Notes under the pieces: model-generated
Seen by the model: only the letters and a program-made list of their open reading frames with translations
Told to the model about the DNA's origin: nothing
The model's database searches: none
Shown: positions 1-64,000 of the stretch, piece after piece
Numbering within the stretch: the first letter of the stretch is position 1
Layout: each line of letters opens with the position of its first letter
NCBI GenBank assembly: GCA_965217895.1
Contig: CBDCJV010000002.1
Span: 4,608,001 to 4,672,000 of the forward strand
Direction: 5' to 3'
Origin: Waterburya sp.
GTDB taxonomy: Bacteria; Cyanobacteriota; Cyanobacteriia; Cyanobacteriales; Xenococcaceae
Length of the DNA stretch: 64,000 nt
Made by a program: the position numbers and the translations under genes

Positions 1-439
1 TTAATGCTGCATCCTGTCTATTTTTGCGCCAGCCACTAACCAAATCATAGCCTTCATTTAACTTAGCCAGCAGCATCGGAATATCGGCAGGATCGTTTTG
101 CAAATCGCCGTCTAAAGTTACAATGACTTTTCCCTTTGCCAACCCAAATCCTGCTGCCATCGCTGGAGTTTGACCATAGTTACGCCGTAAAATTACCGCT
201 TTTAAATCAACACGTTTTTGTGCCAAGTTGGTTAATACCTGAGTTGAACCATCTTTTGAGCCATCGTCCACACAAATTATTTCGTAGCTCAATTGAGTTT
301 CTCTGACAGAATTGGCGATCGCTTTTACTAATGCTTCTACACTCTCAGCTTCATTATAAATCGGCACAACAACTGATAAATCTAGCTGGGATGAATCTAA
401 AACGTTAGCAATACGGTTTTCTATAGATGGAGATGGCAT
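1..439 (-). CDS. Glycosyltransferase family 2 (ArnC/DPM-like), 3' end runs off the window
   Basis: Manual translation from ATG at 439: DLSVVVPIYNE, ICVDDGSKDGS, RRNYGQTPAMAAG, TLDGDLQNDPADIP, GYDLVSGWRKNRQD. Confidence 0.9.
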   Translation of the reverse strand, partial: MPSPSIENRIANVLDSSQLDLSVVVPIYNEAESVEALVKAIANSVRETQLSYEIICVDDGSKDGSTQVLTNLAQKRVDLKAVILRRNYGQTPAMAAGFGLAKGKVIVTLDGDLQNDPADIPMLLAKLNEGYDLVSGWRKNRQDAAL

Positions 440-542
440 AGCAAAATTTAGCTTAGAAACAATGAAAATAAATAACTTTATATATGTCTCATAGATTATC
501 CAGTATTGAATAGCTCTTGTCACTAAATCAATTTTATTTTAT

Positions 543-981
543 ACGTCCAGCGTGAATTAGGTCTACCGCAATTAATTAGTGAAAACTTTTATAATAAAAG
601 ATGTTCAATAATTTGCTTTAGGAATAATTGTCACTCTGTAAATTAGGGCAATAAATTTAGTCTGTGAAACAAATATTGTAGCTACACTCTTATACGGAAG
701 GGGTCTGGGGAAAGTCGTCACGTCCCCAGCAGGCGAGCGACCCCCTAAAGGGTTCAACAGTTTGCTCAACGGGGGGAACCCCCGCAACGCAACTGTCTCA
801 CCGCGTCGCCGTCAGGCGCAAGCGTCCGACACGAGGGCATCCTAAACGGGAAGCCACGCGGACTTGGGAACGCGCGAGATTGGGGTAGTAGTGGAAAGTT
901 CCCCCAGGAATAAATCCTGGTTTTCACAGACCAATTTCATTTAGAAGCGAGAATAAGCATTTTTTAATTCACATTAGGCGG
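543..981. mobile_element. MITE with TIR ACGTCYARYGTGAATT...AATTCACATTRGGCG and a GC-rich core carrying nested micro-repeats
   Basis: Same termini as 3531-3825; core 693-908 is the reverse complement of 3604-3670 but split by about 150 bp of extra repeats. Confidence 0.65.
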
Positions 982-1090
982 TTTATATCCAATGGTTCGG
1001 ACAAAATTCAATTGTTAACAAAATAATAGCTATCGAAGACCTTTTCGAGTAACGATAAATTAGGTTCTTTAACTGCTCTAACTGCTGATA

Positions 1091-2047
1091 TCAATACTTG
1101 ACCCTGGGATCTAAGACACCATAAACTAAGTCAGCTAATAAATTAAAGAAAACAATTAAAATACCGTAGATAAAGGTAATTGCCATCACCACAGGGGTGT
1201 CACTACGGTAGATAGATTCAATTAATAATGCGCCAATACCAGGGACGCGGAAAACTTGTTCTGTGACTAATGCACCTGTAAAAATAGTGGGAATGTCTAG
1301 AGCAATTAGCGTAACTACAGGAATTAAAGCATTCCGCAATACATGATTTTTAATTACGGCAAATTTACTCAAACCTTTTGATAAAGCGGTTGTGACATAT
1401 TCTTGCTTTAATTCATCCAAAACCGCCGAGCGAATAAAACGCATTAATATTGCTGCATGGTATAACGATAAAACAGCTATGGGCATAATTGACTGTTGGG
1501 CTTGGGTAATAAAACTTCGCCAATCTGTTACCTGTAAAGTGCTGTTAAAAATAAAAGGAAACCAGCGCAGCTTAACACTAAAAATAATGATAAAAAGTAA
1601 GCCTGTAAAAAAAGGCGGAATCGAAAAACCTAAAAAGGCGATTGTCGTGATTACCTGATCCGTCATCGAATAGCGTTTAATTGCTGAAATAATTCCTAGG
1701 GGAAAAGCAATTAATAAACCAATGATATAAGCTATCCCGACAACTAAAAGAGTAGTGGGCAAACGCTGCCATAATAGTTGCGCTACGGGACTTCGACTGT
1801 TAAAAGAATAGCCCATATCGCCATGAATAAATGAGCCAAACCACTTGAAGTAACGAATATAGGCAGGCTGGTCTAAACCCAAAGATCTACGGATATTTTC
1901 TCTCACTTCTGCTGTAATTGCGGGATTTGAAGCAAATTCTCCCAGAGGATCTCCTGGTGCTAACGTCAAAATGGTAAAAATAATCAAACTAATAGCTATG
2001 AGGGTTGGTATAGCTATCAATAATCTTTTGATAAAATATTGACCCAT
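1091..2047 (-). CDS. Peptide/nickel ABC transporter permease (DppB/OppB family)
   Basis: APGDP, LGLDQP, GDMGYS, EAA-like loop YVTTALSKGLS, C-terminal LDPRVKY. Confidence 0.9.
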   Translation of the reverse strand: MGQYFIKRLLIAIPTLIAISLIIFTILTLAPGDPLGEFASNPAITAEVRENIRRSLGLDQPAYIRYFKWFGSFIHGDMGYSFNSRSPVAQLLWQRLPTTLLVVGIAYIIGLLIAFPLGIISAIKRYSMTDQVITTIAFLGFSIPPFFTGLLFIIIFSVKLRWFPFIFNSTLQVTDWRSFITQAQQSIMPIAVLSLYHAAILMRFIRSAVLDELKQEYVTTALSKGLSKFAVIKNHVLRNALIPVVTLIALDIPTIFTGALVTEQVFRVPGIGALLIESIYRSDTPVVMAITFIYGILIVFFNLLADLVYGVLDPRVKY

Positions 2048-2059
2048 ATATTAATTATC

Positions 2060-2263
2060 GGCGTTGGTGATTTTGTGTATGATGTACAAAACGCTTAGTG
2101 TGAATTAGCTTCGCTCTAATTTACTAGTTTTTAGCTATTAGCGCGAACTGGAGTTCGCCGACTTGCCAAGGGCAAGGCGAGGCTTTCCAAAGCCTGCTAT
2201 TAGCTTTTTCAATTTAATCTCAGATATTAATGTTTAAAAATCATACCCTGATTCACCAACGCC
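2060..2263. mobile_element. MITE, TIR GGCGTTGGTGA, 8-bp target duplication TAATTATC
   Basis: GGCGTTGGTGAT...ATTCACCAACGCC with TAATTATC at 2052-2059 and 2264-2271; sister copy at 49622-49750. Confidence 0.8.
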
Positions 2264-2483
2264 TAATTATCAAGCATAAGGTAAAGTAGCGATTGTCTTG
2301 AATGTCGGTCTATTAATATTAATGTGGTTTTTTAATTAAAGCGATCGCCCTAAGCAGCAATTTGACAATAAGAATTGCTATCTAGCTAGCGGACAAAGGC
2401 GCACCTCCGCATATATGCTGACAAGCGCAAAGACGTAAAGAAATTGAAAGATGTTATCTATGATTCGATTGCTATATCAATTA

Positions 2484-2591
2484 AGTAGGTGGGCGAAATC
2501 ATTTATAAGATACAAACATTAACTTTTTGCCCTGACCTCTGACCTCTGACCTCTATCAAATCCATTTTATATTTAATTACACCTACCCACT
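2484..2591. mobile_element. MITE with AGTAGGTGGG-type termini and internal TGACCTC tandem repeats
   Basis: AGTAGGTGGGCGAAAT...ACACCTACCCACT flanked by TATCAATT on both sides; relatives at 3472-3844 and 31275-31561. Confidence 0.7.
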
Positions 2592-2598
2592 TATCAAT

Positions 2599-3261
2599 TT
2601 AGCCATTGGCTTTTTTAGCTTTAAATTCTAACAAGTTAACCTGTTTTTGCAAATCTTTATTTTCGGTTTTAAGAAAAGCAAGTTTTTTCTGCGCTCGACG
2701 AAAATGACCTTTATATGCACCCAAACTTTTATTGCTTATGCCTAATTTTTCACGACGCTTTTTCTCTTGCGTAAACTGACGCTGCAACTTTTTATAGGCT
2801 GTTTGTAATTCTTGCAAGCCACCTTTGCATTCGGTTTTAAGTTTTTTTAATTCGCGATCGCGTGTTGCAACCATTTTATTTAAACAACTAAGTTTAACTA
2901 ACATTTGTCGATCATAATTATTATCTTTCACTTTATCAATTAAGCCCTGATAACTATTATGTATCCATTCGTGTTGAGCTTTAAAAGCCCTTCTAGTAAC
3001 TTCGTATTTAATCGTATTTAAAACTGCTTCTTTATAAATTCCTTTGTGTTTAGCTTTAATTTCAATTAATAGTCGGTCGTAATTAGTAGCGTTATGGCGG
3101 AGACTATCACAATTAGCTTCAATATACTTGACGCGATCGCCTGTATTAGAATCAACAATATGGGCATCTGCACCCTCTCCCCGCGGAGGATGGCAGACAA
3201 TACGATCTTTCCAACTTTGAATAACTTCTTGCAGAGTAAATTGTTGAGTATCAATATTCAT
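2599..3261 (-). CDS. Hypothetical protein, unknown N-terminal domain plus coiled coil; paralog of 11460-12260
   Basis: 220-aa ORF; about 65 of 99 N-terminal residues identical to the paralog by manual alignment. Confidence 0.8.
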   Translation of the reverse strand: MNIDTQQFTLQEVIQSWKDRIVCHPPRGEGADAHIVDSNTGDRVKYIEANCDSLRHNATNYDRLLIEIKAKHKGIYKEAVLNTIKYEVTRRAFKAQHEWIHNSYQGLIDKVKDNNYDRQMLVKLSCLNKMVATRDRELKKLKTECKGGLQELQTAYKKLQRQFTQEKKRREKLGISNKSLGAYKGHFRRAQKKLAFLKTENKDLQKQVNLLEFKAKKANG

Positions 3262-3471
3262 TTGTAATTAAACCAATAATAGTTAATAAAAATAAAACTA
3301 AGACTAATTTTTGAAAACAGGACAAAAAGTTGTGACAATTAAGAATAAATAAAGCTCGATTGTCACAGCAGGCTTCGCCCGTTGGTCAGTATCAATTATT
3401 TAGTCACGTCAGTTTTAACAAGCAAACTTTAAATACGCCACCGTAATTAACCTGAGCGTCCAAATTAGTTA

Positions 3472-3844
3472 AGTAGGTGGGTAAAATTAATTAGAATTAC
3501 TATAAAATCTTGCTTATTCGGCTATATATTACGTCTAATGTGAATTAAAGAAACTGATTTTTCTATTTTTATTCAAAATTTGTCTGTAAAAACCAAAATA
3601 TAATACTGGGGGAACTTTCCCCCAGACCCCCTGTTGGGGACGTAACGACCCTCCCCAAACCCCTTCCGTAAACATTAATCATGATTTCACTCATCAGTTA
3701 ATTTCTAATTATCTTAGATGAAGAATTGAATCTGCTTAAGTTAGGTTCTCAGAAAAATCTTTATTTCTCTGAAAATATTGGACTTTTTATAAGCTGATAG
3801 TCAAAAAGTCAATTCACATTGGCGTATATTTAATTCTGCCTACT
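3472..3844. mobile_element. AGTAGGTGGG-type MITE containing a second MITE (3531-3825)
   Basis: Outer AGTAGGTGGGTAAAATTAA...TTAATTCTGCCTACT; inner ACGTCTAATGTGAATT...AATTCACATTGGCGT. Confidence 0.65.
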
Positions 3845-3863
3845 TATTTAAGCCAGCAACGCC

Positions 3864-6128
3864 TTAAATTCTATCGATGGTGCAGTGCATAATTGTGACG
3901 GTTCTCACAATTTGATTTAGCTCAGTGGCGATTGGCGTATGTGTTCGGACTGCCTGCAAAGTAGGCGTTGCCGTAACGGGATATGTGGCAATCTCAGAGA
4001 TGCGAGTGGTGTGTAGTTCATTAATGCGATCGCAAATAGCCGAGAGATATTTATCCAAGGGTGGTAAGGGCTGAAGCTTTTGCCCTCCATTGAGCGTATC
4101 GGCTAGATTATTTAATACCTGCTCGATTGCGTCGGTCAAATGTTCGACCCCAGCAAGTCGATCTGCGCCGTTAACTTTTTTTGTATGTTCGCTCAGAGTA
4201 GTCACTGAGATAAACAAGCTACGGGTATACATCATCAGTGTTATGACCGGCTCAATCTCGCCTCGAACATGACGGGGTTCACTAAATAATCTTTGGGCAG
4301 CGGCTTCGGCGTTAGCATTTTCTAAGGCTGCCTGATGACGTAATCGAGGCAGAGAACTTTCAACAGCTCCATCTTCTGCGTGTAAGTATTCATCGATTAC
4401 GACTTGAAAATAAGCTAAATTAGCTCTAATGGTTCGTTCTAGCTGCGCGGGAAGCCGTTGCCGTTCCCAGCTAGGAAAAAGTAGATAGCTGCCCAAAAGT
4501 GCTAGTAAACCTCCAATTAAACTATCAGCAATTCTGACAATTCCCAGTTGCCAGTTGCCGACTCCAAAAGCGTTGAGTAGTAGGATAATTATAGGCGTGA
4601 GCAGCGTAATAAAAAGGCTGTAGCTAAGAGAACGCAAAGATACAGCAGTAAACATCAGTAGCAAAATTAATAGGGCAATCTCGACAGGATTGTGGATCAG
4701 CACCGCTAAAACAATGCCGAGCATACCGCCAACAAAAGTGCCGAGAACTCTTTGCACTGTCCTCTGAAAAGTTCCTCCAAAGTTAGGCTTTAGGGCAATT
4801 AGGGCGGTCAGGGTAATCCAATAGCCTTTAGGTATGGGTGATACATAGGCAATTAACTGGGCGATCGCTACCACTGCTGCTAGGCGTAAAGCATGACGTA
4901 AAGTAACCGAGCGAAAAGTGAAGTTGCTTTTAATTGTATCTAACCAAGAAAAAGGTTCTGGCTGTGTTAAAAAGAATTTTGATCTGGTATGGCTTAAGGT
5001 CAAATCTGTGGCGATTTTTGCATCAACATGAATCTGCTCCGATAGTTCGACTAAGCTGGTTACTATCTTGCGCAGATTGACTAAACCTGCATATTCATCA
5101 GCCTGAATTTCAATCGCTTGCTCATAAACCTGATGGCGTAATCTTTGCCATTGATACTCTAGGGCTTCTATGCCCCGCTCCAAATCTTCTAAAGGTATAA
5201 ATTTTCGGTTTTTCTTGAGGGCAGTCGAAAATCTTTGTAAACTGACAGCAATTTGTTCTGTTACCTGCTCTATTTCTGATTGTAAGTAATTGAATAAAGG
5301 ATTTCGTAAGGCGATCGCCTTGAGTTCTACTAAAGCAACTAAAGAATTGATAGTTTGATTAGCACCTTCAATTGACCCCAGTAGTTGATTTCCTCTAGGA
5401 CTGTCTGCTTTTTCCCTAGTCCAAACCGATGTCCAAATACTACGGGCAGAAGCTAAATTTTGAGTTACTGTATCTTGTGCCTGTAAGAATTGTTTGATCC
5501 AGTCTTCTTGCTTTGGTGAAAAAGATGTTCTTTCACCTGCCAAATAAGCCAGCTTGCTCAAAGCCAAATAGCAATCGGCAACTGCCTGTACCACAGGTGT
5601 GTGTGGACGCACTATCCACAAAGCTGAAGATAATGCCATTGCCCAGAGTCCGCCAGCAAAGCAAAGCAAGCATTGTTCGAGTATCGTAGCTAGATTGGGA
5701 AATGAAGAAAATCTAGCCAAGGCGATCACAAACATGATCGAAGTAGCAAAGCTAGCCCCTGTCATTGCCGACCCAAACAGACTAGCTAAACCAAGCAAAA
5801 AAATGACTACGAAAGTGATGACAATAGTTAGCCAAAAGCTACCGCTCACCAAATTGGCGATTAGCAAAGCAAGGGTGATACCAACCGTTGCAATTCCCCT
5901 TGCCGTAACTTGATGACGATAAGTTCCGCTTACGGGGACTATTTCAACCGAGAAAGCTGCAATTGTTGGGATGACACCGATCTTTGGCTGACCTAGAATA
6001 AACCCAACTGCAAGAGGACCACCTAATACTAAAAGCATCCAAGCTCCACGAATGAAATCAGGCTTGCCTGGATTGATTGGAAACTGCCGCTGCAACCAGT
6101 TGAGAAGACCTTGATTTTGAGAAGGCAT
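3864..6128 (-). CDS. FUSC family (YccS/YhfK-like) membrane protein
   Basis: Two TM blocks; RHALRLA, GYWITLT..LKP, QRVLGT..G, RIADSLIGG motifs. Confidence 0.85.
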   Translation of the reverse strand: MPSQNQGLLNWLQRQFPINPGKPDFIRGAWMLLVLGGPLAVGFILGQPKIGVIPTIAAFSVEIVPVSGTYRHQVTARGIATVGITLALLIANLVSGSFWLTIVITFVVIFLLGLASLFGSAMTGASFATSIMFVIALARFSSFPNLATILEQCLLCFAGGLWAMALSSALWIVRPHTPVVQAVADCYLALSKLAYLAGERTSFSPKQEDWIKQFLQAQDTVTQNLASARSIWTSVWTREKADSPRGNQLLGSIEGANQTINSLVALVELKAIALRNPLFNYLQSEIEQVTEQIAVSLQRFSTALKKNRKFIPLEDLERGIEALEYQWQRLRHQVYEQAIEIQADEYAGLVNLRKIVTSLVELSEQIHVDAKIATDLTLSHTRSKFFLTQPEPFSWLDTIKSNFTFRSVTLRHALRLAAVVAIAQLIAYVSPIPKGYWITLTALIALKPNFGGTFQRTVQRVLGTFVGGMLGIVLAVLIHNPVEIALLILLLMFTAVSLRSLSYSLFITLLTPIIILLLNAFGVGNWQLGIVRIADSLIGGLLALLGSYLLFPSWERQRLPAQLERTIRANLAYFQVVIDEYLHAEDGAVESSLPRLRHQAALENANAEAAAQRLFSEPRHVRGEIEPVITLMMYTRSLFISVTTLSEHTKKVNGADRLAGVEHLTDAIEQVLNNLADTLNGGQKLQPLPPLDKYLSAICDRINELHTTRISEIATYPVTATPTLQAVRTHTPIATELNQIVRTVTIMHCTIDRI

Positions 6129-6155
6129 AGCTAGGCAGAAATTTCCCTAATTATA

Positions 6156-6632
6156 TTAAACACCCAGATCTTCCATAGCTAAACGAATTTGCTCAATCCG
6201 TCGGCGGTTGACTCCTAAATCTGACTCTCCTACCCGTGCAGCAGATCTGACTTGAATCACGTTTTCGTCTTCAGGAAAATAAAATTCGGCATCATCCACA
6301 AATTTAAAAATACGGCTGGTAGATTCAGCATGAATATAATTATCTGAATCTTCGATAACTTCGGTACGAGGAACGACAGATAATACTTTTAATAAAGTTT
6401 CTTTAGCCGTAGCGCGATCGCTATTATAAGCAATAGGCTTAACTGCGTGTTTCTCATCACCATCTTGACTGACAACACAATTAGGCGAACTAGGACAAGC
6501 AGCTAAATGACCATCATCTAAGCCAATGGCTGCCAAAGCCGAGGCAGTAAAGATTAAACTGCTAGATAGGGTAATAATAATACCAATGATAATTGAGATA
6601 AAACCAGACACAATCAATTCACTCTCTAACAA
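6156..6632 (-). CDS. DUF1499 family protein
   Basis: CPSSPNCVVSQ, FKFVDDAEF, RSAARVGESDLGVNRRRIE; start uncertain. Confidence 0.9.
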   Translation of the reverse strand: MLESELIVSGFISIIIGIIITLSSSLIFTASALAAIGLDDGHLAACPSSPNCVVSQDGDEKHAVKPIAYNSDRATAKETLLKVLSVVPRTEVIEDSDNYIHAESTSRIFKFVDDAEFYFPEDENVIQVRSAARVGESDLGVNRRRIEQIRLAMEDLGV

Positions 6633-6798
6633 AATACTCTTTTACTATAGATTGATTCTTAACTTTTATTAGGCTATTTGCAACGATATGGGTCAAATTA
6701 GTAAATAGTAATCGGCGATCGCATAACCAAAATTAGATTTGGCTTCTTGTCTGCAAAATAAGCTAACATTCTATGGGAATTGTTACATTACAGAGTTT

Positions 6799-8193
6799 AT
6801 GCCTAAAGGCGAAATTATTGGATTAGGAAGATCGGGAATTGCTGCTGCAAGATTACTAAATAAAGACGGTTGGCAAGTCACTCTAGTAGATTCGGCAACA
6901 GAAGAACAGATCGCTTCTAGATCTAACGCGCTTCAACTACAAGCAGCACAACAAAAGTTGATCGCCGAAGGAGTTAGAGTTCAGCTAAATAGCAGTCTGA
7001 CTCTAGAATCTTCAGATGCAGCAGATCTAATCGTCGTTAGCCCTGGTGTCCCCTGGGATACCTCCAGCTTAGCCAAAGCCAGAAAACAGGGTATCGAAAC
7101 TATTGGCGAAATTGAATTGGCTTGGCGTTATTTAAATAAGATTCCTTGGGTTGGTATTACGGGAACTAACGGCAAAACTACAACTACAGCTTTGATTGCA
7201 GCAATATTTCAGGCTGCGGGTTTCAATGCCCCTGCCTGTGGCAACATTGGCAATGCTGCTTGTGAATTAGCAATTCAAAACTTTGATGCTGCTAACTCCA
7301 AAGCTTTTGATTGGATTATTGCTGAATTAAGCAGTTATCAAATTGAATCCACTGTGGAATTAACACCGCAAATCGCTGTTTTTACTACCTTCACTGCCGA
7401 TCATCTCGATCGCCATAAAACTTTAGAGAATTATTATCAAATCAAAGCTTCTCTACTTCGTCGCTGTAAGCAAAAAATTATCAATGGAGACGATCGCTTT
7501 TTAGAACAGGCAGGATTAGAATTGGGTAAAGATGTTATCTGGACAAGTGTTAAAGGCAAAGATACTTTCCGAGATCATCGCCGTTTAGAAGTCTATCTTG
7601 AAGATGGTTGGATTGTAGCCTTTGGCGAACTTATTGCCCCTGTATCCCTGTTTAAAATGCCAGGGAAGCATAATCTACAAAATCTCTTGGTAGCTGTAGC
7701 AGCAGCAAAATTGGCGGGAATTGAAAAAAAGGCGATTGCTCAGGCTATAACTTCTTTTCCTGGAGTGGAACATCGCCTCGAATATATTTGCACCCATCAA
7801 GGAATTAAATTTATCAACGACAGCAAAGCCACAAACTACGATGCAGCAGAGGTAGGTTTAAACTCTCTTAATGCACCTGTAATTTTGATTGCAGGTGGGC
7901 AAGCCAAAACAGGAGATGATACAGCTTGGATTGATATCATTAAAGCTAAGGCTGCTACAGTAATGCTTATTGGCGAAGCAGCACCAGCTTTCGCCAAAAG
8001 ATTGAGAGATCGCAATTATCATAATTATCAAATCGTCGAAACTATGGAAAATGCGGTAAATCAAAGTATTACCCTAGCTCAAAAGCAACAGGCAAAGGTT
8101 GTTTTACTTTCTCCCGCCTGCGCTAGCTTCGATCAATATCTTAGCTTTGAGGCAAGAGGGGATCATTTTCGGCAATTGTGTTTAGCATTATAA
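6799..8193 (+). CDS. murD: UDP-N-acetylmuramoyl-L-alanine--D-glutamate ligase
   Basis: GLGRSG, VSPGVP, GITGTNGKTTT, NDSKATN, LLSPACASFDQY; ATG at 6799 preferred over TTG at 6739. Confidence 0.95.
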   Translation: MPKGEIIGLGRSGIAAARLLNKDGWQVTLVDSATEEQIASRSNALQLQAAQQKLIAEGVRVQLNSSLTLESSDAADLIVVSPGVPWDTSSLAKARKQGIETIGEIELAWRYLNKIPWVGITGTNGKTTTTALIAAIFQAAGFNAPACGNIGNAACELAIQNFDAANSKAFDWIIAELSSYQIESTVELTPQIAVFTTFTADHLDRHKTLENYYQIKASLLRRCKQKIINGDDRFLEQAGLELGKDVIWTSVKGKDTFRDHRRLEVYLEDGWIVAFGELIAPVSLFKMPGKHNLQNLLVAVAAAKLAGIEKKAIAQAITSFPGVEHRLEYICTHQGIKFINDSKATNYDAAEVGLNSLNAPVILIAGGQAKTGDDTAWIDIIKAKAATVMLIGEAAPAFAKRLRDRNYHNYQIVETMENAVNQSITLAQKQQAKVVLLSPACASFDQYLSFEARGDHFRQLCLAL

Positions 8194-8365
8194 AAAGTAA
8201 AGAAATAAACCCTTGCTAATTACCAAAAGCGTACTGTTAATTAAAGATTCATCAACAAACGCGGAATGGTTTTGATCGTTGATAATTCCTAGTTTCTTAA
8301 AAGTTACTAATTGCTACAAACTAATAAATTCGAGCAAAGCTAATTTATATCAAGCGTAATTAATT

Positions 8366-9910
8366 ATGAACAATCAAGATCATGCCGTAACTATTTCGCC
8401 AATGGACGAATACAATCAGCAGTTGCTGGCTAACGTTCATCCCTCAGATTGGGCAAACCCTAAACCCGTAGATTGTTATGATTTGGTTGTGATTGGTGCA
8501 GGTACAGCAGGATTAGTCACAGCCAAAGGTGCAGCAGGGTTAGATATTGGTTTAAAAGTGGCAATGATCGAAAAAAACCTGATGGGTGGAGATTGTTTAA
8601 ATGTAGGCTGTGTACCCTCAAAGTGCCTAATTCGCTCTTCTCGTGTGGTAGCAAATATCAAAGAGTCCCTGCCTTATGGAGTTAAACCTCCAGAAAACAT
8701 TGAGGTTGATTTCCCTAAAGTAATGGCAAGGATGCGTCAGGTAAGAACTAAGATTAGTCCAGTTGATTCGGCTGTAGCAGCAAAAAAAGCAGGAGTTGAT
8801 GTTTTTTTTGGGGAAGCAAATTTTACTAGCAAGAATACTATTGCCGTAAATGGGCAAACCCTTAAGTTTAAAAAAGCGGTAATTGCCTCAGGTGCAAGGG
8901 CAGTAAAACCAAAGATCGAAGGGATAGAAGAAGTCGGCTATTTGACTAATGAAAATGTTTTTTCCCTCACAGCCTTACCCAAAAGGCTAGCGGTAATTGG
9001 TGGAGGTCCAATTGGTTGTGAATTAGCTCAGGCTTTTCATCGTTTGGGCAGTGAAGTCATTTTGTTTCATAAAGGTTCTCATTTACTCGATAAAGAAGAT
9101 ACAGACGCAGCAGAAATAGTACAACAGGCATTTGTCCAAGAAGGTATACGCTTAGTTTTAAACTGCCAACTACAGGGAGTTAAGCAAAGTGCAGAAGGAA
9201 AAGTGATTAGCTTTAAAGGTGACGGTGAACCCGAATCAATTGTAGTCGATCAAATTTTGGCTGGTGCAGGTAGGCAGCCTAATGTGGAAAGTTTGCATTT
9301 AGAGGCAGTGGGAGTAGAATACGATCCCCGCAAAGGAGTAAAGGTAAATGACAGTTTACAAACTAGCAACTCCAAAATTTATGCTGCGGGAGATATTTGT
9401 ATGAATTGGAAATTTACCCATGCTGCCGATGCTGCTGCGCGAATTGTGATTAAAAATACGCTGTTTTCTCCCTTTGGTTTGGGCAAATCAAAACTTAGTG
9501 ATTTAACTATGCCTTGGGTAACTTATACCGATCCTGAAATTGCTCACGTAGGAATGTATGAATCGGAGGCACAGGCAAGAGAAATTAACTGCAATACCAT
9601 TAAAATTAACTTTGATGAAGTCGATCGCGCCTTGGCAGATGGCGAAACCGAAGGCTTTCTAAAAATTCTCCACAAACAAGGTTCAGACGAAATTTTAGGA
9701 GCAACTATAGTCGCCCCTCACGGTGGAGAAATGATTAGTGAGATTACTACGGCGATGATTGGCAAAATGGGCTTGAGCAAGCTGGCTACAGTCATTCATC
9801 CTTATCCCACTCAAGCAAGTGCTATTAAACAAGCTGCTGATACTTATCGTCGAACCTTATTAACTGAGAGAACTAAAAAGTTGTTAAGCTTTTTGAGCAA
9901 ATTATCTTGA
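8366..9910 (+). CDS. Class I pyridine nucleotide-disulfide oxidoreductase (mercuric reductase/dihydrolipoamide dehydrogenase-like)
   Basis: GAGTAG, GGDCLNVGCVPSK redox dithiol, GGGPIG, HPYPT; no C-terminal Cys-Cys of true MerA. Confidence 0.85.
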   Translation: MNNQDHAVTISPMDEYNQQLLANVHPSDWANPKPVDCYDLVVIGAGTAGLVTAKGAAGLDIGLKVAMIEKNLMGGDCLNVGCVPSKCLIRSSRVVANIKESLPYGVKPPENIEVDFPKVMARMRQVRTKISPVDSAVAAKKAGVDVFFGEANFTSKNTIAVNGQTLKFKKAVIASGARAVKPKIEGIEEVGYLTNENVFSLTALPKRLAVIGGGPIGCELAQAFHRLGSEVILFHKGSHLLDKEDTDAAEIVQQAFVQEGIRLVLNCQLQGVKQSAEGKVISFKGDGEPESIVVDQILAGAGRQPNVESLHLEAVGVEYDPRKGVKVNDSLQTSNSKIYAAGDICMNWKFTHAADAAARIVIKNTLFSPFGLGKSKLSDLTMPWVTYTDPEIAHVGMYESEAQAREINCNTIKINFDEVDRALADGETEGFLKILHKQGSDEILGATIVAPHGGEMISEITTAMIGKMGLSKLATVIHPYPTQASAIKQAADTYRRTLLTERTKKLLSFLSKLS

Positions 9911-9967
9911 CCAACGTTTAAAGATTAGTTATTTATTGGTGTGCATTGAGAGCAATTTTTAATTTGA

Positions 9968-10588
9968 ATGTGTTTTTGTATGCCAATGAGCAAAAATGAC
10001 CAAATAAACATAGAGCCTGATTTATATCTTGAAGAAAAATCTTTAGTCGATCTGCGCACCTATGACCTTTCTAACTTTGAGCGAGGTAGATCGACCTGGG
10101 TTGTAATACTATGGTGGCTAGTGCAGGCGATCGCTTTTCCTCTAAGTCTTCATAGCTTCAACGTTTTTCGCTGTTTTTTATTGCGTCTTTTTGGGGCAAA
10201 AATAGGCAAAGGTGTAGTGATTCGCCCTACCGCTCGTTTTACTTATCCTTGGAAAGTAGAAATTGGTGATTATAGCTGGGTTGGCGATGACGTTGTGTTT
10301 TACAGCGTAGATCGGATCGTAGTTGGCTCTCACTGTGTTATTTCTCAAAAATCCTATCTTTGTACTGGTAGCCACGACATCCAAGATAAATCATTTGCTC
10401 TAATTACCGCACCCATCACAATTGGTAATGGTGTTTGGGTAGCTACCGATTGTTTTATTGCTGCGGGTATAAATATCGGTTCAAATAGCGTTGTTGGCGC
10501 AAGAAGTAGCGTCATGAAGAGCATTCCTGCTAGAAAAGTTGCTTGGGGAAGTCCCTGCATTGCTCATTATTCTAGAACAATTACTTAG
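9968..10588 (+). CDS. hpsU: WcaF/HpsU-like polysaccharide O-acetyltransferase
   Basis: LLRLFGAKIGKGVVIRP, YPWKVEIGD, YLCTGSHD, hexapeptide repeats; start may be 9980 or 9986. Confidence 0.8.
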   Translation: MCFCMPMSKNDQINIEPDLYLEEKSLVDLRTYDLSNFERGRSTWVVILWWLVQAIAFPLSLHSFNVFRCFLLRLFGAKIGKGVVIRPTARFTYPWKVEIGDYSWVGDDVVFYSVDRIVVGSHCVISQKSYLCTGSHDIQDKSFALITAPITIGNGVWVATDCFIAAGINIGSNSVVGARSSVMKSIPARKVAWGSPCIAHYSRTIT

Positions 10589-10682
10589 AAAATTAGATAT
10601 AAATACCCTTGAGCAACATCAGGTTTTAAAGTTATACCTAATATTAAGCTCTTAGTTATGATAACCAACCAAAACGCAATTA

Positions 10683-11336
10683 ATGAAGTACGCAGACCTG
10701 CAACGAAGGCTAAAGCAATATCAAATTGCAGGAATAGCAAAAGTTAAGTTAAATTCTTCTTTAGCAATTTTAGAAGCAGAATATCAACGCTGTTTAGAAC
10801 TAGAGCTATCACAAACGGATTTAGAGCGATTGACTTCTATTCGAGAAGATAAAAACTTGGAGCTTATTTCGACCTTAGATATTTATACTCGTCCAGAGAA
10901 TTTTGCTTTGAAAATTATTAAAGCCAAAGCTTACACTTTGGGAGAAGTAAAGGATCTTCAAGAGCTTAAACTATCATTTCCAATTTTTAAAAACAAGCAA
11001 TATGATTTTCGGACTAAAACTTCTTGGTCAAAATGTGTTTATTTTATCGATAATTTGACCAAAAACTCGCAAGAATTTATTAAATTTCAGCAAGATTTGG
11101 AAGCATTTACTAATTCAATTAGAGAACAAAAATATTATCAATTATCTGGAGAAAGTGCAGTCCAAGAGGCTTATGATGATTTAGCTAATTATATTAGCTG
11201 GTGGAAAGGCGTACAGTGGGAATATACCTTAGCTACAAAAGCTTCTACTTTAGATTTATTAAAAAGAGCTTGGCTAGAACAATATTTAGCTCAACATAAC
11301 CTAAGTGAAATGTTGAGGTATAGTCCAATCGATTGA
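10683..11336 (+). CDS. Hypothetical protein
   Basis: 217-aa ATG ORF filling the gap, no recognised family. Confidence 0.7.
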   Translation: MKYADLQRRLKQYQIAGIAKVKLNSSLAILEAEYQRCLELELSQTDLERLTSIREDKNLELISTLDIYTRPENFALKIIKAKAYTLGEVKDLQELKLSFPIFKNKQYDFRTKTSWSKCVYFIDNLTKNSQEFIKFQQDLEAFTNSIREQKYYQLSGESAVQEAYDDLANYISWWKGVQWEYTLATKASTLDLLKRAWLEQYLAQHNLSEMLRYSPID

Positions 11337-11459
11337 AACATCTGAGTTAATTAAGGTGGTAATGAGTAGATTGTAATTTATGTATTTAGTGATAAATAAT
11401 TGATGATTAACTTTGATAAGGCAACTTAGATATTAACCCATGTATGAGAAACAATTATT

Positions 11460-12260
11460 ATGACCGTAACTGAGTATAGAGGAAGTCTACAAGAAATAGT
11501 CAAAAGCTGGAAAGATCAAATTATTTGTTTTTCTCCTCAAGGAGAAGGCTATGGAGCTTATTTTGTTGATTCTAGGAGTAGCGAGTCAGTTAATTATATT
11601 CGAGCAAACTGCGATGAGTTACGTCATTTGGCAACCAACTATGATTCATTATTAATTAAAATCAAAAGTAAATATTATGGTTCTTTAAAAGAAGCAGTAT
11701 TAAATACAATTAAGTACGAAGCAACCCGAAGGGCATTTAAAAAACAGCATGAATGGATTCAAAATAACTATAAATTATTAATTGAAAAGCAACAGCTAAG
11801 TGCAGAACAACAAGAATCTCAAATCAAACAATTAAAGCTAATTATTAGAGAGCAAAAGCAAGAAGTTACAGCTATTAAAAGCGAATGTCGCGATCGCTTG
11901 GCAGCAATTCAAGCAGAAACTTTACTCCAGCAAAAAGAGGCAGAAATAGAACAGAAAAATATTGAGATAGCAAAGTTAAGCCAACAATTAGAAAATTGCG
12001 ATCGCGAAATTAACCATCTACAATCTGAATTAAATAAAGGTCTTCACGAACTAAAATTAAAATATCGCTGGCTGATCGCTCAGTTTATTCAAGAGCGTGC
12101 CGCCAAGCAACAAAGCGATCGTCAAAATAAAAGTCTACAAACTTGTCAAAATTTGTTTCAAAAAGCTCAAAGAAAGCTTAATTCTCTCCAGTGTGAAAAC
12201 AAGTTATTAAGACAAGAAAATGTTTATCTGCGTAATAATACTAAAATGCTGCGGGTCTAA
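11460..12260 (+). CDS. Hypothetical coiled-coil protein; paralog of 2599-3261
   Basis: Shared SWKD.I.C..P.GEG, ANCD.LRH.ATNYD, KEAVLNTIKYE.TRRAFK.QHEWI. Confidence 0.8.
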   Translation: MTVTEYRGSLQEIVKSWKDQIICFSPQGEGYGAYFVDSRSSESVNYIRANCDELRHLATNYDSLLIKIKSKYYGSLKEAVLNTIKYEATRRAFKKQHEWIQNNYKLLIEKQQLSAEQQESQIKQLKLIIREQKQEVTAIKSECRDRLAAIQAETLLQQKEAEIEQKNIEIAKLSQQLENCDREINHLQSELNKGLHELKLKYRWLIAQFIQERAAKQQSDRQNKSLQTCQNLFQKAQRKLNSLQCENKLLRQENVYLRNNTKMLRV

Positions 12261-12335
12261 ATAGATAAAAGGAATATTATCTCTTACCTATTTATTACTT
12301 ATTACTCCTTGCGGGGAGTACCCCTTGACTACTTC

Positions 12336-13169
12336 TTACTTAAAAATAGCTGGTTTGCGCTCAGAATTATTAGGACGAGCAGGCACAGAGCTACTTTTAG
12401 TTAGTCGCTGTCCTGTACCACCATCAGCAGGATCGAGAAAGGGTTTGAGGTTGATATTTTTAGGTGAACGACGGCTGCCATTATTGCCAGAATTACCACC
12501 AATGACTTTACCCACTTCATCTAAAATATTTCCTCCAGATTGATTATCACCAAAGGTATAAACACCCTGAGTTTGCTGACCATCATCAGCAACTAATAAA
12601 TTGTCAAAAATCAGATCGCGAGTCAACTTAGGATCTTGTCCAGGGGGAACAGTCAAAATTAAGCGGCAGTCTCTAGGATCTACTTGAGTTGTCACACAGA
12701 TAGTATCGTAGCCGTTTTCAACGCCAGTAGACAACTCTAGCAGTCCATCTTGACGATAGGCTTCAAAACGGCTGGTGATAGCGTCACAACGTTTTTTGGG
12801 AGTCCAACCACCACCTAATTCACTAGGAATTGCCCAAGGATATGCCTGGTTGGGTTGGCTTTCAGGGGAATACATTACCGTATATTCACCATTAACTAGT
12901 TGGCAGGTAAATCTAGTATCAGCACTGCTGGTAGAAGTAGGAGGAGAACTAGAACTGTTCGGTTGATTAATTATTACTTCTGGGGGTTCTTTGGTTTGAC
13001 TAATAACCTGACGTAGCTGCTGAATGCTGTTGAGATCCAGGTTTTTTACAGGTACGGCATTGGCATTGCTGGTGCTACTCCAAAAAACCAATGCCAAGCT
13101 AGGAATACTAGCCAAAGAAACCAATGATTTTAAATGATTGTTTAAAGAGTTCATAGATTGTAATGACAC
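12336..13169 (-). CDS. COP23 domain secreted protein
   Basis: Signal peptide; RFTC, LGGGWTPKKRCDAITSRF, G.ENGYDTICVT, CRLILTVPPGQDP. Confidence 0.8.
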   Translation of the reverse strand: MSLQSMNSLNNHLKSLVSLASIPSLALVFWSSTSNANAVPVKNLDLNSIQQLRQVISQTKEPPEVIINQPNSSSSPPTSTSSADTRFTCQLVNGEYTVMYSPESQPNQAYPWAIPSELGGGWTPKKRCDAITSRFEAYRQDGLLELSTGVENGYDTICVTTQVDPRDCRLILTVPPGQDPKLTRDLIFDNLLVADDGQQTQGVYTFGDNQSGGNILDEVGKVIGGNSGNNGSRRSPKNINLKPFLDPADGGTGQRLTKSSSVPARPNNSERKPAIFK

Positions 13170-13321
13170 TGTATTTAGTTCCTGAAATTCTGCAAGATTA
13201 GCAATTTAAAATACCCATAGCGCAAAATGAATCTCGATATTAATCTTATTTTTTATTTTGCGCTTCAATAGTTTTGACGATTAATTGAGGCAAATGTTTC
13301 TGAGAAACCCCAGAATTATTC

Positions 13322-13453
13322 ACTGATGTTACGCATTTATCGATCTATGAAGACTGGATAGTGGGGTGTTTGGGGTAATGAGGTGTTTGAGGTAATTACT
13401 CCTCTATCTCCATTACTCCACTACTCCATGACCCCATGCTGCGTAATATCAGT
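13322..13453. mobile_element. MITE, TIR ACTGATGTTACGCA, 5-bp target duplication TATTC
   Basis: ACTGATGTTACGCA...TGCGTAATATCAGT with TATTC at 13317-13321 and 13454-13458; lone left end at 47125. Confidence 0.7.
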
Positions 13454-13733
13454 TATTCATTTACTTGTGTTACGCACGCCAGAACTGAAATCTTTACTCT
13501 TTAGTTCCAAACTAATTACTGAAACTATTGAAATCTCACACTGAAGAAATAAATAAAATTTACTGGAAAAAGATGCTAATGAAAGAACAAAGTTTTGGAC
13601 TTATCCCAAACTCAGGTTAAGTGATCTCTAAAAACAGGATTTATTATAACCTCTGCGGGGGCGACACAAAAGAAGGAGCATAGTATTATTAAGCTCCTCC
13701 ACATAATCTTTGAATATTATTTAAAATCAATTT

Positions 13734-14987
13734 TTAGATTGCACTATTAGACAATAGAGCGTCTTTTAATTGCTTTGCTTTGTCAGTTTTCTCCCAAGGC
13801 AAATCAAGATCATTTCTGCCAAAGTGTCCATATGCAGCTACATCTTGATAGAAACGACCACCTCTTTCTTGAGGCAGATTACGCAGATTTAGAGTTTGAA
13901 TAATTCCCGCAGGACGCAACTCAAAGTGTTCTTGAGCTATTTTCAACAGCGCGTCTTCATCAACTTTGGCAGTACCAAAGGTTTCAATAAATACACTAAC
14001 AGGTCTAGCAACGCCAATGGCATAACTTACCTGAACTTCGCATTTATCTGCTAAACCTGCTGCCACAATATTATTTGCCACATAACGACAAGCATAGGAG
14101 GCACTGCGATCTACTTTCGTGGGGTCTTTACCAGAAAAAGCACCACCGCCATGACGAGAATAGCCACCGTAAGTGTCTACAATAATTTTACGACCAGTTA
14201 AGCCAGAATCTCCTTGAGGGCCACCAACAACAAATTTACCTGTAGGGTTGACTAAAAAACGGGTTTTATCATTTGGCTTTAAATCTAAATCAGCGAATAC
14301 AGGCTGAATTACCGCTGACCAAAGATCTTCTTTAATTTTTTTCTGTACAGCACTATTTTCTGAAAGATTGTCAATAGTTTCTGTGTGCTGAGTCGAAACT
14401 AAAATGGTATCAATGCCCACAGGCTTTCCATCTTCGTATTGAATTGAAACCTGAGTTTTGCCATCAGGTCGCAGATAAGATAAATCACCTTGTTTGCGCA
14501 CCTCTGCCAAACGACGAGACACTCGATGAGCCAAACTAATAGGTAATGGCATTAATTCTGGAGTTTCGTTACAGGCATAGCCAAACATCAATCCCTGATC
14601 TCCTGCTCCAATTTTATCTAGCTCACTATCACTAAGATTTTCTCTTTGTTCTTGAGCTGAGGTTACACCTTGAGCAATATCTGGAGACTGTTCATCTAGG
14701 GCGATTAGTACAGAACAGCTATCGGCTGAAAATCCATTTTCAGCATGGACATAGCCAATTTCGGCGATTTTTTTTCTGACTAAATCTACATAATTGACTT
14801 GAGCTTTAGTTGTTATTTCCCCTGTGACTAAAACTAAGCCTGTATTAACTACCACTTCTGCCGCAACGCGACTTAGAGGGTCTTGAGCTAATATAGCGTC
14901 TAAAATGGTATCGGAAATCTGATCACAAATCTTATCGGGATGTCCTTCTGTGACCGATTCGGAGGTGAATAAGTAGTTACGAGACAA
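13734..14987 (-). CDS. metK: S-adenosylmethionine synthetase
   Basis: [31 protein letters not shown] start at 14987 downstream of GGAGG. Confidence 0.97.
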
Positions 14988-15078
14988 TTTGGTATAATCC
15001 TCCAATGAATGCTATTGCGGTGGCGCGAGATTATGAAATAAGCAGCCAAACATAAGACTATATGATACAGCTTTGTTT

Positions 15079-15825
15079 TTAAGATGACAAAGTTTGTAGC
15101 TCCAAAAGATTGGAAATTTGAACATCTGCCTGGGATAGTTCCACATTATTGTGGCGACAAATGCCAATAGCTGCTGCTGCACTAGCGTTTTTTGCCATGA
15201 TTATATCAAGCGCAGAATCTCCTACCATTAGTGTTTGTTGGGGTACAACTCCTAAAGCCTGGCAGGCTTGAATAAAGAGTCTGGGGTCTGGCTTCACTAT
15301 AATTCCATTAACTCCCATGCTTAGTTGAATATATTTCTTAAGTTCATGAACGTCAACGAAATTTTCAACCTCTGGGGTAGAATCGCTAGATAAAATGCCA
15401 ATTTTTAGACCTGCATGAGACAAATGCTCAAGAGTTTCTTTTACATCGGCAAATAATGGTACTGTTTGAGGGTTTTTAATTAGATATTTTGACTCAGATA
15501 CTTCTGTAAAAGCCTGTTGAGCAATTTCTTTTGCTTCGTGCCAACTTCTTCCTGTTTCAGCAATATAGGCAGCAGCAGCAATCTCGTTTTCAAAGCGACT
15601 GCCAACAGCCATTAAACCAGTAGGGTTTAAACTATTGTCTAAAATACCAAACGCCATTAGTAAAGGCTCTCCTACTCCTGGTATTTGAGCATCAATCAAA
15701 CGCGCTCTTTCCGTACCTACTCCACGCCAGAATTCTAAGGAATTTTCTAAAGTGCCATCTTTATCAAAAATAATGGCATTAATATTATTAAATTTTACAT
15801 CTTGACAAGCGATCGCAACTGACAA
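15079..15825 (-). CDS. HAD family hydrolase
   Basis: FDKDGTL, KPDP, VGDS..D; probable TTG start at 15825 after GAGGAG. Confidence 0.85.
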   Translation of the reverse strand: MSVAIACQDVKFNNINAIIFDKDGTLENSLEFWRGVGTERARLIDAQIPGVGEPLLMAFGILDNSLNPTGLMAVGSRFENEIAAAAYIAETGRSWHEAKEIAQQAFTEVSESKYLIKNPQTVPLFADVKETLEHLSHAGLKIGILSSDSTPEVENFVDVHELKKYIQLSMGVNGIIVKPDPRLFIQACQALGVVPQQTLMVGDSALDIIMAKNASAAAAIGICRHNNVELSQADVQISNLLELQTLSS

Positions 15826-15863
15826 ACTTTTTCTCCTCAAGTAAATATAATTAAGCAGTTAGC

Positions 15864-15894
15864 AAAAAAAAGAGAGGAAATTTATCCCCTCTCG
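15864..15894 (-). terminator. Rho-independent terminator of rpsA
   Basis: GAGAGG/CCTCTC stem followed by a T run on the minus strand. Confidence 0.6.
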
Positions 15895-15923
15895 ATTGCC
15901 AATAATTTTATTCTTATCGGCTT

Positions 15924-17050
15924 TTATTCATCTACTGCTGCGCCAACCATTTCCCCTTCTGAATCTTCTTTAGGGGTGTCTTCTGTTGCTTCACCCGTAG
16001 GTTCAATAGTTTCCTTTGCTGCTATTTCTGCGACAGGTTCTTCTGCTGCTTCTTCATCTGTTTCTTCTACAGCAGTCTCCTCTCAGCCTCCTCATTCACT
16101 ACAGGTTCTTCTATCATTGCAGCAGCTTCTTCTAAAGTAACTCCTTCGGCTTCAGCCAATAGTTTTTGGCGATATTTCTCAGCCATTTCTTCGGCTTTCT
16201 CAGATACTATCTCTCTATTTTTCAGCATATCACCTGGTTCTGGCTCAAGCTGCTTAGTAGATAAAGATATACGACCTCTTTCTGCATCCAGGTCGATGAT
16301 CATTACCTTTAATTCGTCATTAACGCCAAACACACTGTGAGGAGTATCGATATGGTCATGAGAGATTTCGGAGATGTGAAGCAATCCACTAACGCCACCA
16401 ATATCGATAAATGCACCGTAAGGTTTGATTCCACGGACAGAGCCTCTAACTACTTGACCTACTTCTAAACCATTCATCTTACGCTCTACCAAAGCTCGAC
16501 GATGACTTAGAACTAGTCTGTTTCGCTCTTCATCTACCTCTAAAAATTTAAGTGGTAAATCTTCTCCTACTAAATCTTCTTTAGCCTCCCTAGCACTGAT
16601 ATGAGAACCAGGAATAAATCCTCTCAAGCCTTCAATTCTAACTAATGCACCACCACGGTTAGTTGCAAACACATTGGAACGAACGGTAGCATCTTCCTGC
16701 TGTAGCTGTCTGACGCGCTCCCAAGCACGCATATATTCAATACGTCTAATAGATAATGTTAACTGTCCATCTTCGTTCTCATCAGTTAAGATAAAAAATT
16801 CTCTAGTTTCATCTGCCTGAAGAACTTCAGTAGGATTGTCAACGCGATTAATCGACATCTCTTGAATAGGAATATAAGCAGCAGTTTTAGCACCAATGTC
16901 AATCAAAGCTCCCCTTGGTTCCATACTAAATACCGTTCCTGCTACTATATCTCCAGGACTGAAGTGATAATCGTACTTGTCGAGTAAAGCAGCGAAATCT
17001 TCGTGAGTGAAACCAATATCTGTAGTACTTTTTGTTTGCTGATTGACCAT
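15924..17050 (-). CDS. rpsA: 30S ribosomal protein S1; frame as written stops at 16067, acidic tail continues in another frame to 15924
   Basis: GFTHEDFAALLDKYDYHF, three S1 domains; ATG at 17050; apparent 1-nt loss near 16080. Confidence 0.93.
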
Positions 17051-17465
17051 ATGGGTTAATTGTCCTTGTTGTATTTCTTGATTTTTTTGATTGATGAGCC
17101 TCCTGCTTGATGTACACTCATCCAATTGTTGTGCAGCCTACACCTACATCACCGATAATTTCAGCCGACAATTGAGTCGTTTGTTAAATTCAAACAACTC
17201 TACAATAATGTATTGCTACTGAAGCATACTTGTCTGTTGATAAAATGGCATTACTCTATTCTAACTTTTTATTGAGCTTACCGTAACTTTTTTTGCTTTT
17301 TTTTACTAAAGAAAGGCAATAATTACGATTCTGTATTAATTTGGATATTAGCTTAAATTGGAATCAGTATAAAATTTTTCCTTAATCAGTAATTAAGAAT
17401 TGGCAAAATATTAAGCTCAAAAAATACAGTTACAAATTACTCCGCTTGGTCTGACATAAACGCAG

Positions 17466-17615
17466 TCGCGAAACCCCCCCAGGCGATGCGAACTCCTAAA
17501 CGAACCGAGCCTGTCTTGTGGACAGCGTATATGCGGAAGCGCGCCTTTGTCTTGCTAAGTCAGCATTCCCTTGATAGGGCAGCGTTCCCTAACGATGACG
17601 CGGAGTCTGCCCGCT
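17466..17615. repeat. Mosaic of GC-rich short dispersed repeats overlapping the nrdR 3' end
   Basis: Modules shared with 2390-2430 (reverse complement) and 55741-55792. Confidence 0.65.
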
Positions 17616-18150
17616 GCTGTGACCGTTGGTCAGTAATTGAGGTTGAAGCAGAGGGTGTATTTAAATCTTGCCAGTGATCGAAGTCTACATTTTGTAAATT
17701 TTCACTTTGAAGATGATTTAATGTTTTGATAAAATCTTTGATGCCTTGAAACTTTCTATATACTGAGGCAAAACGTATATAGGCTACTTCATTTTCGTAG
17801 CGCAAATTTTCTAAAACCAATTCTCCTATTTCACTACTGCTAAATTCTTTACCTGAATTTTGCTGAAGTTTAGCTTCAATGTTATCAACAATTGCCTCTA
17901 CTTTTTGATAGGATATGGTAGTTTTTTCACAGGCTCTTAATATGCCTCGCAGTAACTTAGCACGGTCAAAAGATTCACGACTGCTATCTCTTTTGATGAC
18001 CGTAATCGGTACTAATTCAATTCTTTCATAGGTTGTAAACCGCTGCTTGCAGTCTAAGCATTCTCGGCGACGGCGAATGCTTTGTCCACTTTCGGTAGAA
18101 CGAGATTCTAAGACTCGGCTTTCTGTATGTTGGCAGTTAGGACAATGCAT
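17560..18150 (-). CDS. nrdR: Transcriptional repressor NrdR
   Basis: [32 protein letters not shown] cone, [10 protein letters not shown]. Confidence 0.95.
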
Positions 18151-18318
18151 GGAGAAATAAAGAATTGGATTATAGTTACGATCAATTGCTAATATAAATA
18201 GCAAATCTGAGCCGTTTCTTATATCATAGTCTGTCTCACAACAGACGTTAACAAAAAAAGACTCAGAAATAGAAAAATCTTAAAAATAATTAACCTACAT
18301 TAAGCAATTTAAAGCAAT

Positions 18319-18414
18319 TTATTTTTCGATACGGGGTGGTTCGCGAAAAGCGATCGCAAAAAAGAGAACGGCGATCGCCATAGCTAAGACTAAAATGTAT
18401 GCAACAGCTTCCAT
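18319..18414 (-). CDS. psbT: Photosystem II protein T (not in the ORF track)
   Basis: MEAVAYILVLAMAIAVLFFAIAFREPPRIEK directly downstream of psbB. Confidence 0.97.
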   Translation of the reverse strand: MEAVAYILVLAMAIAVLFFAIAFREPPRIEK

Positions 18415-18498
18415 ATTTAAATTCCTAAAATTTATTTACTAGTATTTTACCAACAAATTTAACTGAAGTTCAGAATTCTTTAAGATTCTTATGAGAAC

Positions 18499-18542
18499 TT
18501 GCGTTAGAGAAACAGCTTTTGATAAACCTCTCTCTAACGCAA
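18499..18542 (-). terminator. Stem-loop between psbB and psbT
   Basis: TTGCGTTAGAGA...TCTCTAACGCAA 12-bp inverted repeat. Confidence 0.55.
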
Positions 18543-18576
18543 ATTAAAATTTGAAGTTCTAAACTGTTAGCTAAAT

Positions 18577-20109
18577 CTAAGCTTCCTGTTTAGTGCGAGT
18601 AGATTTGTCACCCACTTTCTGATAGAAGCCCCATTCTACCTGTTCTTCTTCAAGCTCAGGGTCAACACCAGCAAATACGTCTCTGTACAGGGTACGAGAA
18701 CCATGCCAAATATGACCAAAGAAGAAGAATAAAGCAAATACAGCGTGTCCAAAAGTAAACCAACCACGAGGACTGGTACGGAATACACCGTCAGAGTTTA
18801 AGGTTTCAGTATCAAAGACAAAAGCTTCGCCCAACTGTGCTTTACGAGCATATTTCTTAACGGTTGCAGGATCATCAAAGGTTTGACCATCTAAAGCACC
18901 ACCGTAGAAAGCAACGCTAACGCCACTTTGCTCAACGCTGAGTTTAGACTCAGCGCGTCGGAAAGGAATGTCGGCTCTAACAACGCCATCAGCGTCAGTC
19001 AAGACCACAGGGAATGTTTCAAAGAAGTTAGGCATACGACGAACGTTTAGCTCACGACCTTCGCTATCGGTAAAGACAGCGTGTCCCAACCATTCTTGAG
19101 CGATACCATCTCCACTATCCATTGCGCCTGTACGGAACAAACCACCTTTAGCAGGACTGTTGCCTACATAGTCATAAAAAGCTAATTTCTCAGGAATTCT
19201 AGACCATGCTTCGGAACGAGTTAGACCATCATCTAAGCCAGTTTCCACTCGACGTTGGATTTCTTGTTGGAAATATCCCTGATCCCACTGATAACGAGTA
19301 GGTCCAAATAATTCAATGGGGGTTGTGGCATTTCCGTACCACATTGTACCTGTAACCACGAAAGCTGCGAAAAATACCGCTGCAATACTGCTAGAAAGTA
19401 CCGTTTCGATGTTCCCCATCCGCAAAGCTTTATAAAGTCTTTCTGGAGGTCGAACGCTCAGGTGGAAAAGCCCAGCAATAATACCCACAATGCCCGCTGC
19501 AATGTGGTGTGCTACCACACCACCAGGATTAAACGGGTTAAATCCTCCTGGCCCCCATTCGGGTGCTACTGGTTGAACATGACCAGTCACTCCAAAGGCA
19601 TCTGATACCCACATTCCTGGTCCCCATAGACCTGTGAGGTGGAATGCACCAAAACCAAAGCAAAGTAGACCAGATAAGAATAAATGGATACCAAACATTT
19701 TTGGTAAATCTAAAGCTGGTTGACCAGTCCGCTGATCTACGAATAGCTCCAAATCCCAATAAACCCAATGCCATACTGCTGCTAAAAACAGTAAGCCAGA
19801 CAAAATGATATGAGCGATCGCAACGCCTTCAAAAGACCAGATTCCAGCACTTGCGCCAGTTTCGCCAGTAACGCTCCAGCCACCCCAAGATGTATCAACA
19901 CCCAAGCGAGCCATAAAAGGTAATACATACATACCTTGTCGCCACATTGGGTTTAATACAGCATCACTAGGATCAAATGTTGCTAGCTCAAACAGAGCCA
20001 TCGAACCTGCCCAGCCCGCCACTAATGCGGTGTGCATCAGGTGGACTGAAATTAGCCGCCCTGGATCATTCAGGACGACTGTATGAACTCGATACCAAGG
20101 TAGTCCCAT
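18577..20109 (-). CDS. psbB: Photosystem II CP47
   Basis: [19 protein letters not shown] and full-length 510-aa match. Confidence 0.99.
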
Positions 20110-20432
20110 AGACTACGTTCCTCCTATTAATTAAATAAAATTTGTTTAGTGTAACCAAATATTTTAGGATAACCAGTTAACCACTTTTGGTGGCATCAAT
20201 AGTTGGCTGTTATTTTGTAATTTGTATTTGTGTCTCAAACCTTGTGGTTGCCCAGAAAACTCGGACTTTTACCGATAAAAAATGAGCTTAGGCAAGGATG
20301 AATTGAAAATACTATTTATTTAAAGAAGTGTAACTATTGTTAGAACCTATTGCAAGATATATCGACTGTTATCGACAAATGTAAATTTATATTACAAAAA
20401 TGATAACAAATAGATTTTTAATGAATACAGCT

Positions 20433-20747
20433 TTAATTATTGGCAGATGAATTAAAGATCGATTCAGAACTAGCCAACATATCAATTACTTGTTCAGCAC
20501 CGATCAAACGTCTAAGTACAACTTGCCCAATGATGGATGCAGCTTGGGTATTTGTCTGAGGTTTGACCTCAATCATCAGTACAGCATCTTCAACTGCGTA
20601 AAGCCAGAGAACCTCATCTTGCTGAAGAATACCACAGTCAAGACGTTTTATTTCGGGCTTGCGTCCCCAACTATGTTGATCCCACAGTCCACCGAATTCC
20701 CATACCCTACTATAAGTCCAACCCTCACTCAGAAAAAAATATTTCAC
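20433..20747 (-). CDS. Conserved cyanobacterial hypothetical protein
   Basis: MKYFFLSEGW..RVWEFGGLW, IGQVVLRRLI; GTG start. Confidence 0.75.
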   Translation of the reverse strand: MKYFFLSEGWTYSRVWEFGGLWDQHSWGRKPEIKRLDCGILQQDEVLWLYAVEDAVLMIEVKPQTNTQAASIIGQVVLRRLIGAEQVIDMLASSESIFNSSANN

Positions 20748-20979
20748 AGTGCCAATAGATAGTTATTTATTTAATAAAATAATTACATGGTGATAAAATT
20801 CATCAAACTGACGATACCCCATTGACTCATAAAGATTTTGACCAATTTTATTAGTTACTTCTGTAGACAGGATAATACGAAAAGAGCGAATGAATAAGAA
20901 AAGCTGATAGCTATTAGCTGATAGCTAATAGCTATTAACCGACAAATCAAATACGAAGCTACTCATCAGTCACAGTAAC

Positions 20980-21159
20980 TTACACCTTCTCTTCAGGAAA
21001 AGTTTCGTTAAATTCTTCAATTAACTCGTCTAGTTCTTCTAGTGCTTGGTCTACGTCTATGCGAAGAGTTCCCAAACTTGGTCTTTCTAGCAGTTCTACC
21101 AAAGAATCTCGTTTTGCAGCCATTTGAGCAATCTTAGCTTTGATATCAGTTTTGTCCAT
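20980..21159 (-). CDS. Small conserved hypothetical protein (59 aa)
   Basis: LGTLRIDVDQALEELDELIEEF; ATG at 21159 avoids overlap with the divergent gene. Confidence 0.7.
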   Translation of the reverse strand: MDKTDIKAKIAQMAAKRDSLVELLERPSLGTLRIDVDQALEELDELIEEFNETFPEEKV

Positions 21160-21229
21160 AATTTTTTTTTGTAAGTATCCAATAGCTTTAGAATAGACAA
21201 TATTGATAAATATAAACAAACTTTTAATT

Positions 21230-21769
21230 ATGTTGCGAAAAATACCCTTGGCTGCTGTAGGTTTAACTGTGGGCGGGATTTTAACCATTGTTGGTTTTTA
21301 TGCCTATGCCGTAGGCATGAATACTCTTAATTTAGCAGGATTCTTTTATGGTATTCCTTTACTATTAGGCGGTTTAGCTCTCAAAGCATCAGAACTCAAG
21401 CCAGTACCTTATACCGTTGAAACCAGTCCTGAAGTTAAAGAATTGCGATCGCAGGCAACTATAACTCAAGAGCAGCTACGTAAAGATGTAACTCGTTATC
21501 GCTATGGACAAGAAGCCCATTTAGATGAATCTCTAGGCAAGTTTGGCTTAAGTCCTACGGATGAAGAAAGACCAATCTTAGTTGGGCTTCAAGAACAATC
21601 AAGAGATGGTGCTTATACATTGCTAATGGAATTTTACTCGCCTTTTTTCTCTTTAGAAGAATGGCAGAAAAGACACGAGAAAATAGAGAAGTTTTTTGGT
21701 CCGAATATTAAGCTGGAAATTACTGAAGCAGATAAATCTAAAATTGATCTAGCTTTGATTAAGTCTTAG
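21230..21769 (+). CDS. DUF2854 family membrane protein
   Basis: LNLAGFFYGIPLLLGGLALKASELKP, RKDVTRYRYGQEAHLD, KFFGP. Confidence 0.85.
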   Translation: MLRKIPLAAVGLTVGGILTIVGFYAYAVGMNTLNLAGFFYGIPLLLGGLALKASELKPVPYTVETSPEVKELRSQATITQEQLRKDVTRYRYGQEAHLDESLGKFGLSPTDEERPILVGLQEQSRDGAYTLLMEFYSPFFSLEEWQKRHEKIEKFFGPNIKLEITEADKSKIDLALIKS

Positions 21770-22048
21770 GTTTGAAATTTTCAAGCGATCGCCTGTACTA
21801 AAAAAATGAAATATTGACTTAGCATCGCTAAATATGGTTTAATTGAAATATTAACTTCAGAATGGAAGTGGGTTGACTTAAATTTTAGCGTCACTACTCC
21901 CACTATAAAAATAATTTTATCATTAAAGCGATCGCCACACAAACCCCAAATTCAAAAATTGTCGTGCTGGGTCAGATAGAGTTTATCGTTTCATCGTTTC
22001 AGTTAGACTATCTTTTATTAATCGCTAATAGAGCATCTTTCATAAGCA

Positions 22049-22669
22049 TTAACCAGCGTAACCCTTATCGATCGCTAAATTACGCCCATGTGCTGCTGCA
22101 ACAGCTAGGCGATCGCACCTTTCGTTTTCGCTTATGCCTGAATGAGCTTTTACCCAGACAAATTGAACATCATGTATTTTGCAAAGATCGAGTAATTCCT
22201 GCCACAGATCGGGATTTTTAGCCATTTCCTTGGCATTTCTGCGCCAGCCGTTAGCCTGCCATTTTTTTGCCCAGCCTTTGACTACGGCATCAACAATATA
22301 TTTGGAGTCACTATGCAGCTTGACTTTAGAATTAGACTTGAGAGATTCTAAAGCGGCGATCGCACCCATCATTTCCATACGGTTGTTGGTAGTAAGCTTG
22401 TAGCCTCCAGAAATTTCTTCGCGGCGATCGCCATCTATAATTACCGCGCCATATCCCCCTGCTCCAGGATTACCAGTACAAGCACCATCGGTGTAGATTA
22501 TGATGGTTTCTTGGGAAGTAGATCTAGATGATTTTGGTTTGAGATTTATAGTCAGCTTAGAAGATTTTGCAGTTTGGGGTTGAAGAGATTTGATATAGTC
22601 TAAAACATCAGGTAACAAGGATTCAGGAAGAGATTCAATTTCTGTCGTAATTTTGTGCTTATAATCCAT
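22049..22669 (-). CDS. rnhA: Ribonuclease HI with N-terminal extension
   Basis: IYTDGACTGNPGAGG, TTNNRME, DSKY, NPDLW, WVKAHSG..ENERCD. Confidence 0.93.
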   Translation of the reverse strand: MDYKHKITTEIESLPESLLPDVLDYIKSLQPQTAKSSKLTINLKPKSSRSTSQETIIIYTDGACTGNPGAGGYGAVIIDGDRREEISGGYKLTTNNRMEMMGAIAALESLKSNSKVKLHSDSKYIVDAVVKGWAKKWQANGWRRNAKEMAKNPDLWQELLDLCKIHDVQFVWVKAHSGISENERCDRLAVAAAHGRNLAIDKGYAG

Positions 22670-22764
22670 TGCTAACAAGCGTAATTTTACGCCTTACATG
22701 ATAGTTTATTTGCAGAGTTTTCGGTCTTGTGGATACTTGCTGTTGATTCATTACTCATAAATTT

Positions 22765-23424
22765 ATGTCAGTTAACAAAGTATTTTTATTTGTACCGAAC
22801 ATTATTGGCTATAGCAGATTTATCTTTTATTCAATTAGCTTTATTTGTCATACACTCGACAACTGGCAACTTTGTATTAGCTTTTATGCGATCGCCTTTA
22901 TTTTAGATGAATTTGATGGTCGTGCTGCCAGAGCCTATAATCAAAGCAGTAACTTTGGTGCAGCCCTTGATATGGTTGCGGATCGCACGGCTACGGCGGG
23001 TTTGTGTTTAATTTTGGCGCAATTATATCCTAATTATTTATTAGCCTTTATTGGTGCAATCGCTCTTGACGTTAGTAGCCACTATTATTTAATCTACGCT
23101 ACGGGGATGCTAGGTAAAACCAGCCATAAAGATTCGACTGAGTGGGCAACTAATGGACTAATGAAGCTTTATTATGGCAACAAGCCTTTTATGGATGTGT
23201 CGATCTTAGGAAATGAATTATTTTATATTTTGCTTTATCTCAATTTTTATCTTATTGGTGGTCATTTGACAATCAATGATTGGAATTTTACTGGAGTCCA
23301 AATAGCTCTAATAATTTGTATCCCAATTTATTTGCTCAAACAAGCTACTAATGTTTTACAGTTGCAGAGTGCAGCACAAGAAATTGCTAAATTAGATTTA
23401 ATCAGCCAAGAAGAAAATAATTAA
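22765..23424 (+). CDS. CDP-alcohol phosphatidyltransferase resembling eukaryotic phosphatidylinositol synthase
   Basis: DxxDGxxARx8GxxxDxxxD intact, plus FLFVPNIIGY.R, LDVSSH, SHK, LYY, GNELFYILLYL. Confidence 0.88.
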   Translation: MSVNKVFLFVPNIIGYSRFIFYSISFICHTLDNWQLCISFYAIAFILDEFDGRAARAYNQSSNFGAALDMVADRTATAGLCLILAQLYPNYLLAFIGAIALDVSSHYYLIYATGMLGKTSHKDSTEWATNGLMKLYYGNKPFMDVSILGNELFYILLYLNFYLIGGHLTINDWNFTGVQIALIICIPIYLLKQATNVLQLQSAAQEIAKLDLISQEENN

Positions 23425-23630
23425 CCCGAACTTGCGCTAAAAATAACTTGCTAATTAATTGGTCAAATCGACAAAGATTACCAGCAGCGATCTCATTTGC
23501 AATTAACCTTACGTAGTTTACTCTTTTGTTCCTCAGGATTTCGCTTAAAAATTCAGGCGATCGCTAAATCTAGTCCGCTATTGTACAAGCCTGAAATTAG
23601 ATTAAAAAGATTCTCTTTACCTAAGTAATT

Positions 23631-26093
23631 ATGGCGAAAATTCTCAACCGACAACAAGCATTTGGCGCACCAGGTATCGAACCCCGCTGGACTCACTCTA
23701 ATAAAGATGGAGTAGGTACGGCATATTCAACTTCTAGTAAAGTTTGGTTTACCCTTTGGAAAGGAATTTTAACCGAGGTTTATTTCCCCTTTATCGATCA
23801 GCCTCAAGTTAGAGACTTACAGTATTTAATTACTGACGGACAAAGCTTCTTTCATGAAGAAAAGCGCGATTTAAAATCACAAACCGAACTACTTTGGAAT
23901 TGGGGTTTGGGTTATCGCCTTACTAACACCGCACCCGATGAAAGTTACAGCATAGTTAAACAAGTAATTAGCGATCCTCATTCTGATTGCATACTGCAAC
24001 ACACTAAGCTTACAGGTGACTCTTCTGTCCTCGATCGCCTTAAACTATATGCTCTTTGTGCGCCTCATTTGAACATTAGTGGCTGGGGTAATAATGGCTA
24101 TGTAATTGAAGTAGGCGATCGCAAGTTCCTAGTAGCCAACAAGGGCGATAAATGGCTAGTTGTTGGTGCTACCGTCCCTTTTAAAAAGCTTTCTTGTGGT
24201 TATGTCGGCAACAGCGATGGCTGGCAGGATTTAGCCGATAACTATCAGATGGATTGGGAATTCGATCGCGCCGAAAACGGTAATATAGGTTTGACGGGAG
24301 AACTAGATTTAACCAAAACTAAAGAATTTACTTTAGGATTAGCCTTTGGCTTCAGTTTAGAAAATGCCCTGGCTAATTTATTACAATCTTTAAATACTTC
24401 TTTCGAGCAACAACAGCAAACTTTTAAACAGCAGTGGTTACGAACCTGTGATAAGCGTTTACCTTTAGAAAGTCAATCGAGTGACAATGGTAATTTATAT
24501 CATACTAGCGTTAGTTTATTACTAGCTCACGAAGATAAAACCTATAGTGGTGCAACGATCGCGGCGATGAGTTTTCCTTGGGGAGAAAAAAAGGGAGATG
24601 GCGATCGCGGTGGCTATCATTTAGTCTGGACAAGGGATATGGTCAACAGCGTTACTGGACTGATGGCAGCAGGTCATACTGATACAGCAGTAAGAGCGTT
24701 AACCTATTTAGTAACTTGTCAGCACGAAGACGGCAGCTTTGCTCAAAACTTCTGGTTGAATGGTGAGCCTTATTGGCAAGGAATGCAGCTAGATGAAGTA
24801 GCTTTTCCGCTCTTACTAGCCGACGCGCTAGAACGAGTCGATGCCCTGCCAGTTTTTGATGTCTATCCCATGATTATTCGAGCAGCGGGATATCTAATTC
24901 GCCAAGGGCCCGCGACTCAGCAAGAACGTTGGGAAGAAGACGGGGGCTATTCTCCCTCTACCCTAGCTTGTAATATTGCAGCCCTAATTTGTGCAGCGAG
25001 GTTTGCCCGTCAACGAGGAGATGAAGTCACTGCTCAGTATATTGAAGAGTATGCCGACTTTTTAAAAGACCACACCGAAGCTTGGACGGTAACGACACAA
25101 GGAACGCTCCTACCAGAAATTAAGCGACATTTTGTCAGAATTACCCCAGCTAAAGTAGATGTTCCCCATCCCAATGAAGACCCGAACAACAGTACCATAA
25201 TTCTTTCGGCTCGTCCTCCTGGAACTGAATCAGAATTCTCAGAAAACAAATCGGCAGAATTTCCGACTAAAGAGGTAGTAGATGCAGGATTTTTATTATT
25301 TGTCCGCTATGGCATCATCGCTGCTGACGACCCCTTAATTATTGATTCTCTTAAAGTTATCGATGCAGTTCTTAAGGTCGATACTCCTTATGGTTCAGTT
25401 TGGCGAAGATTTAATCACGACTGGTACGGACAGAAAGAAGATGGTAGTGCCTATCAAGGCGTGGGTGTGGGACGCGCCTGGCCCCTGTTAGCTGGTGAAC
25501 GCGCTCACTACGAACTAGCTGCGGGAAATGATGTCACCCCGTTTATTAAAGCAATAGAAGGTTTTGCTTCCGATACTGGTCTGTTGACCGAACAAGTTTG
25601 GGACAGCGATGATATACCCGACGCACATATGTACTTGGGCAGACCCACAGGTGCAGCAATGCCCTTAATGTGGGCGCACGCGGAATATACCAAGCTCTTA
25701 CGTTCTTGTAAAGATAAACGAGTTTTTGACTATATTCCCGAAGTGGGCGATCGCTATCTTAATGCGCGTTCCCTTGCGCCTGACGGCGACGCGGGGTCGC
25801 ATCGCTACTTAAACAACTATAAATCCCAAGCTTTAGAAGTCTGGAAGTTTCACCGCCAGGTAACAACTGTTGCTCAAGGCAATACGCTCAGGATACAGAC
25901 CGAGAAAGCGTTTAAACTACGCTGGACACAAGACGAATGGCAGACCCAGCAAGATCTTGAATCAACCGCGATCGCACCTTTAAATCTTAATTATGCCGAT
26001 CTCAAATGTGAGCGATTGCGGATCGAGTTTACCTTCTTTTGGACTGATAGCAGCAATTGGTCTGAGTGTAATTATACCGTTGAAGTTATCTAG
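23631..26093 (+). CDS. Glucoamylase / glucodextranase, GH15
   Basis: AFGAPGIEPRW, GGYHLVWTRD, QERWEE, GRAWPLLAGER, PLMWAHAEY. Confidence 0.92.
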   Translation: MAKILNRQQAFGAPGIEPRWTHSNKDGVGTAYSTSSKVWFTLWKGILTEVYFPFIDQPQVRDLQYLITDGQSFFHEEKRDLKSQTELLWNWGLGYRLTNTAPDESYSIVKQVISDPHSDCILQHTKLTGDSSVLDRLKLYALCAPHLNISGWGNNGYVIEVGDRKFLVANKGDKWLVVGATVPFKKLSCGYVGNSDGWQDLADNYQMDWEFDRAENGNIGLTGELDLTKTKEFTLGLAFGFSLENALANLLQSLNTSFEQQQQTFKQQWLRTCDKRLPLESQSSDNGNLYHTSVSLLLAHEDKTYSGATIAAMSFPWGEKKGDGDRGGYHLVWTRDMVNSVTGLMAAGHTDTAVRALTYLVTCQHEDGSFAQNFWLNGEPYWQGMQLDEVAFPLLLADALERVDALPVFDVYPMIIRAAGYLIRQGPATQQERWEEDGGYSPSTLACNIAALICAARFARQRGDEVTAQYIEEYADFLKDHTEAWTVTTQGTLLPEIKRHFVRITPAKVDVPHPNEDPNNSTIILSARPPGTESEFSENKSAEFPTKEVVDAGFLLFVRYGIIAADDPLIIDSLKVIDAVLKVDTPYGSVWRRFNHDWYGQKEDGSAYQGVGVGRAWPLLAGERAHYELAAGNDVTPFIKAIEGFASDTGLLTEQVWDSDDIPDAHMYLGRPTGAAMPLMWAHAEYTKLLRSCKDKRVFDYIPEVGDRYLNARSLAPDGDAGSHRYLNNYKSQALEVWKFHRQVTTVAQGNTLRIQTEKAFKLRWTQDEWQTQQDLESTAIAPLNLNYADLKCERLRIEFTFFWTDSSNWSECNYTVEVI

Positions 26094-26366
26094 ACTATCT
26101 GCCTTATATTGCTTTGTTATTTGGCGTTGCTGGATCGAGGCATAACTTAGCCCCCAGTCCCATAGTTTTGTAGTCTCCCAGTCTCCTAGTCAGTCATCTG
26201 TAGCCAACATAAATAGAAACGGTATTAGGGGGCAGTTAATAAACTTTAAAAAATGAGAGTTTTTCATTTGAAGATCCTTAGTCCCGCAAAACTTAAGTTT
26301 CTCTCTGAGATTGAAAAGTGTTAATTTGAGTATGCTGATTTATTTGCGACACGAGCGGAAACTGAT

Positions 26367-27263
26367 ATGCCAGAGTTAACTCACCACAATCGCTACCGCT
26401 TCTCGCCAATTGTCGATCGCCCCGACTTCTTTTGGCCAGATGGTAAGCGTCTAGCAGTCTATATTGGCGTTAACATTGAGTGGTTTGCTTTTAACGAGGA
26501 GGGTGGCGCAGTACTAGCATCCTCTAACCACACACCAGATGTACTCAACTACGCTTGGCGCGACTACGGTAACAGGGTCGGCATCTGGCGAATGCTCGAT
26601 CTGTTCGATAAACTTGAATTGCCTGTGGTAGCGTTGCTGAACAGTGCGATCTGCGATCGCGCTGACCAAATTGTTCGGGCTTTTCAGTCGCGGGGGGATG
26701 AGATTGTGGCTCACGGTCACACAAACTCGACTCAGCCAGGTCAACTCAGCCGTTCGGACGAGCAGGCAATGATTGAGAAAGTGAGAGAGCGTCTGATAAA
26801 GGCGACTGGGACAGCACCGAAAGGCTACCTTGCACCACTTATTTCTGAGTCCGTTCATACCCCAGATCTTTTAGACGAAGCTGGTTGTGAGTACCTTTTA
26901 GACTGGGCGCACGACGAGCAGCCAGTTTGGTTCGATACAGAAACGAAGAACGGAAAAGGGCGTATTCTCTCAGTTCCCTATCCGCAGGAACTCAACGACG
27001 TACCACAGATTATGGGTCGCCGTCGCGAAGCACCTGAGTTTGCAGAGATGATCGCGTCTGCATTCGATTTGCATCAGCGAGAATGCGCCACTCGCCCAGT
27101 TGTGATGGGAATCGCGCTGCATCCTTATCTAATGGGACAGGCACATCGATTCGCCCATTTGGAACGCGCTTTAAGCGACATAAAAGAGCGGGCGGGTGCT
27201 GAGACATGGTTCACGACAACTGGAGCTATCAATTCCCACTTTCGCAGTCTTAAAATAAACTAA
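26367..27263 (+). CDS. Polysaccharide deacetylase, CE4 PuuE-like subfamily
   Basis: WPDGKRLAVY, WRDYGNRVGIWR, EIVAHG, PY..ELND, IALHPYLMG. Confidence 0.85.
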   Translation: MPELTHHNRYRFSPIVDRPDFFWPDGKRLAVYIGVNIEWFAFNEEGGAVLASSNHTPDVLNYAWRDYGNRVGIWRMLDLFDKLELPVVALLNSAICDRADQIVRAFQSRGDEIVAHGHTNSTQPGQLSRSDEQAMIEKVRERLIKATGTAPKGYLAPLISESVHTPDLLDEAGCEYLLDWAHDEQPVWFDTETKNGKGRILSVPYPQELNDVPQIMGRRREAPEFAEMIASAFDLHQRECATRPVVMGIALHPYLMGQAHRFAHLERALSDIKERAGAETWFTTTGAINSHFRSLKIN

Positions 27264-27305
27264 TAGATATCTGATGTGAATTAAAACTTGCTTTTAAAAT
27301 AGCTT

Positions 27306-27503
27306 ATACCAATTCTCGAAAATAATGAGAGACTTGGGACAAGATAAGTTCTTAGCTTTTGGCTTTTAGCTTTTAGACGGGCGGTATAAACGCTTGGAGA
27401 AACCCGAAGCGACACGCTCTACTTTTAGCTCTCATGAAAACTTAGGCTTTTTTATTAACCTAAGAATTTGTTGATCTCGACCGCTACTTTTAAGAATTGG
27501 TAT
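27306..27503. mobile_element. MITE, TIR ATACCAATTCT
   Basis: ATACCAATTCT...AGAATTGGTAT enclosing TTAGCTT heptamer repeats. Confidence 0.6.
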
Positions 27504-27614
27504 TATGTTGTAAAGATACTAGGTTTTTTGAGTTATGAGCGGGTAATTATACTAAATCCTGTTGTGGGTGTTCTACCCATTGGAGGAACCGAACTGGCGC
27601 GGTCTGTGACCCGT

Positions 27615-27883
27615 TGAAGCGCAAAGCAGGAAATTCAAAGAAAGAGCCGTCAGCAAGCTTCAAACGTTTATCTTTTGGCGGTGGAGAGTCCTGCATCCAA
27701 ACCATTTTTATCGGGTCGCTTTCGCCAGCAGAAAGATATTGTTGTTTTTGGTTATCTTGTGCAGATGAATTCATGGTGATAAAAAATACAACAAGAAGTA
27801 TAGTTGCGATCGCTAATAGGTTTTTAAAAGTACAAGAAAATGATAAAGGACTATTTTTTTGCTTCGTTTAATTGTGTTTTCAT
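27615..27883 (-). pseudogene. 5' remnant of a secreted serine hydrolase (beta-lactamase/NylB-like)
   Basis: Signal peptide, then SDPIKMVWMQDSPPPKDKRLKLADGSFFEFPALR; frameshift in the A run near 27855 and truncation at a repeat. Confidence 0.55.
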
Positions 27884-28047
27884 GTATCTTAAGTAAACTA
27901 TCTAAGTTAAGCCTCGTCCATGAGGAATTTATGAAGAGAATTTTTTTTCAGAACAAAACAAAGTAATGTTGGTGAGCATTTGCGCTAATTGATTACACAA
28001 GTGCGCTCTTTTAACTAATTTTTTAGGAGCGCAAACTAAACTTTACC

Positions 28048-28333
28048 AGCTCCTTCGGAGCTAAAGTAGCAAGTAACAGACGCGCTTCGCGTCTCGCCGT
28101 TCCTTTGGAACGTCGGCGAACTCCAGTTCGCGCAAGTAGCAATTAAGTAATAAGCTCCGAAGTTGGTATAAAGCCTCGCATCGCAGCGCATTCCCAAACG
28201 GCTTGCAAAGCCGTGGGGTCGCTGCTCCTTTAAAGACGAAAAGAAACAAATCACAACTCAATATTGGAATCCTTTTTCTTCAGAAAGAGGTAAAACTTGC
28301 TACTTGCTACTTGAGCGCAAAGCGCGATACTTG
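28048..28333. repeat. Mosaic of short palindromic repeats and TACTTGC heptamers
   Basis: 28093-28133 is a reverse-complement relative of 2141-2181; several small hairpins. Confidence 0.65.
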
Positions 28334-29236
28334 CTACTTGTGAACCTGCGCTTTATCTAAAATAGGCTCTTGATGCCGTTGAGAATTCTGAGCCAAGATA
28401 CCGTACTTGGGTGCAAATACCATTGTCACAACAAATAGCACCGTCATTAGTACCACGATCGCGCCACCTGTAGATACGTCAAAATGGTAGCTAAGATAAG
28501 TCCCACCAACACAAGAAAAGACACTGGTAGCGATAGAAATCAAGAGCATATGGTCAAAGCGATTGGTTAACAGGTAAGCTGTCGATCCTGGAGTTACTAG
28601 CATGGCAATAACTAAAATAATACCTGCGGTTTGTAGTGCGGTGACGATGGTAAGAGCCAGTACTGAAAGCAGGGTATAGTACATAAATTGCGTGTTAAGA
28701 CCGATCGCTTTAGCGTGATTAGGGTCAAAACAGAACAGCAGCAGGTCTTTACGCCGTATCAAAATCACCACCAGAGTGATCGTACCAGCAATTAAGGTTT
28801 GAATAATATCTGACTGGGATATACCCAGCACGTTGCCAAACAAAATATGAAATAGATCGATATTACTAGGGATTTTAGTGACCAGCACCAAACCTAGGGC
28901 AAAAAAGCCAGTAAACACTACTCCAATAACGGCATCTTCTTTAAGGCGAGTTTTTGATTTGATATAGCCTATCGCCACCGTAGCCCCAAATCCAAAGACA
29001 AACGCCCCTATAGCAAAGGGAATATTGAGGGCATAGGCCACTACTACCCCAGGCACAACCGCATGGGAAACCGCATCTCCCATTAGTGACCAGCCTTTAA
29101 GGGTAATGTAGCAAGAAAGCACCGCACATACTAAACCGACAAAAGCACTAACCCAGATCGCCTGAACTAAAAACCCATACTGCAAGGGTTCAATTAGCCA
29201 GTCTACGAGGGGAATATTAGCAATTAAATTACTCAT
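28334..29236 (-). CDS. mntB: Mn ABC transporter permease
   Basis: [36 protein letters not shown]. Confidence 0.9.
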
Positions 29237-30020
29237 ACCTTGCCTCTACTTCAGAATTATGAAACATCTGACGTAAGCTATTAACTGGCAAACCGCCGAA
29301 GGTCATGGCTAAGTTTTCTTCGGTAAAGGTTTCTTCAGTTGTTCCAGAAGCAAGAATGGTTTGATTGAGAAGAATTGTGCGATCGCAAAAGGTGGAAATC
29401 GAGGCTAAATCGTGGGTGGATACCAAAATGGTGTGTCCTTCGTTCCGTAGTTGGATCAGCAGATCGATAATCCGTTTTTCTGTTTTAACATCTACTCCCG
29501 TAAAGGGTTCATCGAGTAAAATCACTTTTCCTTCTTGAGCCAATGCTCGCGCCAAAAATGCCCGTTTTTTCTGACCTCCAGACAGTTCACCGATTTGATG
29601 ATGGCGAAAATCAATCATGCCCACCCGTTCTAAACTTTCCATAACTAGCCGACGATCTTTAGCACTGGGAATACGCAGCAGGTTCATATAGCCGTAGCGT
29701 CCCATCATCACTACATCAAATACGCTGACAGGGAAATTCCAGTCCACTTCATCCGACTGAGGCACATACGCCATTAACTGTTTTTTCTGAGCTTTTTGCA
29801 CGGGCAGACCAGCAACGCGAATTTGTCCCTGGCTGGGTTTTAGAAATCCCATGATGGATTTGAATAAGGTAGACTTACCACTGCCGTTTGGTCCTACTAA
29901 AGCTGTGATGCTTCCTGGTTCTACAGTACAGCTAGCATTATAAAGAGCTAGTTTAGCATTGCTGTAGGTAACGCTAAGGTTGTTAACGCTGATATTGAGG
30001 GTTTGAGTTGCTGTTGGCAT
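29229..30020 (-). CDS. mntA: Mn ABC transporter ATPase
   Basis: [33 protein letters not shown]. Confidence 0.9.
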
Positions 30021-30034
30021 AATCTTTAAATTGT

Positions 30035-31033
30035 TTACTTATTGCTTTTACTTCCCGCCAGCAAACCATTACTAATCGTGCGGGCATCGTATTCGAGTAA
30101 ATCTAAATAGGTGGGAACTGGCCCCTCTTCTGTGGAAAGGGAATCTACATAGAGGTTGCCTCCAAACCTTGCCCCTGTGGTTTTAGCAACCTGTTTTTGC
30201 CCTTCATCGTTGACGGTGCTTTCACAAAAAACAGTCGCTACATCGTTGGCTTTGACTGACTCAATTACGCTCTGTAGCTGCTTGGGAGTGAACTGCTGTT
30301 CGGCATTGATCGGCCACATATAAATTTCTTTCAGGTTGTAGTCGCGAGTTAGATAAGAAAATGCCCCCTCGCAGCTTACTAAATAGCGTTGCTTTTCAGG
30401 TACTTGCTGCAAGTCCGTTTGTAGTTCTTCATCAATGGCTTTTAGTTTTTGGCTATATGCCTTTGCATTGGCATTGTAAGTGTCGGCGTTGGCCGGATCT
30501 AGTTTTACAAAGGCTTGACGAATATTTTCCACGTAGGTCAGTGCATTTTTAGCTGACATCCAGGCGTGGGGATTAGGTTTATCTTCGTATGGTCCTTCGA
30601 CTATGGGAATTGGCTTAATTCCTTCTGTCAGTACCACCGAGGGAACATCCTTGGCATTACCTAAAAACTGCTCAAACCAACGTTCTAAACCCATGCCGTT
30701 GTACAGAATCAGGTCGGCATTCTGGGCTTTTACTATGTCGCTAGGTGTAGGTTCATAGCCGTGAATTTCCGCGCCAACGCGAGTAATCGATTCTACATTC
30801 AGCTTGTCCCCTGCCACATTTTGAGCAATGTCTGCCAGGACGGTAAAGGTGGTGAGGACTTTCTTTTTACCTTTGGTGTCTGCTGATGAGTCGGCAGCAG
30901 CGTCAGTCGCCTTTGTATTACTTGATGTAGCTGTTGACGAAGTTTCTCCTATCCCATTACAGCCAGCAATCCACATCCCTAGGGTTATGCTAAAGAATAA
31001 GATAATACCTCGTCTCAAAGTAATTTCAGTCAT
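30035..31033 (-). CDS. mntC: Mn ABC transporter substrate-binding lipoprotein
   Basis: Lipobox IAGC; ligands EIHGYEP, NPHAW, CES, YVDSL. Confidence 0.9.
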
Positions 31034-31051
31034 AGAAAAATAAGTAAACCT

Positions 31052-31093
31052 TATTTCATAATTTTATCATAATTATTTCATATTTTTATCATA
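31052..31093 (-). promoter_or_regulatory. Tandem ManR-type binding sites upstream of mntCAB
   Basis: Minus strand TATGATAAAAA-TATGAAATAAT-TATGATAAAAT-TATGAAATA: four TATGA units at 11-bp pitch. Confidence 0.75.
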
Positions 31094-31274
31094 GTTAAGT
31101 AATCTCAATCGCTTGAAGGTAGTAGTCTGATTTACCAACATCTTTTGGATAAAGACCTGTAATTCATTTTGTTCTTCAGGCTTGATAAACTACAAAAAGT
31201 TGTCCATGGTGCCGGCTAGAAATCTATCTGCGATCTTTAGCCGCTGAAATTGTAGCTACTTGAAAATTTATATA

Positions 31275-31561
31275 AGTGGTCAAGCAAAATTAATTACACT
31301 GGTAAATAGAAAGTCAAAACGAGAGTGAAAAGAGTGCATTTAGAGGGAAAACTGAGTTCAGAAACAGTCAAAATATTATGGCGATTGTATCGTCAACACC
31401 GCGATTAGAGATGCTTTCTGACCGAAAGCCTCTCTCGCGGCCAAAGTAAAAACTATCAAGTAAGAGCTAGAGCGCACTGTAAGTGCCTAAACAAAATTGA
31501 TTACACATTTAACTTTCCCTTTTCCCGATCTCAACTAGGAAATTAATCTTGCACACCTACT
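31275..31561. mobile_element. Degenerate MITE of the AGTAGGTG family
   Basis: AGTGGTCAAGCAAAATTAATT...AATTAATCTTGCACACCTACT imperfect TIRs. Confidence 0.5.
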
Positions 31562-31574
31562 TAAAGGTATTGGA

Positions 31575-33287
31575 CTAAAACAAGAAATAACGTTGCGCCA
31601 TCGGTAAAACTTTTGCAGGTTCGCAGGTTAATAGTTCCCCATCTGCTTTAACTTCATAGGTTTCGGGATTGACTTCAATATTGAGCAAGGCATCATTGAG
31701 TTTCATATCTGTCTTACCTATATTGCGGGTATTGCTAACTGCTACGGCTGGGGTTTTGATGCCAATTTGTTCAGGAATATCTGCATCCAGTGCAGCTTGA
31801 GAAACAAAGGTTAAAGAAGTCGCAGCAGTTGCACCGCCAAAGCTACCAAACATAGGACGCATATATACAGGTTGGGGAGTAGGAATACTGGCATTAGGAT
31901 CTCCCATTTGCGCCCAAGCGATCACACCACCTTTAACTACTATCTCTGGTTTTACACCAAACATAGCGGGTTTCCACAGGCAGATATCGGCTAGTTTACC
32001 TGCTTCAATTGAACCAACATGATTGGCGATGCCGTGCATGATAGCGGGGTTGATAGTGTATTTAGCGATGTAGCGTTTGGCGCGGAAGTTATCTGCTTTT
32101 GACTCAGTAGGAGAAGATAAAACACCTCGTTGCACTTTCATTTTGTGTGCCGTTTGCCAAGTACGAATAACTACTTCTCCTACTCTACCCATTGCTTGAG
32201 AATCAGAGGCGATCGCACTAAATGCCCCTAAATCGTGTAGGATATCTTCGGCGGCAATGGTTTCTTGGCGTATACGAGATTCAGCAAAGGCTACGTCTTC
32301 AGGAATACTTTTATCGAGGTGGTGACACACCATTAACATATCGAGATGTTCTTCTAAAGTGTTAACTGTGAAGGGGCGAGTGGGATTAGTCGAAGAAGGT
32401 AAAACATTACTAAGGGCGCAGACTTTAATAATATCGGGTGCGTGTCCGCCTCCTGCACCTTCGGTATGGTATGTATGAATTGCTCGATCTTTAAATGCGG
32501 CGATCGTATCTTCAACAAAACCTGCTTCGTTGAGAGTATCGGTGTGGATGGCTACCTGGACATCATATTCATCTGCTACACCCAGACAAGTATCGATCGC
32601 AGCGGGAGTTGTTCCCCAATCTTCGTGGAGTTTTAATCCCATTGCACCTGCTTTAACTTGTTCGGCTAATCCTTCGGGTTTGGCACTGTTTCCCTTACCT
32701 AAAAAACCCAAATTCATCGGAAAAGCATCGGCAGCCTGTAGCATCATAGCGATATTCCACGCACCAGGAGTACAGGTAGTAGCGTTTGTACCAGTTGCAG
32801 GACCAGTACCACCGCCTATCATAGTTGTAATGCCTGATGCGATCGCGGTTTCGATCTGTTGGGGACAAATAAAGTGGATGTGGCTATCTATTCCCCCCGC
32901 CGTAACAATATGTCCTTCTCCAGCGATAATTTCTGTGCTAGCACCAATGATAATGTCAACGTTATCTTGAATATAAGGATTACCCGCTTTCCCAATTTTA
33001 TATATCTTGCCGTCTTTAATCCCAATATCGGCTTTGACTACACCCCACCAGTCGAGAATTAAAGCGTTAGTAATTACCAGATCTACCGCACCATCTTCAC
33101 GAGATATCGGCGATTGCCCCATACCGTCGCGGATTACTTTACCACCACCAAACTTAACTTCATCACCGTAGGTAGTGTAATCTTGTTCGACTTCGATAAA
33201 CAATTCCGTATCTGCCAACCGAACGCGATCGCCTACTGTTGCACCAAAAGTATCGGCATACGCCCTTCTATCCATACGATAACTCAT
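31575..33287 (-). CDS. ureC: Urease subunit alpha
   Basis: [40 protein letters not shown]. Confidence 0.98.
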
Positions 33288-33463
33288 AGTTTTAATTCCT
33301 CTCTAATTGAAATAATTAAATATTCGCCACAAATAGCTGATTTGGGGACTTAGGGACTTGGGAAAAGTTTATCTGTATCATTCTTTTTTGTATTTCATAT
33401 CGACGTTATTAATTTTATGTGTGAATTGTTAATGACGGTATTTGTATAGCTAATAACTAATAA

Positions 33464-34162
33464 CTAATTAGCAAACAACCTTTGAGCCATTTTTGAATGT
33501 TGCATCTGGGCAATATCGATCGCGAGAGTACAAGACCACATCTGCTCTAGATTCATCGATCTAGCCGTAGACCAGACTGCCTCGATATCTGGTGCTAGCG
33601 AGCGCAAAATTTGCTGTGTTTGGATGTGTCCCAAAACACCCAAACGAATAGCTGCGCTCAATATACTAGTAACCAAACCGTGTAAAAAAGTCAGTACTGC
33701 ATTTTGTTCGCCCAAACCTGCGATCGCTGCCACCACGCCAAAGATCACTGGATGCAAACCGTGTATTTCACCCGTGGCTGCCTCTCGGTTGAAAATTTCT
33801 AATCGTTCGTCTTGCCAGGTAGAACTAGCCACCATTAGCAAAGCCCGTCCACTTTGACGCTGAGTTTCTCTAATTTTAGCGATCGCCGTTTGGGCAAAAA
33901 GCTGCCGATCCGCTTGTCTTGCTGCCTCTAGATTGCCGTCTTTAATACCCCGATGACTATGGAGTACGGCTACTAGATCGGTCGTTCCTACCTTGTTATG
34001 TAACAATAGCTGCAAAAAAACTTGTAAGTCTTGCACCGACTGAATTTTTCCAGTTTGAACCAAGCTTTCTAGCCCGTGAGAGAGGGTAAAAGAACCAGTG
34101 GGGAAAAAAGAATCGGCTAACTGCATCATTGCAAGTTGCTGGGTGATTTGGGACTGGATCAT
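33464..34162 (-). CDS. ureF: Urease accessory protein F
   Basis: QLADSFFPTGSFTLSHGLE, AAIRL, RLFAN. Confidence 0.92.
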   Translation of the reverse strand: MIQSQITQQLAMMQLADSFFPTGSFTLSHGLESLVQTGKIQSVQDLQVFLQLLLHNKVGTTDLVAVLHSHRGIKDGNLEAARQADRQLFAQTAIAKIRETQRQSGRALLMVASSTWQDERLEIFNREAATGEIHGLHPVIFGVVAAIAGLGEQNAVLTFLHGLVTSILSAAIRLGVLGHIQTQQILRSLAPDIEAVWSTARSMNLEQMWSCTLAIDIAQMQHSKMAQRLFAN

Positions 34163-34167
34163 TGGCT

Positions 34168-34671
34168 TTAATGATGAGGATGAGTATGGTCGGAAAAATT
34201 GAGGTGTTCGCTGGGCGAGCGCGATTCGTAATCTATTTTCAAACCAGGAATCTGAAAATCGGCGATCGTCGCTTCCATCACCGCTTCATCTACTGCTAGC
34301 TGGAGATAAATTTTGTCTTTTCGGACAATTATCGGGCAGTGATGATTGCCTAAAACGTGACCTAGATGAATTAATTTAGCAGGTAAAGTATTCGTTGAAC
34401 TAGAGAAACTCAGCACCATCAATTTTTGTGGCTGTAGATGAATTGAGACTAATTTTCCCGACTCGGTTTGAAATACATCTCCTTCTTGTAAAGAAAGTTC
34501 GCGACTTTTGACAATTCCTACAGCAACGCCAGAATCAGTATGAACATGAATTCTACCTTTAACGCGATCGCTTTGACTTAGAAGAACTTCTAAACAATTT
34601 TCTGTTGTCAATTGTCGAGACAAATTGACGTTTTCTTGGATATTTCCCAAATATTTATTGGCAATTTCCAT
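34168..34671 (-). CDS. ureE: Urease accessory protein E
   Basis: LGHVLGNHH, His-rich C-terminus. Confidence 0.9.
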   Translation of the reverse strand: MEIANKYLGNIQENVNLSRQLTTENCLEVLLSQSDRVKGRIHVHTDSGVAVGIVKSRELSLQEGDVFQTESGKLVSIHLQPQKLMVLSFSSSTNTLPAKLIHLGHVLGNHHCPIIVRKDKIYLQLAVDEAVMEATIADFQIPGLKIDYESRSPSEHLNFSDHTHPHH

Positions 34672-34693
34672 AATTTTATTTAATCCTCAACTT

Positions 34694-35545
34694 TTATTTC
34701 GGAATATAAGGCAAATTAGCTCGCTCAGTTAAATTACGAATACAATTTAAAACTAGATTAAAATAGTGTTTGAGTTGAATAGTTTTATTAGCAAAAGCGC
34801 GAATTAATAAGCCACAATCACTCGGTAAAACTGAAGTTGCAACCATAAGATTAGGAAAATTAGTTACTTGTATCTCTTCTAGTTCTTTGCTTAATAGTTC
34901 TAGATCTAGATCGGGATAAACTGCGATCGCATTGCCCATAATGGGCAAAGGTGCAAATAACTTATCATCTTTAAAGAGATTTGATTTCCCTTGTAAGTGT
35001 ATGGCATCAGTAAACAATAATTCTTCTGTTAGATCGGTAAGTTTTAAACGATTAAAATAATAACGAAACTGATAAGATTCTCCTCTAGCTAGTCTTCCTG
35101 GTAAGATAATTTCGCTTAAAAATAATTTAGCGGTGGGATGGAGTTTAATTAAGATATTTTGAGTTAAAGCAGCATCGCTATAGAGGATAACTGGTTCTGG
35201 CACTAATTCTAAATTAGCTTCTTGTCGCAACTCTATTTGATAATCAACTGTTGCTTGGCTATGCTCAATTGGCATTTGATGAACCTTAGTTGCAGCTTGG
35301 TCTGTAAGATACAAATTAGTATTATTTTCCAGTTGCAAAGATATTTTTAATTTATCTTTTGCTAATAAACCTGGTGATGTATTCATTGTATAAAGATATG
35401 CCCTGTTACTATTAGCACCATCTAAACGAAATACAGTCGATAAACGCAGGGGATAAGTTGTATATTGATGGGTGCAAATGGTTTTGTTGGTGCGATCGCA
35501 TTTGAGGTTTAATTCTAAATTGTTTTGATATTTCTCGTACATCAC
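34694..35545 (-). CDS. ureD: Urease accessory protein D
   Basis: [34 protein letters not shown]. Confidence 0.92.
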
Positions 35546-36192
35546 AATCTCTGTAAGGGTGAATGGATCTTCGCCCCTACTGGTTTAAATAACAATGTTT
35601 CTAAAATAAAATCCTTGACTGTTTCTAAACCTTCTCCAGTTTTACAGTTGGTGTAGGCAATAGGTTTACCCCGACGGTGTTCTGGTGCTTGCTGGCGAAT
35701 CAAATCTAGGTCTGCACCTACATAAGGTGCGATGTCAATTTTATTAACTACTACTAAGTCGGCTTGGACGAAACCAGGGCCATTTTTACGGGGAATATCA
35801 TCCCCCGCACCGACATCAATCACAAAGATATAAGCATCTACCAAATCGTAACTAAAAGTAGAGGCTAAATTATCGCCACCGCTTTCTATAAAAATTAAAT
35901 CCAACTGGGGATAGAGTAATTCCAAATCCTTTACCGCTAGTAAATTCATCGTCGGGTCTTCTCGGATCGCCGTATGGGGACAGCTACCAGTTTCGACACC
36001 GATAATTCTTTCTGGTGCTAGAAATCCTTTACCCTTCAGACGATCTGCATCTTCGGTGGTTAAAAGGTCGTTAGTGACAACAGCCACTTCAATCCCCTGC
36101 TGCGTCAACATGGGGACTAAACATTCTAACAGCGCAGTCTTACCGCTACCAACAGGTCCCCCAATACCCAATCTTGCTACAGATTTATTCAT
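35542..36192 (-). CDS. ureG: Urease accessory GTPase G
   Basis: [28 protein letters not shown]. Confidence 0.97.
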
Positions 36193-36221
36193 TTAACATT
36201 TAACATTTAACATCGATTTAG

Positions 36222-36527
36222 CTAAACTTTGCCTTCAACTAAGGCGTTAAAACCATATATTTCTTTACTTCCTGCGATCGCAACTAAAGTAACAGTTTTT
36301 TCATCCCCTGGTTCAAATCTTACTGCCGTACCTGCGGGAATATCGAGTCGCATTCCTTTAGTAGATTCGCGCTCAAATTGTAGTGCAGAATTTACTTCAT
36401 AAAAGTGGAAATGAGAGCCAATTTGAATCGGGCGATCGCCTGTATTACTAACCTCAAGCGTAATAGTTTCTTTTCCTGTATTTAGTTCAATTTCGCCTGG
36501 CTGGGTAATAATTTCACCTGGAATCAT
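36222..36527 (-). CDS. ureB: Urease subunit beta
   Basis: [33 protein letters not shown]. Confidence 0.97.
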
Positions 36528-36625
36528 AATTGTTGTTCCGAATTTGATGTTTGAATCTGTTAATAATACTATTTTGAGCTTTTAGCTTTTTGATTGGTCA
36601 ATGTTCAATGATGAATGTTCAATGT

Positions 36626-36928
36626 TCATTGAATAGGATTGTGTACCGTCACTAACTTAGTGCCGTCGGGAAAGGTTGCTTCTACCTGTATTTCATCAAC
36701 CATTACTGGTATTCCTTCCATTACTTCATCAGCTTTTAAGAGAGTTTGACCGTAGCTCATTAATTCAGCTACCGCTCTTCCTTCTCTAGCACCTTCTAAA
36801 ATAGCAGCAGAAATATACGCTACTGCCTCAGGATAGTTTAGCTTGATGCCTTTTTCTTTACGTCTTTCGGCAACTAGAGCAGCAGTAAAAATTAGTAGTT
36901 TATCTTTTTCTTGGGGTGATAGTTGCAT
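36626..36928 (-). CDS. ureA: Urease subunit gamma
   Basis: [34 protein letters not shown] at 36928. Confidence 0.97.
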
Positions 36929-37057
36929 AGATATTGTTTGTTTGAGGCACAATGGCGATTGTATCAGTAGATAAGCAGTAGAAAAGCTTTATTTTATACA
37001 GATTTTCTACTATCTATTTGGTTAAATATTTTGACAATCCCTGCTATAAATCGTTTG

Positions 37058-38200
37058 TCAAGTTAACAGTAATAGTTCAATAAACTGATTCCAAGTAAAT
37101 GAGGGACTATTGGTTCGCTGCTGTAATAGATCGATCTCTTCTCTGGTTAGGGCTGGTTCACTAACGCTAGTCATGGCAACGTTCATTTCTTGAATACTAA
37201 GGAAATCGTTCTCATCAGCATCAATTGGCACAAAGTAAGTCGTAAAGGCATCATATTCCATCATCAGGCGTTGGTGTCTGAGTATTAATTCCCCGAACTC
37301 CTCAAAGTCAATCGTGCCACTATTATCTCTGTCCATACAATTGAAAAGATAACTTAACTCATCTTCAGAAGTAGCCCGATCTGCCTGAATTAAATAGTTT
37401 GCCAATTTTTGAGTCGATAGCTCACCACTACGATCTGTGTCGATCGCTTCAAACACATAACGCAGATCTCCCTTAGTTGCAGTAGAAGCTTTGTCAAATA
37501 GCAAGTTAACACTTTCACCATTAATTGCTGCTTGTAGTTGACGGCGAAAGTTAGAGATTGTCTTTTTAGCAACTAAATAGCGATATCGATGTTCCTCTGG
37601 AGAGGTAATGGCATAGAGTGCCACTGGTACGAGAGAAGACAAAGACCCCCGTAACAAGGCAAAGAAAGCGATGGTGGCAACACAAAAAGGCGGGGAACAT
37701 CTAAAGGTAGTCGCCCACCAGACACCACAAGTCTTCATCATTACTGTAGTTAGGGCTGAAAAAATAATAACGGCGATCGCCCACCAAAGATTCCAGCCTC
37801 CATTACCCGATAATCCAAAAGTCCCTAATGCTGCCCCGACTAAAATTCCGTTGTAGCCAAAAATACCACTACGGATTGTGTCTCGGTCTAACTGAAGCGC
37901 GATCGCGGTTGCTGTGGAACTTACTACAGCCACTAGGCTCATCAGTCCGATCCAAGGTGACTGAATAAATAAAGCCAGCAGAATTAACAAGCCACTGAGG
38001 GGATTATTGACAAAAATGACTTGCCCAACCCCCCGTAGATTGTAGTTAATAAAATCTAAGCCTGGTTGATTTGCCCAACGCTTATTGAGCCGAGGCATTG
38101 TTCCCAGTCCCGCCCAAATTGGCAAGCGATCGGTTGTGTACTGTGCGGGAACGCCAATTCGAGAAATTATTTCCTGTAACGGTAAAGATCGATTTTTCAT
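37058..38200 (-). CDS. Urea transporter (UT/Yut family) fused to an EF-hand domain, apparently internally deleted
   Basis: LRGVGQVIFVNNPLSG, GIFGYNGILVG, TSPEEH; EF loops DTDRSGELSTQK, DRDNSGTIDFEE, DADENDFLSIQE. Confidence 0.85.
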   Translation of the reverse strand: MKNRSLPLQEIISRIGVPAQYTTDRLPIWAGLGTMPRLNKRWANQPGLDFINYNLRGVGQVIFVNNPLSGLLILLALFIQSPWIGLMSLVAVVSSTATAIALQLDRDTIRSGIFGYNGILVGAALGTFGLSGNGGWNLWWAIAVIIFSALTTVMMKTCGVWWATTFRCSPPFCVATIAFFALLRGSLSSLVPVALYAITSPEEHRYRYLVAKKTISNFRRQLQAAINGESVNLLFDKASTATKGDLRYVFEAIDTDRSGELSTQKLANYLIQADRATSEDELSYLFNCMDRDNSGTIDFEEFGELILRHQRLMMEYDAFTTYFVPIDADENDFLSIQEMNVAMTSVSEPALTREEIDLLQQRTNSPSFTWNQFIELLLLT

Positions 38201-38627
38201 TTAGCCAGGAAGATTAATTCTTTACTTCTGTACCTTAAGTTTCCGTCAGCGCAGAAACCGTAGCAAAATTATCTAAATCAAAAAACTATCTAAATCAACG
38301 TGAATTCGGGTTAAGAACATTTATCTTTTGAGATAGCTCTAAGCTTTCCCTGAAAAGATACCGCTTCCTACGCATCCGCGATCTTGCCAGACGTACTTAA
38401 CGTTTACTTATAAGTAATCGCGCAAAATTAATTTCCTCTTGGCGATCAAGAAATAAACACAGGAAGAAATTTTTTTCTATATCTTTAGCTGGAAGCAAAT
38501 TAGGTTCTCAATCCCTATGTTGGAAGCAGGAATGAAAATGAGATTGACCGTAAAATATTTGCACTACAATTTTTGAAATTCAATTCTATCTTGATAAGCA
38601 AAACTTATAACCATCACGAAAAAAATT

Positions 38628-39074
38628 ATGACTCACGAAAAATTCATGGGCGAAGCATTAATAGAAGCTAAAAAAGGTGACTTGCCCTATGGTGCTGTAA
38701 TCGTCAAGGATAATGAAATTGTGATGCGTGGTTACAATACGACACAGACAGATAATGATGTCTCGGCACACGCCGAACTTAATATTTTGCGGGCATTTAC
38801 TAAACAGCATGGCTATTCTTTAGATGCTTTATCTGGCTATACTCTTTATACAACTTGCGAACCATGCCCTATGTGTGCAGCAGCTTGTGTTTGGGCAGGA
38901 GTTTCAACAATAGTCTTTGGTGTATCTATCGAACAACTAAGTAATTTGGAGTCAAAGCAAATCAAATCGTTTAATCTCTCCTGTAAAACTGTTGTCGCCA
39001 AAGGTTTCCAGAATATAGAAATTGTGGACGGTATTTTGGCTGAAGAATGTTTAGAGTTATTTAAACAGCTATAA
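38628..39074 (+). CDS. Nucleoside/guanine deaminase (CDA-like Zn fold)
   Basis: PYGAVIV, AHAE, CEPCPMC. Confidence 0.9.
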   Translation: MTHEKFMGEALIEAKKGDLPYGAVIVKDNEIVMRGYNTTQTDNDVSAHAELNILRAFTKQHGYSLDALSGYTLYTTCEPCPMCAAACVWAGVSTIVFGVSIEQLSNLESKQIKSFNLSCKTVVAKGFQNIEIVDGILAEECLELFKQL

Positions 39075-39179
39075 ATTAGACTACCCTCGAACGATTTTGG
39101 GAACTGCTAAGATGAGTTCTGGCTCTAAAATCAGCAGCATTCGCCCAAATTAATACTCTCCCTAATGGCTTGACGGTAG

Positions 39180-39300
39180 CAATCATTATCTATGAAGAAT
39201 GCGCGCGCTTGTTTAAAAAACTAAAGGAAATAGTAACTTACAAAAGAGGTGGCACAATCGTTACTCAAGATTGGAAAAAATTAGCAGCAGTAAGTGGCGT
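39180..39300 (+). pseudogene. Remnant of a Crp/Fnr-family C-terminal HTH
   Basis: Fragment IIYEECARLFKKLKEIVTYKRGGTIVTQDWKKLAA with no intact upstream frame. Confidence 0.4.
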
Positions 39301-39503
39301 TACATCATGTCGCAAAAAATTATAACTTTAGTTGGAGGAATTAATGTTTGTGAGTTAGTTAATCTATATTTGTGTAGATAATTAGCCAAATAAATTTGTT
39401 CTTTAGTTTATTTGACTACAATCGAATAAATTATAAATAAATTTACTCAAAATTTTAGCTGTTTACACTTAAAAAAGACGCACGTTTACCTACCAAACTA
39501 ACT

Positions 39504-39857
39504 ATGATACATTTAATTTCTCAAGCTATAAATCGCATCAGTTCTGTTTTAAAAACAATTCAAGTTAAAAGTTTTCTAACTAGTGTTTTATTAGGAGCTA
39601 TTTTATTAACGAATGGTGTTAGTAGTTCTGCCGCAAATGGCAAGACTGCTGCTGATGTTCTCGGCAGCGATGTCGTGGAAAATAATCCCGAAAGACCGAC
39701 AACAACTCGCGAGTGGAGACAAGAAGCTCGTCGAACCGAAGATGCCCCCTTAGAAAGAGCCAAAGAGATTGGAAAAGAAACAGGAGAAGCATTAAAAGAT
39801 TTTGGCGGACTTTATCCAGATGTGGCTGAAAGAACTGTTCCCGACGAGATAAAATAA
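39504..39857 (+). CDS. Hypothetical exported protein
   Basis: Hydrophobic leader, then ERPTTTREWRQEAR.TEDAP.ERAK.IG. Confidence 0.7.
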   Translation: MIHLISQAINRISSVLKTIQVKSFLTSVLLGAILLTNGVSSSAANGKTAADVLGSDVVENNPERPTTTREWRQEARRTEDAPLERAKEIGKETGEALKDFGGLYPDVAERTVPDEIK

Positions 39858-40077
39858 TCAATATTTAGTTATTTAGATAGTAAATCTAATTAGGCTTAGA
39901 TTTACTGTCGAATATTCTTGGTCAAAAGCTACAAGCCTTAAGCTTCAAAAAAAGTTTTCCTAGAATGGAATTGCGCTTTAAGCTAAGTCCAAAAGTCGCT
40001 TTTCTAATTAGTCTTCAAAACCGAACCTAAAAATTTTGGGCGTTGCATCAGAGCTGGATCGATAACCGAACCCGATT

Positions 40078-41142
40078 TTATAAGTCGTGTCGTAAAATTG
40101 TGCCATATTTTCCAGTAATTGAAGCTGGAAGTTCTTCTAAAGAAATTAATTCCCAGGTTGTTGCATCATAGGTGCTATAAAAAAGTTGAGCTGTTTTTAG
40201 CTCTATGTCAACCACCGTAAGAGTTTTACGCGGAGGTAAGTCACTATTGATTAATTGCCTTGCACCTTGTCCTAATGCTCCTGCGTTGAGCAACTCTAAT
40301 TTACCTTTCTTTCCAGGATAATAGGCATGATGATGTCCGCTTATGTAAACTTGAACTCGATTTTGTTCTAGAAGCGATCGCAATTGTGAACCGTTAGCTA
40401 AATATTCCCCTGGCTTATTTTTAGCTGTAGCGACAGGATAAAGAGGTAAATGTCCAATAGCAACTCGTGCTGCTGCCTGTTTGGCTTGGGGGCTAGCTAA
40501 TGTTTTCTTGACCCAAGCTAGCTGCTGTTGGTCAATATTTTGGCTAGAGGCATCCCAGATTAAGAAGAATATATCATTTTGTTGGAAACTATAGTAAAAA
40601 GGAAACTTGGCAAGATCTACGAAGTTCAAGCCTAGTTGATGCTGATGTTGATGCCAATAAGCCTGAGCGAGATCTCTTTCCTGCTTAAAAATAAAAGTCT
40701 GCTCTTTAACTGCTCCAGAGCCATCATGATTACCAATAGTAAAGCCAAAAGGAACTTTATCCTGGCGCAGCGGTGCAGCAATACGATCGTCAAAAGCTTG
40801 CCACATGGCTTCAATTTGCGATCGCGTCAAAGAGGCTTTTTGTCCTGCAATCATGTCCCCACCGCATAAAACTAAATCAGGCTGCCATTGGGGAATTAAA
40901 GCGATCGCCTTTTCTACTTCAGGCTCATATTCGGTTGAGCCATATTGACTATTAAGATCGCTAATAACTACAATCCGAAAGTCTTTGCGGGGTGATAAAT
41001 ATAAGCTTTTGGTCGGACTTGCATCAGCAGTGTTTGTGGCTAAGAAGGATTTAATTCGACTTTGATTATTACTGGCATTCAAGCACAGACTTAAGATCGA
41101 TCCCCAGATTAATAGCCAAATAAATCGTTTGTAATTGCTCAT
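40078..41142 (-). CDS. Secreted metallophosphoesterase
   Basis: ISDLN, GGDM, GNHD, GHLP, SGHHH. Confidence 0.9.
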   Translation of the reverse strand: MSNYKRFIWLLIWGSILSLCLNASNNQSRIKSFLATNTADASPTKSLYLSPRKDFRIVVISDLNSQYGSTEYEPEVEKAIALIPQWQPDLVLCGGDMIAGQKASLTRSQIEAMWQAFDDRIAAPLRQDKVPFGFTIGNHDGSGAVKEQTFIFKQERDLAQAYWHQHQHQLGLNFVDLAKFPFYYSFQQNDIFFLIWDASSQNIDQQQLAWVKKTLASPQAKQAAARVAIGHLPLYPVATAKNKPGEYLANGSQLRSLLEQNRVQVYISGHHHAYYPGKKGKLELLNAGALGQGARQLINSDLPPRKTLTVVDIELKTAQLFYSTYDATTWELISLEELPASITGKYGTILRHDL

Positions 41143-41470
41143 TCTTGAAAGGCTCTAATCCACAGGCTTTAATATGTCGTTAAAATATTATCCGTCTCTT
41201 TAATTAAAATCAACCTATTTGTCCCTTCTTCGGCTGCAATAGACTTATGCGCACAAATCACAACAGGCTACTTTGGCAAGAGATAAATTATAGGTAACAG
41301 GTAATTGTTAGTAGTTGGTAGTTCGTCGTTTGTAGTCTTTTTAAACTACTAACTATAAACTTTTAGTAATAGGTCTAATGTTTATATTTGACAGATATTT
41401 TTTGGTCATCTGGGTAACTTAAGAGTAAATCACTCGTTTTTCTAGCAATTAAAGCCAACAAACCAAGAAT

Positions 41471-42265
41471 ATGTCACAGCTTTGGATATCAACCGAGGGA
41501 CAGCAGCCGATAGTTGCTGTAGCTCTTCACGACGGTCATTATGTGCGCCCAGAAGTTGAACGGTTACTAGCTATTAGTGCAGATGATCGTCAGCGTGAAG
41601 AAGATCCTTTTACGGCTGCCTGGACAGACATTGCCGAGACGCGACTGATTGTTTTACGATCGCGTTTTGAAGTCGATCTCAATCGTCCCCGCCATCGGGC
41701 TATTTACCTCAAGCCTAAAGATTCTTGGGGATTGCAGGTTTGGAAAGAGAAACCACCTCAAGACATTATTGAACAGACTTTAGCGGAGTATGATGCTTTT
41801 TATGCTGAGGTTGGTCAAATCTGTCGGACATTAGAACAACGCTACGGACGCTTTGTGATTTACGATCTCCATACCTATAATCACTACCGTCAAGGAATGC
41901 ACGCTTCCCCTGCTGAGGAATTATACAACCCAGAGATTAATCTAGGCACGAAGACTGTTAACCGAGAATATTGGCAGCCTGTTGTGGAACGATTTATCCA
42001 CGACATGAGAGGCTTTGATTTTTTAGGCAGGCAGTTGGACGTTCGAGAGAACGTCAAGTTTGTAGGAGGGCATTTTGCTGAGTGGATTCATACGCATTTT
42101 CCTCATTCTGCCTGCGTGCTATCTGTTGAAGTCAAAAAGTTTTTTATGAGCGAATGGACTCATCAGCTAGACTTAGCAAAAATGTCAGCCGTACATCAGG
42201 CGTTGAGAGCTTCTGTATCGGGAGTCTTGGAGGAATTGCAGCACTTGGCTAAAGTATCGGCTTGA
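41471..42265 (+). CDS. N-formylglutamate amidohydrolase family
   Basis: ALHDGH, REEDPFT, SRFEVDLNR, DLHTYN, INLGT, ENVKFVGG, VEVKK. Confidence 0.88.
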   Translation: MSQLWISTEGQQPIVAVALHDGHYVRPEVERLLAISADDRQREEDPFTAAWTDIAETRLIVLRSRFEVDLNRPRHRAIYLKPKDSWGLQVWKEKPPQDIIEQTLAEYDAFYAEVGQICRTLEQRYGRFVIYDLHTYNHYRQGMHASPAEELYNPEINLGTKTVNREYWQPVVERFIHDMRGFDFLGRQLDVRENVKFVGGHFAEWIHTHFPHSACVLSVEVKKFFMSEWTHQLDLAKMSAVHQALRASVSGVLEELQHLAKVSA

Positions 42266-42279
42266 ACTTATCAAAGAGT

Positions 42280-42670
42280 TTGTAGTTCGTAGTCTGTCGT
42301 TTGAAGTCGAGGGACGCGTCGCCGAAGGGCGCAAGTCCACCCTCGACAACCAAGGGTTACTCCCCGCAGGTATCTCAACGGGGGGAATCCCCGCAACGGT
42401 TTTGCGAAGCAGCTTATTCCACGCTTGCGGCGGGGGTTTCCCCCATGAGCGACTGCTGAGGGTGTCTCGCAACGGGTCACAGACAAGGCGCGTTTTGAGG
42501 CGAGGAAATGCTCTCGGTTAGAGAGCATATTCCACTCGCCTGTTGAGTAGGAAGCTTCCCACTCAACAGCCACCGTCCGCAACGCAACTGTCTCGCAATC
42601 GACTTGTTGTAGTCGGATATAAACTACCCATTACCTACTAACTACCAACTACTAACCACTAACCACGAAC
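42280..42670. repeat. Large mosaic of nested short repeats next to tRNA-Pro
   Basis: CTCAACGGGGGGAAYCCCCGCAACG and CGCAACGCAACTGTCTC shared with 765-799; CTAACCA heptamers at the end. Confidence 0.7.
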
Positions 42671-42727
42671 TTTTTTATTTAGTAGTTAAAAAATCTTTAA
42701 TTGTCTATTTATTTAACTAGAGCCAAA

Positions 42728-42801
42728 TCGGGATGAAAGGATTTGAACCTTCGACCCCTGCTTCCCGAAAGCAGTGCGCTACCAAGCTGCGCCACATCCC
42801 G
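42728..42801 (-). tRNA. trnP: tRNA-Pro(CGG)
   Basis: CGGGATG acceptor stem, anticodon arm CTGCT-TTCGGGA-AGCAG, GGTTCAAATCC T arm; CCA not encoded. Confidence 0.97.
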
Positions 42802-42978
42802 CATTCGCATATATGCTAGCATACAAGGCATATAAAAAAGACGATAGCTTCCCCAAAGAAAATATAGTCTGTCCGATCTTTTAGGAAAAAAAAGTCTTAT
42901 CAAGCGGGATAATAAGGGCTAAAGAATGAGTGAAAATTCAGATGTAGTTAATCTCTCATTCTCAATCCCCTAAACTCA

Positions 42979-43590
42979 CTAACGATCGGCTACCGAACGC
43001 CAAATACCGACTAAAATCCCCTGAACATCAACATTATTAGCCTCTACTTTTATTGGTTCATATTTTTGATTAGCAGGTTTGAGGATCACTTTTTCCTGTT
43101 CTTGATAAAAATGTTTCAAAGTTGTACCGTATCCAGAAACTCTAGCAGCCACAATATCGCCGTTTTTAATTTCTGTTGAAGATGAAAGCGATCGCATAAT
43201 GGCATAGTCACCTTCATTAATCAAATCTTCGATCATACTATCTCCCACCACACGCAATACGTAGCAATCTGATTGAGAAAATAGATCTGACAAATCTAAC
43301 CTGTTTTTTTCATCGTTAAAAGGTTCAACCAAACCCCCCGCAGCAATCTCACCCTCAATTGATAATCCCTTATCAGGTTGATGCAATATTCTTATAGTTC
43401 GAGCTTTGCCGTCAGTCCAATCGATGTAACCCTTGTTTCTTAATCTTTCTAAACGGCTTTGAACAGGAGCAGGCGATCGCAAATTCATCGCCTTCATCAT
43501 CTGCCTAATAGATGGCGCATATTGAGTAGATTTGATATATTCCACCAGCCAATCATAAAGTTCCTTTTGCGCGGGAGTAAGACTTTCCAT
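42979..43590 (-). CDS. lexA: LexA repressor
   Basis: LTPAQKELYDWL, PSIRQMM, IAAG cleavage site, GDSM, TLKHF. Confidence 0.96.
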   Translation of the reverse strand: MESLTPAQKELYDWLVEYIKSTQYAPSIRQMMKAMNLRSPAPVQSRLERLRNKGYIDWTDGKARTIRILHQPDKGLSIEGEIAAGGLVEPFNDEKNRLDLSDLFSQSDCYVLRVVGDSMIEDLINEGDYAIMRSLSSSTEIKNGDIVAARVSGYGTTLKHFYQEQEKVILKPANQKYEPIKVEANNVDVQGILVGIWRSVADR

Positions 43591-43661
43591 AACTTTTATC
43601 TAGAGTATGTTTGTGAGGACAAGCATTTGGCAATTACAGACAAAGCTTGATATGTCCATTC

Positions 43662-43675
43662 AGAACATAGGTACT
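43662..43675 (-). promoter_or_regulatory. Cyanobacterial LexA box (autoregulation)
   Basis: AGTACCTATGTTCT fits RGTACNNNDGTWCB, about 70 bp upstream of lexA. Confidence 0.8.
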
Positions 43676-43794
43676 AAATATTAGAAACTATTGACCCCAG
43701 AAAAGTCAAGTATGTTAGGCGATCGCAAATTCTGTGACGCAGAATTAGCTAGGTGGTTATCACAAGAACAAAAAGTATCTCAAAAAAAACTGTT

Positions 43795-44091
43795 CTAACT
43801 GTTACTAACTTCTTTAATGACAACAAAAGGTTGCACAATTAAAGCTGCAAATTCCTTTTCTAGGTGACTGTTCCACTCTGTTAACTGTTCGACAGTCGGC
43901 TTGGCAATTAATTGATTAGTAATCCAATTTTGAACTGAAGCGGTATTATCTTCGGCGATCGCTGCTGCCACTTCGGGTAGAGCTAATTTGTCTTGAATCA
44001 CAATTAGGGCATCTCTTTTAGCGTGAGGCTGCAAATCCTTCCAGGTGATCTCTGCAACGTCCTGGCTTAGTTTTTCTTGTAGATCGGACAT
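43795..44091 (-). CDS. DUF2288 family protein
   Basis: WKDLQPHAKRDALI, AIAEDN..VQNWI, ALIVQPFV. Confidence 0.88.
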   Translation of the reverse strand: MSDLQEKLSQDVAEITWKDLQPHAKRDALIVIQDKLALPEVAAAIAEDNTASVQNWITNQLIAKPTVEQLTEWNSHLEKEFAALIVQPFVVIKEVSNS

Positions 44092-44191
44092 GGTAAATTA
44101 AATTTTGTTCAAGCTGAAATTATCTTAAAGCGATCTGGGGAAATTTAGCAAATCAATCATTAGCGATCGCTAGTGATTGATTTGGTGGATC

Positions 44192-44339
44192 TATAGCGTT
44201 TCTTGTATTAACGAGGTACACCTTAGTTCTGTCTGGGGACTGGAGATTGGGGATTGGGTACTAGTTTTTTCCTAATCCCCGATCCCTAATCCCTAAAAGC
44301 AATTCCCTTTTGTATCTCATTAGTTTGAGAACCGCTATA
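44192..44339. mobile_element. TA-flanked MITE with heptamer repeats
   Basis: TATAGCGTTTCT...AGAACCGCTATA enclosing GGGGATT/CCTAATC units. Confidence 0.6.
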
Positions 44340-44346
44340 TAAAAAG

Positions 44347-45225
44347 TTATCTATCAAAAAAGCCTTTAAACCAACTTTGAATTTTGTTTTTAAATTTGGG
44401 TTCGGTCAAAATTCCCTGACTTGGGCTAAAGATAAATGCTAATAAGAAAAAAGCAAATATTACCATAACGATCGCAGCACCAGAAGGTAGATCGAAATAA
44501 TAGCTACAGTACATTCCTGTAATGCTAGAAGCTGCACCAATAATTGAGCCTAAAAACATCATTTGTGATACTTCTTTAACCAGTAGATAGGAGGTGATTG
44601 CAGGACCAACTAATAAAGACATCACCAGCAATACCCCTACGGTTTGCATACTGGCAACAATTGTAAGGGTGATAGCACAAATCAAGCCAAAATAAAGCAG
44701 ATTAACTGGTAAACCACAGGCTTTTGCCCCTAGAGGATCGAAGGTATAAAATTCTAATTCTTTATAAAATAGCTTGGTGAGTAACAGAATAATCCCTGTA
44801 ATAATCACTGTACGCCAGACATCAGTACTGGTAACGCCTAAGATATCTCCAAATAAAATTTCATCGAGATTAATTTGATCGGTTTTTAGAGAGGTAATTA
44901 AAATCACTCCTAATGCTAAAAAACTGGTTAGGGTTAACGCCATGGCTGCATCAACTTTAATCCGCGATCGCTTTTGGATACCCATGACCACTAAAGCACT
45001 TAATATTCCTGCTATAAATGCGCCAATGGCTAAATTTATTTCTAAGAAAAAGGCAATCGAAATTCCTGGCAGCACAGCATGGGAAATCACTTCGCTCATC
45101 ATGCCCATCTGCTGCAAAATCAAATAGCTACCCACCACCGCACCTATAATACCCAAGGATATGCCAATGGCGATCGCCTGACGCATAAATTCAAATTCTA
45201 GGGGTTCAACTAACCAAGTTAACAT
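44347..45225 (-). CDS. znuB: Zn ABC transporter permease
   Basis: ISHAVLPG, ILFGDILG; Zur boxes in the shared promoter. Confidence 0.82.
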   Translation of the reverse strand: MLTWLVEPLEFEFMRQAIAIGISLGIIGAVVGSYLILQQMGMMSEVISHAVLPGISIAFFLEINLAIGAFIAGILSALVVMGIQKRSRIKVDAAMALTLTSFLALGVILITSLKTDQINLDEILFGDILGVTSTDVWRTVIITGIILLLTKLFYKELEFYTFDPLGAKACGLPVNLLYFGLICAITLTIVASMQTVGVLLVMSLLVGPAITSYLLVKEVSQMMFLGSIIGAASSITGMYCSYYFDLPSGAAIVMVIFAFFLLAFIFSPSQGILTEPKFKNKIQSWFKGFFDR

Positions 45226-45970
45226 TGGCAGGCTGCTGATTAATTGTTAGTGATTGATAGCTAGGCTTAAAATATCTGTCGTAAGCTTGATTGATATTGG
45301 CGTTGGTCAATACTTCGGCTCTTGTTCCAGATGCCACCAAAGTTTTATTTAATAGTAGTATTTGGTCGTAGTTTTTTAGAGTTTCGCCTAGATCGTGACT
45401 GATAACTAAAAGTGTTTTTTGTTGGGCTTTTAGTTCAGCAAAGATCTCAAAAATAATCGCTTCTGTCTGTCGATCTACATTGTTAAATGGTTCGTCCAAC
45501 AGAAATAAATCTGCCTCTTGAGCGATCGCTCTAGCTAAAAAAACCCGCTGCTGTTGTCCCCCTGAAAGTTCCCTAATCTGATGCTGGCGATACTGCCACA
45601 TTCCTACTCTTTTTAGAGCATTTCTAACTATCGATCTTGACTGACGACTGTGGTTGCGAAACCAGCCTGTAGAAACTATTCGCCCCATCATCACTACTTT
45701 CTCAACGGTTACGGGATAGTCCCAGTCAATTTGCGATCGCTGAGGTACATAAGCCACCCTGTGTAATTGTTTGCAGACAGGCTTACCTTTCCATTGGACG
45801 ACTCCCTCAGCTATAGGAACTAAACCTAATATAGCTTCGATCAGAGTGCTTTTTCCTGCTCCATTTGGACCTAATAAACCAGTTAGCTGTCCTGGCTGTA
45901 GCCGAAAGGAGACGTTTTCAACTGCCCAAGTGTGGCGATAATTTACGCTTAGGTTACGAATTTCTAACAT
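45206..45970 (-). CDS. znuC: Zn ABC transporter ATPase
   Basis: GPNGAGKST, LSGGQQQR, LLDEPF. Confidence 0.82.
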   Translation of the reverse strand: MLEIRNLSVNYRHTWAVENVSFRLQPGQLTGLLGPNGAGKSTLIEAILGLVPIAEGVVQWKGKPVCKQLHRVAYVPQRSQIDWDYPVTVEKVVMMGRIVSTGWFRNHSRQSRSIVRNALKRVGMWQYRQHQIRELSGGQQQRVFLARAIAQEADLFLLDEPFNNVDRQTEAIIFEIFAELKAQQKTLLVISHDLGETLKNYDQILLLNKTLVASGTRAEVLTNANINQAYDRYFKPSYQSLTINQQPANVNLVS

Positions 45971-45983
45971 TAATGATCAATAA

Positions 45984-46029
45984 TGAGATTCATTATCATT
46001 CTACCTTAAAATAATTAGAATCATTATCA
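45984..46029. promoter_or_regulatory. Two Zur-like boxes in the divergent znu promoter
   Basis: TGAGATTCATTATCA (45984-45998) and TTAGAATCATTATCA (46015-46029), each 2 mismatches from TGATAATNATTATCA. Confidence 0.7.
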
Positions 46030-46144
46030 TTATTATGCTGCCGACGAATTAGCAAGGTTCAGATTTGTCAGTTTAAAGCTCTTAGCTATTAGCCACTAAA
46101 AGAAAAGCTCAAAATCGAAATGTTTTATTCAATCGATCGCCATT

Positions 46145-47125
46145 ATGTTTAAGAATACTAAAGTCAAAAATATTATTAATTTTGCTGTTTTAAGTATTGC
46201 AGCTAGCTTAGTCGGATGTAGTAACAACGCGGTACAAGCTCAGGCAAAGCCAAAAGTCGTAGCCTCCCATAATGTTATTTGCGATCTAGTCAAGACTATC
46301 GCCCAAGATACTGTTGATTTAACCTGTCTGATCCGTGGAGATCAAGATCCTCATACTTTCCGCCCTACCCCTTCCCAACGTAAGGCAATAGAAGAAGCAC
46401 AAATAATTCTCTATGGAGGTTATCAGTTAGAGCCTCAAGTAATTAAACTATTAAATGCCACAAAAACTCCTGCACCTAAGATAGCAGTATATGAACAGGC
46501 AGTTACTAAGCCAATTCTAGCTGAACATGATGAATACGGCGAGATAGAAGCGAAAAAGCCAAATATTGATAAAAAAGCAGATTTAGAACCAGATCCTCAT
46601 GTATGGAACAACGTAGAAAATACCGTGGCAATGGTTGAACTACTTAAGGGATTATTTCTCCAAGCAAATCCCGCAGCAGCCGATGTGTATCTAAAAAATA
46701 GCGTGGATCTCACTCAAAAACTTTGGCAGCTTGATGCTTGGATTAAAGATCAGGTTGCTACTATACCTGAAGGTCAGAAAGTTCTGGTAACAACTCACGA
46801 TTCTTTTAACTACTATGTGAAGGAATATCGTTTTGATGATTATGAAACCTTAGAAGGATTGAGTACGGATGCCGCTCCTACTGCTTCCCAAGTGCGAGAA
46901 TTAGTAACACAAATAAAAAAAACAGGCACACCCACTATTTTTGCTGAATTAACAGCCAATAATCGCGTCATCGATAATGTTGCCCGTGCTGCAAATGTCA
47001 AGCTATCAAAGGAAGAATTATATGCCGATGGTTTGGGAGGCAGCAAGAATTATACTGAAATGATGTCCCATAACACCTGTGCGATCGTCAATGGTTTAGG
47101 CGGTAAATGTCAGCCTTTTAAGTAA
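46145..47125 (+). CDS. znuA: Zn ABC transporter substrate-binding lipoprotein
   Basis: LVGC lipobox, DPHTF, DPHVW, THDSF, YADGL. Confidence 0.82.
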   Translation: MFKNTKVKNIINFAVLSIAASLVGCSNNAVQAQAKPKVVASHNVICDLVKTIAQDTVDLTCLIRGDQDPHTFRPTPSQRKAIEEAQIILYGGYQLEPQVIKLLNATKTPAPKIAVYEQAVTKPILAEHDEYGEIEAKKPNIDKKADLEPDPHVWNNVENTVAMVELLKGLFLQANPAAADVYLKNSVDLTQKLWQLDAWIKDQVATIPEGQKVLVTTHDSFNYYVKEYRFDDYETLEGLSTDAAPTASQVRELVTQIKKTGTPTIFAELTANNRVIDNVARAANVKLSKEELYADGLGGSKNYTEMMSHNTCAIVNGLGGKCQPFK

Positions 47126-47201
47126 CTGATGTTACGCACTAATTAATCTATGAAACCTAGGTAGTGGGTAGTAAGTAGTGGGTAGTGGGTAGCAACCTCT
47201 T

Positions 47202-49109
47202 CTATCCAAAGACAAAAGACAATAAGCCCATAAACAAAAAAGAAAATAAAGTTCTTAATAAAATTAGAAGTAGTGCCGTGACGGCTACAAATGGGTAGCC
47301 ACAATTCCAATCTATAGTAAATCCTTTAACACAACCACTCGTGATGCCTAAAGCTAAGCATTCCATAGGAACAAGAATCGACAAACCTATTGCTGGAAAA
47401 AAACTCAAAATAGATTTAGTCATCCCTAAAATAAATGATGCTTGATATAGAGTATCAAGAGAATCTACCCTAATTGCCATACCAGATATAGCTATAAGGT
47501 AAATTGCGATCGCCGTAAAAAATGTATCTATGCCAAAAATGCTCAAAAAACTGTAGGTGCGTACAGTCTTATTTAATGTATGTAAGGATTTTATTTTTTC
47601 TGTCGGTTCATAGACTACTGTTGGCCATTCAACGTCTATTTGATCCATCCCTAAGAATTTAATGTCATCTGGTTTAGATGTTTTTTTCACTCTGTAGAAG
47701 AAACAAGCAGTTCTTACTATGGGATTTCCCGCTTTCAGATTAGTTTGCTCTATATCGGCGACATAAAAACCTGGCAGTATTTCTTTTGTAGATGAAGATA
47801 ATGGAGCTATTTTGGATGATGCTGCTTCTTTAAAAGGAACTCCCGCTGCAATGTTGCCATAAAGCTCACAGTTCAGCAAACCTTTTCCCATCATAGATTC
47901 TGGTACTAAATTTTTCTCTTCTTTTAAAGGTTCAGGTAGATTATTAATTACAGCATTTAACGATTCTTCTCCTACAATTTTTCCAGCCAAAGAACAGTAA
48001 GCTTGATTTTCTGCTGCAATATTTTCACAGGCAACAGGCAGAGAAATTAGAGGCTTATGAAGATCGATAATTGCAAAAGATAAGGTGATAAATAGCCAAA
48101 TGATAGGCACAAGTAATTTTTTTTTAGATGAAGTACCTTTTTTTGACTTTATTTCTGAATCCCTATTTGCATTTTTACGTTTATTGCTACTACTAGAGGG
48201 CGATACTCGCTCATCTTGCTTTAGTATCTTATGAGAGTATTCTGTTGAAGAATGAATGTTTTTTTCTGTTTCTAATGTTTGTTTTTCAGCTTCTTCTATA
48301 GAAGCTTGAGTTATGAAAACTGATTCTATAGTTAAGAGAGTTTCTTCTAAATTAAAACAATACCGACTTAACCAAATTGCTGTTTTTCTTTGTTCTTCTG
48401 AGCTTAATTCCAGAACTTTATCCCACCATAATTTTACTTCTGAATTAAAATTGGCTGTGCTAGGATTACAAGCTTTCTGAAAATAATTATCTAAGATTGG
48501 TAATTGTTTGTCTTTGACAGAGCTTTCAAATTCATGAAAAGTTTTAATTAAATAAGCTACATTAAACTTAGGAGCAAGAAGTTCACTAGATAAAAGAGTT
48601 TTGTTACGAATAAAACAATATGACTTTAAATCTATTTCTGTCTCCGCTAAAGTTTTCTTTTCTTTTGAATTATCTTTAATATCGCTTGATATTTCACAAT
48701 CTTGAAGTGCTTGTGACTCATGAGCTAAATTAACGGCAGATATTTTTACTTCATTTTTATATTGGTTAGCAAAAGAATTCGATACTCCCAAGTCCGATTC
48801 GCTATCAATTGCTACGATTTCTAATTCTGTTTTATTTGTATTATCTTGCTCTAAATTAATAATTGTTTGCCAATCTGGTTCTATGTTTCCTGATATACGG
48901 CTATATAAATAAACTTCTTTTATCTTTAAATCATCTAAATTAGATATTGCTAACAGTATATTATTTTTTAGTTTTTCATAGTCTATATTATCTTCGGTTT
49001 CTCGATTTATATAGATATAAAGTTTGGTATTCTGGGTGATTATCTGAAAAACAATATTGTCATCTTGGCAATATTTTGTAATTGCGTTGAGTATTTGTTC
49101 TTCACTCAT
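47202..49109 (-). CDS. Hypothetical membrane protein (AT-rich)
   Basis: 635-aa ORF with a central TM helix and about 4 C-terminal TM helices. Confidence 0.75.
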   Translation of the reverse strand: MSEEQILNAITKYCQDDNIVFQIITQNTKLYIYINRETEDNIDYEKLKNNILLAISNLDDLKIKEVYLYSRISGNIEPDWQTIINLEQDNTNKTELEIVAIDSESDLGVSNSFANQYKNEVKISAVNLAHESQALQDCEISSDIKDNSKEKKTLAETEIDLKSYCFIRNKTLLSSELLAPKFNVAYLIKTFHEFESSVKDKQLPILDNYFQKACNPSTANFNSEVKLWWDKVLELSSEEQRKTAIWLSRYCFNLEETLLTIESVFITQASIEEAEKQTLETEKNIHSSTEYSHKILKQDERVSPSSSSNKRKNANRDSEIKSKKGTSSKKKLLVPIIWLFITLSFAIIDLHKPLISLPVACENIAAENQAYCSLAGKIVGEESLNAVINNLPEPLKEEKNLVPESMMGKGLLNCELYGNIAAGVPFKEAASSKIAPLSSSTKEILPGFYVADIEQTNLKAGNPIVRTACFFYRVKKTSKPDDIKFLGMDQIDVEWPTVVYEPTEKIKSLHTLNKTVRTYSFLSIFGIDTFFTAIAIYLIAISGMAIRVDSLDTLYQASFILGMTKSILSFFPAIGLSILVPMECLALGITSGCVKGFTIDWNCGYPFVAVTALLLILLRTLFSFLFMGLLSFVFG

Positions 49110-49349
49110 ATCTAACTAATAACAACAATAATTATATAATTCCCAAAATCTATAACCAATTAACATCAACCGAGTTTTTGTTTTTGCCTCAAAAAAACTT
49201 ATTGGCAATACAGAGTAAAATTTAAGCTTAGTATTGGTCTGAGATGAAAAAAAGCTATTCTCTTACAATTAGGTTCTGGTAATATATTTATGTATGACTC
49301 AAAAAAAGGCGATCGCTTTTTTATAACATTGCCCCTGCTGCTAATGTAA

Positions 49350-49542
49350 AACTATTAAAGGAAAAACTGTATGTTGATGGTTTGGAAGGCAGTCGAAGAA
49401 AAAGGAACTAGCTACAGTGAAGGTATCTATGCGTTTAGATGCGATCGCTTCTGCTGGCTTGGGAATCTTCCGTAGTAAAATATTAAGTGTCGTCTCTAGC
49501 AACGATGTCCGAGTTAATTGGAAAGAGATAATTTAAGCTAGT
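49350..49542 (+). pseudogene. Degenerate partial copy of the S4-domain gene and its upstream region
   Basis: 49350-49394 resembles 50220-50279; 49397-49542 resembles 50850-50996, with CAA replaced by TAA. Confidence 0.8.
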
Positions 49543-49621
49543 ATAGCTTCGCTCTTTTTAGGAAGTAGGAAGTTAAATAAACTAAAAAATCATAGATCTA
49601 AACTAGCGGTATTTAAAATTT

Positions 49622-49750
49622 GGCGTTGGTGAATCAAAGTACGAAATATAAAAAGTTTAATTTGATGTACATCTTTAAGAAGCCTAGAGCTAAAAGCTAA
49701 AAGCTACGAACCGTATTATTATCAGTTTTATACCTAAAATCGCCAACGTC
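49622..49750. mobile_element. MITE, TIR GGCGTTGGTGA, 8-bp target duplication TAAAATTT
   Basis: GGCGTTGGTGAAT...AATCGCCAACGTC with TAAAATTT at 49614-49621 and 49751-49758. Confidence 0.8.
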
Positions 49751-50130
49751 TAAAATTTATATATGGGTATAGACACAGAGTATCGCTCTCCACTTCCAAA
49801 CTTGTCCCAAGTCCTCTCTACATTTAGACTTCTTTGCTTTTGTTCCGTAGAAATATTAAACTGACCTAATTGATCTAAATTGTTGTCTATAGATTTAGAT
49901 TCTGATGCGCTAGAAAAACCCCAGGGACTATCTCCTGCTTCTATACCATTGAGATAATCAGAATCATCACTAGAAACGGGGTCAGCAGCGGGTGTGTATT
50001 GTTTGGAATTGCTCTGAGCATTCGCCTGGACGCTATAAAACCCCGTTAATAAGAAGCTTAAGGCGATCGCCAAGCTACTAGGTATCACGCTACATTTATT
50101 TAAAAATCTTGTTTTATTAGCAATATTCAT
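49750..50130 (-). CDS. Hypothetical exported protein
   Basis: Signal peptide ending ANA-Q, 126 aa. Confidence 0.6.
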   Translation of the reverse strand: MNIANKTRFLNKCSVIPSSLAIALSFLLTGFYSVQANAQSNSKQYTPAADPVSSDDSDYLNGIEAGDSPWGFSSASESKSIDNNLDQLGQFNISTEQKQRSLNVERTWDKFGSGERYSVSIPIYKF

Positions 50131-50333
50131 CAGAAAGTCTTAAGTTCTATATATTTAGAACTGTAGAAATTTCTGGGAACTACGACATCTCTACAAAGAC
50201 ATATTTTGCCATCTATCAAAAGTATTAAAGGCTCAATAAATTGCTGGAAAAATTGTATATCGATGGTTTAGAAGGCAGTTATAGTCATACAATTCTCGCT
50301 AAAATATAATATAAATCAGAGAATCATAACTAA

Positions 50334-51113
50334 ATGCTGCCAAAAGAAGACTTACTAAAGCGCGTCGAAAATAAAGAAGAAATTACTCGCGTTATAGATA
50401 AAGCTGACCAAGCAATAAACAACTGGGAAGTGGTCGTCACAGATTTTTTATCTCCGCCAGTGGTTGCCGAAGTTGAGGCTATTTTGCAAAATCTTACGGA
50501 AATCAAGGCTTTGCCCTGGGGAGGATATGCTCAAGCAGAAAGAAGGCGTATTGCTTTATCTCGCCCAGACATTCCCTTAGATGAATTACAGGTTGAATTA
50601 GCAGCATTAGATATTGCGGGAAATTTTCTATTTGACCCTGCTACCCACCGAGATTTTTTGGGTTCAATATTAGGTACAGGTATTGTCAGGGAAAAAGTAG
50701 GCGATATTCTAGTATTGGGAGAGAGAGGCGCGCAGGCTATCGTTGTCCCAGAAATGGTTGATTTTTTGACAGCTTCTTTGACTCAAGTACGCTCTGTAGC
50801 AGTTAAAACTCAGCAGATAGAATTTAGCGAATTAAAAATTCGTCCACCAAAGAAAAAGGAAATGACTACGGTAGAAGCATCCATGCGTTTAGATGCGATC
50901 GCCTCTGCTGGCTTTGGAATATCTCGTAGTAAAATGGCAAGTGCTATTTCTAGCAATGATGTTAGAGTTAATTGGAAAGAAATAACTCAAGCTAGTCACA
51001 ACGTTAAGGCAGGGGATTTGATTGCAGTCAGGGGGAAAGGAAGATTAGAGGTAGGAGATATTTCAGTTACCAAAAAACAACGCTACCGTGTTAATCTAGT
51101 CCGCTATAAGTAG
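50334..51113 (+). CDS. Photosystem II S4-domain protein (YlmH/Sll1252-like)
   Basis: TDFLSPP, WGGYAQAER, HRDFLGS, VEASMRLDAIASAGFG.SRSK, RGKGR. Confidence 0.92.
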   Translation: MLPKEDLLKRVENKEEITRVIDKADQAINNWEVVVTDFLSPPVVAEVEAILQNLTEIKALPWGGYAQAERRRIALSRPDIPLDELQVELAALDIAGNFLFDPATHRDFLGSILGTGIVREKVGDILVLGERGAQAIVVPEMVDFLTASLTQVRSVAVKTQQIEFSELKIRPPKKKEMTTVEASMRLDAIASAGFGISRSKMASAISSNDVRVNWKEITQASHNVKAGDLIAVRGKGRLEVGDISVTKKQRYRVNLVRYK

Positions 51114-51141
51114 CTAATAGCTAATAGCTATCAAAGAAGTT

Positions 51142-51804
51142 ATGATTACTCATATTATTTATGATATGGATGGATTACTGTTGGACACAGAATCTCTCCA
51201 CGAACGAGTAAATAAAGAAGTTGCCCAACGCTACGGTAAAATTTTTAATCGAGAGCTTAAAATGGCGATCGCTGGTAGACCGACTTTAGATTCTGCCAAA
51301 ATATTAGTCAAGACTCTTAGACTTCCTCTTACCCCCGAAGAGTATTTAGTTGAGCGCAATAAATTACTTTATCCTCTTTATCAGACAGCAGAGGCTTTAC
51401 CAGGTACACAAAAACTAACTCAACATTTATTTAAGCATAATATTCCCCAGGCGATCGCCTCTAGCTCTAGCCGTCATCACTTTGAGATGAAAACTATTAG
51501 GCATCAGCAGTGGTTAAAGCATTTTCAAATAACTACCCTGGGAGATGATGCAGAAATTGTCCAAGGAAAACCCGCACCAGATATCTTTCTGTTGGCAGCC
51601 AAAAGATTAAATGTTGCGCCCCAAAACTGCTTGGTGTTTGAAGATTCTTTAGCAGGAATGGAAGCTGCGATCGCTGCGGGGATGTCTGTAGTCGTAATTC
51701 CTGACTCAATATTTGATAAAAAGCTGTTTCAAAAGGCCAATCAAGTATTTAATTCCATGACAGAATTCAAGCCTGAAACATGGAGTTTACCAGGATTTAA
51801 ATAA
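51142..51804 (+). CDS. HAD phosphatase, HDHD1/GS1-like
   Basis: THIIYDMDGLLLDTE, GDD.EI..GKPAPDIF, CLVFEDS, FKPE.W.LP. Confidence 0.88.
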   Translation: MITHIIYDMDGLLLDTESLHERVNKEVAQRYGKIFNRELKMAIAGRPTLDSAKILVKTLRLPLTPEEYLVERNKLLYPLYQTAEALPGTQKLTQHLFKHNIPQAIASSSSRHHFEMKTIRHQQWLKHFQITTLGDDAEIVQGKPAPDIFLLAAKRLNVAPQNCLVFEDSLAGMEAAIAAGMSVVVIPDSIFDKKLFQKANQVFNSMTEFKPETWSLPGFK

Positions 51805-51810
51805 TTCCTG

Positions 51811-52080
51811 TTACGACGATCGCTCTTCGTCTTGACTATCTAATAATTCTTTTTTAGAAGTTTTCAACTGCTGCCATAGCTGTTTAATTTGCTTATAAGC
51901 CTCATCAGCAGATATTTTACCGTTGGTTTCCAATGCGCAAATATAAACCACTTTTTGAGCGAATTCTTGTAAATTGGCGTTAAATACTAAATTATTAGCA
52001 TTTTTGGGGGTGAGTTCACCCCGATAATTTACCTTGGGATACAAAAAGTTATTTTTACTATTGTCTGATTCTGGACTCAT
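51811..52080 (-). CDS. Conserved cyanobacterial small protein
   Basis: FLYP..YRG, LVFNANLQEFAQKV..IC.LETNGKI, AYKQIK.LW. Confidence 0.85.
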   Translation of the reverse strand: MSPESDNSKNNFLYPKVNYRGELTPKNANNLVFNANLQEFAQKVVYICALETNGKISADEAYKQIKQLWQQLKTSKKELLDSQDEERSS

Positions 52081-52570
52081 TTTCTATTTGCTATTCTGTG
52101 ATTCCCCTCTACTTAAAGAATTAAAGCATCAAGGTTAATAAAACAAAAATTAATGATTAATTTTAGATTAACTAAAGCAAATGTTATGTACCTGACTCTT
52201 TGTTCTGATGTCAAATGGTTTTTGGCTAGCATCTTCTAAACGCGATCGCTCGGTCTTTAGCTTTGTTATCATAGCCAATCTAAATGCTTAACAGTTTACT
52301 TACTTATTGTTTGATTAAATCTTCTGCTTATATTAGGCAATATATTCAGCAAAAATACTGAAAAAGCCAAGAACACATGGTGACTTAGGTAAGATTACGG
52401 TTGATTTAGACTCAAAAAAAAAGCCTAATATAAGTTATATCTCAAACAAATAATAGTAAATACAATAATATTCAAAGCAAAATTGCGAGAAAACTATTGT
52501 CTAAATTTTTATTAATAACTGAGATTAAAAACCATACCGCTAAGCAACTATTCTCATCTAGGAGTTGGCA

Positions 52571-52774
52571 ATGAAAATTGAAAATGTAATAGGAATCGAT
52601 GGCTACACTTTGCTAATTTATCGTTCCGTAGATCATTTATATCGTTTCAGTATTATTGATTTTTCAGGAACAGCATTTAATTTTGATAGTATTTTCTTAA
52701 CTGCTGAAGAAGCTAACCTTAAAGGGCGTGCAGCCGTTAAAATGGCTTATGGTTTCGATCATAATCAACATTAA
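52571..52774 (+). CDS. Small hypothetical protein
   Basis: AGGAG RBS at 52560, 67-aa ORF. Confidence 0.6.
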   Translation: MKIENVIGIDGYTLLIYRSVDHLYRFSIIDFSGTAFNFDSIFLTAEEANLKGRAAVKMAYGFDHNQH

Positions 52775-52834
52775 TATTAATAGTATTAATTTAAAATTAA
52801 GCAATTGCCAGTTGGCTATTTTTACCGTCGTTCT

Positions 52835-53024
52835 GGGTTTAAAGTGCAAGTCCCTTCTAAGACAGCTTTTCGTATTTTGTAAGCTGTAAGCTCTCCAGCT
52901 AGCCTTCGGGTATAGCGAAGTTGGTTGATTAAATCACGCTAGGCAGGGACTTAAAGCTTAAAGCTTAAAGCCTATAGCTGGAGAGCCAGAATCACCAACC
53001 CGTTCACGGCGGTGAGTATGTCAA
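52835..53024 (+). mobile_element. Non-autonomous IS200/IS605 remnant (both ends, no ORF)
   Basis: Left GGGTTTAAAG..AGTCCCTTCTAAGACAGCTTT; right AGAATCACC..GGCGGTGAGTATGTCAA, typical tnpB-element terminus. Confidence 0.6.
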
Positions 53025-53192
53025 ATTGATTTGGTCTATCTCTGCAAAAGCTAGGCATTAAAGGCTTTAAACAGTTATCATGAATCTTTTAACGCTAATC
53101 TACATTGTAAATCAGCAGAGATTGCTACTGCACGTTGCGGGAAGTTGGAAATTATAGTTTATAGCGATCGCAAATTTAACAATTATAAATTT

Positions 53193-53652
53193 TTACCTTG
53201 TTCTAGATTTATATCCTAAACCTGCACCAAATCCACCACCAAATATGATTAATATCCTAATAATGTCTTGATAAGTTGATGAATCTTTATTACCAAGAAA
53301 TACTGTTATAAAACCCAAGAAAATTAATACGATAACTAGAGTAATCAAGTTATATAGTCTGGTTGATTTTGTATTTTCAAATTCTCTTTCATTGTCTTGC
53401 TCTGCTATGTTCTGTGTTTATTTTGTTGGATAAAGAATTAGATAGAGAAGAAGAACGAGTAGAGATACTTCTGCTACTTAGAATCATCTTCATTACAGCT
53501 TGAGCTTCTTCTGGCAAATCTTCTATGTCTAATTCTTCTTTTGAACTTGAAGATTCAGACTGATTTATTTCACCACTATTTGATTTCTCAGATGATATCT
53601 CGCTTGAACTTATATTATCTATTTTATCTCGCTTATCTTCTCCATCAGACAT
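53193..53652 (-). pseudogene. Frameshifted two-TM membrane protein (DUF2335-like)
   Basis: Frame 1 ends KINTEHSRARQ*; shifted frame reads IAEQDNEREF...LITLVIVLIFLGFITVFLG...ILIIFGGGFGAGLGYKSRTR* to 53193. Confidence 0.65.
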
Positions 53653-53983
53653 AAGCTTTTTTCAATGACCTAATTATTTTAGAGCCTTCTTCATAAGAAT
53701 ATAAATCATCAAACTCACTTTCAATATTTGATATCTCTAACTCCCATAATTTGGAAATTTGATTTTCTATAACTTTTTGAAATATGTTTTCTATTTGGCT
53801 TTCTACAAATAAAGCACAAGAATACTTGGTTAACTGGTGTAAAGTATCATCACTAATCTTATTTTCATTTCGCAATTTATAAAAATAATATACGGAAGCT
53901 TTCAACAGTTTCAAATCTTGCCGAGAATAATTTATTTTTTGCTCTAACTTACCTTTGTTTTTAAGCTTTAACAAATTAATCAC
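53645..53983 (-). CDS. Hypothetical protein (AT-rich), coupled to the downstream gene
   Basis: 112-aa ORF overlapping the next start by 8 bp. Confidence 0.55.
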   Translation of the reverse strand: MINLLKLKNKGKLEQKINYSRQDLKLLKASVYYFYKLRNENKISDDTLHQLTKYSCALFVESQIENIFQKVIENQISKLWELEISNIESEFDDLYSYEEGSKIIRSLKKAYV

Positions 53984-54233
53984 TTCCCATTTTTTATCTG
54001 CTATTTCTATTCCTAAAGTCTATTGTATTATAAAAACTAGTAATTTAATATCAGATATTAAATTGTCAATCATAACATTTTTTTCGCTTTGCGTATTGAC
54101 TATGTAATTAAAATTTGTTGTCTTCCCGTTGATACTGTAATTTTGGTCTCTGTAGTTAGTGTATTTCTGACAGAAATTTCCTTACAATCATAGGTAAGGA
54201 TATATAAAGAAACTTTAAGAGGCAAGAGAGTAT

Positions 54234-57200
54234 ATGAAACGGATTGTCTTGATTGCAGGATTTGAATCTTTTAATGCCAACCTCTATCGCCAGGCTGCAT
54301 CGATGGCTACTGCAAGATGCGCGGAATTAGAAGTAATTATCTTTAGCGATCGCGACATCACGACATCTCCTGATAAGGTAGAAACTGCGCTACAAACTGC
54401 CGATGTTTTCTTTGGTAGCTTGCTTTTTGATTACGACCAGGTAATGTGGTTAAGAGAAAGAGTTAAAAACATTCCTATCAGGTTGGTTTTTGAGTCGGCT
54501 TTAGAATTAATGAGTTTGACCCAGTTAGGGAAGTTTGCTATTGGCGATAAACCAAAGGGAATGCCCAAGCCTGTTAAGTTTATCCTCAGTAAGTTTGGCA
54601 ATGGCAAGGAAGAAGATAAGCTTGCTGGCTATATTAGCTTTTTGAAAACAGGACCTAAATTACTAAAATACATTCCTGGGAAAAAAGTACAGGATTTGCG
54701 TAACTGGTTGATTATTTACGGTTACTGGAATGCAGGAGGCACGGAGAATGTTGCTTCGATGTGTTGGACGCTAGCAGAAAAATATCTTGGTTTAACCGTT
54801 GGCGACATTCCTCAACCAGTTGAAACCCCCAACATGGGTTTACTGCATCCTGAATATCAGGGTTATTTTACATCCCCGCAGGATTATTTGAATTGGTACA
54901 ACAACCACGTAGGTGCTTTTCGCGCGACGCGAAGCGAGTCCTTTGGGGAAAAGCCCCTGCCGACAATTGGAATATTGTTGTATCGCAAGCACGTAATTAC
55001 CAAACAACCATACATTCCCCAGTTAATCAAACATTTTGCATCCCAGGGTTTGATTCCCTTACCTATATTCATCAACGGTGTAGAAGGTCATGTAGCGGTT
55101 AGAGACTGGATGACTACTACCTATGAACAAGAACAAAGACAGCAGGGCAATAAAGAAATCCTCTCGCTAAAAGATGATGCAGTAAAAGTCGATGCAATTG
55201 TTTCGACTATTGGCTTTCCCTTAGTGGGAGGGCCCGCAGGTTCTATGGAAGCAGGACGACAGGTAGAAGTTGCTAAACGAATACTTACTGCTAAGAACAT
55301 ACCTTATATAGTTGCTGCACCTTTACTCATTCAAGATATCCATTCCTGGACTCGTCAGGGTATTGGTGGTTTACAGAGTGTAGTTTTGTATTCCCTCCCA
55401 GAATTAGATGGTGCGATCGATACTATCCCTTTAGGTGGTTTAGTAGGAGAAGATATTTATCTTGTGCCTGAAAGACTTCATCGCCTCACTGGTAGAGTTA
55501 AAAAATGGATTGAGTTAAGACACGCACCTACCCCAGAGAGAAAGCTGGCAGTTATTCTCTATAATTTTCCCCCTGGCTATGGCGCAACGGGGACAGCAGC
55601 ATTATTAAATGTACCTAAGAGTTTATTAAACTTTCTTTATGCTTTAAAAGCCCAGGGTTACGATGTAGGAGAATTACCCGAAGATGGAGAAGAAATAATC
55701 AAGCAGGTAAAAGAAGCCGATGAAAAACCTCTTTGCGCCTCTTGCTCGGTCAGCATTCCCTTGCGCCTGACGGCGACGCGGGGTCTGACCGCTTTGCGCG
55801 AGACAAAAGTAAATGTTCGCACCTTAGAAAAATGGTTAGGTTATCTACAAACAAATAGAGTCGAAAAGCAGTGGAAATCTCTTACAGGTACGGGAATAAA
55901 AACCTATGGCGACGAATTTCAGCTTGGAGGTATTCAATTAGGCAATGTTTGGATAGGAGTACAGCCACCATTAGGCATAGCAGGAGATCCTATGCGGTTG
56001 ATGTTTGAAAAAGATTTAACTCCCCATCCCCAATACACGGCTTTTTATAAATGGTTGCAAAACGAATATCAGGCTGATGCGGTAGTTCACTTTGGGATGC
56101 ACGGCACAGTAGAATGGCTTCCTGGTTCACCTTTGGGCAATACGGGTTATTCGTGGTCAGATATTTTGTTAGGTAATATTCCCAATTTATATATCTATGC
56201 AGCCAATAATCCCTCAGAATCAATTTTGGCAAAACGTCGCGGTTATGGCGTTTTAGTTTCTCATAATGTTCCTCCTTATGGCCGCGCTGGTTTATATAAG
56301 GAATTAATTGCCCTGCGGGAATTGATTGGAGAGTATCGAGAAGACACTGAAAAGAATTATGCTTTGAGAGATATTATCTGTCAGAAGATTGTTGATGCTG
56401 GTTTGGAAAAGGATTGCAAGTTTACCGAGGGTTTAAAACAAGGAATTAGTTTTACTGTCGAGAACGGGAAGTTATTTAGCAAAAATGTAATCAATCAATA
56501 TTTTGTTCAGGTATATGAATACTTGCAGGTATTGGAACAGCGTTTGTTTTCTTCTGGGCTGCACGTTTTAGGGGAAAAGCCTAGTAAAGAAGAGTTGAGG
56601 TCGTATTTGGAGGCGTATTTTGACGGAGAGTTGTCGGAGAGTGAGATTGATGGGATTTTCTCGCGCAGAGACGCAAAGACGCAAAGAGTTTTGGAGAATG
56701 ATTCGGTCTTAGTTCACAGGTTAGAAGAGGGGGAGAGAATTAGAGACTTGTTGGTGCAGAATACGGATGAAATAACTAACCTGTTGCGGGGTTTGAACGG
56801 GGAATATATTCCTCCTGCGCCTGGAGGAGATTTATTACGGGACGGTAGCGGTGTGTTACCTACTGGTAGAAATATCCATGCTTTAGATCCTTATCGGATG
56901 CCTTCTCCTGCTGCTTATGAACGAGGAAAAGAGATTGCTAAAAAGATTCTTCAGCAGAATTTAGAGGAAAAAGGTGCTTATCCTGAAACTGTAGCGGTCA
57001 TGTTGTGGGGATTGGATTCAATTAAAACTAAAGGAGAATCTTTAGGTATTTTATTAGAGTTAGTCGGTGCTGAACCTGTTAAGGAGGGTACTGGGAGGAT
57101 TGTCCGCTATGAATTGATCCCTTTAGAAAAATTAGGACATCCTCGCATTGATGTTTTAGCTAACCTGTCGGGTATCTTCCGCGATACTTTTGTCAATATT

Positions 57201-58037
57201 ATTGAATTGCTAGATGATTTATTTCGACGGGCAGCAGAAGCTGAAGAATCGGCAGATAATAACTATATCCGCAAGCATTGTTTGACATTAAAAGCCCAGG
57301 GTGTAGACAACGCTAGTGCCAGAATGTTTTCTAATCCTGCTGGTGATTTTGGTTCTTTAGTTAACGACCAAGTGGTAGATAGTAATTGGGAATCTAGTGA
57401 TGAACTGGCAGATACCTGGAAAAACCGTAATGTGTTTAGTTATGGACGCAAAGACAAAGGACAGGCTAGACCAGAAGTATTATCGCAGTTATTAGAGACA
57501 AACAGTCAAATTATCCAAGAAATCGACTCTGTTGAATACGGCTTAACAGATATCCAGGAGTACTATGGTAACACTGGCGGTTTAAAACTAGCAGCGGAAA
57601 AACAAAGCGGGAAAGAAGTAGAAACCTCATTTGTCGAAAGCTTCTCTAAAGATACCAACCCCCGCAAATTAAAAGATTTACTCCGCATGGAATACCGTAC
57701 CAAATTACTTAATCCTAAATGGGCAGAAGCGATGGCGGATCAAGGTTCTGGTGGTGCGTATGAAATCTCTCAACGCATGACGGCTTTAATCGGTTGGGGT
57801 GGCACAGCCAATTTTAAAGATGATTGGGTATACGACCAAGCAGTTGATACCTATGCTTTAGATGCAGAGATGGCACAAAAGTTACGAGATGCCAACCCTG
57901 AAGCCTTTCGTAATATTGTCGCACGATCGCTTGAAGCTCATGGACGAGGTTTATGGAATGCTGATGAAGAAAAATTGGAGAAACTGAGAGAATTATATGA
58001 GTCTATTGAGGATGAACTAGAAGGTGTAGTAGTGTAA
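54234..58037 (+). CDS. bchH: Magnesium chelatase subunit H (shorter cyanobacterial paralog type)
   Basis: STIGFPLVGGPA, PELDGAI, HFGMHGTVEWLPG, NNPSES, LPTGRNIHALDP, KLLNPKW. Confidence 0.95.
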   Translation: MKRIVLIAGFESFNANLYRQAASMATARCAELEVIIFSDRDITTSPDKVETALQTADVFFGSLLFDYDQVMWLRERVKNIPIRLVFESALELMSLTQLGKFAIGDKPKGMPKPVKFILSKFGNGKEEDKLAGYISFLKTGPKLLKYIPGKKVQDLRNWLIIYGYWNAGGTENVASMCWTLAEKYLGLTVGDIPQPVETPNMGLLHPEYQGYFTSPQDYLNWYNNHVGAFRATRSESFGEKPLPTIGILLYRKHVITKQPYIPQLIKHFASQGLIPLPIFINGVEGHVAVRDWMTTTYEQEQRQQGNKEILSLKDDAVKVDAIVSTIGFPLVGGPAGSMEAGRQVEVAKRILTAKNIPYIVAAPLLIQDIHSWTRQGIGGLQSVVLYSLPELDGAIDTIPLGGLVGEDIYLVPERLHRLTGRVKKWIELRHAPTPERKLAVILYNFPPGYGATGTAALLNVPKSLLNFLYALKAQGYDVGELPEDGEEIIKQVKEADEKPLCASCSVSIPLRLTATRGLTALRETKVNVRTLEKWLGYLQTNRVEKQWKSLTGTGIKTYGDEFQLGGIQLGNVWIGVQPPLGIAGDPMRLMFEKDLTPHPQYTAFYKWLQNEYQADAVVHFGMHGTVEWLPGSPLGNTGYSWSDILLGNIPNLYIYAANNPSESILAKRRGYGVLVSHNVPPYGRAGLYKELIALRELIGEYREDTEKNYALRDIICQKIVDAGLEKDCKFTEGLKQGISFTVENGKLFSKNVINQYFVQVYEYLQVLEQRLFSSGLHVLGEKPSKEELRSYLEAYFDGELSESEIDGIFSRRDAKTQRVLENDSVLVHRLEEGERIRDLLVQNTDEITNLLRGLNGEYIPPAPGGDLLRDGSGVLPTGRNIHALDPYRMPSPAAYERGKEIAKKILQQNLEEKGAYPETVAVMLWGLDSIKTKGESLGILLELVGAEPVKEGTGRIVRYELIPLEKLGHPRIDVLANLSGIFRDTFVNIIELLDDLFRRAAEAEESADNNYIRKHCLTLKAQGVDNASARMFSNPAGDFGSLVNDQVVDSNWESSDELADTWKNRNVFSYGRKDKGQARPEVLSQLLETNSQIIQEIDSVEYGLTDIQEYYGNTGGLKLAAEKQSGKEVETSFVESFSKDTNPRKLKDLLRMEYRTKLLNPKWAEAMADQGSGGAYEISQRMTALIGWGGTANFKDDWVYDQAVDTYALDAEMAQKLRDANPEAFRNIVARSLEAHGRGLWNADEEKLEKLRELYESIEDELEGVVV

Positions 58038-58117
58038 ATAACGTTTACATCATTTCCATACAATTGTACTATTATCCTACAGTATTAGAATTGGAGTATA
58101 AATAATTTGATGTCTAA

Positions 58118-58666
58118 ATGGAGAAAAATATCAAGCTGTTGCGAGTCAAAGATGATATGGCTGTTGATGCAAAATTATCAACATTAACAGACAAGCATTT
58201 AGATGACTTTGAAACGTTCTGGAAATCCAGATTGCAAGCTTCTAACGAAGAAGACGGGCATTGGAATTGGATAAAAAAAAATCAATTCACTTTATTTTCC
58301 TCCGATTATGAAAAGTATGCAGTTGAATGCGAACAAATTACTCAAGGATTAATGATGCTTGAAGTAAGTAACTACTACTCTAGAAATAATCCTCAGCAAA
58401 AAATAATCTATGTTGATTTCTTATCAACAGCACCTTGGAATCGGATTTCTCTCAAAAATCCTCCAGACTACAAAGGCGTAGGATTAACTTTATTATCTTT
58501 TGCAAAACAAAGAAGCAAACAACTTGGATATGAAGGAAGAGTCGGGTTACACGCGCTACCCAAAGCAGAAAACTTTTACAAGAGAAGAGGAATGATTAAT
58601 TTTGGCTTTGATACAGAAAAAGAGGACTTAATTTATTTTGAATGGCTAAAAGTTTCGGCAGAATAA
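58118..58666 (+). CDS. GNAT family N-acetyltransferase
   Basis: YVDFLSTAPWNR, YKGVG..LL, GRVGLHALP.A..FY...GM. Confidence 0.85.
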   Translation: MEKNIKLLRVKDDMAVDAKLSTLTDKHLDDFETFWKSRLQASNEEDGHWNWIKKNQFTLFSSDYEKYAVECEQITQGLMMLEVSNYYSRNNPQQKIIYVDFLSTAPWNRISLKNPPDYKGVGLTLLSFAKQRSKQLGYEGRVGLHALPKAENFYKRRGMINFGFDTEKEDLIYFEWLKVSAE

Positions 58667-58711
58667 ATTTTTATTTTAAGTTTGTTACTTTAAGTTTGGA
58701 GAAGCAAAATA

Positions 58712-58993
58712 ATGACACATATAAAATTTGACGAAAAATGGTTAAGAGAAGCAGTCACAATGGAAGATGAGGCTGATTGCGACATTCATGCTGGATTAGA
58801 ATTAGGGCAAAACTTAGGCGAATATGTTAAAAATGCGAAGAGCTATATTAATCGTCAAAAGCTTATTTCAGTTCTGAAAGATGGATTTGACGAAGTTTTA
58901 TCCCCAACAGACATTGAAGAAATAGCAGACGAGTTACAAAAAGAAGCCCAAGAAAAAGCTAGAAAAATAATTCAAGCAAAAAAAACTGCATGA
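58712..58993 (+). CDS. Small acidic hypothetical protein
   Basis: GGAGA RBS, 93 aa, co-oriented between GNAT and the next ORF. Confidence 0.7.
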   Translation: MTHIKFDEKWLREAVTMEDEADCDIHAGLELGQNLGEYVKNAKSYINRQKLISVLKDGFDEVLSPTDIEEIADELQKEAQEKARKIIQAKKTA

Positions 58994-59003
58994 AATAAAA
59001 ATT

Positions 59004-59528
59004 ATGTCTGAAAAGAGTCGTTTAAGCCAGCCTGTTTCCCTTAGCCAAGCCAAAAAAATTCGTCGAGACAATCAAAACAATAACAAAATTGAAGTTTCAG
59101 AAGCAAGACTCAGGACAATTATGTCTGAAGTTGTCAATGCAGAAGTCTCTTCAAAAATAGTAAGACTTGAAAATAGCATTAATAGAATGGTTTCTCAATT
59201 TGAAGGAGTAAAAAATGGAAACTCTAATGATGCTGCCCTAAGAATAACAACTGACAGTGACGCTTCTGATTTAGCTCTAGTTAATGTCAATTTGCCTAAA
59301 GAAGAATTATATCCATATACCTGTGGAATTCTTGCAGATAAACTAGATCTACATAAGCATGACGTTGTTCAAATGATCAAAAAGTTCAATTTGAGAAATG
59401 ATGATAAATATCATTGCTCTTTTAAAACAGGTATTAAAAGCGAAGTACAGAAATGGTCTGAAGCTGCATATAAAAGATTGGAAAATGCTTTGGATTCAGA
59501 AGAATATCCTCGACCTATTATTAATTAA
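59004..59528 (+). CDS. Hypothetical protein with possible C-terminal winged-helix-like domain
   Basis: 174 aa, 10 bp after the previous stop; YPYT...LADKL...VQMIKKFNL..D.KYH. Confidence 0.7.
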   Translation: MSEKSRLSQPVSLSQAKKIRRDNQNNNKIEVSEARLRTIMSEVVNAEVSSKIVRLENSINRMVSQFEGVKNGNSNDAALRITTDSDASDLALVNVNLPKEELYPYTCGILADKLDLHKHDVVQMIKKFNLRNDDKYHCSFKTGIKSEVQKWSEAAYKRLENALDSEEYPRPIIN

Positions 59529-59681
59529 ATTACTATTACTGGTTTAAAATTAGCAATTATTGAAACTCAAACTACTAAAAAAGTTGCAGAAATTCAGAGA
59601 GTTATATAAGTCTACTGAAGATGAGTCAGAAGAAGTTACAGTATAAAAATTAGTTTCAGCTTACTTTTAACTAGATAATTT

Positions 59682-60377
59682 TTAAATTGTCTCAGCGAAA
59701 CGTAACGCAGCCAAATCTAATGATAATAGCTGTTCATAGGCGTTATCGATGTAACCCATCCCCCGTAAATAACCTGTATTTGCGCCTGGTAAAATATATT
59801 TAAGGGTATTTTGATCAAGGCGATCGCGTAATTTAGCGATATTATCTAACTGTCGCCACCAATGAAAAGTTTTAGCAGTGCGAAGAGGAGCAATTTCTGT
59901 TGGAGATTTTGGTAGTAAATGTCTGCCAGAAAATAGAACGCCCCCATGTTGAGAATAGTAAAGACAAGATGAGCCAGGAGAATGTCCAGAAGTCCAAATA
60001 AGCTCTAAATCTGGGCTTATAGTTAAATTATCAGCAAAAGAGACAACTTTGATTTCTGGTAGCAAATAAGCCTCCTGTTCTTGTACTGTTACCTGACAAT
60101 TCAACTCTTGCTGTATCTGCATAATGCTCTTGCTAATTCCCCCTCGATGGGTAATGATTAGGTGTTTAATTCCGCCTTGAGACTGTAAAAATTTTGGATT
60201 AACTTCATTCCAAGCAGGACAATCGAGGAGAATATTGCCACTTTTATCTACAATTAAATAAGAGGTAGCACCTAAAGTGTCTCTATTAGGCGAAAACGCA
60301 AATATCCCTGGCAAAATAAGACGAGGAGATTTGGCGTTACCAAGGCTTGCAGTAATTTCTGTAGAGTTTTGGGGCAT
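59682..60377 (-). CDS. MBL-fold metallo-hydrolase
   Basis: PNRDTLGATSY, ITHRG, GHSPGSSC, LFSGRHL, PGANTG. Confidence 0.85.
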   Translation of the reverse strand: MPQNSTEITASLGNAKSPRLILPGIFAFSPNRDTLGATSYLIVDKSGNILLDCPAWNEVNPKFLQSQGGIKHLIITHRGGISKSIMQIQQELNCQVTVQEQEAYLLPEIKVVSFADNLTISPDLELIWTSGHSPGSSCLYYSQHGGVLFSGRHLLPKSPTEIAPLRTAKTFHWWRQLDNIAKLRDRLDQNTLKYILPGANTGYLRGMGYIDNAYEQLLSLDLAALRFAETI

Positions 60378-60505
60378 TCTAGAAAATAAGGTGCTATAAA
60401 TAATTGCCTAATGGCATCTTCTTTTTATATTTATATACTTAAATCCACAGTCCAAAATAGTTTTTTGAGCAAAGAATCCCCCATATAGATTCGGAACACT
60501 TTTTT

Positions 60506-62005
60506 ATGAAATTCTGGTTAATATTAGTTGTCCTCAGTCCAATTACTTATCTGCTCGTTGATCGCAGCCTCAAAAACAAGACTACAGCACCAGTATGGTT
60601 ATGTTGGCTGATCATCATGACGCCATCCTGTATTTGGACGATTTGGACTTATATTTTTGGGGAAGAACAGCCTTTGCCCATACCAGTACTTTTATTTCCT
60701 CTGATTATATGTCCCTTGCTGTACGGATGGCTAGTTCAGAGAGGAAGAATAGACAAACCAAAAGATGCTAAAGATTCTGTTGAAAAAAGTAACAATAAAA
60801 ATATAGCGATGGCTCAACCTACTGCAAAAACTACCACGCCTCGCCCAATCGATCAAACCGAAGAAACTGCTCTACGCAACTGTTTTCCTTGGAACGTTTA
60901 TTATTTACAAAATATTGATTATCGCCCTCAAGCAATTTTCTGTCGGGGAAAGCTCAAGACTATTCCTGAGAAAGCTTACTACGAAATAAAAAATAACGTC
61001 GAAAAAGCTTTTGGCGATCGCTTTTTTCTAATTTTTCAAGAGAGTTTTAAAGGCAAACCGTTTTTTGCCCTTGTGCCTAATCCTCAGGCAAAGGCAGAAG
61101 AAGAAAAAGAGGTGAAAAGCGATCGACGGGTGGTGTTTGCCTTGGTAATGTTTGTGATTACTCTAATTACTAGCACCGTCGCTGGAGCTACCATTAATGG
61201 CACTTCTTCAGAAAAACTGCTGTCTAATTTCAGCTTAGTAATACCAGGATTATTTTATAGCTTGCCTTTGCTATTGATTATTGCCGTACAAAAGTTTAGT
61301 AATTATTTTGTAGCTGCTTACTATAAAGTTCGTACCACCCTGCCTTACTTTATTCCTTTTCCTTTTTTACTAGATAGTTTTTCTTTAGGGACTTTGGGAG
61401 CAATTTTACAGAGGAAGTCCCCTATTCCCCATCGCAAAGCCTTATTTGATATCGCCATTGTTGGATCTTTATTAGGATTATTGGTGGTCATTCCCACTTT
61501 AATCTGGGGTTTATCTCTTTCTAGCGTTGTTCCTCTAGACAAATCATCCATATTCAACATTCAAGCTCAAGATCCGCGCTTATCTTTTCTACTTAGTCTC
61601 TTAGCCAAATTAGCTTTAGGCTCTTCTCTAACGGCAAAAATGGGAATTGAACTACATCCTCTAGCAGTAGCAGGTTGTGTCGGCTTGTTTCTTACCGCAG
61701 TTAATTTGATGCCAATTGGACAGCTAGATGGAGGTCATATTGTTCACGCTGTATTTGGACAAAAAATGGCGATCGCCATCGGACAAATCACCCGTATTCT
61801 AGCTTTATTATTTGCCTTGATCCATCCTTATTTTTGGATTTGGACAATTGTAATGTGGTTAATTCCCTTAATCGATCAACCTGCTCTTAATGATGTGACC
61901 GAGCTTGATAATAAACGAGATTTCTTAGGTTTATTAGCTTTAGCCTTGTTAATCGTAATTGTATTACCGCTTCCTGAGGCGATCGGTAGCTGGTTAAATA
62001 TTTAG
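60506..62005 (+). CDS. Site-2 protease (M50) family protein lacking HExxH
   Basis: LPYFIP, GTLGA, RKALFDIA, NLMPIGQLDGGHI; QKFSN at the HExxH position. Confidence 0.85.
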   Translation: MKFWLILVVLSPITYLLVDRSLKNKTTAPVWLCWLIIMTPSCIWTIWTYIFGEEQPLPIPVLLFPLIICPLLYGWLVQRGRIDKPKDAKDSVEKSNNKNIAMAQPTAKTTTPRPIDQTEETALRNCFPWNVYYLQNIDYRPQAIFCRGKLKTIPEKAYYEIKNNVEKAFGDRFFLIFQESFKGKPFFALVPNPQAKAEEEKEVKSDRRVVFALVMFVITLITSTVAGATINGTSSEKLLSNFSLVIPGLFYSLPLLLIIAVQKFSNYFVAAYYKVRTTLPYFIPFPFLLDSFSLGTLGAILQRKSPIPHRKALFDIAIVGSLLGLLVVIPTLIWGLSLSSVVPLDKSSIFNIQAQDPRLSFLLSLLAKLALGSSLTAKMGIELHPLAVAGCVGLFLTAVNLMPIGQLDGGHIVHAVFGQKMAIAIGQITRILALLFALIHPYFWIWTIVMWLIPLIDQPALNDVTELDNKRDFLGLLALALLIVIVLPLPEAIGSWLNI

Positions 62006-62092
62006 CAATTCAAGTTAATCATCATGGCAAATTGCTTTTGTATTGGCTGGCGATCGCTATAATATCGATATTGGTTAATATTTGCGCAAAAT

Positions 62093-62126
62093 TAAACCCA
62101 GTCAGATAGTTTTCTGGCTGGGTTTA
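62093..62126. terminator. Hairpin between convergent genes
   Basis: TAAACCCAGTCAGA-loop-TCTGGCTGGGTTTA. Confidence 0.7.
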
Positions 62127-62149
62127 AATCTTCAAGATTATTTTAATGC

Positions 62150-64000
62150 TTAAGCGTCAATTACTATTGAACTCACAGGCTTAGAGCAACAGGTTAAAAT
62201 TTTTCCAGGTTCTAAATCACTGAGGGCATCATAATCCTGTTCATAAGTTACTTCTCCCTTTAAAACTGTTGCGGTGCAGGTGCCACAAGTGCCGGCACGA
62301 CAGCTACTTTCAATTTCTAAGCCTACTTTTTCGGCTGCTTCTAAGATGTATTCACCGTCAGAACAAGCTGCTTCTTTCCAAGAGTTAGCAAAAAATACTT
62401 TGGTAGTTGTACTATTTGTGTTATTTGCTGGCGATTTTTCTGGGTCAGACTTTGGTGTTTCTACTGTAGGCAAAGGTTCTTCGATAACTACACCATCTTT
62501 GAGCTTGGCATCAAACTTTTCAATTAATAAACTTCGCAACGTGGTTTTGAGATCTTCGCAGGCAACACCTTTATTGATTTCTGTTCCTAATTCTGCACCA
62601 TGACCAACCTTGCCTCCCGTAAATATTTTTGCTCCTTCTACAGCTTTACCGTCTTTACGTACCTTAGTCCCCATTAAGCCAATATCCCCTGCTTGAGGCT
62701 GTCCACAAGAGTTGGGGCATCCTGTCCAATGAAGACGTACACGGTTAGGTATCTCTAATTCGCGATCGAGTTCTTGAGCTAGTTTTAAGGCTCTTTGCTT
62801 AGTCTCAATTAAAGCAAAATTACAGTAACGCGCTCCTGTACAGGAAATAACTGAGCGAGTAAGAGTACTAGGACTAATCGTAAACTTTTCTAATAAAGGT
62901 TCACTTAAAAAAGTCTCGACATTTTCATTAGCAATGTGAGGAATAATGGCGTTTTGTTCTACCGTCAAGCGAATTTCACCATTACCGTATACCTCAGCTA
63001 ATCTGGCTAACTCAAACATGGGTTCAGCAGTTAATCGCCCCATAGGAACGTGCAAACCAACATAGCTGTAGCCTTCTTGCTTTTGAGGATGTACTCCTAA
63101 ATGATCTTTCTTATCTTGGGTAATTTCGTCTTCGGATGCAGCATCAGCTAGGGGTTTACCAAATTCTTTGGCTATCTCTGCACGAAACTTTTCCATTCCC
63201 CAAGTTTCGATCAGCCACATCATACGGGCTTTAGGGCGACTAGCTCTTAGACCTTCTTTACCGCCGTTTTCGGTGTAGACAGTTAATACGGCGCGGGAAA
63301 ATTCCACCACATCATCATCATTTGCAGGTATCCAAACTCCCATAGGAATCGATTCAGCGCAGCGTTGAGCGGAAAGATATCCTCCTACCAAGACGTTAAA
63401 GCCCAAAACACCATCTTTATAGGCTGGAATAAAGGCTAAATCATTTAATTCTGCATGAATGGAATTATCTCTGCCACCTTCGATCGCAATATTAAATTTA
63501 CGGGGTAAATTGCTAAAAGAATAGTTACCCTCGCCACTGTTAGTAATCATATCCTGAACCTTTTGGTTCATGGTGCGAGTATCAACTAATTCATCGGGAT
63601 CGATTCCTGCTGTGGGCGAACCTGTTAGATTGCGGACATTATCCATCCCCGACTGGATGCTGGTTAGACTTACTTCTTTAAACTTACTAAAAATATCAGG
63701 AATATCTTCTAGTCTTACCCCGCGCAGCTGTATATTTTGACGAGTGGTAATATCTGCTGTACCTTCGTCACCATAGCGTTCAATTGCACCAGCCAATACT
63801 CGCATTTGCTCACTGGTAACAAAGCCATTGGGAACGCGCATCCGCACCATAAACTGTCCTGGCGTAACAGGACGATAAAAAATCCCTAACCATTTAAGGC
63901 GTGTTTCTAAATCCGTTTTATCAACTGCCTCCCAGCCAATTTTGGCAAAATGCTCTAGCTCACCCTTTACATCTAGCCCGTCTTTAGCTGCTTTGGCTTT
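62150..64000 (-). CDS. nirA: Ferredoxin-nitrite reductase with C-terminal [2Fe-2S] ferredoxin domain; 5' end outside the window
   Basis: Frame open to the window edge (KDGLDVK..LKWLGIF); TTRQNIQ, NLPRKFN, CTGARYC, TGCPNSCGQ; tail CRAGTCGTC...LTCC. Confidence 0.95.
   Translation of the reverse strand, partial: KAKAAKDGLDVKGELEHFAKIGWEAVDKTDLETRLKWLGIFYRPVTPGQFMVRMRVPNGFVTSEQMRVLAGAIERYGDEGTADITTRQNIQLRGVRLEDIPDIFSKFKEVSLTSIQSGMDNVRNLTGSPTAGIDPDELVDTRTMNQKVQDMITNSGEGNYSFSNLPRKFNIAIEGGRDNSIHAELNDLAFIPAYKDGVLGFNVLVGGYLSAQRCAESIPMGVWIPANDDDVVEFSRAVLTVYTENGGKEGLRASRPKARMMWLIETWGMEKFRAEIAKEFGKPLADAASEDEITQDKKDHLGVHPQKQEGYSYVGLHVPMGRLTAEPMFELARLAEVYGNGEIRLTVEQNAIIPHIANENVETFLSEPLLEKFTISPSTLTRSVISCTGARYCNFALIETKQRALKLAQELDRELEIPNRVRLHWTGCPNSCGQPQAGDIGLMGTKVRKDGKAVEGAKIFTGGKVGHGAELGTEINKGVACEDLKTTLRSLLIEKFDAKLKDGVVIEEPLPTVETPKSDPEKSPANNTNSTTTKVFFANSWKEAACSDGEYILEAAEKVGLEIESSCRAGTCGTCTATVLKGEVTYEQDYDALSDLEPGKILTCCSKPVSSIVIDA

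Follow-up and report, generated by a model that had tools for sequence, protein, structure and literature searches.

A gene for a phosphatidylinositol synthase (PIS) of the eukaryotic type in a cyanobacterial chromosome raises the question of which lipid the encoded enzyme might produce and where the gene came from. To our knowledge, phosphatidylglycerol is taken as the sole phospholipid of cyanobacterial membranes. The gene is located in the window analysed here, a stretch of 64,000 nt from Waterburya sp. (GCA_965217895.1; host genome G000), on a contig of 5.2 Mb (C2) in a genome with an estimated completeness of 99.9% and 0.7% contamination. Coordinates refer to the window unless a contig or locus is named; G and L numbers denote genomes and related loci that were compared. 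The gene and its diagnostic parts are as follows:

22765..23424, + strand: eukaryote-type PIS-family gene, ATG start, 219 aa, uninterrupted open reading frame
22906..22983, + strand: catalytic CDP-alcohol phosphotransferase motif, D48 to D73
23068..23361, + strand: C-terminal signature D102, S105, H106, H121, K122, Y136, E151, K192, Q199

All peptide blocks quoted in the initial annotation are present in the 219-aa translation, and the motif of the CDP-alcohol phosphotransferase superfamily, D-x2-D-G-x2-A-R ... G-x3-D-x3-D, is complete as had been described (D48, D51, G52, A55, R56, G65, D69, D73; PF01066, E 9e-16). A profile built from 31 proteins with eukaryote names or from eukaryote collections gave 222.7 bits for the Waterburya protein over positions 7-216 of 220, as compared to 248-290 bits for six held-out proteins, stemming from the same search that gave the profile members, and 25-52 bits for eight bacterial paralogues. 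In the alignment, 40 columns are shared by 80% or more of 67 eukaryote-labelled rows, many of these rows being labelled by assumption (9 of 16 representative rows checked carry a eukaryote name, the rest none); the Waterburya protein keeps 37 of these columns, the exceptions being S to A44, T to A72 and C to I147. Each residue of the C-terminal signature occurs in 64-67 of these 67 rows and in 0-1 of seven bacterial outgroup rows. Two residues within the motif, E49 and R53, are found in eight of nine rows of the cyanobacterial clade but in no more than 10% of the rows from eukaryotes. All of the nearest Atlas clusters among the rows listed are eukaryotic PIS, and identity to the nearer eukaryotic members is 36-43%. 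NCBIfam models for PgsA, PssA and ClsA gave 28-31 bits (cut-offs 107-304) and those for PIPS, AIPS and DIPPS 19-35 bits (cut-offs 170-580); a separate PgsA-type gene is present at C2:4950065-4950547.

Phylogenetic analysis likewise placed the protein with eukaryotic PIS, away from the PgsA, CLS and AIPS-type sequences. The profile test outweighs the tree for this grouping, because the separating branch has an SH-aLRT value of 87 and the outgroup branches are very long. The AlphaFold model is all-helical (mean pLDDT 82); a Foldseek search with it returned CDP-alcohol phosphotransferases in the top rows, none at E<=0.001, and a sequence search of the PDB yielded only weak matches to PgsA and IPCT-DIPPS. 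In a library of 50% clusters, three entries of the cyanobacterial clade, two of them assigned by the tree and one a 95-aa fragment, stand apart together with one duplicated protein, while the remainder start at 179 bits. Proteins of 406-422 aa were also noted (P0258, P0399-P0401), P0258 consisting of two tandem PIS domains. Judged by its sequence, the protein is thus assigned to the eukaryotic PIS family and not to PgsA, PIPS or AIPS, just as the initial annotation had it. This assignment already exists as automatic annotation, some family members being labelled CDP-diacylglycerol--inositol 3-phosphatidyltransferase by JGI.

It had been remarked that no inositol-phosphate synthase is encoded in the window, which is right, but a search of the genome revealed ino1 elsewhere, and further candidate partner genes were located:

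about C2:882,120-883,217: inositol-3-phosphate synthase (ino1), best structural match MIPS (6e-120)
C2:1,447,168-1,448,466: sphingosine-kinase-like (SphK) gene, best solved-structure match human SphK1 (1e-50)
about C2:2,869,470-2,870,271: ketosphinganine-reductase (KDSR)-like gene, best match TSC10 (4.5e-32; next match 4e-23)
C2:3,710,207-3,711,841: ACP-fused alpha-oxoamine synthase (ACP-AOS), best PDB matches serine palmitoyltransferases (SPT)

The Ino1 protein is of the short bacterial type, and its gene is divergent from one for a fatty-acyl-AMP ligase (FAAL), with genes for a GT4 glycosyltransferase, a CarS-like protein and a B12 radical SAM enzyme nearby. Further structure matches of the SphK-like protein are acylglycerol kinase (1e-22), its second relative, and DgkB (3e-11). 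By their best matches, the KDSR-like and SphK-like proteins are homologues of ketosphinganine reductase and of long-chain-base/ceramide kinase, respectively. Six SPT chains (4e-67 to 8e-65) precede KBL (2e-60) and BioF (5e-52) among the PDB matches of ACP-AOS, whereas in NCBIfam the BioF model (343 bits) outscores the SPT models (316, 294 and 238 bits), no cut-off being passed. The host has its own CdsA, its own PgsA and four genes of the inositol monophosphatase (IMPase) family. The genes for PIS, Ino1, the SphK-like and the CarS-like protein are distributed over three separate loci, and those for ACP-AOS and the KDSR-like reductase are unlinked to PIS.

Are these genes partners? PIS occurs in 37 of 61 genomes of the host family, i.e., in our host, in 34 of the 38 others of its genus and in two of 22 from other genera; ino1 occurs in 36, the SphK-like gene in 38 and the CarS-like gene in 36. 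Discordance with PIS is limited to one genome each for ino1 (G435) and the kinase (G430) and to three (G406, G414 and G430) for the CarS-like gene, such that PIS tracks ino1 as well as SphK in 60 of 61 genomes. No CarS-like gene turned up in two of the 37 PIS genomes, G406 (81% complete) and G414 (100% complete, 340 contigs), and all four genes are absent from G431 (99% complete), G433 (88%) and G445 (81%). The family genomes are kin and not independent, so that this profile reflects few events. ACP-AOS (57 of 61 genomes, at 69% identity or more) and the KDSR-like reductase (55 of 61) are family-wide, and the notion that they are restricted to PIS carriers was rejected.

Across the phylum, PIS was found in four of 401 sampled genomes, SphK in five (the four with PIS and G364), ino1 above cut-off in seven (the five with SphK as well as G336 and G344) and the KDSR-like gene in 21. 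CarS-like, KDSR-like and ACP-AOS proteins are absent from G336 and G344. All five SphK genomes fall within the 21 KDSR-like genomes, an overlap that amounts to two or three independent observations, because six candidates were scored per genome, a single genus supplies three of the five and the match between G298 and the query was at 100%. Most of the 21 genomes with the reductase lack PIS or the kinase, and together with ACP-AOS it is near-universal in the host family; a wider cyanobacterial sphingoid backbone carrying other head groups is possible. FAAL adjoins ino1 at 14 of 19 ino1 loci tested, the five misses being one locus at a contig end, three genomes without PIS of this type and the Symploca locus.

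Outside the genus, the genes are physically linked. In L050 and L075, genes for FAAL, Ino1, PIS, a radical SAM enzyme and the kinase are found together. The cluster in L143-L144 begins with FAAL, a polyketide synthase (PKS), ino1, a further FAAL, three desaturases, an acyl-CoA dehydrogenase, ACP and AOS and continues with an epimerase, a sulfotransferase, CarS-like, kinase, PIS and several glycosyltransferases, PIS being the direct neighbour of SphK in L144. L145 contains ino1, FAAL, a FAAL-ACP-AOS fusion, a KDSR-like short-chain reductase, LicD, Stealth, a GT4 enzyme with PimA as its best match (1.5e-42), CarS-like and, at the contig end, the kinase; the PIS of this genome runs off the end of another contig. 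G364, a genome without PIS of this type, has two FAALs, a hydroxylase, a dehydrogenase, ACP, AOS, a KDSR-like reductase and CarS-like in L183, while its SphK-like gene directly precedes an AIPS/PIPS-type transferase (L146:9055-11306) for which the archaetidylinositol-phosphate synthase model gives the highest score (122 bits, cut-off 180). This looks like one inositol transferase having been replaced by another in the same role. A different ino1 type resides beside a Gfo/Idh/MocA oxidoreductase in this genome (L184). No N-acyltransferase (ceramide synthase), no Aur1/PAP2-type gene and no phosphatase was seen in the annotated clusters.

Taken together, PIS appears as one part of a larger module with the SphK-like and CarS-like enzymes, being acquired and lost jointly with them and with ino1. 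Plain phosphatidylinositol (PI) would need only ino1 and PIS because the host has CdsA and four IMPase-family genes; the SphK-like kinase and the extra CDP transferase therefore suggest a dedicated acceptor lipid, which the linked backbone genes in turn indicate to be sphingoid. We consider an inositol-phospho-sphingolipid made via a CDP-sphingoid the likeliest product of PIS, with a probability slightly on the favourable side of even. The first step would be loading of ACP by FAAL and condensation of the acyl chain with serine by the SPT-like enzyme, yielding ketosphinganine, which the KDSR-like reductase would convert into a long-chain base. The SphK-like enzyme would then phosphorylate the long-chain base or its N-acyl form, and the CarS-like enzyme would turn the lipid phosphate into a CDP-lipid. 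Ino1 together with one of the host's IMPase-family enzymes would provide myo-inositol, with which the PIS-family enzyme would displace CMP from the CDP-sphingoid. Finally, linked glycosyltransferases, PimA-like in one cluster, may modify the head group. For N-acylation, either before or after the head-group steps, the second FAAL is a candidate. With regard to the earlier suggestion of an inositol-lipid pathway, the inositol supply is borne out by ino1; the suggestion was incomplete in that PIS belongs to the larger module and a sphingolipid is likelier than plain PI.

Several observations speak against a sphingolipid. CarS-like was missed in the two PIS genomes named above, the ACP-AOS and KDSR-like genes are neither tied to PIS in the family nor linked to it in the host, and the BioF model ranks before the SPT models for ACP-AOS. 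In addition, Nostoc punctiforme makes no unbranched sphingolipids according to PMC8895605, but it has only BioF-type AOS.

The main rival, which we judge unlikely though still deserving serious weight, is that the enzyme is a plain PI synthase that uses CDP-diacylglycerol (CDP-DAG) from the host CdsA and myo-inositol. The kinase and CarS-like protein would then make a separate lipid, or a later enzyme would move phosphoinositol from PI to ceramide. Such a function is consistent with the 37 retained eukaryote-conserved residues, the close tracking of ino1, the presence of CdsA and the two PIS genomes without CarS-like, and there is a precedent in Bacteroides, where PI-DAG is formed first and an Aur1-like enzyme yields PI-dihydroceramide (PMC9246714). 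On the other hand, it leaves unexplained why PIS tracks SphK equally closely and directly adjoins it in L144 and why an AIPS-type transferase takes the place of PIS in G364; moreover, the annotated clusters showed no Aur1/PAP2-type gene that could perform the later transfer.

A smaller chance, clearly in the improbable range, is left for another dedicated lipid as acceptor, e.g., an ether lipid, a monoacyl lipid or an amino alcohol derived from another amino acid or a polyketide chain, with kinase, CDP activation and inositol transfer unchanged. The substrate specificity of AOS cannot be read from NCBIfam scores, the host also has a PKS ending in ACP-AOS, acylglycerol kinase is the second structural relative of the SphK-like kinase, and the clusters hold desaturases, acyl-CoA dehydrogenase, fatty acid hydroxylase and a B12 radical SAM enzyme. 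Against this stand three independent best matches, SPT, TSC10 and SphK1, all of which indicate sphingoid chemistry. The PKS in question is a reducing enzyme of 2550 aa (C2, about 3885500-3893100; L095:9492-17141) that is present in many family members; in G424, a second KDSR-like gene and a sulfotransferase come after a PKS ending in ACP-AOS (L186).

Compatible with any acceptor, but again improbable and by our estimate marginally more so, is the use of inositol-1-phosphate, as in bacterial and archaeal PIP synthases, followed by a phosphatase. The short bacterial type of Ino1, the AIPS-type enzyme at the same position in G364 and the finding of no phosphatase in the annotated clusters may be seen in its favour. 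It is opposed by the scores of the Waterburya PIS on the PIPS and AIPS models (24 and 35 bits; cut-offs 170 and 180, respectively), by the four IMPase-family genes of the host and by the use of free inositol in the eukaryotic route (PMC9246714).

Concerning the residency of the gene in the chromosome, four further features of the window are relevant:

22888..22895, strand not specified: HIP1 octamer within the PIS open reading frame, at ordinary genome density
22742..22764, + strand: short 5' leader of the PIS gene, sole flanking DNA common to the four nearest orthologous loci
22049..22678, - strand: rnhA (RNase HI; PF00075), divergent neighbour, outside the module
23631..26093, + strand: GH15 glucan glucosidase-like gene, downstream neighbour, outside the module

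Both neighbours and the HIP1 octamer had been correctly located in the initial annotation and were used there as arguments against contamination. The octamer is compatible with the host but proves little, one in 660 bases being the expectation at a genome density of 1.1 per kb. The argument from rnhA and GH15 is weak because this context is private to our host among the genomes compared: rnhA was not seen beside PIS at any related locus compared, and DNA similarity to the four orthologues, at 91-92% nucleotide identity, is confined to about 22742-23424. A promoter scan gave no signal (three sites, 4.4 expected). As to the neighbours themselves, RNase HI is extended at its N terminus by a part whose DUF2281/VapB-like similarity is weak and below cut-off, and the GH15 gene has a paralogue of 63% identity at C2, about 4942000-4944200. 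Like PIS (window 22742-23424), the kinase locus (L106 vs. L099, L100 and L102) shares little beyond the gene's own length with near relatives; by contrast, similarity at the ACP-AOS and ino1 loci extends over most of the compared 3-4.6 kb.

What really speaks against contamination is the large number of orthologues. At least 120 proteins share 72-95% identity with PIS, the named relatives being Pleurocapsa, Waterburya and Xenococcaceae; cultured representatives include Waterburya agarophytonicola KI4 as well as Pleurocapsa sp. CCALA 161 and LEGE 10410. A two-motif scan of GTDB yielded 34 loci, 31 of them cyanobacterial (among these a Leptolyngbyaceae, an Oscillatoria and a distant copy with a frameshift in Symploca); the other three, at 31-32%, are one gammaproteobacterial locus and two labelled Verrucomicrobia. 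A single-protein query of viral contigs found no PIS relative. The dN/dS ratio is 0.07-0.15 in eight orthologue pairs, and codon use is host-like: among 3557 long open reading frames of the genome, PIS ranks at the 65th percentile for codon adaptation and the 36th for GC3, while its overall GC content of 35% is at the 8th percentile. That contamination or a chimeric assembly put a eukaryotic gene into this chromosome, for which one might cite flanks not common to near relatives, is therefore excluded for the gene itself by the orthologues in 36 other family genomes and in other families, the dN/dS values and the codon use, the relatives' flanks differing from one another as well, and we regard it as having a negligible chance of being true. 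Short second PIS fragments, one with an internal stop, were observed at G447:C1:5226012-5226275 and L018:520-648 and are probably decayed duplicates.

The initial annotation had further proposed an old transfer from a eukaryote to a cyanobacterium. The age of the gene's residence is borne out by the orthologues, codon use and dN/dS, while the direction of transfer is at most likely. The cyanobacterial clade is well supported (SH-aLRT 99 and 100), is marked by 15 residues of its own, among them E49 and R53, and was nested among eukaryotes in three of three free trees, on no starred branch; its neighbours varied between Discoba and oomycetes (one tree) and plants and stramenopiles (two trees). 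Eukaryote monophyly was not rejected by the AU test (p-AU 0.47, at a cost of 0.8 log-likelihood units; 75 rows, 49 of 120 proteins of the eukaryote set being retained after clustering), nor was a single clade of all bacterial rows (p-AU 0.16; LG+F+G4, 43 rows drawn from 81). As far as is known, PIS is general in eukaryotes. Because of this, its patchy occurrence in cyanobacteria and the presence of a second eukaryote-type enzyme alongside, transfer is the likelier reading, and the gene was likely acquired from a eukaryote long ago.

Additional bacterial PIS sequences were encountered. A second bacterial clade of the eukaryote type (L082:1921-2541; P0122-P0130) includes a gammaproteobacterial MAG of small genome size that lacks ino1. 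The eukaryote-type PIS of Symploca (34%; L083:5962-6635 and 7124-8311) is frameshifted, adjoins ino1 and is separate from the main cyanobacterial clade; a search of this genome found neither the kinase nor CarS-like nor the reductase. In two Verrucomicrobia-labelled MAGs (L084:5944-7839 and L085), divergent PIS-like genes with Met in place of the last motif Arg and without the signature His abut a sugar-porter transporter and gpsA, loci that possibly serve inositol uptake and lipid synthesis.

How does the module compare to known systems? The cyanobacterial PIS resembles the eukaryotic enzymes (CDIPT, Pis1) in full-length homology, catalytic motif and C-terminal signature, but differs in residing in a bacterial host, in forming its own clade and in the co-occurrence of SphK-like and CarS-like proteins. 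With actinobacterial PIPS, BT_1523 of Bacteroides and AIPS it shares fold, motif and a bacterial-type Ino1 partner, whereas its scores of 19-35 bits against cut-offs of 170-350 derive from its N-terminal half only, to which bacterial and archaeal models align, and structural identity is 12-15%; these enzymes use inositol phosphate and eukaryotes free inositol (PMC9246714). The proposed logic of synthetase-ACP-SPT, lipid kinase, nucleotide activation and head-group transfer parallels the ceramide-phosphoglycerate pathway of Caulobacter (AasR/AcpR/SPT, ceramide kinase CpgB, a CDP-DAG-synthase-like protein and a CDP-alcohol phosphotransferase). Precedents exist for the synthetase-ACP-SPT part, in Caulobacter (PMC9386255), and for a kinase followed by a proposed CDP-activation of ceramide-1-phosphate (PMC11324152). 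Unlike in Caulobacter, the cyanobacterial module has a predicted inositol head group, a CarS-like activator and a KDSR-like reductase, and its kinase is of the eukaryotic SphK type, CpgB representing a separate bacterial class (PMC10331486). CarS is a CTP transferase that prefers a non-phosphatidate lipid (PMC9385802).

The predicted product class is that of fungal and plant inositol phosphorylceramide and of the PI-dihydroceramide of Bacteroides. The plant compound is formed by Aur1-type transfer from PI. The products of Bacteroides and yeast also arise by Aur1-type transfer from PI and not via a CDP-sphingoid (PMC9246714). By 2022, according to PMC8895605, two ceramides were all that had been reported from cyanobacteria, and none of their sphingolipid enzymes had been characterised. 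Cyanobacterial enzymes homologous to human ceramide kinase receive a one-sentence mention in PMC10331486. The PIS family or module in cyanobacteria was not described in the papers found in a survey of mainly openly accessible articles.

For cultured cyanobacteria, the module provides candidate genes both for a sphingoid backbone and for an inositol lipid. Its complete form would be a mosaic route to inositol phosphosphingolipids, combining a eukaryotic PIS and a eukaryotic SphK with a CDP-lipid synthase of an archaeal family, a bacterial-type Ino1 and an ACP-fused SPT, in which inositol is placed directly onto a CDP-sphingoid without PI or an Aur1-type enzyme and subsequent glycosylation of the product yields a GIPC-like surface lipid; for this scheme as a whole we put the chances a little short of even. 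If true, a CDP-sphingoid route to lipids resembling inositol phosphorylceramide would be possible. We know of no earlier function for a bacterial CarS-like protein, and the one proposed here would, if the reading is correct, be the first. In addition, the cyanobacterial PIS, being small, intronless and bacterial, would be a practical stand-in for a family without a solved structure in the PDB and Foldseek searches. Even as a plain PI synthase, it would represent bacterial use of the eukaryotic free-inositol route.
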